Source: a virus
Virus record (IMG/VR): IMGVR_UViG_3300047160_003350
Span: 1 to 21,710 of that record
Strand: one strand, 5' to 3'
Length of the DNA stretch: 21,710 nt
Shown: positions 1-21,710 of the stretch, one piece after another
How positions within the stretch are numbered: the stretch's first letter is position 1
How the letters are laid out: each line of letters starts with the position of its first letter
The notes under the pieces: model-generated
The model's input: the letters and a program-made list of their open reading frames with translations, nothing else
Told to the model about the DNA's origin: nothing
The model's database searches: none
Translations under genes and position numbers: made by a program

Positions 1-97
1 TCGGCGACCTCGACGTGGGCGACCCCGTCGTCGGTCCGCCACGCCGCGACAACCGCGGCGTCGGAGCGGTCGACGGCGACGTCGAAGCCGAGAGCGA
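1..97. repeat. Terminal direct repeat, copy 1 (identical to 21614..21710)
   Basis: Read directly: tcggcgacctcgacgtgggcgaccccgtcg...gtcgaagccgagagcga is present at both window ends, 97/97 identical. It lies inside one continuous minus-strand reading frame (terL), so it behaves as a circularisation overlap. Confidence 0.95.
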
Positions 98-935
98 CCG
101 TGCCGGGGCCGGGAAGCTCGGCCGGTTTCTCGGCCGCGGCGCGCCACTGCTCGAGGGGGATAACCCGGGCCTGGGCGTTCACCCACCGGTTCCCGTAGGC
201 CCGGGCGAAACCGTCGGGTCCCATCTGGTCGAGGGCGGCGACCATGGCCTCTTCGCCGATGGTGCGGCCGTAGGCGGGATGGTAAACCGGCCACGACCCC
301 GGATGGCAAGGGTCGAGCTCGGGCGGGCAGGACCACTCGAAGTAGCACATCCCCGAGTCGCGGCCCTCGGCGACGGCGGCCCGCCCGGCCTCGGTCGTGC
401 CGAGCCACCATGTCGACCGGTCCGTCCCGGCGGTCGACACTTTCCAAACCTGGGCGTTCGGTTTCGTCGCCTGGGTCGGCACGATGGCCTGATCGATCGC
501 CTCGCCGGCGATCAGATCGAATTTCCAGCACTCGTCGACCACGACCATGTCCGACGTTTTGGAGTGCAGCCCGGACTCGTTGGGCGGGAACGGCCGGATC
601 AGCCCGGCCGACCTGCGCCATTTCACGTGTTCGGACCCGGCCATGCGGCGCAACGCCACCTCCGCCCCGAAACCGGACAAAAGTGGCCAGAACTCGTTGG
701 TCAGCCAATCGACCGCGTCTTTCGCCGACTGCATGGTGAACCACACCCGGCCGCGAGGCACGACCAGCGCCCGATGGTTCATCGCCGCCCCGTCGAGCGT
801 CGTCTTACCCGACTGGCGGGGGACGGTCACCAAAACGGTCTTGTAGGCGAAACGGCCGTCGTCGAGGACCTCCAGGGCGACGTCGGCAACGTACGCCTGC
901 CATGGCATGAACGGCCGGCCCATCGCCTTGGCCAC
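1..935 (-). CDS. terL: Terminase large subunit, N-terminal ATPase part (gene continues at 21613 down to 21211)
   Basis: The minus frame is open to the window edge, so it is missing from the ORF track. Own translation from GTG 935 (alternative ATG 923): ..AKAMGRPFMPWQAYVADVALEVLDDGRFAYKTVLVTVPRQSGKTTLDGAAMNH.. Walker A PRQSGKTT is at 798-821. ..SDMVVVDECWKF.. gives Walker B at 525-545. The frame continues ..PGTVALGFDVAVDRSD.. across the junction. Total about 446 aa if GTG 935 is the start. The start codon is uncertain. Confidence 0.9.
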   Translation of the reverse strand, partial: MAKAMGRPFMPWQAYVADVALEVLDDGRFAYKTVLVTVPRQSGKTTLDGAAMNHRALVVPRGRVWFTMQSAKDAVDWLTNEFWPLLSGFGAEVALRRMAGSEHVKWRRSAGLIRPFPPNESGLHSKTSDMVVVDECWKFDLIAGEAIDQAIVPTQATKPNAQVWKVSTAGTDRSTWWLGTTEAGRAAVAEGRDSGMCYFEWSCPPELDPCHPGSWPVYHPAYGRTIGEEAMVAALDQMGPDGFARAYGNRWVNAQARVIPLEQWRAAAEKPAELPGPGTVALGFDVAVDRSDAAVVAAWRTDDGVAHVEVA

Positions 936-966
936 CTGGGCGACCGCCCCGCCGTATGTCAGACGG

Positions 967-1278
967 TCAGGGCGGCGTGGGGTCGCTACCGCCGGTCCCG
1001 GCCCCCATGAGTCCGGCCATGAAAGCGTCGAACCCGTCGACCGGTTTCGTTTGGCCTCCGACCGTGAGGCCCGCAGCCTGGCGGAGGTCGAGGTAGGCGA
1101 CATTCGCCCGGCTCACCTGGTCCGGGTCGGCGCGGGCCTCGGCCACGTCGACCGCCCGGGCCTGGGCCCGCAGCGCGGCCCGCTCGGCTGGTGATACCTC
1201 ACGATGGTCGAGCAGGTCCGCCTCGAGGGCCCGCTCGACTCGGCCTCTTTTGTCCTCCGGTCGCTTGCGTTCACTCAC
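967..1278 (-). CDS. terS: Putative terminase small subunit (103 aa)
   Basis: GTG start at 1278, sitting between the HNH gene and terL. Charged helical N-terminus and Gly-rich tail. Assigned by position and size only. Confidence 0.5.
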   Translation of the reverse strand: MSERKRPEDKRGRVERALEADLLDHREVSPAERAALRAQARAVDVAEARADPDQVSRANVAYLDLRQAAGLTVGGQTKPVDGFDAFMAGLMGAGTGGSDPTPP

Positions 1279-1320
1279 AATCCCGCCCGGATCCGGTCAA
1301 ACCCCGGCCTGGCCGGTTCG

Positions 1321-1436
1321 ATTCGAAAGAAAATGAAAGAGCGCTCGGGGTGCGAGGACCGACCCGCCGGAAAAAACCGGGGTTGATTTTTTTTTTTCAA
1401 AACTTTTCAAAACTTTTTTTGGGTTTTCTTTCACTT
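1321..1436. promoter_or_regulatory. AT-rich, phased T-tract block; candidate cos/pac recognition or late regulatory region
   Basis: T11 run at 1387-1397. Tandem CAAAACTTTT at 1398-1407 and 1408-1417. T7 run at 1414-1420, then TTTT/TTT tracts at roughly 10-nt spacing. CCGG-A6-CCGG at 1367-1380. Palindrome GAGCGCTC at 1340-1347. Strong compositional outlier in a GC-rich genome, lying between HNH and terS. Confidence 0.5.
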
Positions 1437-1721
1437 TCAGAACCTGGTGACGTAGTCGGCGACCCCCGTGTGATACTGCCATCTGCGCGCGTTACCCACG
1501 TCGCCGCCTGCCCGACTGTTGCACCTGTGGCACGCCGCCCGCAGGTTGGCGGGATCCCAACAGTTCCCGCCGTCCGCCCGGGCCATGATGTGATCGACAG
1601 TGGTCGCCACACCCAGACACCCGGCCAGTCGCATCTGGCACCGGTGACCGTCACGGTCCAACACCCACAACCTCAGCGCACGCCACTGCCGTGTCGCTAG
1701 CCGCCTGTCATGGCTAGTCAT
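1437..1721 (-). CDS. HNH endonuclease (94 aa)
   Basis: DGHRCQMRLAGC...VDHIMARADGGNCWDPANLRAACHRCNS carries the H-N-H and Cys-pair motifs. Typical position next to the terminase genes in HK97-like cos phages. Confidence 0.9.
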   Translation of the reverse strand: MTSHDRRLATRQWRALRLWVLDRDGHRCQMRLAGCLGVATTVDHIMARADGGNCWDPANLRAACHRCNSRAGGDVGNARRWQYHTGVADYVTRF

Positions 1722-1774
1722 CGGTGATCCCGCATCTCGAGATCCCTAGTGCCGTACTTATCCGGGCTAGCCAT
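1718..1774 (-). CDS. 18-codon upstream ORF (MASPDKYGTRDLEMRDHR) coupled to the HNH start by an ATGA overlap
   Basis: ATG at 1774-1772 is preceded by AGGA with a 6-nt spacer. TGA at 1720-1718 overlaps the HNH ATG (1721-1719). Carries copy A of the conserved start box. Confidence 0.35.
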   Translation of the reverse strand: MASPDKYGTRDLEMRDHR

Positions 1775-1786
1775 TAGCCATCCTGT

Positions 1787-1823
1787 GGTCCCATTGGGAC
1801 CACTTATGTGGTACAATGGGACC
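1787..1823 (+). promoter_or_regulatory. Promoter and operator of the plus-strand cassette
   Basis: Extended -10 TGgTACAAT at 1809-1817, then 7 nt to ATG 1825, which predicts a leaderless mRNA. Perfect palindrome GGTCCCA-T-TGGGACC at 1787-1801 over the -35 region. A third half-site TGGGACC at 1817-1823 abuts the -10. Confidence 0.6.
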
Positions 1824-1824
1824 A

Positions 1825-1986
1825 ATGATTACGGTAGAGCTTGAGCGAGTCGAAGGCCTGGAAATGCTGGCAATGGTCCTAGCCCATCTGAACGTGGCCG
1901 AGGCCAGGGCCGACCTATCTCCCCGGGTGCCGATGCTCATGGCGATTCGCGACAAGCTCGCCCTTGCCCTTCGGGAGGAGCCATGA
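1825..1986 (+). CDS. Hypothetical helical protein (53 aa)
   Basis: Own translation: MITVELERVEGLEMLAMVLAHLNVAEARADLSPRVPMLMAIRDKLALALREEP*. ATGA overlap with the next gene (1983-1986). Too short to appear in the ORF track. Third-position GC is somewhat lower than in neighbouring genes. Confidence 0.55.
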   Translation: MITVELERVEGLEMLAMVLAHLNVAEARADLSPRVPMLMAIRDKLALALREEP

Positions 1987-2225
1987 GCTACAACGAGGCC
2001 GACATCGCGGTGGCGTCCGCGGCGATGGAGAAGCATCGGATCGCGGACGGCGAAGTCGGCGCAGCCCTGGTCGTGGTGGGCTTGAGCGCGGACCGGGTGG
2101 AGAAGGAGGCCGCCATTCGGGATGACATGATCCGGATCGCTCATCGCAGCGGCGCCTCTCTGCGCCAGCTGGCCGAGGTGTCGGGATTGAACCGCAAGAC
2201 CATCACCACGATCGTCAATTCCTGA
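1983..2225 (+). CDS. Small DNA-binding protein with C-terminal helix-turn-helix (80 aa)
   Basis: ORF track. ASLRQLAEVSGLNRKTITTIV is a resolvase/sigma-region-4-like HTH. High third-position GC in this frame. Confidence 0.7.
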   Translation: MSYNEADIAVASAAMEKHRIADGEVGAALVVVGLSADRVEKEAAIRDDMIRIAHRSGASLRQLAEVSGLNRKTITTIVNS

Positions 2226-2256
2226 TAGATGTGGTCCGGTGGCCAGGTGCCCGGCA

Positions 2257-2478
2257 TCACACCGCCCCCGAACTGCCGTTATGGGATGCACTGTGCTGAC
2301 GCTTCGCTTCCCTGGCCTCATCGGGGTCGCCGTAGAGGTTTACCGTGCCGTGCTGGGAGCATTCGACTCCCCACAACTGTTGGTAGCCGTCGTTCGAGGC
2401 GACGTGCCAGATCGTGATAACGGCCCCAGAGTCGGCGTTAGGGGATTCCTGATAAGTGGGCTTATCAGGACTAGACAT
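2257..2478 (-). CDS. Hypothetical protein (73 aa)
   Basis: ORF track. ATG 2478 overlaps the methyltransferase stop by 8 nt (ATGTCTAG). Carries copy B of the start box. Confidence 0.6.
   Translation of the reverse strand: MSSPDKPTYQESPNADSGAVITIWHVASNDGYQQLWGVECSQHGTVNLYGDPDEAREAKRQHSASHNGSSGAV
2447..2470. repeat. Perfect inverted repeat TCCTGATAAG-TGGG-CTTATCAGGA
   Basis: 10-bp arms at 2447-2456 and 2461-2470 with a 4-nt loop. Begins one base after the C5-MTase stop codon and covers codons 3-10 of the 73-aa ORF. Confidence 0.9.
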
Positions 2479-3172
2479 CGGCCAACGCCCCGATCAACTG
2501 GCGGCCGATCCATTCCGTGTAGGCGGGCGGGATCGCTTCACGCAGCTCGTCCCAGGTCATCCAGTCAATGCCCATCGCTTCGGCGCCTTCGGCGAGCGAG
2601 CGGGCAGCCCGTTGGGTGGTGCGGGAGTTGAGTCGACGACCGTCTGGCTTGTTGCCATATACGCCGATCCTGTCGATACCGCGGCAGCCGCGGCCTGGCG
2701 ACAAGATGAGCGTGTTCGACTCGAACAGGCGCGGTCGGTGGACGCCAAGCCCGAACATGGCGCCGGCCAGGATCAGGGTTGCTTCCATTTTCCATACCGC
2801 GCCGACGACGTTCTCGAGCACCCACGGAACCCCGATGTTCCCCAATCGCTCACGCGTCGGGCCGATCAGGTCGGGGTGATTGTCAGCGGCGCCACCTTTC
2901 CCGCGCCAACGGTTGCTGGTCTGCGTATAGGCCTGGCATGGCGGGCTGGCGTGGATCGCATCGAACGGGATGCCTTCACCATCAGTCAGGTAGGTGTCCA
3001 GTAGCGCCAGGGCGTCGAGTTGGAAGAACTCGTCGCCGCAGTAGTTCGGTTGCGGGTCGATGTCGACGCCGACCACGTAGAACCCGGCGCGCTGGTACCC
3101 CTTCGCGGCGCCGCCGGCCCCGCAGAACATGTCAAGCAGTCGCGGATAATGGGCCTTATCGGGACTAGCCAT
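2471..3172 (-). CDS. DNA (cytosine-5) methyltransferase, compact form (233 aa)
   Basis: Motif I LDMFCGAGG, motif IV ASPPCQ, motif VI WVLENV, motif VIII HRPRLF, C-terminal AIPPAYTEWIG. The variable/target-recognition segment is very short. Confidence 0.9.
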   Translation of the reverse strand: MASPDKAHYPRLLDMFCGAGGAAKGYQRAGFYVVGVDIDPQPNYCGDEFFQLDALALLDTYLTDGEGIPFDAIHASPPCQAYTQTSNRWRGKGGAADNHPDLIGPTRERLGNIGVPWVLENVVGAVWKMEATLILAGAMFGLGVHRPRLFESNTLILSPGRGCRGIDRIGVYGNKPDGRRLNSRTTQRAARSLAEGAEAMGIDWMTWDELREAIPPAYTEWIGRQLIGALADV

Positions 3173-3326
3173 AGTCGCCTCGCTCGAAGTGCCAGTCGTC
3201 GTGTTCGTCGCGGGCGTCCTGGCCGGCCGCGATGAGGCCGCACACCTGGCAGCGGTAGCACACCTCGCCGTAGGGCACGGTGTGGCCCACGATGTCGAAT
3301 CGCTGATAACCGGGGTTATGCGTCAT
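3165..3326 (-). CDS. Small zinc-ribbon-like protein (53 aa)
   Basis: Own translation: MTHNPGYQRFDIVGHTVPYGEVCYRCQVCGLIAAGQDARDEHDDWHFERGDYG*. ATGA overlap with the upstream gene (3323-3326). Its TAG lies inside the methyltransferase start box. Confidence 0.55.
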   Translation of the reverse strand: MTHNPGYQRFDIVGHTVPYGEVCYRCQVCGLIAAGQDARDEHDDWHFERGDYG

Positions 3327-3775
3327 ATCCGCTCACCATCCAGCCAGTCGAACAGCTGCACCTCGTCAGCGATGGTGGCGCTGCCCCATCTGCCGTTTAC
3401 CACGATCTGCGGGCCGGCCAGTCGTGTCGCGCGGCGGCCCGATGTTGCGGCGTCGATCGGTCCTCGCATCACATACAGGCCGCTTCGCGGGTGTATCCGC
3501 ATGGTGCAGTCGATGTAGTGGGCGATGATGTCGTCAAGCAAGCGGTGGACCTCGGTTTGTGCGAACTTGGCGGCCTGGGTCGGTTGTTTGTGTTCGATGA
3601 AACGCAGCAGCCGCAACGATCTTTTGTAGCTGACGCCGTCGATGTCGCCGTAGGTGAAGGTTCGTTTCATGCGGTGGATGATCTGCCCGAGCGCGGACGC
3701 CGATTCGTACAGGTTGCGGTGGTCGCGGTGAATGAGCTCTTCGTCACAGTCGGGACAGAACGTGCGCCGGCACAT
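3323..3775 (-). CDS. Hypothetical protein, possible PD-(D/E)XK nuclease with N-terminal Cys cluster (150 aa)
   Basis: ORF track. CRRTFCPDCDE at the N-terminus. YGDIDGV...(about 16 aa)...FIEHK fits a D...ExK spacing. The motif-level guess is not verified. Confidence 0.4.
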   Translation of the reverse strand: MCRRTFCPDCDEELIHRDHRNLYESASALGQIIHRMKRTFTYGDIDGVSYKRSLRLLRFIEHKQPTQAAKFAQTEVHRLLDDIIAHYIDCTMRIHPRSGLYVMRGPIDAATSGRRATRLAGPQIVVNGRWGSATIADEVQLFDWLDGERI

Positions 3776-4791
3776 CAGAGATCGGCTCCGATGAACCGAC
3801 GACCGAACCGCAGCGCCGCCAGTCCTATGCTGCCCGATCCGGCGAACGGGTCCACGATCAGATCGCCGGGCGACGTCAACGCCGAAATGATGGGCTCAAG
3901 CTCGGCGACACCTTGCGCCCAGTCGTCGGTGTCACCGGTCGGGAGCGTCTTGCGGGGCGCGCTCCCGTCGATCCGGTCGGCGAGCATGAACCGGCCGCGC
4001 CGGTTGCCCCGCACAAACCACAGCAACGGTTTCCACCCGGCCGACACCCACTTACCGGGGATCATGGCCGTGCCGTGCTGGTGCAATAGGGCGATAGTCC
4101 ACCAGTAGCGCAGATGCTCGCCGAGCCGCTCGAGCGCATCGGGCAAGATCGACTGCCCGCAATAGGCGACCAGCGACCCGCCCGGTACCAGCCAGTCAGC
4201 TGACATCTTCGCCAGGTCGGACCATAGCGGCAGATACTCGGTCGGATAGGGCGGGTCGGTGAGCACCAGGGCGACCGACCCGGGCTCGACGTCGAGCACC
4301 TCTCGGAAATCGCCGTCGACTATCTCGACCTCGTCCGCGTCGACGTCAACCGCGTTGGCCTGGTCGACCGCCAGCAGCAGCGACCGCCGCGACCGCATTC
4401 CCTCGCGCACCAAACCGACCAGGAAATCTCGATAGCCGTAATACCGGCGGAACTCTTCGACCCGCTGAACGGGTATGAAAAGATCCGCGCGCGGATCTTT
4501 TTTGCCCCGTCCTGGGCCGGCACCGGGATTCGGACCGAGTCGCTGGCCGAGCTCGATCTCCACGAACATCTGCGCCGACTTGATTTCATTTTTCTCCTGG
4601 CCGTGACCATTCCACTTCTGGGCGAGCGCAGCGCATGTTGTGGCGGTATCCCAAAGGATCGCGGGGTCATCGACGTCAGGGCAACGCGCGAGCACCACCT
4701 CTGCGAACCCGGCGGGCACCATGCCCGGGCCTAGATCGGCGCGGACTAGTTGCCCATGCTCATCTTCCAGATAATCGGGATTCTCTGTCAT
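3775..4791 (-). CDS. DNA N6-adenine/N4-cytosine methyltransferase, beta-class order (338 aa)
   Basis: Start taken at ATG 4791 (MTENPDYLED), which has an ATGA overlap with the upstream gene. TDPPY (motif IV) precedes VDPFAGSGS (motif I). The longer 417-aa track ORF is a read-through of the neighbouring gene's alternative frame. Confidence 0.85.
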   Translation of the reverse strand: MTENPDYLEDEHGQLVRADLGPGMVPAGFAEVVLARCPDVDDPAILWDTATTCAALAQKWNGHGQEKNEIKSAQMFVEIELGQRLGPNPGAGPGRGKKDPRADLFIPVQRVEEFRRYYGYRDFLVGLVREGMRSRRSLLLAVDQANAVDVDADEVEIVDGDFREVLDVEPGSVALVLTDPPYPTEYLPLWSDLAKMSADWLVPGGSLVAYCGQSILPDALERLGEHLRYWWTIALLHQHGTAMIPGKWVSAGWKPLLWFVRGNRRGRFMLADRIDGSAPRKTLPTGDTDDWAQGVAELEPIISALTSPGDLIVDPFAGSGSIGLAALRFGRRFIGADL

Positions 4792-5396
4792 GCGTAGTCC
4801 TCGGGGCCTCTTAGTCGCCGCCGTGCTCGTTCGACCCAAAGCTGCATGTAGTCGGCGCGGGCGGGCCGGTCGGTTTCGGTGCTGTGGTCGGCGGGCCAGG
4901 TGCGGGCGAAGTCCCGGCGGCGTTGGCGCCACAGGTTGCGCCATTCGGGGTTGACGCAGCGGCACGGTTCGACGGTGTTGGCCCGGTCGGGCAGTTCGAC
5001 CCAGCCGGAACCTTCGCAAACCCGGCATTCGGGATCTACATCGCGGGTCGGGGGTTTGGGGTTATACCCCGATTTTCCTGCGGGGATCACAGGGGGATCG
5101 GGTTCGCGCTCGCACGCCCTCGCTCCTTGCGTCGCGTCCGAGCGTAATCCCTCTGTCAAGTCCCCCCCGGACTCTGTCACGTGCGTGAGAACGCGCACGG
5201 TAGCGGCACTCCAGCGTGTCGCCTTGTGAATGATGATTATCCGGCCGGAGCGCTCGAGCCGGCGTTGACTGTCGCTGATAGAGCGTTCGGACACGTCGAG
5301 TTCGCCGGCCTGGTCGCGAAGAGACATGATGACGGTGCCGTCGTGGTCGGCATGTCCGACGTACATGCGGTATAGGCGATCATCGAACGCGGTCAT
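4788..5396 (-). CDS. Winged-helix/HTH DNA-binding protein with CxxCxGxG zinc motif (202 aa); possible replication initiator or regulator
   Basis: SLRDQAGELDVSERSISDSQRRLERSGRIII is wHTH-like. ECRVCEGSGWVE...CRC is a Cys cluster. Confidence 0.55.
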   Translation of the reverse strand: MTAFDDRLYRMYVGHADHDGTVIMSLRDQAGELDVSERSISDSQRRLERSGRIIIIHKATRWSAATVRVLTHVTESGGDLTEGLRSDATQGARACEREPDPPVIPAGKSGYNPKPPTRDVDPECRVCEGSGWVELPDRANTVEPCRCVNPEWRNLWRQRRRDFARTWPADHSTETDRPARADYMQLWVERARRRLRGPEDYA

Positions 5397-5403
5397 GACT
5401 CGG

Positions 5404-5709
5404 TCATCGCAGGGTTCTTTCGATTTCGGCCCAGTCGGCCGGGCGCCACACGAACACCTCGAGCCCGGCGCAGCGGCCGAGCAGGTCGAGCCAGCGGTCC
5501 TGATCCGGGCTGGTTTTCCCCCGGTCGGATTTGATTTCGGCCAGCACGAGGCGGGGTGGGCGGCATATGGCCAGATCGGGCCAGCCGCGCGGCGAGCGGA
5601 TGGACAGCCACGGGTGGTAGACAGCCCAGCCGCGCAGGTGGGCGTAGTCGACGACCTGGGCCATGAACTGTTTCTCGGTTATCGATGGCAGCACCCGGGG
5701 GGCGGTCAT
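5404..5709 (-). CDS. VRR-NUC domain nuclease (101 aa)
   Basis: Start at ATG 5709 (ATGA overlap). EKQFMAQVVDYAHLRGWAVYH...GWPDLAI...VLAEIKSDRGKTSPDQDRW matches the VRR-NUC PD-ExK pattern. Confidence 0.8.
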   Translation of the reverse strand: MTAPRVLPSITEKQFMAQVVDYAHLRGWAVYHPWLSIRSPRGWPDLAICRPPRLVLAEIKSDRGKTSPDQDRWLDLLGRCAGLEVFVWRPADWAEIERTLR

Positions 5710-6239
5710 GCCAGGCGGGCCGCCACCCGGGCGGCGTCGGCCGCATGTCGGATGTCGTGCCCCGAGGGGGCCAGGCGCTGCTGGTCGATCTGACGGACCA
5801 GCCATTGCACCGCCTGCCACGCCCGGCGCCGGTCGACGCCGCGCAGTAGGGCCTCGTCGATCTCGTCGGCGGCGAGGGTGAGCCACGGCCACGGCTGCCA
5901 CGACGCCAGGCAGCGATATCCGGTGCCGTCGGCGACTTCGCCGGTTTCGTCGTCGACCCGGCCGAGGGTGACGATCTCGAGGCAGATCCCGCCCAGCGGT
6001 GAGCTGTCGATGTCGAAGCGGCGGGTGGTGGAGTACAGCTCCCAGCCTGGGCCGGCGTCGGCGAGACGGTAGTGGCGGGCGGGGTCGGAATCGTAGAGCG
6101 GTCGGTCGCCGTCCCAGATTTGGCGAAGCCGGGCCTTGCGGGCGGCGATGGCGGCCTCGGCCTCGGGGGTGTTCACCTGCAGTGTCCGACCCGAACGGAC
6201 CGCACTACCGCCACGGGTTCCCCTTTCAGAGACAGCCAA
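5706..6239 (-). CDS. Hypothetical protein (up to 177 aa)
   Basis: ORF track, coding-like composition. Start is ambiguous (TTG 6239 or GTG 6176). Confidence 0.5.
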   Translation of the reverse strand: MAVSERGTRGGSAVRSGRTLQVNTPEAEAAIAARKARLRQIWDGDRPLYDSDPARHYRLADAGPGWELYSTTRRFDIDSSPLGGICLEIVTLGRVDDETGEVADGTGYRCLASWQPWPWLTLAADEIDEALLRGVDRRRAWQAVQWLVRQIDQQRLAPSGHDIRHAADAARVAARLA

Positions 6240-6288
6240 GGGTCCGCTTCCCCGCGGGCCCTTCCCGTGTAGTGGACCGCAGGAGAAC

Positions 6289-7104
6289 TCATCCGACCTC
6301 CCCGGTGTCGGGATCGGCCGGCCGGGACGACGGGTGGCGGGCTACCGCCTCGTCGATCAGCCGCGACAGCAGTTCGCCGTGGGCGACGGTGGCGCGCGGC
6401 CCTTTGATGTTCGGGATACCCAGGTTTTTGGCCTGTTCGGCCACCTCCGCCCGGGTCTGCTCGTCGAGGTTGTCGACCACGGCGAGGAGATAGGACCGCT
6501 GCTCGGCGGAGATCTCGTCCTCCCGGGCGTACTCGGGGATGGTGGCGCCGCCGGGGGTGAGCGAACGGGGTTCCGGGCCGGAAGCCGGGGATGGTGACGA
6601 TATGGTGTCTCCCGGCCCGGAGATCGATTCGACCTCGGTCTCGTCGAGCCAGCCGAGCCCGCAGATCGACAGGGTGGCCCGCCGTTTCGCTTTGGTCTCG
6701 GCTTTCATCAAGGCGTTGGCCAGGTTCTCGCCTTTGAGCCCGGCGATCGACACCACCCCGGTGGACTCCTCGGAGCGGCCGTCGGGCAGCGACGCCTGGG
6801 CGGTGACGATGTAAATGCCGATCTGCTCGTGCATGTCCCGGGCCGAGATCCGGGTGGACACGTGGTCGCGGCGGCGCAGCTGGTCGGCGGCGTCCTTGCG
6901 GGCGTACAGGGTGAGCTTGCCTGACAGTTTGATGTACTCGAACGGTTTGGTCAGGGGGTTGACGCCTAGCGATTGGCAGACGGCGTTGTAGTAAGCGAGG
7001 CGCTGCTCGGCGCTCAGGTTGGCCAGGTCGCCGTCGACCACGACCTGCTCGAGGGTGGCGGCGTCGATGACCTGGGCGGGGGCGACGTGCTCGAGGTCGG
7101 TCAC
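6289..7104 (-). CDS. recT: RecT-family single-strand annealing recombinase (271 aa)
   Basis: LSAEQRLAYYNAVCQSLGVNPLTKPFEYIKL..LTLYARKDAADQL...ALMKAETKAKRRATLSICGLG is the RecT signature region. GTGA overlap with the upstream gene. Confidence 0.85.
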   Translation of the reverse strand: MTDLEHVAPAQVIDAATLEQVVVDGDLANLSAEQRLAYYNAVCQSLGVNPLTKPFEYIKLSGKLTLYARKDAADQLRRRDHVSTRISARDMHEQIGIYIVTAQASLPDGRSEESTGVVSIAGLKGENLANALMKAETKAKRRATLSICGLGWLDETEVESISGPGDTISSPSPASGPEPRSLTPGGATIPEYAREDEISAEQRSYLLAVVDNLDEQTRAEVAEQAKNLGIPNIKGPRATVAHGELLSRLIDEAVARHPSSRPADPDTGEVG

Positions 7105-7286
7105 GACGCTGCGGGGGCCTTGTCGGGGTCGAGCAGGGCGTCGATGTCGCTGCGGCGGAATCGGACCTGGCCCGACGGTAGTCGTATGTGGCGGATTTTC
7201 CCGGCGTCGGCCCAGCGGCGGACGGTTTCGTCGCTGACTTCGAGCATGGCCCCGACTTCGGCGGCGCTGAGCAGTTCAGATGGCAT
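7101..7286 (-). CDS. Excisionase/MerR-type HTH protein, first gene of the leftward operon (Cro- or Xis-like, 61 aa from ATG 7286; GTG 7292 also possible)
   Basis: LLSAAEVGAMLEVSDETVRRWADAGKIRHIRLPSGQVRFRRSDIDALL. ATG 7286 lies 6 nt after a TAATAT -10 element. Confidence 0.75.
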   Translation of the reverse strand: MPSELLSAAEVGAMLEVSDETVRRWADAGKIRHIRLPSGQVRFRRSDIDALLDPDKAPAAS

Positions 7287-7292
7287 GTCCAC

Positions 7293-7322
7293 ATATTATT
7301 GGGTATTCCAATTGTTTGCCAA
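7293..7322 (-). promoter_or_regulatory. Leftward early promoter
   Basis: On the minus strand: TTGGCA (7322-7317), 18-nt spacer, TAATAT (7298-7293), 6 nt, ATG 7286. This predicts a leaderless transcript. Confidence 0.6.
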
Positions 7323-7331
7323 TAACCCTAC

Positions 7332-7365
7332 TTATCCACAAGCACTTGTGGATAGTGTGGATAAT
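7332..7365. promoter_or_regulatory. Operator-like repeats identical to DnaA-box consensus, overlapping a rightward -10 (GATAAT 7360-7365)
   Basis: TTATCCACA at 7332-7340, TGTGGATAG at 7348-7356, TGTGGATAA at 7356-7364. Palindrome TATCCACAAG-CA-CTTGTGGATA at 7333-7354. Confidence 0.7.
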
Positions 7366-7375
7366 GTGCTAGGGT

Positions 7376-7657
7376 GTGGGAATGATGGATGGGGATGTGG
7401 GGCGTCGCCCAGCCGATACGTTCGGGGCGCGCCTCGCCGTGATGCGCCAGGCCATGGGCGGCTGGAACGTGAAGAAAGTCGCCGACCACTGCGGGATCAA
7501 CGACCAGGTGTGGCGGAACTGGGAGGCAGGAATCCGGCCGCGCGACTACGTGGAGGTGTGCCGGCTCATCGCCGAACGCCTCGATTTCGAGTTCGAATGG
7601 GTGGCTTTGGGCGGCCCGCTGGACCCGGCATCAACCGGATGGTTGATCGCGGCATGA
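7376..7657 (+). CDS. XRE-family HTH protein, probable immunity repressor (93 aa; start GTG 7376 or ATG 7382/7385)
   Basis: FGARLAVMRQAMGGWNVKKVADHCGINDQVWRNWEAG is an XRE-type HTH. Divergent from the Cro/Xis-like gene. C-terminus is ...STGWLIAA. Confidence 0.75.
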   Translation: MGMMDGDVGRRPADTFGARLAVMRQAMGGWNVKKVADHCGINDQVWRNWEAGIRPRDYVEVCRLIAERLDFEFEWVALGGPLDPASTGWLIAA

Positions 7658-7830
7658 TCGTTATCAAGATCGACGACACCCGCACCGGGGCCAAAGGCCG
7701 GATCGTCACCTACCCGCGCGGCCGCATCACATGGATCTGCCAGGAATGCGACGACAGCGACGACCTGGCCCGGGGTTGGGGTGAAGCCGTTGACGCATTT
7801 TTGGCCCACTACGAGACCGAGCACAGCTAG
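7654..7830 (+). CDS. Hypothetical protein (58 aa)
   Basis: ATGA overlap with the repressor stop (7654-7657). MIVIKIDDTRTGAKGRIVTYPRGRITWICQECDDSDDLARGWGEAVDAFLAHYETEHS. Confidence 0.55.
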   Translation: MIVIKIDDTRTGAKGRIVTYPRGRITWICQECDDSDDLARGWGEAVDAFLAHYETEHS

Positions 7831-7870
7831 GAACCACCGGGCGGGCGGTGACCGACCGGGAGGTTGACTC

Positions 7871-8701
7871 ATGCTGCTCGAAGATGCCATCACCGCCTAC
7901 GTGACCGACCGGGCCGCCCGGGGCGAGCTGACCGCCGGCTCGGCCTACCAGATCGGGTGGCGGCTGCGAACCCTGGCCCACTGCCACCCGGGTTTGCCGG
8001 TCGGGGACCTGTCGGCCGGGCATGTGGCGGACTGGCAGCGCCGAACCGGCGGCCAGTCGCCGGCGGCGCGCCGCTACTACCTGTCGAGCCTGCGGGTGTT
8101 CTGCCGGTGGGCCGCGGCCGCCGGTCTGCTCGATGCGGATCCGACGGCCGGTACCGCCCGGGTGCGCGAACCGAGAGCGGTGCCGCGCGCCCTGTCGCCG
8201 GGCCGGGTGGCCCGCCTGGTCATGGTGCTGCCCGACGACCGGGCCCGCCTGATCGTCGGGCTGATGCACCAGGCCGGATTGCGGTGCGTGGAGGTGTCCC
8301 GCCTGACGGCGGCCGACTGGGACAGCTCGGCCGCGGTGCTGCGGGTGGTGGGCAAAGCCGGCCACGTCCGCGAGCTGCCGGTGCTCGATGATCTGGCCGC
8401 CATGCTCAACCGGCGCGCCGCCGGCCGCAGCGGCCGGCTGGTCGGCCTGTCACCGGCCCGGATATCGGTGCTGGTGTCACGCTGGCTCGACGCCGCCGGG
8501 TTGAAGACCGCGGCCTACGACGGGATCTCCGCCCACGCCCTCAGGCATTCGGCGGCGTCGGACCTGCTCGACGGGTGCGGCGACGTCCGCCTGGTCCAGG
8601 AGTTCCTGGGGCATGTGTCGCTGGCCACCACGGAGCGGTATTTGCGGCGCCGGTCTACCGCCGAGATCCGCGCCGCCATGCTCAAATCGCGGTCGGCCTA
8701 G
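7871..8701 (+). CDS. int: Tyrosine recombinase/integrase, short XerC/D-like (276 aa)
   Basis: GGGAGG at 7858-7863 upstream of the ATG. GLRCVEVSRL (Arg), HALRHS (H-x-x-R) and LGHVSLATTERYL (His...Tyr) are the catalytic motifs. There is no long N-terminal arm-binding domain. Confidence 0.9.
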   Translation: MLLEDAITAYVTDRAARGELTAGSAYQIGWRLRTLAHCHPGLPVGDLSAGHVADWQRRTGGQSPAARRYYLSSLRVFCRWAAAAGLLDADPTAGTARVREPRAVPRALSPGRVARLVMVLPDDRARLIVGLMHQAGLRCVEVSRLTAADWDSSAAVLRVVGKAGHVRELPVLDDLAAMLNRRAAGRSGRLVGLSPARISVLVSRWLDAAGLKTAAYDGISAHALRHSAASDLLDGCGDVRLVQEFLGHVSLATTERYLRRRSTAEIRAAMLKSRSA

Positions 8702-8808
8702 GAGAGCATCAGGTACGCCAGGTAGGCGATTTCGAGGGCGGCGAGCACGCCGGCGGCTACCACCACGAACACGCCCAGCATCCACAGCCGGGCCCGGCGG
8801 TCGCCCAC
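8698..8808 (-). CDS. Small single-pass membrane protein (36 aa from GTG 8808; 27 aa from ATG 8781)
   Basis: Own translation: VGDRRARLWMLGVFVVVAAGVLAALEIAYLAYLMLS*. Very high third-position GC. The GTG directly follows the holin TAG in the same frame. Its stop shares the CTAG at 8698-8701 with the integrase stop. Confidence 0.5.
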   Translation of the reverse strand: MGDRRARLWMLGVFVVVAAGVLAALEIAYLAYLMLS

Positions 8809-8997
8809 CTACGATTTCCGGTCACCGTTGCTCGTGGTGGGCAGGGACACGATGACCACGGCGATACCTCCGACCAGGCCGATGACGGCCAGGAGGTCGG
8901 TGTCCAAATCGCGGTTGCGGATGAGCACGATGAGCGACAGGGTGAGCACGGCCACGCCGAGCAGGATGAGCAGGGCGTCGCGTTTGGCCAGGCTCAC
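8809..8997 (-). CDS. Holin-like protein, two transmembrane helices (62 aa)
   Basis: GTGA overlap with the endolysin stop. VSLAKRDALLILLGVAVLTLSLIVLIRNRDLDTDLLAVIGLVGGIAVVIVSLPTTSNGDRKS. Confidence 0.65.
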   Translation of the reverse strand: MSLAKRDALLILLGVAVLTLSLIVLIRNRDLDTDLLAVIGLVGGIAVVIVSLPTTSNGDRKS

Positions 8998-9809
8998 GTG
9001 ATGGGCGCGGTCCACGCCGCGGCCCACGTGTCGGGTCCGACGATGCCGTCGACGGTCAGGTGTTTCTCGGTTTGGAACTCGACGCAGATGTCTTGGGATT
9101 CGGGGCCGTACACGCCGTCGACGACCAGGGTCCAGCCCCGGAAGTGCATCTGTTCCTGCCATTGGGCGACGTCGGGGCCGGACATGAGCGGCGGGTACTC
9201 GAGGTAGCGGCCCGGCCATGGCGGCGCCGGGCTGGTGGCGGGTGGCGGCGGCGTCGGGCCAGGAGGTGGCGTAGACGTTCCGGCGCCGCCGCCGGCCATG
9301 GCCAGCACGTCGGCCATGGGGAAACCGGGGCCGCAGTCGACGTGACCGCCCCCCCAGCTGCCCAGATCGACGTGCTGGCACACCCCCCGCCCCGAGCCTT
9401 GGGCCTGGGCGGGACTGAGAGCGACGATCGGGATACCGAACGCGGCGGCTTCCTCGGCGACCCAGGCGGCCAGGTTGGCCATCATCACCGTCTGGGCCAG
9501 CCAGGTGTAGCGCGACCAGGCGGCGGACGCCCCCGGCGGGGTGCAGCACTCGGCCTGCACCGCTACCGGGTTGGCCCCCGCCGCCGTCCACGCTTTGCCC
9601 GAACGGGCAACGTATTCGCCGATGACACCGGGGCTGGCGTTGTCGATGCCGACATGCGAGCTCACCCCGCTCGAGGGGTTGGCGAAGAAGTTCCCGAGGG
9701 ACTGGTAGGTCTGGGCGCCTTCGCTGGAGTGGATGACGATCAGCCTGACGGTCGCCGCGCCGCGCGTCGAGTAGTTCGGGCTCGGAATGCGGACCCGGTT
9801 AAGAGTCAT
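8994..9809 (-). CDS. Endolysin: N-acetylmuramoyl-L-alanine amidase (Amidase_2/PGRP-like) with C-terminal peptidoglycan-binding domain (271 aa)
   Basis: Start at ATG 9809 (MTLNRVRIPSPNYSTRG...VIHSSEG...SSHVGID...AWTAAGANPVAVQAE). Pro-rich linker. C-terminal SGPDVAQWQEQM...VDGVYGPESQDICVEFQ...VDGIVGPDTW is PG_binding_1-like. Confidence 0.85.
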   Translation of the reverse strand: MTLNRVRIPSPNYSTRGAATVRLIVIHSSEGAQTYQSLGNFFANPSSGVSSHVGIDNASPGVIGEYVARSGKAWTAAGANPVAVQAECCTPPGASAAWSRYTWLAQTVMMANLAAWVAEEAAAFGIPIVALSPAQAQGSGRGVCQHVDLGSWGGGHVDCGPGFPMADVLAMAGGGAGTSTPPPGPTPPPPATSPAPPWPGRYLEYPPLMSGPDVAQWQEQMHFRGWTLVVDGVYGPESQDICVEFQTEKHLTVDGIVGPDTWAAAWTAPIT

Positions 9810-9936
9810 CCTCGTCGTCTTGGTCGTAGGGGGTGGTTTCGGGGTGGGCGGGCTGGTAGCCGGCCGGGTCGTCGGCGGGGGCCGGCCACTCCCGCTCTTC
9901 GGGCTCGGGTTGGGGTTGGGGTTGTACGTCGGGCAT
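9799..9936 (-). CDS. Small acidic proline-rich ORF (45 aa)
   Basis: Own translation: MPDVQPQPQPEPEEREWPAPADDPAGYQPAHPETTPYDQDDEDDS*. High third-position GC. Overlaps the endolysin start by 11 nt. The alternative frame is also Pro-rich, so coding status is uncertain. Confidence 0.4.
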   Translation of the reverse strand: MPDVQPQPQPEPEEREWPAPADDPAGYQPAHPETTPYDQDDEDDS

Positions 9937-9946
9937 ATGTCTCTCT

Positions 9947-10747
9947 TTACAGCGTCGAGAATGAGCAGGACAGGTAAAGGTTCGTGGTGGTCCCGGTGTT
10001 CTGCTGGACGACCCCGGCGGAGGTGATGGTGAAAAAGGCGAAAGTGCTGGCTCCGTTGGCGGTGGCGAACCCGACGGTCGCGGTGGGCCGGTACCCGGCG
10101 GGCAGCGTCAAGACGGCGCTGTTGGCCGTGCCGCCGGTGACAACGCCCTGCATGTGGACGGTGGTGCCGACCAGCCGGTAGCGCAGAGCGTTCGGCGCGG
10201 CCAAGGATGCCCAGCCGTTGGTGAACCCGCTGGCGGCGGTCCAGCTCGTGTCGCCCGATGACGGGACTACCGGTACGGGCAGGTTCCCGGGGCGGGTGTC
10301 GGTGATGTTCCCGGCGGTCACCGCGGCGGACCCGCCGGGCACGTAGATCTGGGCCAGACCGACCGCCCCGGCCGGCACGGCAGGCACGGTCGGTGACGCC
10401 GCCGCGGTGCCGGTGACGTAGGTGAAAACGAAATCGTTGTTGGCGCCGCCGTCGAGGTCGTTGCCGCGCGGCTGGCAGACGATCAGGTCGTACCGGTTGG
10501 TGCCCGACGCCGGCGCCGCGGTCAGGGTGACCGGTTCGACCGCGTCGGAAGTGCACAGGGTGGACCCGGTCGAGTTTTGCGACGGCACGGCGACCTGGCC
10601 GACGGCCACGTTCACCGTCATCCCCGATGACGGCGTCACGGCGCAGCCGGCCGAGGCGGGAGCGGGCCACAAGGCGGCGATGAGGCGCCGGTCGGCGGCC
10701 GCCGCATACGAGCCGGCCTGCAACCATTGGGGGGTGTAGCGGGTCAT
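9947..10747 (-). CDS. Minor tail protein, receptor-binding/fibre-like (266 aa)
   Basis: N-terminal YTPQWLQAGSYAAAADRRLIAALW...GMTVNVAVGQVAV pattern, common in actinophage distal tail proteins. Last structural gene before the lysis genes. Confidence 0.65.
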   Translation of the reverse strand: MTRYTPQWLQAGSYAAAADRRLIAALWPAPASAGCAVTPSSGMTVNVAVGQVAVPSQNSTGSTLCTSDAVEPVTLTAAPASGTNRYDLIVCQPRGNDLDGGANNDFVFTYVTGTAAASPTVPAVPAGAVGLAQIYVPGGSAAVTAGNITDTRPGNLPVPVVPSSGDTSWTAASGFTNGWASLAAPNALRYRLVGTTVHMQGVVTGGTANSAVLTLPAGYRPTATVGFATANGASTFAFFTITSAGVVQQNTGTTTNLYLSCSFSTL

Positions 10748-10748
10748 G

Positions 10749-12047
10749 TCATCTCCGGTTCAATGCGTTGACGTCGCGGTTGTTGGCCGCCAGCAGGTCG
10801 GCGAAACCGGTCGGCGGGCGGCCCACGGTCACGCTGACGTCCTCGGCGGCGTCGTCTGAGATGTCGAAGGTGACGCCGAGGACCCGGACGGTGGTGTTGA
10901 CGTTGAGCCGGCCGGCGGTCACGATCAGCGGCAGGGTGTCGCCTATGGCGAACAGGCCGTAACTGTAGGTGCCGGGCCGCAACGTCAGGGTGTAGACCGG
11001 CTGCAACGCCGACAGGGCCAGGTCGCCCTGGGCCTGCTGGGCCAGGGTGGCGGTCTGGTTGACGTCGGCGGCGTTGTCGGCCGACTGCCACAGGCCGGTG
11101 GTGGTGCCGGTAGCGTCAGCGTTGTACGCCTCGCCGTAATATTGGGCGGCGGCCGGGTCCGACGAGCCGTTGTTGCCCAGCACCCGCCAGTAGTTGGCGT
11201 AGTCGGCCGAGTTGACGGTGCGGGTCAGAGCCGACACGGTCGAGCCGTACATGAGCGTCGGGCTGGTGCGGGCCTGCCCCTGGTAGGGGTAGTAAACCTG
11301 GATGTTGTCGCGGGTGGCGCCGGCCACCGGGACGGTGGCGTAGTCGAAACCGCCCTGTATTTTGGCCAGCTGGTCGAACAGGTCGCCGATGACCGACGAC
11401 CCCAGGTAGGTGCGGTCGCGCAGCACCCCCGAATATGAGCGGGTGTTGCCGGCCGGGTCGAGCGTTTGTGTCTGGACCGGCAGGTAGCCGCCGGGCATGA
11501 GGGTGGCGCCGGTGCTGTCGAGCGGGTTTTGGCGGGCGTAGTCGATCAGGGCGACGGCGATGGCGTCCTGGTCGGTTTGGGTGAACGTCCACGGCGTCGG
11601 CGCCGTGTACAGGCGGCGGGCCAGCATGGCCAGGTAGTCGTGGCAGGTGAAGGTGACGGTGTTGGACTGTTCGGTCAGCTGGTCCTCGGATTGGGTGACC
11701 GGCCCGGCGAACATGGGCCAGTCCTGGCCGTTGTCCTCCCGCCACCGCCAGGCCACGATCTCGGTTTGCAGCTCGGCGATCAGGGCCGCCTCGGGCCGGG
11801 CCGAGTCGATGGTGAAAGTGAAAGCGGCGGGCTGGCACCAGTTCCGCTCGAGGCGGCGGCCTCTGGCCGCGGGCAGCTCGGCCAGGACGGTGTTGTTCAG
11901 GTTGTCGCCGGCGGAGAACCGGCGGCGGTGAACGGTGAGCCGCCACCGGCCCCGCCCGGGCGGGACCGGGACCGGGGCGGCGCGGCCGGCGACGCCGGGC
12001 GGGTAGCCGTCGTCGGCGTCGGGGTGGCGACCGGCCGGCCAGGTCAT
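10749..12047 (-). CDS. Minor tail protein, Tal / Sipho_Gp37-like baseplate hub (432 aa)
   Basis: ATG 12047 overlaps the Dit TAA by 1 nt. Follows Dit. DQDAIAVALIDYARQNPL and GGFDYATVP segments resemble the Gp37-like family (recalled, not searched). Confidence 0.65.
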   Translation of the reverse strand: MTWPAGRHPDADDGYPPGVAGRAAPVPVPPGRGRWRLTVHRRRFSAGDNLNNTVLAELPAARGRRLERNWCQPAAFTFTIDSARPEAALIAELQTEIVAWRWREDNGQDWPMFAGPVTQSEDQLTEQSNTVTFTCHDYLAMLARRLYTAPTPWTFTQTDQDAIAVALIDYARQNPLDSTGATLMPGGYLPVQTQTLDPAGNTRSYSGVLRDRTYLGSSVIGDLFDQLAKIQGGFDYATVPVAGATRDNIQVYYPYQGQARTSPTLMYGSTVSALTRTVNSADYANYWRVLGNNGSSDPAAAQYYGEAYNADATGTTTGLWQSADNAADVNQTATLAQQAQGDLALSALQPVYTLTLRPGTYSYGLFAIGDTLPLIVTAGRLNVNTTVRVLGVTFDISDDAAEDVSVTVGRPPTGFADLLAANNRDVNALNRR

Positions 12048-12943
12048 TACGTCAGGTACCCTTCGGTCCAGGTCATCTGGGCCTGGCTGACGGTGTTGGC
12101 GTTGGTGCCGGCGCAGGTGACCGTGTAGGTTTGGCCGGCCGCTACCGCCGGCCACAGTTTCGAGTTGACCCAGTCCAGGTTGGTGAGCACCGGGCGGGTG
12201 GTGTCGGAGTTGTAGAACGCCGTGCGGTTGGCACAGTCCACGTCGACCCAGTCGCCGGCGTTGACAGCGAACGACGGGGCGAAGTGGACGTAGAACCATT
12301 GGGTGGCGCCGCCGCCAGCGGGGGCGAAATCGACGCGGGGGGCGGTGAGCGACCCGTAGATGCGTATCAGCGGCCGGGCGGTGACGTCGCCGGTCACGGT
12401 CATGGTGGCGGTGGTCGCCGACGTGCCGGCCGGGTAGGCCCGGTTGTACCCCAGGTTGTAGGCCCGGCCGGGGCTGGCCGTGCCCGCCCAGCAGGTGACG
12501 GTGGTGGCGGTGGTGGCCCGGGCGACGGGGTCGGCGGCGACGAAACCGAGCTGTATGTCGCGCTGGTAGGGGCCGGCGACAGGCCACGAGTACCCGGACG
12601 CCCGGACGGTGAGGACCCGTTCGGGGGTGCCGGGCCGGTCGAGGACGTAGTGCAGGACGGGCCGCTGGGAGGGGTCCATGAACGGGGCGAAGTTGTCGGC
12701 CACGTCGTCGATGACGGCGCCGGCGCCGGCCACGGCGGTGATGTTGACGGTGACGGCCCGGGCGCCGAACAGGCTGGTGCGGTCGTCTTCGCCGTTCTGG
12801 TCCGGTCGGGGCGAGGTGACCTCGCGGACGGTCGGGTAGCCCAGGTCGAGCGAGCTGCAGAAGTAGCCCCGGGTGGGGTCCTCGAGGGGCACGGTGCTCG
12901 ACCCGAGGGTCAGCCAGGCGGTGCGCACGCAGGCCACGGTCAC
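12047..12943 (-). CDS. Distal tail protein (Dit-like, 298 aa)
   Basis: GTG 12943 has a GTGA overlap with the tape measure stop. Position immediately after the TMP. Beta-rich sequence. Confidence 0.65.
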   Translation of the reverse strand: MTVACVRTAWLTLGSSTVPLEDPTRGYFCSSLDLGYPTVREVTSPRPDQNGEDDRTSLFGARAVTVNITAVAGAGAVIDDVADNFAPFMDPSQRPVLHYVLDRPGTPERVLTVRASGYSWPVAGPYQRDIQLGFVAADPVARATTATTVTCWAGTASPGRAYNLGYNRAYPAGTSATTATMTVTGDVTARPLIRIYGSLTAPRVDFAPAGGGATQWFYVHFAPSFAVNAGDWVDVDCANRTAFYNSDTTRPVLTNLDWVNSKLWPAVAAGQTYTVTCAGTNANTVSQAQMTWTEGYLT

Positions 12944-14961
12944 ACCCTCTGGGCTCGCACGGTCCACGCGGCGCGGCGCATGAACAGGTCGATGTCGACC
13001 TCGGAGGAGAAGTGGGCGTTGTTGATGACCACCGCCGGGCCGCGCGGGACTTTCTCGATGGGGGCGATCACCTCCCCGGCGTGGGCGTAGACCAGGCCGT
13101 CGTTGGTTATCAGGCCGCCCTGCGCCAACGCGGGGATTTTCGGCATGGAGAACCCTTTGTTCCCGAGGCCGGGCACCCATCCGGGGATCTTGAACGACAG
13201 GCTTCCTACCGTCGAATTCCACAGGTCGGCGATCGCTTTGAACGCCAGATGGAACGGCGCGGTGATCAAAGCCTGGATCCCGTTCCAAACGCCGCCCTTG
13301 GCGAAATGGTTGTAGATCGAATCGAACCACCCGATGACCGTGTTGATCGTGCCCTGAATCCACGCCCACGCCGACTTGATCGGATTAGTGATCCACGTGA
13401 AAACGCTCGACCAGGTCCCCTCGAACCATCCGAGGATCCCGGCGAACCATCCGGTGACGGTCCCGATGGTCGAGGCGATCCACGCCCACGCCGAGCGGAT
13501 CGGGGCGGTGATGTACCCGTAAACCGTGTTCCACGTCGAGCGGATCCAGTTCCACACGTCGAGCAGACCCTGATGGATGTACTTCCAGTATTTCCAGATC
13601 AATGCGGCGGCGAGAGCGATCGGGCCGAGCAGGATCCCGACCAGAAGAGGCCAGTTCGCTTTAATCCACACCCACACCGCCTCCACCGCGGCTTTGATGG
13701 CACCCCAGATGGTTTTCCAGTTCCGGTAGATCACATAGCCGATGGCGACCAGGGCGGCGATAGCGGCGATTATCAGCAAGATCGGCCCTAAAGCGGCCCA
13801 CGACGACACCGCCTCGGCGTCCTGGGCGGCGGTGACCGCCTCGGTCGTGGCCTCCTGGGCTTTCTGGGCGTCCCTGAACGCGTCGACGATCCCTTTGGTG
13901 GTCGTGATCGCCCCGCCGAGGCCGGTCATCACGCTACCGGCGGCGGTGATGGCCGGGCCGTACTTCTGGCCGAGCTCGGCGGCCATGTCGTCGAAGTGGG
14001 CGCGCAGGGCGGCGATCTTCCCGCCGAACGTGTCGGCCGACGCCGCCGCCTGACCTTTGAGTTTCGCCGACAGCTGGTCGAGACCGGACACCTGATTTTT
14101 CGCCGAGTTCTTGGCGGCGTCCTGGGCCACGACCAGTTTCTTGTGAGCGGCGATCGCGTCCGCCGACGCGTCGCGGACCTTCAACTGGGCGTCGCGCAGG
14201 CGGATCGCCTCGGCGGTCGTCAGCTTCTTCTTCCCCCGGTCGATCTCCTCGATGTCGACCAGATGCCGTTTCGCTGACGCCAAAGCCTTGTCGGCCGCCT
14301 CGGCCTGGCGGGTGGCGGTTTCGAGGCCCTTCTGCGACGTCCCGGCTTTGGACACCTGAATCCCGAACTCTTTGAGGATCCGGTTGTTACCGCCGTAAAC
14401 CCGGGCGACGTCGGTGGCGGCCTGCGACAGCGACTCGTGGCGGGCCGACGCCAGGTTGGCGGCGGTCGACAGATACTGGAGGGCTTTGGCCGGGTCGTTG
14501 GTGGCGGTCGTCAGGATCCGAAGGGCGTCCTGGGTTTGGTTGGCGGTGTGCCCGAATTTCTCCTGGGCTTTGATCGCCGCCTCGATCTTTCCCTCGTAGT
14601 CGTCGTACGACTTGCCGGTCGCGGCCACCGCGGCCTGCAACTGCTGGTGGGCGGCCTGGTCTTTCGACCCGAGCGCGGTGAGCATCGCCCCGACCGCCGC
14701 GACACCGGCGCCGATCCCCATCATCGCCGGCCCGATGTTCTTTGCTTTCTTCTCGACCCCTTCGAGCGCGCCGTCGACCGTCTCGAGGGCCTCGCCGAAT
14801 GGGCCGAGCACCCCGGTTTTGTTCAGGGTGTTGAGCATCCCCGAGAACGCCTCGTGCATGCCCTTCGCCGCGTTCTTGCCTTTCTCCTGGGCCGACTCGA
14901 ACGACTTGGCGAGCGATTTCAGGTCGCCGAGGACCCGGACTACGACGGTCGGTCCGGCCAC
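12940..14961 (-). CDS. Tape measure protein (673 aa)
   Basis: Long Ala/Lys/Gln-rich helical N-terminal half. Hydrophobic segments: WAALGPILLIIAAIAALVAIGYVIY and WPLLVGILLGPIALAAALIW. Trp-rich repeats such as SAWAWIASTIGTVTGWF and SAWAWIQGTINTVIGWF. Follows the chaperone pair. Confidence 0.9.
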   Translation of the reverse strand: MAGPTVVVRVLGDLKSLAKSFESAQEKGKNAAKGMHEAFSGMLNTLNKTGVLGPFGEALETVDGALEGVEKKAKNIGPAMMGIGAGVAAVGAMLTALGSKDQAAHQQLQAAVAATGKSYDDYEGKIEAAIKAQEKFGHTANQTQDALRILTTATNDPAKALQYLSTAANLASARHESLSQAATDVARVYGGNNRILKEFGIQVSKAGTSQKGLETATRQAEAADKALASAKRHLVDIEEIDRGKKKLTTAEAIRLRDAQLKVRDASADAIAAHKKLVVAQDAAKNSAKNQVSGLDQLSAKLKGQAAASADTFGGKIAALRAHFDDMAAELGQKYGPAITAAGSVMTGLGGAITTTKGIVDAFRDAQKAQEATTEAVTAAQDAEAVSSWAALGPILLIIAAIAALVAIGYVIYRNWKTIWGAIKAAVEAVWVWIKANWPLLVGILLGPIALAAALIWKYWKYIHQGLLDVWNWIRSTWNTVYGYITAPIRSAWAWIASTIGTVTGWFAGILGWFEGTWSSVFTWITNPIKSAWAWIQGTINTVIGWFDSIYNHFAKGGVWNGIQALITAPFHLAFKAIADLWNSTVGSLSFKIPGWVPGLGNKGFSMPKIPALAQGGLITNDGLVYAHAGEVIAPIEKVPRGPAVVINNAHFSSEVDIDLFMRRAAWTVRAQRV

Positions 14962-15176
14962 TACCGCCGTCCGATCCGGGCGTTAGCGCGGGCTATGGCG
15001 TCGGCCTCGATCTGCATGCGGCGGACCATGGCGTCCCACATCTCGTCCGACAGGCCCTCGGCGTCGCCCGGGCTCAGCTTGTAGTAAGCGCAGAAGGCGG
15101 CAAGGCCGTCGAGGACTTGCCGTTGGTAGGGTCCACCTCGATCACCGCCGTCTCCACGTCGTAGGCGTGCATCCAC
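14961..15176 (-). CDS. Tail assembly chaperone -1 frame extension (gpT-like part of a G/GT pair)
   Basis: Frame open from 15176 to TAG 14961 and lying -1 relative to the 15074-15379 gene. ..VLDGLAAFCAYYKLSPGDAEGLSDEMWDAMVRRMQIEADAIARANARIGRR. The shift must occur between 15176 and 15077. Confidence 0.6.
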   Translation of the reverse strand: MDARLRRGDGGDRGGPYQRQVLDGLAAFCAYYKLSPGDAEGLSDEMWDAMVRRMQIEADAIARANARIGRR

Positions 15177-15379
15177 AGCGACGTCGGGTCGCGGTCCGGG
15201 TATTCCCGCAGCAGCCAGCGGAACGCGATGACCCGTGACGACTGCTCTTCGATGAGCTCGCCGAACTTGAGGTCCGGTTCGATCCGGCGCAGCTGGTCGA
15301 CGACGCGCTGCGCCGGGAGGCGGGCGATAAACGACTGGGTTACCGAGATCGTCTCGGGTAGCGGTCCTAGGTCAGTCAT
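15074..15379 (-). CDS. Tail assembly chaperone (gpG-like, 101 aa)
   Basis: ATG 15379 (MTDLGPLPETISVTQSFIARLPAQRVVDQL...). Lies immediately upstream of the TMP with an overlapping -1 frame ORF. Confidence 0.7.
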   Translation of the reverse strand: MTDLGPLPETISVTQSFIARLPAQRVVDQLRRIEPDLKFGELIEEQSSRVIAFRWLLREYPDRDPTSLWMHAYDVETAVIEVDPTNGKSSTALPPSALTTS

Positions 15380-15854
15380 GCGCACTCTCCGGGTCGGCGG
15401 ATGTGTTGGTCCAGTGGTAGTGGTCGAACGCGCGGGCGACGCCGTCCTCGTAGAGGCGTTTGGCGGTCTGGGTGAGGCCGCGCGCCGCGGGGAACAGGAA
15501 ACGGCCGTCCTTGACGAACGCCCGTTCCGAGGTGTGGGGCCGGTGGCGGACACCTCCGAATTCGATCCACCCGGCGTACTCCAGTTTGCCTTTGCGGCCC
15601 ATCCGCACCGCGGCGCCGGTCCGCGACGCGGTGACCCGGATGTCCTGCTCCAGGGTCGGGCCTTTGGCCTCGGCGTGAACCCGGCCGGTGTCGTGCGGTA
15701 CCGTGCCGCGCGCCGCGTCGGCGATCGGCTGCATAGCCACTTTCCCGGCCTGCTGCATCTCTTTGATCAGCGACGACGACCGGTCGTCGCCGGCCGCCTT
15801 CAAATCTTTCATCAGGGCGCGCAGGCCGACCACCTCGACCAGCGGGGCGGCCAT
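15372..15854 (-). CDS. HK97 gp10-family neck/tail-completion protein (160 aa)
   Basis: VPHDTGRVHAEAKG...LEYAGWIEFGG...RFLFPAA matches the recalled gp10-family pattern (DTG ... YA..vEfG ... f..pA). Confidence 0.6.
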   Translation of the reverse strand: MAAPLVEVVGLRALMKDLKAAGDDRSSSLIKEMQQAGKVAMQPIADAARGTVPHDTGRVHAEAKGPTLEQDIRVTASRTGAAVRMGRKGKLEYAGWIEFGGVRHRPHTSERAFVKDGRFLFPAARGLTQTAKRLYEDGVARAFDHYHWTNTSADPESAHD

Positions 15855-15855
15855 G

Positions 15856-16563
15856 TCAGGCTTTGCCGGCCACCCACGCGCTACCGGACCAGTGGGCGGC
15901 GAGCAGGTCGGCGGTGATCACGTACTGGCCGGTCGACCACACTGTCGCCGGGCTGGCGGTGACCCCGGTGAGCGCCGCCAGGTTCGCCGGGCTGCTGGCG
16001 CCCGACGGGGTGAAATAGCCGGGCGCCCCGGCGGTAGCGCCGGTGGCGGCCACCGCGCCGGTGTCGACCGTCGGCGCCGCGGTCAAATTCCAGTCGATCT
16101 GGACCTGGCTCGCGGCGCCGGCGTCGCCGGTCAGCAGGTCGAACGGCTGCGGGATCGCCATCCCCGAGATGATCGGGTTGTTCGACGCCGCGACGCGCGA
16201 CGAGTACGGCCGGGCCTTGAAGTTGACCGCCGTCCCCGACGCGTTGTAAGCGGTGAGCGCGGCGTTGAGGGTGGCGTAGGTCGCGCCCACGTCGAAGGAC
16301 TGGTAGAACGTCACCCGCAGATGCCATTTCGTGACGCCCGGGTAGTCCGTCTCCGAGCAGAAGCTCGTGACCGTCACCGGTTTGTTCTCGGGACTGACTT
16401 CGAGGTGCTGGACCAGGCATCTGAGGTTGACGCCGCCGAGCTCGAAATAGCAGTCGTTCAACACCAGCGGCGTCGCCGTCGGCGGGGTCGGGTCGCCGGC
16501 CGCGGTCAGGTTCACCTCGGGCGGGTCGCCGGGCGGGAGGTCGTCGGTTTCGATAACGGACAT
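15856..16563 (-). CDS. Major tail protein with C-terminal extension (235 aa)
   Basis: GAAGGGA ribosome-binding site. LNDCYFELGGVNLRCLVQHLEVSPENKPVTVTSFCSE...KWHLRVTFYQSF is a tail-tube-like core. Size and position fit. Confidence 0.65.
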   Translation of the reverse strand: MSVIETDDLPPGDPPEVNLTAAGDPTPPTATPLVLNDCYFELGGVNLRCLVQHLEVSPENKPVTVTSFCSETDYPGVTKWHLRVTFYQSFDVGATYATLNAALTAYNASGTAVNFKARPYSSRVAASNNPIISGMAIPQPFDLLTGDAGAASQVQIDWNLTAAPTVDTGAVAATGATAGAPGYFTPSGASSPANLAALTGVTASPATVWSTGQYVITADLLAAHWSGSAWVAGKA

Positions 16564-16580
16564 GGGCTATTCCCTTCGTT

Positions 16581-16964
16581 TCACATGCGGATGTCGAGGA
16601 CGACCTCGACCTGTAACAGGTCGACCCCGGCGATGGTCACGTTGCGCCAGTTGCGTTCGGCCACCGCCACACACGACAGGACCGCCCCGCCCAACGTCGG
16701 GTCGGGGAACGATTGGCGGACCAGGCCGACCAGTCGGGCGGCCTGGTCCTCGCCGTCGGCCGCGGCGACGCAGACGACGGGCAGCTCGGCCATGTCGATC
16801 CCGAAGGCCACCTCGGCGAAACGGACCCCGGCGGGCCGGCCGACAACCACCGCCGGCGGGTTGACCGTCTGCGGCGGCGCCGGGTAAACCCATGTCGTCT
16901 CGCCCAACGTGACCTGCAACGCCTGGGTGACCGCGGCCGCCGCGGACTGGCGGTCCCAGGTCAC
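16581..16964 (-). CDS. Tail terminator/tail-completion-like protein (127 aa)
   Basis: GTG 16964 (GTGA overlap). AVTQALQVTLGETTWVYPAPPQTVNPPAVVVGRP...AELPVVCVAAADGEDQAARLVGLVRQ resembles the DUF3168-type pattern (recalled). Confidence 0.5.
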   Translation of the reverse strand: MTWDRQSAAAAVTQALQVTLGETTWVYPAPPQTVNPPAVVVGRPAGVRFAEVAFGIDMAELPVVCVAAADGEDQAARLVGLVRQSFPDPTLGGAVLSCVAVAERNWRNVTIAGVDLLQVEVVLDIRM

Positions 16965-17443
16965 AGCGACGCCCCGATCTCGTGGCGCATGGGGATCACG
17001 GCCAGGGCCACGTCCGACACGGTGGCCGCCCCGGTCGCCGCGTACTTCAGCTCGATGATCGTGTCGCCGGGATTGACGAACGCCCAGTCGGAGCGTGACA
17101 GGGTCGACCCGACCGGTGATTTGGCGTTGACGTGCAAACGGTCCTCGGTGTTGGTCCCCGCCGCCAGCACCGTCGCCCCGGAGAAATCCAGCGACAGGGC
17201 GACCTCGACGTTGTTGGCGCCGATGTCGACGTAGGCGGTGAGAATGAACAGGCACACCCACGGTCCCGACACGAAACTGAGGGTGGTGGCCAGCGGGGCG
17301 GGCAGACTGGCGTAGGTGGTGATAGCCCCGGTCGTGGCGACCGGTTGGGCGGCAGTGGCCGACCCTTTGAGCGGGGCGTGACGGGCGTGGTCGCTGGTGT
17401 GCTCGCTCGACCAGAAGTGCGGGCCGATGTCGAAGTCGCTCAC
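16961..17443 (-). CDS. Hypothetical beta-rich structural protein (160 aa)
   Basis: GTG 17443 (GTGA overlap with the adaptor gene). Coding-like frame, whereas the competing 310-aa track ORF is Arg-rich shadow. No recognisable motif. Confidence 0.55.
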   Translation of the reverse strand: MSDFDIGPHFWSSEHTSDHARHAPLKGSATAAQPVATTGAITTYASLPAPLATTLSFVSGPWVCLFILTAYVDIGANNVEVALSLDFSGATVLAAGTNTEDRLHVNAKSPVGSTLSRSDWAFVNPGDTIIELKYAATGAATVSDVALAVIPMRHEIGASL

Positions 17444-17820
17444 CCGAACACCACCGGCCCGAGCGACGTGTAAAGCGACTCGATATCGGGGTCGATCCGG
17501 GGGACCCGGACACCGCCCAGGTCCCCCCATGAGATCGTCCCGTCGATCGAGTCGCGGCGCCGGTACAGCCGGGCGGCGTGGATCACGCACGCCTGGTGGC
17601 CGGCGTCGGGCAGGTCGGCGGTGTCGGCCGGGTAGGTCCAGTCGACCGTCGTGGTCGTGGTCCCGTCGCCGTTGTCGACGACCGTGGTCGTCGTGCCGAG
17701 GCGGCGCATCCCGTAGTCGATAGCGGCCGACAAGGCGGTCTGGATCACCGGGTCCTCGACCGCGTCGACCTGCAAGCGCAGGAACGTGCGCACCTCTTTC
17801 AACTGCGGCCAGGCCGACAC
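17440..17820 (-). CDS. Head-tail adaptor/connector (gp6-like, 126 aa)
   Basis: MSAWPQLKEVRTFLRLQVDAVEDPVIQTALSAAIDYGMRRLG is a typical N-terminus for this family. Lies directly after the capsid gene. Confidence 0.7.
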   Translation of the reverse strand: MSAWPQLKEVRTFLRLQVDAVEDPVIQTALSAAIDYGMRRLGTTTTVVDNGDGTTTTTVDWTYPADTADLPDAGHQACVIHAARLYRRRDSIDGTISWGDLGGVRVPRIDPDIESLYTSLGPVVFG

Positions 17821-17832
17821 CGCGCGACCCCG

Positions 17833-19185
17833 CTAGGCGCCCTTGCGCCCGGTGTGGGCCGGTGCCGCCGTTTCCTCCGGGGCCGGGGCCGAAGGATCGA
17901 ACGTCTCCATGGTCGGTATCCCGGTCACCGCGGACAGGTCGAGAGCGATGAACGCGCTAGGGGCGAGGTTGGAGAACGCAACATATCCGCCGTAGGCGAC
18001 CTGCACCCCCAAGATGGTGGGTTCGATCACTGACAGCAGGCCGACCATCTCCTCGTACACCTCGTACAGGCTCGAGGGGCCGACGATGCACGTCTTGGCC
18101 GGGAAAAGCGGGCACACGATCCTCGGGAGGCCGAACAGGTCCCCGGCGAAGGACTCCAGCGAGCTCGTCCCGGGGGCGCCCATCTCGCGTGTCGTGTCGA
18201 CCGGCAACACCACACGTTGGGTGTCGACCAGCGATCCGAGCGCCGCCCACACGTCGAGGCCACACCAGATCCGGTCGGGCATCTGCTGGCCGGCGGTGTA
18301 AGAGTGCATCCCGGCGGTATAGAGCGCTTTCGACCAGTCGGAGAGCGTCGGGGTCGCCGGCAGAGCGGGCGGTTTCGTCCCGGTGGCGGAAGCGGCGAAA
18401 TCGGCGGCGACGGCCGTCTCGACCTGGACCGAGTACACGTTGGCGAGGTCGCGGACGAGAATGTCCCACGCCGAGGGCTGCGTCCAGTCCATGTCCTGGC
18501 GGGAGATGTCGACGGTGCCGCCGTAGGTTTTCTTGGCGAACGTGATCGACGAGATCACCATGTTCTGCGACGCCAGCTGCGTTTTCTCACCGGCCTGCAA
18601 ACCGACGGCGGTGTGCTGAGTGACCTTCGGGCGGGTGAACTGCGTTCCCGGTATCCCGCCCATCCCTTTCGCCCCGCCCAGGCTGGTGACCAGCGGGCGG
18701 CGCGAGTCGAGCAGGCTTATGATCTGGCCGACGATCGGCTGCGGCAGGATGCCTGGGGTGTTCGACGTTTTCTGGTCGGCCACCACCCGGGTCTGCGCGG
18801 CGGCGATCCGGGCCTGGGCGGCCTGGTCGGCGTCGCCGCCCATCAAACCCCGGGCCCGGATCGTGTCGACGAGGTACTCGCCGGGTGTGCGGTACTCCGG
18901 GGTGCGCTCGCCGCCGTCGGCCCGGCGGGGCTGCGCCGGCAGCCGGTCCCGCCCGCCCTGGCCGAGCAGGCCGAGAGATTCGGCGTGTGCGCCGCGCAAG
19001 GCTTCGAACTGCTCCAAAGGCTTGATCTGGGCGTCGAGGGCGGCGATGCGCTCCTGGGCGGACTCCAGCAGGCTTTTCTCGGCGTCGACCAGGTCACGTC
19101 CTTCGACCTGCTCCAGGATGGCGTCGACCGTGGCTACCTGCTGCGCCCGCTCTTCCAGCTTGGCGACGAGAACAGGGTTAGGCAT
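17833..19185 (-). CDS. Major capsid protein, HK97 fold with N-terminal coiled-coil delta domain (450 aa)
   Basis: Strong GGAGG site upstream of ATG 19185. N-terminal KLEERAQQVATVDAILEQ...ERIAALDAQIKPLEQFEAL is scaffold-like. Follows the prohead protease. Confidence 0.9.
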   Translation of the reverse strand: MPNPVLVAKLEERAQQVATVDAILEQVEGRDLVDAEKSLLESAQERIAALDAQIKPLEQFEALRGAHAESLGLLGQGGRDRLPAQPRRADGGERTPEYRTPGEYLVDTIRARGLMGGDADQAAQARIAAAQTRVVADQKTSNTPGILPQPIVGQIISLLDSRRPLVTSLGGAKGMGGIPGTQFTRPKVTQHTAVGLQAGEKTQLASQNMVISSITFAKKTYGGTVDISRQDMDWTQPSAWDILVRDLANVYSVQVETAVAADFAASATGTKPPALPATPTLSDWSKALYTAGMHSYTAGQQMPDRIWCGLDVWAALGSLVDTQRVVLPVDTTREMGAPGTSSLESFAGDLFGLPRIVCPLFPAKTCIVGPSSLYEVYEEMVGLLSVIEPTILGVQVAYGGYVAFSNLAPSAFIALDLSAVTGIPTMETFDPSAPAPEETAAPAHTGRKGA

Positions 19186-19330
19186 GGGGTGTTACCTCCG
19201 CGTTAGTAGGACACTTCGGGACCTCAAAAGGTGCGATCCGAAGGTGCCGACTCCGGTGCCGACTCCGGTACAGGCACAAAGGCTGCGGGCGGACGGCGGG
19301 CGGACGGCGGGCTACGTCGCGGGCTATGGG
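19186..19330. repeat. Non-coding spacer with two tandem repeats and a hairpin upstream of the capsid gene
   Basis: GGTGCCGACTCC x2 at 19243-19266 (plus a partial unit). GCGGGCGGACG x2.5 at 19285-19312. Imperfect hairpin CACTTCGG...CCGAAGGTG at about 19212-19246. Confidence 0.8.
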
Positions 19331-19942
19331 TTAGCCGGAGTGTAGCGTCGCCGCCCATTCCCGCCAGCGATCCAGTTCCGGCGTGGCGATCGGGGTGCGT
19401 TCCCGGGCGTCGGGATCGTAGAGCGTGCGGACCATGGTCACCTCGGCGCCTTCGAACGCCGGGACCGGGGTTACCGACACTTCCAGCAGCCGGGAATTGG
19501 TGCGGACGATCCAGTCGCCGAGGTCGCGGTCGTCGCGCGGTTTGGCGTAATCCCAGTCCTTGCCGAACTCTCCGGGCATGAACCCGACCGACAGGCCGCG
19601 GAGGTCGCCGGATTCGGCCAGGCGGGCGGTCTGCTGCGCTTTCGGTGAGTCGTTGAGGCGCCAAACCCCGTACATCCCCGTCGAGTCGTGGCGCCATTTC
19701 TCGGCCTTGCCGATGAGGTTGTCGAGATTCTGGTGGTCGTGGCCGACCAGCAGCGGCAATTCCGGGGTCCGGGCGGTCGAACGGGAGAACGACCCCTCGG
19801 CGTGCATCTCGTGGAACATGCCGACGTCCTGCCACGTGTTGTACGGCACGGCCCGGCCCTCCAGGTAGCGGTACGGCCGGCCGACGGCCTGGACCTCGCG
19901 TAGCTCGCTGCGGTAGTAGCGGATCTCGGACGGGTCGTTCAT
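19331..19942 (-). CDS. Prohead maturation protease, HK97 family (203 aa)
   Basis: ATG 19942 with an ATGA overlap onto the portal stop. YLEGRAVPYNTWQDV...LPLLVGHDHQNL..IGKA...GLSVGF...LLEVSVTPVPAFEGA. Confidence 0.85.
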   Translation of the reverse strand: MNDPSEIRYYRSELREVQAVGRPYRYLEGRAVPYNTWQDVGMFHEMHAEGSFSRSTARTPELPLLVGHDHQNLDNLIGKAEKWRHDSTGMYGVWRLNDSPKAQQTARLAESGDLRGLSVGFMPGEFGKDWDYAKPRDDRDLGDWIVRTNSRLLEVSVTPVPAFEGAEVTMVRTLYDPDARERTPIATPELDRWREWAATLHSG

Positions 19943-21180
19943 GTTCCCTCGATTCCGGTGTCCTCGCCGGTGTCGGTGGTGTCGTTCCCGGTCGTGGCCA
20001 GCGCGGCGGGGACCGGCGCCGGCGGCGCCGCTTCGGGCGGGTCGGTCGTGGAGAATATCGACGCCAGCGGCACGTTGAGCAGCATCAGGCGGGCCTGCTC
20101 GGGTGTGATCACCCCGGCCGCGACCAGCTGCTGGATCGCCAGCGCAGTCGTCGGGAGATCCTCGGCCAAAAGCTTCGACCGGTCGAACTGGATCGTTTGG
20201 CCGCGGGGGATCCACGCTTTCGACCAGACCTGCTCAAAGTCGACGATCACCGGCTCGATCGACGTGCGCAGGATCTGCTGGTATTGCGGCGCCGCGGTCT
20301 TGTAGGTCATGCCCTGCACCGCCGCGCCGAGCCAGTACGAGTCGAGATTGAACATGTTCGCCACGTCAGTAAGGCTCATTTTCCTGGCCTCGACCAGCTG
20401 GGCGTCCGTCGGCGACCAGGCCAGCGGGATCACCTCGGTGCCGTTGGGGAGGATCGCCGGTTCGCGGACCGGGCCGCCGAACTTCGCCAGCCAGTTGTCT
20501 TTGGCCGCCTCGGCCACGTCCTGGGTGAGGGTGGCCTGCGGGGTGATTATCGCCACGGACGGGACCGCCCCGCCGGCCAGGGCGGACGCCTCGTACTGCT
20601 CTTCCATGGCGATCCGGTCAAGCGAGCACATGTTCTGCTCGACCACCCCGACACCCCTAACCGGGTAGAACCGGTCGGTCCCGCGGGCGACGTGGATCAC
20701 GTCGGGCGGGTCGAGCGTCTCGCCCAGATAGGTGTACATGCGGGAGTTCAGGTTGCCGGGCGTCCACGTGATGTAAACCCAGTTGATCGGCAGGTACTGC
20801 ACGGCCAGCGGCCACCCGTCCGCTCCCCGGGCGGTGACCAGCGAAACGGTATTTCCCGAGAGTAAGTAATCCTCGACCGAGCACGCCACGAACCGGGCGC
20901 GGTTCCAGGTCGGGTCGGGGACCGGGTCGTCGATAAACGACGGGGTCGGCAGCACCTCACCCGAGCGGTAAACCTCGATCGGCATCTGCTTCACCATCCC
21001 GCCGTACAGCTGGATGGCACGTTCGACGGCGGGGATCCTCATCGCCGAGACGGCGTCCCACACGTACGGTCCCGATATCCCGTACGGGAGTGTCGGCGGC
21101 GGGATGAGGTTCCCGCCGTCGCGGCCACCGGCGGCGCGGCGGCCTACCGTCCAGGTCGGTGGCGCGGCGACCAGTGACAC
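19939..21180 (-). CDS. Portal protein, HK97 family (413 aa)
   Basis: ORF track. DAVSAMRIPAVERAIQLYGGMVKQMPIEVY and downstream segments follow the portal pattern. Sits between terL and the protease. GTG 21180 start has no obvious ribosome-binding site. Confidence 0.85.
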   Translation of the reverse strand: MSLVAAPPTWTVGRRAAGGRDGGNLIPPPTLPYGISGPYVWDAVSAMRIPAVERAIQLYGGMVKQMPIEVYRSGEVLPTPSFIDDPVPDPTWNRARFVACSVEDYLLSGNTVSLVTARGADGWPLAVQYLPINWVYITWTPGNLNSRMYTYLGETLDPPDVIHVARGTDRFYPVRGVGVVEQNMCSLDRIAMEEQYEASALAGGAVPSVAIITPQATLTQDVAEAAKDNWLAKFGGPVREPAILPNGTEVIPLAWSPTDAQLVEARKMSLTDVANMFNLDSYWLGAAVQGMTYKTAAPQYQQILRTSIEPVIVDFEQVWSKAWIPRGQTIQFDRSKLLAEDLPTTALAIQQLVAAGVITPEQARLMLLNVPLASIFSTTDPPEAAPPAPVPAALATTGNDTTDTGEDTGIEGT

Positions 21181-21210
21181 GCGCGAAGATTACCGCGCGG
21201 TAAGTGGCGG

Positions 21211-21710
21211 TCAGTAGATCCTGAAATCGCCGAGGGCGGGGCCGCGGTGATCGTAACCCCACACTGCGACAGTCATGGCGGTCAGGGCGGCGAGCGACCC
21301 GGCTGACTGGCGCCGGCCCCACGCCCACGCGTCCCCCAAAGGACGCCGGGCGGCGGACGCGGCGGCGGCGTCAAGGTTGGGGTGTGGCCGGTACCTGAGG
21401 GCGGGCGGGTCGGCGCAGACGGCGTCGAGGACGCGGGCGCACGCCGCGGCGTATTCGCGCGCTTGTAGGCCGGCGAGGGCGATCCCGGCCCGCTCCAGCT
21501 GGTCGGCGATGTCCAAAGCGGGACCGGCTTTGTCGTAGGCGACCACCACAGGCTGCCAGCGCGCCGCCAGGTCGGCGATCCGCTCGGCGAGCCACCCGAC
21601 ACCGGGCCGGGCGTCGGCGACCTCGACGTGGGCGACCCCGTCGTCGGTCCGCCACGCCGCGACAACCGCGGCGTCGGAGCGGTCGACGGCGACGTCGAAG
21701 CCGAGAGCGA
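21211..21710 (-). CDS. terL: Terminase large subunit, C-terminal nuclease part (continuation of 1..935)
   Basis: Same frame as 1..935 through the 97-nt overlap. Translation: LGFDVAVDRSDAAVVAAWRTDDGVAHVEVADARPGVGWLAERIADLAARWQPVVVAYDKAGPA...GDFRIY*, an RNaseH-like terminase nuclease pattern. TGA at 21211-21213. Confidence 0.9.
   Translation of the reverse strand, partial: ALGFDVAVDRSDAAVVAAWRTDDGVAHVEVADARPGVGWLAERIADLAARWQPVVVAYDKAGPALDIADQLERAGIALAGLQAREYAAACARVLDAVCADPPALRYRPHPNLDAAAASAARRPLGDAWAWGRRQSAGSLAALTAMTVAVWGYDHRGPALGDFRIY
21614..21710. repeat. Terminal direct repeat, copy 2 (identical to 1..97)
   Basis: Same 97-nt string as the window start. Confidence 0.95.

What the first reader, a model, noticed from the sequence alone, without database searches (positions are those of the whole stretch)
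1755..3172. Conserved box ATGnCTAGyCCnGATAAG embedded in three (plus one partial) minus-strand start sites
Plus-strand copies are 1755-1774 TACTTATCCGGGCTAGCCAT, 2459-2478 GGCTTATCAGGACTAGACAT and 3153-3172 GCCTTATCGGGACTAGCCAT. 15 of 18 core positions are invariant and all three copies share one orientation.

On the coding strand each reads ATG-(G/T)CT-AG(T/C)-CCN-GAT-AAG. This gives N-termini M-(A/S)-S-P-D-K for three otherwise unrelated ORFs: the C5 methyltransferase, the 73-aa ORF, and an 18-codon ORF that feeds into the HNH gene. In every case the upstream reading frame stops at the TAG inside the box (an 8-nt ATGnCTAG overlap). The HNH start itself is a partial copy (ATGACTAGCC, plus strand 1712-1721).

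Two of the three variable positions are codon wobble positions. So either the peptide MxSPDK is conserved, or a nucleic-acid site tolerant at those positions is. CTAG is normally scarce in high-GC genomes.

Possible roles:
- a termination-reinitiation coupling cassette;
- a binding site for a phage regulator, similar in logic to the start-associated sequences and stoperators of mycobacteriophages;
- a conserved nascent N-terminal peptide;
- a recombination linker for module shuffling.

I do not recognise this sequence as a described element.
Basis: seen in the sequence. Interest (0 to 1): 0.72.

Follow-up and report, generated by a model that had tools for sequence, protein, structure and literature searches.

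The report
Portable gene-junction box in soil actinophages
A roughly 30-base sequence that carries one gene's stop codon, the next gene's first nine codons and a short palindrome sits in front of dozens of unrelated accessory genes in a group of uncultured soil phages, and it marks the points where gene cassettes, mainly DNA methyltransferases, have been swapped.

Summary
The three boxes are real: 3 exact matches against 0.07 expected.

They are the 5' half of a ~30-nt element: (start)-N-CTAG-TCC-N-GATAAG, then GCCCA-TTATC (type A) or CCCAC-TTATC (type B).

The element recurs, almost unchanged, in about 35 high-GC soil viral and metagenome contigs. Their shared genes are only about 55-77% identical to the window's at protein level.

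It heads 46 ORFs:
- 37 of at least 40 aa fall into 28 unrelated families, including four kinds of DNA methyltransferase.
- 9 are orphans of only 10-31 codons.

Conservation is at the nucleotide level. Rare codons (AGT, GAT, CAT/ACT, TAT) are fixed. Types A and B differ by a 1-nt register shift.

Close homologues of the window's methyltransferase lack the box, so it is a graft.

In four pairwise comparisons homology starts or stops inside the box. Every multi-box locus reads A, then cassette, then B.

Best reading: a portable junction element that acts as the homology patch for cassette exchange. It resembles T4-type PeSL cassettes but lies inside coding sequence.

Not excluded: a tyrosine-recombinase core site (11-6-11 layout) or a regulator's operator. 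A conserved peptide is rejected. The HNH "partial copy" is not a copy.

Molecular function is untested.

The parts
3143..3172 (-). Type A junction box. ATG 3172-3170. TAG, the stop of the 53-aa gene, at 3167-3165. Left arm AGTCCCGATAA 3166-3156. Centre GGCCCA 3155-3150. Right arm TTATCCG 3149-3143. Encodes MASPDKAHYP of the C5 methyltransferase.
   Evidence: The same element sits in front of unrelated genes in L025, L030, L033, L038, L039, L042-L044 and L047-L051.
2447..2478 (-). Type B junction box. ATG 2478-2476. TAG, the stop of the methyltransferase, at 2473-2471. Perfect 10-bp palindrome TCCTGATAAG (2470-2461) / CTTATCAGGA (2456-2447) with loop CCCA (2460-2457). Encodes MSSPDKPTYQ of the 73-aa ORF.
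   Evidence: The RNA fold is -13.9 kcal/mol with z = -2.85.
1757..1774 (-). Half box: start plus left arm only (ATGGCTAGCCCGGATAAG). There is no centre and no right arm.
   Evidence: No hairpin forms (z = +1.3). The upstream frame is not coding.
1718..1774 (-). 18-codon orphan ORF (MASPDKYGTRDLEMRDHR) started by the half box. Its TGA overlaps the HNH start as ATGA.
   Evidence: Comparable orphans of 10-31 codons follow boxes in L035, L039, L040, L044, L092, L142, L150 and L158.
2471..3172 (-). Cassette gene in the A...B slot: a short C5 DNA methyltransferase with the box grafted in front of its native PRLLD...FCGAGG N-terminus.
   Evidence: Only 1 of its 120 closest homologues carries SPDK; the usual start is M(K/R)PRLLDLFCGAGG.
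2257..2478 (-). 73-aa ORF led by the type B box. It has no homologue among the relatives.
3165..3326 (-). 53-aa zinc-ribbon-like gene. Its stop codon is the TAG of the type A box.
   Evidence: GC3 0.93; the frame ends at the box TAG.
1437..1721 (-). HNH endonuclease. It forms the right-hand border of the cassette region, and its start is not a box copy.
2217..2232 (-). Possible relic of a box right half: CCACATCTATCAGGAA (2232-2217), compared with copy 2's CCCACTTATCAGGAAT. It lies at the other end of the inverted plus-strand module.
   Evidence: Read. It rests on a 10-nt exact match, TATCAGGAAT (2226-2217), and is tentative.
1775..2256 (+). Oppositely oriented two-gene module (56 aa and 80 aa) with operator-like palindromes. 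It interrupts the minus-strand operon between the 73-aa gene and the half box.
   Evidence: Relatives L034, L036 and L044 lack it.

Best explanation
The box is the 5' part of a ~30-bp portable gene-junction element.

**What the sequence shows directly**
- Read on the coding strand, the element supplies the stop for the upstream gene. TAG is backed by an in-frame TAA inside GATAA.
- It supplies the first 9-10 codons of the downstream gene (x-S-P-D-K-(AH|PT)-Y).
- It contains a short imperfect palindrome, GATAA(G)-N4-6-(C)TTATC.

**What the comparisons show**
- It sits at the borders of accessory-gene cassettes in one hyperplastic region. That region lies between the early genes and the HNH-terminase genes of a clade of small temperate high-GC phages.
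- Homology between relatives begins or ends inside it.

**What is inferred**
- The element is kept identical at the DNA level while everything around it diverges. It therefore offers an 18-30-bp patch of identity at which co-infecting phages or prophages exchange, insert or delete cassettes by short-homology recombination.
- A type A box opens the slot and a type B box closes it. A double crossover then replaces the gene in between, usually a DNA methyltransferase, while keeping the stop, start and reading frame intact.
- Any ORF that lands behind a box is immediately translatable and coupled to its neighbour. That advantage, perhaps together with an unidentified factor that reads the sequence, is what maintains the box.

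Homologous rather than site-specific recombination is an inference. The expression role is an inference.
For: 1. **Not chance.** Three exact copies against 0.07 expected.
2. **Same element in relatives.** It recurs in about 35 high-GC contigs from IMG/VR and soil metagenomes. These share TerL, HNH and portal with the window at 54-77% protein identity and about 70% nucleotide identity. The box itself matches at 94-100% over 27-35 nt.
3. **Many unrelated genes.** It heads 46 ORFs. The 37 of at least 40 aa form 28 unrelated clusters once the box residues are masked. Nine are orphans of 10-31 codons. Cassette genes include canonical and short C5 methyltransferases, an N6_N4 methyltransferase, ADPPY-type methyltransferases, a Vut_1-like membrane protein and an HTH_17 protein.
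4. **Nucleotide-level constraint.**
   - A codon-blind search for S[PT]D[KN]..Y over 398 kb gave 52 hits. All use GAT and TAT, and nearly all use AGT.
   - The window's genes use GAT for 14% of Asp, TAT for 17% of Tyr, AGT for 4% of Ser, ACT for 3% of Thr and CAT for 17% of His.
   - The base before AGT is T whatever the preceding residue is.
   - Types A and B share CCCA in different reading registers.
5. **The box is a graft.** Of the 120 closest methyltransferase homologues, 119 lack it and start M(K/R)PRLLDLFCGAGG.
6. **Breakpoints fall in the box.**
   - L025/L034: the upstream methyltransferases are unrelated, and identity is 95-97% from GTCTAG to the end of the 82-aa cassette.
   - L040/L043 and L037/L044: about 90% identical upstream as far as GATAAG, then unrelated.
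   - L039/L048: same flanks and the same variant B box, but C5 versus ADPPY methyltransferase.
7. **Fixed order.** All 9 loci with at least two boxes read A then B along transcription, with different contents between.
8. **Box-free relative.** L053 (TerL 77%) has neither the box nor methyltransferase cassettes. It has a plain ATGGGTAG overlap at the corresponding junction.
9. **Stop codon use.** In 33 of 54 copies the best upstream coding frame ends at the box TAG.
Against: - No experiment shows recombination at the box. All evidence is comparative and comes from metagenome assemblies, which could in principle mis-join at a shared 30-mer. This is unlikely with large k-mers and with many independent samples, but it is not excluded.
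- Retrieval used nucleotide patterns, so conservation of the pattern positions is partly built in. This is mitigated by second copies in the same loci, by the codon-blind search and by TerL-based retrieval.
- The contigs are not independent. The A-then-B order may be inherited synteny.
- The right border of the L025/L034 cassette is an ordinary (A/G)TGA overlap without a box. Exchange therefore does not need a box on both sides.
- No recombinase that acts on short homology was identified. The 271-aa protein at 6292-7104 matched nothing in Pfam, PHROGs, NCBIfam or PDB sequences.
- Recombination alone does not explain why the sequence resists synonymous drift. The maintaining function is unknown.
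Confidence: 0.55

Rival explanations
1. The box is the core site of a tyrosine (Xer-like) recombinase: two 11-nt arms (AGTCCNGATAA and TTATCNGG...) around a 6-nt centre. The two centre types, GGCCCA (A) and GCCCAC (B), act as heterospecific spacers. Cassettes are then exchanged site-specifically (A with A, B with B) without being deleted, a natural analogue of recombinase-mediated cassette exchange.
For: - The layout is 11-6-11 with the inner palindrome ATAA-N6-TTAT. One arm is much better conserved than the other, and there are two clusters of centre sequence. dif and pdif sites are described in just these terms (PMC6449649).
- XerC arms such as GAGTCGGATAA and TCTGATAA occur in published dif sites (PMC2731167).
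- The window encodes a 276-aa Xer-like recombinase without an arm-binding domain. Homologues occur in L046, L048 and L068.
- The A-then-B order holds in 9 of 9 loci.
- In L025/L034 the variable base N differs while everything to its right is near-identical. That fits a crossover to the right of N.
Against: - The right arm TTATCNGG does not match the XerD-arm consensus TTATGTNAANT.
- All boxes are direct repeats, whereas pdif modules are bounded by inversely oriented sites (titles and abstracts).
- No box-like site lies next to the integrase gene.
- Half boxes and orphan arms exist, such as window copy 1 and L046 +11846. Site-specific exchange does not produce these.
- L037 looks like an A-flank joined to a B box to the left of N, outside the centre. 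This is weak, because N is a wobble base.
- L033 and L035 share the right arm and the next 10 nt but differ in centre type.
- The site is embedded in frame in coding sequence. This is unusual for recombinase core sites.
Confidence: 0.12
2. The primary function is regulatory. The element would be an operator read by a phage or host factor. That factor could act on DNA as a dimeric binding site (GATAA-N6-TTATC) or an asymmetric CTAGTCCNGATAA site. It could instead act on mRNA as a translational operator or coupling hairpin at codons 2-10, placing the accessory genes under common control. Recombination at the box would then be a by-product.
For: - Phase relative to the start codon is strict, and the orientation is always sense.
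- Sequence conservation goes beyond coding needs.
- Type B copies fold into stable hairpins, with z from -1.7 to -5.1.
- A few variants keep the palindrome through paired changes: GATAAC...GTTATC in L092 and L032, and GATAAT...ATTATC in L086.
- The upstream stop lies 5 nt after the start, so terminating ribosomes must open the stem (read from the sequence).
- Precedents for conserved start-linked motifs of unknown function exist in actinophages (SAS/ESAS, PMC3203893).
Against: - Type A copies have only a weak 5-bp stem, no better than shuffles (z from -0.2 to +1.0).
- The flanking N/N' pair does not covary: about 10 of 27 are Watson-Crick (read).
- Several variants break the sixth stem pair.
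- There are only 1-3 copies per genome, all in one small region. That is few for a regulon.
- No candidate binding protein is shared by all box-bearing contigs.
- No promoter-like or terminator-like signal lies at the boxes, and there is no Rfam match.
- A close relative (L053) does without the box.
Confidence: 0.25
3. The conserved object is the N-terminal peptide M-x-S-P-D-K-(AH/PT)-Y, for example a tag, a degron or a nascent-chain signal. The DNA similarity would merely follow from it.
For: S-P-D-(K/N)-x-x-Y is kept in all copies and is always read in the same frame from a start codon 1-2 codons upstream.
Against: - Rare codons are fixed in all 52 hits of a codon-blind search, in genomes that use them 3-17% of the time.
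- The third base of the variable preceding codon is always T.
- AH and PT are unrelated residues, but they arise from one CCCA string shifted by 1 nt.
- Nine boxes are followed by only 10-31 codons.
- Window copy 1 keeps only MASPDK.
- 119 of the 120 closest methyltransferase homologues function without it.
Confidence: 0.03
4. The similarity is trivial: chance, a recent local duplication within this one genome, or an assembly artefact.
For: - The contigs are metagenome assemblies.
- Many come from one set of tropical-soil samples.
Against: - Chance expectation is 0.07.
- The element occurs in contigs from many different samples and two collections, in frame, in front of 28 gene families.
- The sequences flanking the three window copies are unrelated.
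Confidence: 0.03

Closest known systems
PeSL (promoter-early stem-loop) cassettes of T4-type phages (PMC2839356, PMC4122927)
   Same: - A short conserved motif with a stem-loop flanks non-essential ORFs in hyperplastic regions.
- Insertions, deletions and replacements between relatives map to the motifs.
- The motifs are proposed to act as homology for cassette shuffling while also serving expression.
   Different: - PeSLs are intergenic. They consist of a sigma-70-type promoter plus a terminator hairpin and act on transcription.
- This box lies inside the coding sequence, from codon 2 onward. It has no promoter or terminator signature and carries the stop/start overlap instead.
- It occurs 1-3 times per genome, in high-GC siphophage-like genomes of about 20 kb.
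- There is no sequence similarity between the two.
Start-associated sequences (SAS/ESAS) of Cluster K mycobacteriophages (PMC3203893)
   Same: - An actinophage motif tied to gene starts.
- One orientation only.
- Restricted to the non-structural part of the genome.
- Associated with genes of different families.
- Sometimes contains the upstream gene's stop codon.
- Function unknown.
   Different: - The SAS is the 13-bp GGGATAGGAGCCC, placed 3-7 bp upstream of the start in the ribosome-binding-site position. It contains the Shine-Dalgarno core and occurs many times per genome.
- This box starts after the start codon, is translated, has a different sequence, and marks mosaic breakpoints.
Stoperators of Cluster A mycobacteriophages (PMC9283540, PMC6550527)
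   Same: - Short sites in one orientation relative to transcription.
- Often located at gene junctions.
   Different: [quoted passage not shown]
- This element has 3 copies within 1.4 kb of a 21.7-kb genome, is palindromic, lies in frame in coding sequence, and has no known binding protein.
dif/pdif sites and dif modules of Acinetobacter plasmids (PMC6449649, PMC13141974)
   Same: - The same geometry: 11-nt arms, a 6-nt centre, a conserved inner palindrome ATAA...TTAT, and one arm better conserved than the other.
- Two centre classes.
- The sites bound small accessory-gene modules that shuffle between replicons.
   Different: - pdif arms match the XerC and XerD consensus, and the modules are bounded by inversely oriented sites in non-coding DNA.
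- Here the second arm does not match XerD, all sites are direct repeats and are translated, and no recombinase dependence is known.
Linker or boundary sequences proposed for modular exchange in lambdoid phages (Susskind-Botstein model; recalled from memory, not read here)
   Same: Short conserved sequences at gene boundaries, proposed as homology for exchanging functional modules.
   Different: - Those sequences are intergenic and weakly conserved.
- In actinophages mosaicism has mostly been attributed to illegitimate recombination.
- Here the linker is a defined 30-mer fused in frame to the genes.

Membership tests
PeSL regulatory cassettes (T4-type phages) | Contains a strong sigma-70-like early promoter | tested here: not met
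   No promoter-like site was found in 1200-3500. The box lies inside coding sequence.
PeSL regulatory cassettes (T4-type phages) | Contains a stem-loop that works as a transcription terminator | tested here: not met
   Type B copies form a stable hairpin, but no T-run follows. Type A stems are no better than shuffles.
PeSL regulatory cassettes (T4-type phages) | Flanks non-essential ORFs in hyperplastic regions, and indels or replacements between relatives map to the motif | tested here: met
   Breakpoints fall in the box in 4 of 4 pairs, and the A...B slot holds different genes. The box-free relative L053 lacks the cassettes.
Cluster K start-associated sequences | 13-bp motif GGGATAGGAGCCC located 3-7 bp upstream of the start codon and containing the Shine-Dalgarno core | tested here: not met
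   The box begins after the start codon and its sequence differs (definition).
Cluster A stoperators | Numerous copies distributed across the genome, in one orientation | tested here: not met
   There are only 3 copies in 21.7 kb, all within 1757-3172. Relatives have 1-3 copies.
Cluster A stoperators | Bound by the phage immunity repressor | not testable with these tools
   This needs EMSA or ChIP with the HTH proteins at 7376-7654, 7104-7292 and 1983-2222.
Xer dif/pdif sites | 28-bp layout: 11-nt arm, 6-nt centre, 11-nt arm, with a conserved inner palindrome | tested here: met
   AGTCCNGATAA, then GGCCCA or GCCCAC, then TTATCNGG... Definition from PMC6449649.
Xer dif/pdif sites | Arms match the XerC and XerD binding consensus (XerD arm TTATGTNAANT) | tested here: not met
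   The left arm resembles some XerC arms. The right arm, TTATC-N-GG, does not match the XerD arm (table compared).
Xer dif/pdif sites | Modules are bounded by inversely oriented sites | tested here: not met
   All boxes in every locus are direct repeats on the coding strand.
Xer dif/pdif sites | Recombination depends on XerC/XerD or a Xer-like recombinase | not testable with these tools
   A Xer-like recombinase is encoded at 7871-8698, but nothing links it to the box.
Integron attC sites | 57-141-bp imperfect palindrome with RYYYAAC/GTTRRRY core sites, partnered with an IntI integrase | tested here: not met
   The element is about 30 bp and has no GTTRRRY core. The integrase scores 61.9 bits against the integron-integrase model, whose cutoff is 265.
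REP/BIME elements (recalled from memory) | Extragenic palindromes preceded by GTAG, in many copies, associated with a RAYT transposase | tested here: not met
   The box is intragenic and present in 1-3 copies. No HUH/RAYT-like family appeared among the window proteins scanned. The resemblance (C/G)TAG-NCC-GGATAAG is recalled from memory only.

The most novel reading that the evidence does not exclude
The boxes are core sites of a phage-borne, integron-like cassette system. A Xer-type tyrosine recombinase would exchange in-frame gene cassettes between genomes at two heterospecific sites, centre A and centre B. This would be natural recombinase-mediated cassette exchange, used to swap DNA-methyltransferase specificities.
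Probability: 0.12. Interest if true: 0.9.

Novelty: new variant of a known kind. Interest (0 to 1): 0.66.

Why it matters
- **A long-running question.** Phage mosaicism is usually explained in one of two ways. One is illegitimate recombination followed by selection. The other is homologous recombination at conserved linkers. Clear linkers have been hard to find, especially in actinophages.
- **What this element offers.** It is a sharply defined 30-mer that is translated, carries the stop/start overlap, and sits exactly where cassettes change between relatives. The linker model becomes directly testable: scramble the box synonymously and measure cassette exchange and expression.
- **An arms-race module.** The slot mostly holds DNA methyltransferases of four unrelated kinds. 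The box may therefore be the device by which these phages change their anti-restriction methylation quickly.
- **Gene calling.** Gene callers miss the box start. The source annotation begins the methyltransferase at Met15. N-termini in this phage group are therefore likely mis-annotated.
- **Engineering.** A compact in-frame junction that makes any ORF plug-and-play could be reused for engineering actinophages.

Tried and rejected
- **Megablast of 1-8000 against deposited phages:** no match. The closest cultured relatives are small Rhodococcus and Gordonia phages, at about 40% TerL identity.
- **First 18-mer scan of viral contigs:** most hits were low-GC families with an unrelated MTSPDK start or were chance matches. 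Only the high-GC hits were relevant.
- **Scan of 185,579 species genomes with the 23-nt pattern:** 0 hits. A TerL-based scan found only one distant Kribbella prophage, so the host remains unknown.
- **Box against deposited phages by blastn:** only chance partial matches, E about 4.
- **Rfam on 1-9000:** nothing. No tRNAs. No promoter or terminator signal at the boxes.
- **Covariation in the stem:** not convincing. The N/N' pair is Watson-Crick in about 10 of 27 copies, and the sixth pair is compensated in some variants and broken in others.
- **RecT idea:** I expected the 271-aa protein (6292-7104) to be a RecT-like annealing protein. Pfam, PHROGs, NCBIfam and PDB sequences gave nothing, so this is not claimed.
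- **Box-like attP next to the integrase:** none found.
- **HNH 'partial copy':** rejected after comparing HNH starts in relatives.
- **Restriction-site, methylation-site, readthrough-signal, and cos or pac explanations:** considered and dropped. The sequence around CTAG varies, a second in-frame stop follows within three codons, and the number and position of boxes vary between genomes.
- **My GC3-based gene caller:** too crude. I replaced it with per-box frame analysis.
Full report
**1. The observation**

A search for ATGNCTAGYCCNGATAAG allowing up to 3 mismatches finds three exact minus-strand matches, at 1757-1774, 2461-2478 and 3155-3172. It also finds the 3-mismatch site at the HNH start. 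Only 0.07 matches are expected by chance, and no shuffle reached four.

The ATGs open three ORFs:
- an 18-codon ORF;
- the 73-aa ORF;
- a 233-aa C5 DNA methyltransferase (PF00145, phrog_363).

CTAG is not significantly depleted in the window: 16 observed against 22.8 +/- 4.6 expected.

**2. Genomic setting**

The window is a 68% GC phage genome of about 21.7 kb.
- The large-terminase gene runs off the start of the window and continues at its end (blastn against L030 and L025). The window is therefore a circularly permuted, probably complete genome.
- It is a JGI metagenome contig (P0001, contig length 21710).
- On the minus strand the order is: Xis-like HTH, unknown genes, VRR-NUC, an N6/N4 methyltransferase, small genes, the box region, HNH, small terminase, large terminase, portal, capsid and tail genes.
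- A repressor-like HTH and a Xer-like tyrosine recombinase lie on the plus strand.
- No deposited phage is similar at the DNA level. The nearest cultured relatives are small Rhodococcus and Gordonia phages, at about 40% TerL identity.

**3. The box is half of a longer element, and relatives share it**

Scanning IMG/VR for the 18-mer gave mostly irrelevant low-GC hits. Three high-GC contigs, however, carried two or three copies each, followed by the same extra bases as window copy 3. Further pattern scans of viral and metagenome contigs brought the set to about 35 high-GC contigs.

These contigs are relatives of the window:
- about 70% nucleotide identity in shared genes;
- 54-77% protein identity for TerL, HNH and portal.

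The box region, in contrast, matches at 94-100% over 27-35 nt.

The consensus on the coding strand is:
- a start codon (ATG, GTG or TTG, sometimes one codon further upstream);
- N-CTAG-TCC-N-GATAAG;
- then GCCCA-TTATC (type A, peptide SPDKAHY) or CCCAC-TTATC (type B, SPDKPTY);
- then N-G-G/C.

A sister group has GATAAC or GATAAT (SPDN).

In the window the full elements are 3143-3172 (type A) and 2447-2478 (type B). The type B copy has a perfect 10-bp palindrome. Copy 1 keeps only the start and the left arm.

**4. Nucleic acid, not peptide**

- A codon-blind six-frame search for S[PT]D[KN]..Y over 398 kb of high-GC loci gave 52 hits. Every hit uses GAT and TAT, and almost all use AGT.
- The window's own genes use GAT for 14% of Asp, TAT for 17% of Tyr, AGT for 4% of Ser, ACT for 3% of Thr and CAT for 17% of His.
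- The residue before Ser varies (A, S, T, P, R, N), but its third base is T. TAG is therefore kept while the start codon itself varies.
- Types A and B encode unrelated dipeptides (AH and PT) from the same CCCA string shifted by one base: G added before, C removed after.
- Nine boxes are followed by only 10-31 codons.
- Of the 120 closest homologues of the window's methyltransferase, 119 lack the motif and begin M(K/R)PRLLDLFCGAGG. The window protein reads MASPDKAHY-PRLLDMFCGAGG, so the box is a graft in front of the native N-terminus. The source annotation even starts the gene at Met15.

The conserved-peptide reading is therefore rejected.

**5. What the box is attached to**

The box heads 46 ORFs. 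With the box residues masked, the 37 ORFs of at least 40 aa form 28 unrelated clusters. They include:
- a canonical C5 methyltransferase (PF00145, 1.7e-43);
- the short C5 form found in the window;
- an N6_N4 methyltransferase;
- ADPPY-type methyltransferases;
- a Vut_1-like membrane protein;
- an HTH_17 protein;
- zinc-ribbon proteins;
- a Trp/Arg-rich 60-aa family.

In 33 of 54 copies the best upstream coding frame ends at the box TAG. The TAA inside GATAA lies in that same frame.

Boxes occur 1-3 times per genome, always on the coding strand, in the stretch just upstream of HNH and terminase. The close relative L053 (TerL 77%) has no methyltransferase cassettes and no box. The corresponding junction there is a plain ATGGGTAG overlap.

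**6. Mosaic breakpoints lie in the box**

- L025 and L034 carry unrelated methyltransferases upstream. From GTCTAG onward they are 95-97% identical, up to the stop codon of an 82-aa cassette. After that only the HNH genes match, at 71%.
- L040/L043 and L037/L044 are about 90% identical upstream as far as GATAAG. Beyond that point they switch box type and become unrelated.
- L039 and L048 share the upstream gene and the same variant B box (TAGTAC). Between the boxes, one carries a C5 methyltransferase and the other an ADPPY type.
- In all nine loci with at least two boxes, the order along transcription is type A, then cassette, then type B. The contents differ.

In the window, a two-gene module of opposite orientation (1775-2256) sits between the 73-aa gene and the half box. 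Relatives lack this module. A possible right-half relic lies at its far end (2217-2232). This suggests that the module, too, arrived by an event at a box.

**7. Mechanism**

The supported part is that the element is a portable junction and a recombination joint.

I infer short-homology recombination rather than site-specific exchange, for these reasons:
- half boxes exist;
- one comparison places a crossover to the left of the variable base and another places it to the right;
- L033 and L035 share a right arm but differ in centre type;
- the right border of one recently moved cassette has no box at all.

What keeps the sequence from drifting is unknown. Type B forms a stable hairpin (z down to -5.1), but type A does not. 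Stem covariation is equivocal. No Rfam family, promoter or terminator matches.

The geometry is that described for dif and pdif sites: 11-nt arm, 6-nt centre, 11-nt arm, inner ATAA...TTAT, one arm better conserved, and two centre classes (PMC6449649; PMC2731167). The phage also encodes a Xer-like recombinase. A site-specific system therefore remains a live minority reading. Against it:
- the second arm does not match XerD;
- all sites are direct repeats;
- the sites are translated;
- nothing box-like sits next to the integrase.

**8. Comparison with known elements**

- **PeSL cassettes of T4-type phages** are the closest functional analogue. They are conserved motifs with a stem-loop that flank accessory ORFs and mediate shuffling (PMC2839356). 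PeSLs are intergenic promoter-terminator units, and those defining features are not met here.
- **Cluster K SAS motifs** are start-linked and of unknown function. They lie upstream of the start, in the ribosome-binding-site position, and have a different sequence.
- **Stoperators** are genome-wide repressor sites.

The box is absent from 50,697 deposited phage records and from one genome of each of 185,579 species. I found no description of it.

**9. Caveats**

- All evidence is comparative and comes from metagenome assemblies.
- Many contigs come from related samples.
- Retrieval was partly pattern-based. This is offset by second copies in the same loci, the codon-blind search and the TerL-based retrieval.
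- No recombinase for short homology was identified.

**10. Verdict**

The recombination-linker option is supported. The peptide option is rejected. The regulator, coupling and recombinase-site options remain open.

I rate this a new variant of a known kind (conserved junction cassettes that drive modular shuffling), of fairly high interest.

Noticed in passing
window 1785-1829: A perfect 9-bp palindrome, GTGGTCCCA/TGGGACCAC, is followed 22 nt later by a second CAATGGGACCA copy, directly upstream of the plus-strand 56-aa and 80-aa genes. A TACAAT hexamer lies between the copies. It looks like an operator/promoter for a small, oppositely oriented regulatory module inserted into the minus-strand operon.
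   Followed up: partly
window 1290-1436: A strikingly A/T-rich island with runs of T and a repeated TTTTCAAAAC lies between the HNH stop and the small-terminase start, in a 68% GC genome. It is a candidate cos or packaging region, or a late promoter.
   Followed up: no
window 1-968 and 21211-21710: The large-terminase gene is split across the two ends of the window. Relatives L030 and L025 align across the junction. The window is therefore a circularly permuted, probably complete ~21.7-kb phage genome.
   Followed up: partly
window 2471-3172: The source (JGI) annotation starts the C5 methyltransferase at Met15 (219 aa), skipping the box ATG. This would remove the conserved PRLLD strand, so box-led genes are probably systematically mis-started by gene callers.
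   Followed up: yes
window 1768-1781: A tandem 7-nt duplication, ATGGCTA-ATGGCTAG, lies immediately at the start of copy 1. In addition, ATGGCTAG (1710-1717, plus strand) and CTAGCCAT (1767-1774) form an 8-nt inverted repeat that brackets the 18-codon ORF.
   Followed up: no
window 2217-2232: The minus strand reads CCACATCTATCAGGAA (2232-2217), with T at 2216. This resembles the loop plus right arm of copy 2 (CCCACTTATCAGGAAT). It overlaps the TGA stop of the plus-strand 80-aa gene. It may be a relic of a box half left by insertion or inversion of the module.
   Followed up: partly
L046 11712-11846 (same contig as L008): The first of three closely spaced boxes has one extra base in its centre (GCACCA instead of GCCCA). 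That shifts the frame away from a plausible 46-aa zinc-ribbon ORF. It is either a sequencing error or a real frameshift. Cassettes here are only 134 and 167 nt long.
   Followed up: no
window 6292-7104: A 271-aa early protein sits between the Xis-like HTH and the nuclease genes. It has no match in Pfam, PHROGs, NCBIfam or PDB sequences, although it occupies the position where phages often encode a recombinase.
   Followed up: partly
L068 6840-6872: A variant box has perfect 11-bp arms, TAGTCCTGATA/TATCAGGACTA. In this copy the palindrome extends to include the TAG, which hints that the ancestral element was a longer, 12-6-12 palindrome.
   Followed up: no
window 3775-5028 and 2471-3172: The genome carries two DNA methyltransferases of different classes within 2.5 kb: an N6/N4 type and a C5 type. 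Only the C5 gene sits in the box-flanked slot.
   Followed up: no

Follow-up and report, generated by a model that had tools for sequence, protein, structure and literature searches.

An array of candidate operator units over the repressor promoter of a small temperate actinobacterial phage

The gap between two divergent regulatory genes of this phage carries three copies of a short box that resembles the DnaA box. We conclude that these boxes are probably operator units of the phage's own bistable lysis-lysogeny switch, that is, candidate protein-binding sites. We regard the letter-for-letter DnaA-box match as a property of the unit in this lineage and not as the reason for the array. This reading draws on the observed features of the region, on their conservation and their position relative to conserved promoter elements, and on gene families and cassette synteny, and from these we infer which protein binds and in which direction it regulates. 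Of the readings put forward in an initial annotation, the one that saw switch operators is best supported: the boxes are invariant in nine related switches and lie on the repressor promoter, and distant homologous switches fill the same slots, spaced 9, 9 and 10 bp (9/9/10), with a different, lineage-specific unit.

Results

The switch cassette

The window, i.e., the whole stretch of 21,710 nucleotides that was analysed, holds the complete, circular genome of a temperate phage of 21,613 bp; a megablast search with the whole window returned no match among GenBank phages. The cassette consists of a leftward gene in the cro position and, divergent from it, the genes for the repressor, a small ORF and the integrase, in this order (Table 1). 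This synteny is identical to that of Brujita (gp35 facing away from gp34-gp33), and the same gene order is found in at least 40 related loci. The locus is a Brujita-type integration-dependent immunity cassette; since neither a lysogen nor an attB was seen, we infer its defining feature, the integration dependence, for this phage.

Table 1. Coordinates of the features of the switch region and its cassette
Feature	Position	Strand	Remarks
cro-position gene, 61 aa, BldC/Xis-like winged-helix (HTH_17/MerR-like)	7101..7286	-	first gene of the leftward early operon
Leftward early-lytic promoter P_R	7293..7322	-	-35 TTGGCA 7322-7317, 18-nt spacer, -10 TAATAT 7298-7293
ATTGG / CCAAT half-sites	7298-7302, 7308-7312, 7319-7323		across P_R spacer and -35
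Box 1, TTATCCACA	7332..7340	+	inverted relative to boxes 2-3; between the two divergent promoters
Box 2, TGTGGATAG on + / CTATCCACA on -	7347..7355	-	TTGTGG 7346-7351 is also the -35 of P_rep
Box 3, TGTGGATAA on + / TTATCCACA on -	7356..7364	-	abuts box 2, 9-bp period; in P_rep spacer
P_rep core	7365..7381	+	TGTGC 7365-7369, -10 TAGGGT 7370-7375, TGTGG 7375-7379
XRE-family immunity repressor, 91 aa	7382..7657	+	ends ...STGWLIAA (ssrA-like tail)
Candidate attP common core CATCAACCGGATGGTTGAT	7628..7646		centre of dyad 7625-7652; repressor codons S-T-G-W-L-I
Small Cys-rich ORF, 58 aa	7654..7830	+	GC3 frame analysis; between repressor and integrase genes
Short tyrosine integrase, 276 aa	7871..8701	+	co-oriented with repressor gene

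The repressor, whose public gene call (P0001, 91 aa) also starts at 7382, matches PHROG 2328 (transcriptional repressor) and is 46-47% identical to the annotated immunity repressors of Brujita, the BIB phages, prophi62-3 and Gordonia phage Bowser (tblastn over 76-77% of the query, E values of 1e-13 to 3e-10). At the sequence level its C-terminus is ssrA-like (...WLIAA), as are those of its relatives (EVAA, VLAA, GRAA, GVAA, VVAA, LAAAA). The protein in the cro position matches Pfam HTH_17 (8.8e-13) and PHROG 66 (excisionase/regulator) and passes the cut-offs of HTH_17 and of TIGR01764 (excisionase). Its nearest named family is NCBIfam BldC (1.8e-15), where its 56.5 bits stay below the cut-off of 77, and its PDB matches are BldC (6AMA, 3.8e-8 over 49 residues) and Pukovnik Xis (4J2N, 4e-4). 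The start at ATG 7286 agrees with the MPSE/MPGE N-termini of its relatives.

The integrase matches Pfam Phage_integrase (8.4e-18) and PHROG 1 (8e-37), with only partial XerC/XerD-like matches far below cut-off, and has no arm-binding domain recognisable with Pfam. It ends in ...MLKSRSA; the integrases of several relatives end in -AA (RLAA, HAAA, PIAA, GFAA) and others do not. The 58-aa ORF overlaps the repressor stop with its start (ATGA) and contains a conserved DDLARGWGEA block, common to L001; it has no family match in Pfam, PHROG or NCBIfam.

The initial annotation had observed that the genome lacks a polymerase, primase and helicase, and family and profile searches of the complete 21.6-kb genome likewise found none of these and no initiator; a Rad52-like annealing protein was the only replication/recombination-type product that they returned. 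The 271-aa gene adjoining the switch was considered as an initiator and rejected for its Rad52/Sak-like fold, and it was rejected as a Brujita-type antirepressor for want of similarity to Brujita gp36.

Boxes and promoters

The divergent gap, already described as AT-rich, has a GC content of 38.6% over positions 7293-7375 against 68.1% for the genome, and is its second most AT-rich spot. The two perfect DnaA-box copies and one 8/9 copy listed in the initial annotation are present, within 33 bp; box 2, however, occupies 7347-7355 and not 7348-7356, one base off its earlier placement, and boxes 2 and 3, which had appeared to overlap, in fact abut (7347-7355, then 7356-7364). The perfect palindrome at 7333-7354 stood up to a sequence check: it reads TATCCACAAG-CA-CTTGTGGATA, with a 10-2-10 layout, and perfect 10-bp repeats of this hairpin type are few in the genome. 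The window contains the 8-mer TATCCACA three times, each time at the box region, compared to 0.11 times in shuffled sequences; none of 100 shuffles reached a count of three.

Beyond the copies listed initially, we find TGTGC at 7365, TGTGG at 7375 and GTCCACA at 7287-7293. The 9-bp unit consists of TGTGGA and then roughly three A/T-rich bases, and units start at 7347, 7356, 7365 and 7375, i.e., with spacings of 9, 9 and 10 bp, through the -10 to the start codon. Boxes 2 and 3 are abutting direct copies, box 1 is inverted, and the units at 7365 and 7375 (boxes 4 and 5) are degenerate; in these two, the TG of box 4 and the TGTG of box 5 may belong to the promoter instead of forming operator units.

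P_R and P_rep are divergent and lie back to back. The -10 of P_R is followed after 6 nt by ATG 7286, upstream of which there is no Shine-Dalgarno sequence, and this short distance between -10 and ATG suggests a leaderless mRNA. This leftward leaderless promoter, proposed in the initial annotation, is supported by a promoter scan (two leftward matches against 0.3 expected, the alternative having a 16-nt spacer and AATAAT) and by equivalent TTGNCA-N16-18-TAnnnn promoters at the same place in relatives. The ATTGG/CCAAT half-sites at 7298..7323 form a candidate O_R for the XRE repressor; at the same place L008 has CTAGG-N5-CCTAG and L016 has GGATATCC instead of the dyad ATTGG-N5-CCAAT, and in BPs the O_R sits between the -10 and the -35 of P_R (PMC4557955).

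On the rightward side, the GATAAT that had been proposed as -10 is present at 7360-7365, but TAGGGT at 7370-7375 is the more likely -10 of the repressor gene, because in most of 36 loci (those in which a script could place the repressor start; the remaining called hexamers begin with G or C) the repressor ATG is preceded at 5-8 nt by a TAnnnT hexamer. The TGTGC at 7365-7369 supplies the TG of an extended -10 for P_rep, and TG(T/C)G directly after the -10 is found also in lineages without TGTGG units. Transcription from P_rep would start at the A of ATG 7382, which would make this mRNA leaderless as well.

Conservation of the array

In an alignment of nine related switches CCACA, TTGTGG and TGTGG are invariant and the sequence between them varies; the layout kept in these nine phages is CCACA, about 6 bp, TTGTGG, and then TGTGG 9 bp further on. 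Box 1 is TTATCCACA in the window and in L002, L008, L016, L030, L056, L299 and L304, TTGTCCACA in L007, and TTATGCACA in L001, L029 and L306. The gap between boxes 1 and 2 measures 6 bp in seven lineages and 5, 7, 9 or 15 bp in others. Whereas box 1 is conserved across all 9-11 bases, box 2, its palindromic partner, is conserved only across TTGTGGA.

The periodicity extends further than the unit itself. Among the 36 loci, which reach repressor identities as low as about 40%, offset 9 gives a self-match of 0.45 in the 30 nt that precede the -10, versus 0.17-0.32 at other offsets, and units 1 and 2 agree at five or more of six bases in 19. The 9/9/10 register is kept in more distant relatives, including Brujita, with the different unit TGCRCG: either TGCGCG or TGCACG is found in Brujita, Gordonia phage Bowser, L012, L018, L025 and L048, and the Brujita array reads TGCGCGATA TGCACGGTT TGTGCAGACT TGCACGT ATG. 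In L036 the unit is TTGGCT. That one register is filled with different, lineage-specific units argues for phage-encoded operators.

The recognition segments of the two phage regulators were compared within these groups. With TGCRCG units, the recognition segment of the winged-helix protein varies less than the XRE helix (mean pairwise identity 0.63 versus 0.44), whereas in the TGTGGA group both are conserved (0.64 for the XRE helix, 0.58 for the winged-helix segment), and covariation therefore cannot tell the two regulators apart there. The group signatures of the winged-helix protein are VDxSTVRRW and PGGH(Y/H)RF with TGCRCG units versus SDETxRRW and PSGQxRF with TGTGGA units. Covariation thus leans towards the winged-helix protein in the TGCRCG group, a comparison between groups that is confounded by shared phylogeny.

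A candidate attP core in the repressor gene

The palindrome had also been read as an attP core at which the short integrase exchanges strands, and its inverted arms around a short spacer, together with an integrase that has no recognisable arm-binding domain, agree with such a role. We nevertheless reject this reading as exceedingly improbable. Relatives whose integrases are closely related have spacers of different sequence and length (5, 6, 7, 9 or 15 bp) between the arms; a common core should be identical, and this variation argues against the palindrome as attP. In the prophage L011, a distant relative, the switch (without TGTGG boxes) is intact and the repressor ORF runs into a tRNA-Arg gene, and in Brujita an antisense tRNA 3' half inside the repressor gene serves as the attP core.

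L066 has an identical copy of the 19-bp block at 7628-7646, in otherwise unalignable DNA, and an ssrA-like tail follows the block in both phages. In L066 it lies at the 3' end of a non-homologous 116-aa XRE repressor (ending ...STGWLIVPHRLAAAA), beside the start of a related integrase. At the same place L001 and L002 share an identical core of a second class, TCTACCAAATGGTATTCGCCGC, and the dyad 7625-7652 is kept by compensatory changes in L005 and others. The block at 7628-7646, inside the repressor 3' end, is our candidate for the attP common core.

A search of viral contigs with an 18-mer of this core gave one informative match, L066; the matches in L064, L065 and L067 are on contigs of 42-53% GC and were read as chance. 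Searches with tRNA and Rfam models for a tRNA-like attP returned nothing, and a scan for T-loop motifs only chance-level matches. No attB, attL or attR of this phage was found in genome and metagenome scans. The repressor profile detected three distant loci in the genome collection and 34 in metagenomes, none of which is a lysogen of this phage or of a close relative, and an integrase-based search of viral contigs gave nothing.

Discussion

A model for the switch

In the model that we favour, P_R would drive leftward expression of the BldC/Xis-like cro-position gene and the early genes, and P_rep would drive rightward expression of the repressor, the small ORF and the integrase. A protein bound to boxes 2-3 would block RNA polymerase at P_rep, and with the polymerase blocked the synthesis of both repressor and integrase would be off. 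The first candidate for this protein is the cro-position winged-helix protein, bound head-to-tail to the 9-bp direct repeats in the manner of BldC, which binds such repeats as cooperative multimers (PMC5859096). Its occupation of boxes 2-3 would amount to a Cro-like commitment to lytic growth. By analogy this is plausible: the protein, a small winged helix of the MerR-like kind, lacks a dimerisation domain, and among solved structures its best relative is BldC (PDB 6AMA/6AMK, with 4J2N for Xis; PMC5859096). The BldC sites at smeA and whiI are direct repeats with a period of 9-10 bp, and D29 gp36, also a MerR-like phage protein, binds direct repeats and represses from them (PMC12266134). The XRE repressor may share the TGTGGA units for negative autoregulation, as cI and Cro of lambda share operators, but the ATTGG/CCAAT dyad inside P_R is the likelier candidate for its main lytic operator; the BPs repressor binds O_R at P_R and a weaker O_rep at P_rep (PMC4557955).

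Several observations speak against the model. The BldC consensus AATTxxxxC is unlike TGTGGAnnn, and the cro-position protein would need a specificity other than that of BldC; its score is below the BldC family cut-off, and the array here also contains an inverted copy. Binding by this protein is a prediction. The strong-weak-strong asymmetry in the conservation of the boxes is also seen in DnaA clusters, the variation within box 1 (A/G at position 3, C/G at position 5) stays mostly within the DnaA consensus, and unrelated low-GC phages in which neither regulator has a homologue show the same box geometry.

Alternatives to phage operators

Boxes 1-3 might instead be bound by host DnaA, acting as a transcription factor and tying the expression of repressor and integrase to the initiation status of the host, or making the site a DARS-like or titration element, or, least likely, a phage origin; as a whole, we regard this alternative as possible but rather doubtful. 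The two perfect copies of TTATCCACA and the 8/9 copy form a cluster that fits TT(A/T)TNCACA and has, as in the DARS and oriC boxes, a mixed affinity of the order strong, weak, strong (PMC6868365, PMC4285127); in L007 both box 1 and box 3 have the actinobacterial form TTGTCCACA. The combination TTATCCACA-N6-TGTGGA-N3-TGTGGA (21 fixed bases) was found in at least 120 viral contigs, nearly all of 38-57% GC and falling into about ten sequence families, where box 3 is mostly a full TGTGGATAA. These contigs are real phages, with terminase, portal and lysin genes at some distance from the triads, and they have no homologue of either regulator; the ORFs immediately next to the triads have no match in PHROG or Pfam. 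Inverted pairs of perfect boxes in viral contigs prefer gaps of 5-6 and 14-15 bp, and the gaps in the window match this preference (6 bp from box 1 to box 2, 15 bp to box 3). The core of E. coli DARS1, obtained by coordinate because a blastn search of E. coli genomes with the box region had no match, has the same orientation pattern, TTATCCACT-5-TGTGGATAA-3-TGTGTATTA: boxes I and II face opposite ways, box III is oriented as box II, and a degenerate fourth box comes after them (PMC6868365). A DnaA-dependent role could also appeal in a complete genome for which no replication protein of its own was detected apart from the annealing protein. Since the triad geometry recurs in unrelated low-GC phages and resembles the DARS1 core, DnaA binding keeps a modest probability.

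However, the homologous switches keep the 9/9/10 architecture with TGCRCG, TTGGCT and other non-DnaA units. As the units TGTGGA, TGCRCG and TTGGCT differ by lineage, a host factor of a single specificity cannot explain all of them; close relatives keep box 1, and often box 3, as DnaA boxes, but distant homologous switches do not. The initial annotation had pointed out that the actinobacterial DnaA box differs from the one seen here, which weakens the DnaA reading, and indeed M. tuberculosis and S. coelicolor have TTGTCCACA as their high-affinity box (PMC4285127); among these 68% GC phages, box 1 is TTATCCACA in at least eight lineages and TTGTCCACA in one. In most relatives two positions of box 2 deviate from the DnaA consensus, the spacings (6 and 0 bp) are not those of DARS1 (5 and 3 bp), and the site overlaps a core promoter, unlike DARS and oriC boxes. 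A search for the TTGTCCACA version of the layout returned no high-GC phages, only DnaA-box clusters of moderate GC and no actinophages. The proposal of the initial annotation that the switch is a DnaA-dependent origin of the oriC type was rejected: no DUE is present, a DnaA-trio is absent genome-wide (no run of three TA(A/G) or (C/T)TA triplets, and within 7201-7450 not even two in succession), the AT-rich flank is fully explained by the conserved -35 and -10 of the lytic promoter, and homologous switches do without DnaA boxes. A further scenario, which we think unlikely, is that the switch has co-opted a DARS-like triad of host DnaA boxes (inverted strong, weak, strong) and placed it over the repressor-integrase promoter.

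The repeats could also be nothing other than promoter sequence (the TTG of the -35, the TG of the extended -10, the discriminator) or chance, with no dedicated binding protein. The TTG of box 2 does belong to the -35 and the TG of box 4 to the extended -10, TG(T/C)G follows the -10 even where TGTGG units are missing, and a second leaderless-type promoter at 1807-1827 also reads TGTGG-TACAAT. However, box 1 is situated outside the two core promoters and box 3 within the spacer, and they are nonetheless invariant across nine lineages; unit 1 is duplicated nine bp downstream throughout the family, in a lineage-specific form; and the enrichment of the 8-mer exceeds that in all 100 shuffles. We hold this explanation to be very unlikely, and operator units of the phage's own switch remain our preferred reading of the boxes.

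Comparison with known switches

The cassettes of BPs, Brujita and Charlie (PMC3694055, PMC4557955) resemble the present one in the co-transcribed repressor and short tyrosine integrase, in the divergent small DNA-binding gene, in a control region of about 90-200 bp with two promoters, in the ssrA-like C-terminus of the viral repressor (here LIAA), and in the (here candidate) attP core in the repressor 3' end. In Brujita, the repressor (gp34) is 46% identical to ours and a 9/9/10 array likewise lies over P_rep. In contrast to these systems, the genome is only 21.6 kb long, the unit is TGTGGA(TAA) versus TGCRCG in Brujita and CGACATATGTCG in BPs, the candidate core does not resemble a tRNA 3' half, an extra small ORF separates the repressor and integrase genes, and the C-terminal ...SRSA of the integrase is not clearly a degradation tag.

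In the O_R region of lambda, the three operators between P_R and P_RM serve both cI and Cro. The present region is similar in that divergent promoters are parted by repeated operators, whose occupancy would decide which promoter fires, and by analogy it is plausible that two unrelated regulators share operators here too. It differs from lambda in that the promoters are back to back, do not overlap and are both predicted to be leaderless, in that 9-bp direct repeats with one inverted copy take the place of three 17-bp pseudo-palindromes, and in that the protein in the cro position has a winged-helix Xis/BldC fold.

Conclusions

Integration-dependent immunity is regarded as the simplest known phage switch. 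The conserved 9/9/10 array over a probably leaderless repressor promoter, together with the adjoining BldC/Xis-like gene, provides a concrete hypothesis for the Cro role, the mechanism of which has been described as unknown in these systems (PMC3694055): head-to-tail polymerisation of the cro-position protein over P_rep would silence repressor and integrase together. The findings also extend this type of switch to very small (about 18-22 kb) actinobacterial phages that are known only from metagenomes, and they suggest that attP cores may be located without the host, as identical short blocks inside otherwise unrelated repressor genes.

If DnaA does bind, the replication-initiation status of the host would be linked to lysogeny, and the recurrent triad would deserve a study of its own. 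Were the co-opted triad to be real, the amount or nucleotide state of DnaA would gate the decision between lysis and lysogeny, or the phage would perturb DnaA reactivation, and the occurrence of the triad in about ten unrelated low-GC families would then point to a general, undescribed way in which phages read or manipulate the initiator of their host.

Results

Genome and immunity cassette

The window ends in an exact 97-bp terminal direct repeat (1-97 and 21614-21710) and its terminase ORF wraps around these ends, so that the assembly is circular and complete, at 21,613 bp. For a temperate tailed actinophage this size is unusually small; the contigs of relatives are of similar length (18.1, 20.1 and 21.7 kb). 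The genome encodes terminase, portal, capsid, tape measure, endolysin, two DNA methyltransferases and an HNH nuclease. Its repressor shares 46-47% identity with the immunity repressors annotated in the mycobacteriophage Brujita, the BIB phages, the M. abscessus prophage prophi62-3 and the Gordonia phage Bowser, and the gene order is that of Brujita, where gp35 (MerR-like, a putative excisionase) is divergent from gp34 (repressor) and gp33 (integrase). In the integration-dependent immunity described by Broussard and Hatfull, attP lies inside the repressor gene (PMC3694055, PMC4557955). By homology and gene order the window cassette is a predicted system of this type, an identification that goes beyond the initial annotation. 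The switch is real and conserved, a new variant of an already known kind.

Coordinates of the switch repeats and neighboring genes
Feature	Position	Strand	Basis or location
Box 1, TTATCCACA	7332-7340	+	sequence search of window
Box 2, CTATCCACA (8/9 copy)	7347-7355	-	sequence search of window
Box 3, TTATCCACA	7356-7364	-	sequence search of window
Rad52-like protein (by fold), 271 aa	6289-7104	-	directly downstream of cro-position gene
HTH_17/MerR-like cro-position gene, 61 aa	7101-7286	-	family searches
XRE repressor, 91 aa	7382-7657	+	family searches
Cys-rich ORF, 58 aa	7654-7830	+	between repressor and integrase genes
Tyrosine integrase, 276 aa	7871-8701	+	family searches

The Cys-rich ORF, whose start overlaps the repressor stop (ATGA), had no match in family searches, and Brujita has no such ORF; a conserved DDLARGWGEA block is common to it and the related locus L001 (about 4430-4610). 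The 271-aa protein has no Pfam, PHROG or NCBIfam match, yet its homologues number more than 6,500. RAD52, Sak of phage 80-alpha and Mgm101 match its AlphaFold model (pLDDT 82.7); by fold it is a Rad52/Sak-like single-strand annealing protein, one of a large family that lacks annotation. AT content is highest at 1367-1456 (34% GC), between the HNH gene and the terminase region. This stretch has long runs of T and carries TTTTCAAAAC twice; it could represent a cos-proximal element, a terminator or a candidate origin. At 1780-1827, TGTGG-TACAAT follows the palindrome GTGGTCCCA-TT-GGGACCAC and is itself 7 nt ahead of ATG 1825, a putative second leaderless-type promoter; it would drive two small genes on the + strand (1825-1986 and 1983-2225, the latter product with a C-terminal HTH) that lie among genes on the - strand.

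Boxes and promoters

The three DnaA-box repeats of the initial annotation are present, but box 2 lies one position to the left of the 7348-7356 given there, so that boxes 2 and 3 abut and do not overlap. The perfect palindrome TATCCACAAG-CA-CTTGTGGATA at 7333-7354 and the AT-richness of the intergenic region (38.6% GC at 7293-7375 versus 68.1% for the genome) were both confirmed. All three copies of the 8-mer TATCCACA in the 21.7 kb fall in the switch region, compared with 0.11 in shuffled sequence, where three copies were reached in 0 of 100 shuffles. Weaker core copies are found further right (TGTGC at 7365, TGTGG at 7375) and at 7287-7293 (GTCCACA).

A promoter scan (two hits versus 0.3 expected) recovered the leftward promoter as originally described: TTGGCA (7322-7317), 18 nt, TAATAT (7298-7293), 6 nt and ATG 7286. 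Relatives keep it as TTGNCA-N16-18-TAnnnn, 6-9 nt ahead of the cro-position ATG, and box 1 is located between the -35 elements of both divergent promoters. The rightward -10 had been placed at GATAAT, one unit too far left: most relatives have a TAnnnT hexamer 5-8 nt ahead of the repressor ATG, and the corresponding window candidate is TAGGGT (7370-7375), ahead of ATG 7382, where the public gene call also starts. As corrected here, the repressor promoter would be leaderless, with TTGTGG within box 2 as its -35, box 3 in the spacer and the TG of a fourth unit as extended -10.

A conserved register with lineage-specific units

About 45 distinct related loci were obtained by profile-guided searches. 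When nine distinct close switches are aligned, CCACA (box 1), TTGTGG (box 2) and TGTGG (box 3) are invariant and separated by variable sequence; boxes 1 and 2 are 6 bp apart in seven lineages, and other lineages have 5, 7, 9 or 15 bp between them. When 36 loci were anchored on the last T of the -10, the upstream DNA in all of them consisted of four units that start at intervals of 9, 9 and 10 bp. The stretch matches itself best at offset 9 (0.45, versus 0.17-0.32 at other offsets), and in 19 of the 36 loci units 1 and 2 agree in at least five of six bases. The unit itself is TGTGGA in the window and close relatives, TGCGCG or TGCACG in Brujita (TGCGCGATA TGCACGGTT TGTGCAGACT TGCACGT ATG), Bowser and loci L012, L018, L025 and L048, and TTGGCT in L036. 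The TGCGCG lineages have one more copy 5 nt downstream of the lytic promoter -35; in the window lineage this slot holds a degenerate copy (TTGGAATAC in the window, CGTGGGATA in L016 and L010), which in the window belongs to an ATTGG-N5-CCAAT dyad. A conserved architecture with lineage-specific units is a hallmark of phage-encoded regulators co-evolving with their sites.

In L001, L029 and L306 the inverted pair, TTATGCACA-N6-7-TGTGGA, has moved away from the promoter array, to about 20 bp upstream of it, which shows dyad and array to be separable modules. Some relatives, among them L007 (540-746), have a small ORF of ~68 aa inserted between the leaderless promoter and the repressor gene. Other lineages, L020 among them, carry a palindrome centered on the lytic promoter -35 with lineage-dependent arms (TCGTG-TCAAG-CACGA in Brujita, L062 1855-1875; GTGACG-TCAAG-CGTCAC in L042; AGTGGTGT-CAA-ACACCACT in L018); such palindromes, which are separate from the 9-bp units, are candidate operators for the repressor.

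The attachment site

The initial annotation also considered the switch palindrome (7333-7354) as an attP core. We reject this, as its spacer varies in sequence and length among relatives, and an identical 19-bp block is found elsewhere. The 19-mer CATCAACCGGATGGTTGAT (7628-7646) has a second exact occurrence in a different phage contig of 67% GC (L066, 4056-4074). The gene that carries it there, at its 3' end, encodes a non-homologous XRE repressor of 116 aa ending in STGWLIVPHRLAAAA, and 70 nt downstream of the block is an integrase start whose DNA is 81% identical to the window's; the flanks are unalignable. An identical short block in unrelated DNA beside related integrases looks like a common core. 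A second core class, TCTACCAAATGGTATTCGCCGC, is common to L001 and L002 and located likewise. In the window the repressor ends in STGWLIAA (-EVAA, -VLAA, -GRAA and -VVAA in relatives), and the codons for S-T-G-W-L-I form the dyad CCGGCATCAACC-GGAT-GGTTGATCGCGG (7625-7652), which relatives keep through compensatory changes (e.g., GTCAACC-GGGT-GGTTGAC in L005). Brujita has an antisense tRNA 3' half in the corresponding place, whereas tRNA and T-loop searches found the window core not to be tRNA-like. Because of this, and because genome and metagenome searches found no lysogen or attB of the window phage, we infer the assignment from the comparison with relatives: the common core of attP is likely to be 7628-7646, for which the support is much stronger than for the palindrome. 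The distant relative L011 is a prophage within an actinobacterial contig of 861 kb; there the repressor ORF continues into tRNA-Arg, and the prophage's own switch is intact and has no TGTGG boxes.

Discussion

The conserved boxes over the repressor promoter, and the phage-specific units that occupy the same register elsewhere, support the first of the proposed readings, ordinary switch operators. The alternative, that the boxes recruit host DnaA, is encouraged by their wider distribution. The layout TTATCCACA-N6-TGTGGA-N3-TGTGGA occurs exactly in at least 120 viral contigs of about ten families, nearly all at 38-57% GC and usually with a full TGTGGATAA as box 3; these are genuine phages without homologues of either window regulator. 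Inverted perfect box pairs in viral contigs favor gaps of 5-6 and 14-15 bp; in the window, box 1 is separated from box 2 by 6 bp and from box 3 by 15 bp. Box 1 is conserved across all nine bases (box 2 is not), variants in relatives (TTGTCCACA, TTATGCACA) mostly stay inside the DnaA consensus, and the E. coli DARS1 core, TTATCCACT-5-TGTGGATAA-3-TGTGTATTA, likewise has box I opposite to boxes II and III (PMC6868365). As first noted for polymerase, primase and helicase, none of these was found in the window genome, nor was an initiator, and the adjoining gene is Rad52/Sak-like by fold. However, the window's spacings are unlike those of DARS1, and the preferred box of actinobacterial DnaA is TTGTCCACA (PMC4285127), yet at least eight lineages have TTATCCACA in box 1. 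There is no DnaA-trio anywhere in the window genome, and the AT-rich flank is simply promoter. What argues most against DnaA as the explanation of the array is that homologous switches keep the architecture with units that are not DnaA boxes. We consider it unlikely that host DnaA binds the boxes in some role, and a DnaA-dependent origin at the switch, unsupported as proposed, is highly improbable.

The triads TTATCCACA-N6-TGTGGAnnn-TGTGGATAA of the low-GC phages (L068-L147; e.g., L082 6224-6253, L144 10105-10134) are often near terminase or lysis genes, and some belong to larger clusters in which 7-8 DnaA boxes lie between inverted repeats. One possibility is that they are phage origins; others are DARS-like or titration elements. 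For the inverted perfect pairs TTATCCACA ... TGTGGATAA, of which 113 distinct ones were compared (L188-L298), gap length is bimodal, with the two peaks about one helical turn apart.

Returning to phage-encoded regulators, both the XRE repressor and the cro-position winged-helix protein are conserved in the TGTGGA group, where the latter has the signature SDETxRRW and PSGQxRF. In the TGCRCG group (VDxSTVRRW and PGGH(Y/H)RF) its recognition segment and wing are more constant (mean identity 0.63-0.64) than the XRE helix (0.44), which leans towards the winged-helix protein as putative reader of the units, a comparison confounded by shared ancestry. Among solved structures its best relatives are BldC (3.8e-8) and an Xis of a mycobacteriophage, and among named families the best is BldC, with a score below the cut-off. 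BldC forms cooperative head-to-tail multimers on 9-bp direct repeats (PMC5859096), and the MerR-like D29 gp36 represses from direct repeats (PMC12266134). The repressor of phage BPs binds strongly to O_R, within the lytic promoter, and weakly to O_rep, at the promoter of its own gene (PMC4557955). In our working model the XRE repressor would hold the leftward early-lytic promoter through the ATTGG/CCAAT sites, and the cro-position protein would polymerize across boxes 2-5 to turn the repressor-integrase operon off; the two may share units, like lambda cI and Cro. The mechanism of Cro in these systems has been described as unknown (PMC3694055), and the family-wide 9/9/10 array, a point beyond the initial annotation, suggests how the cro-position protein may act.
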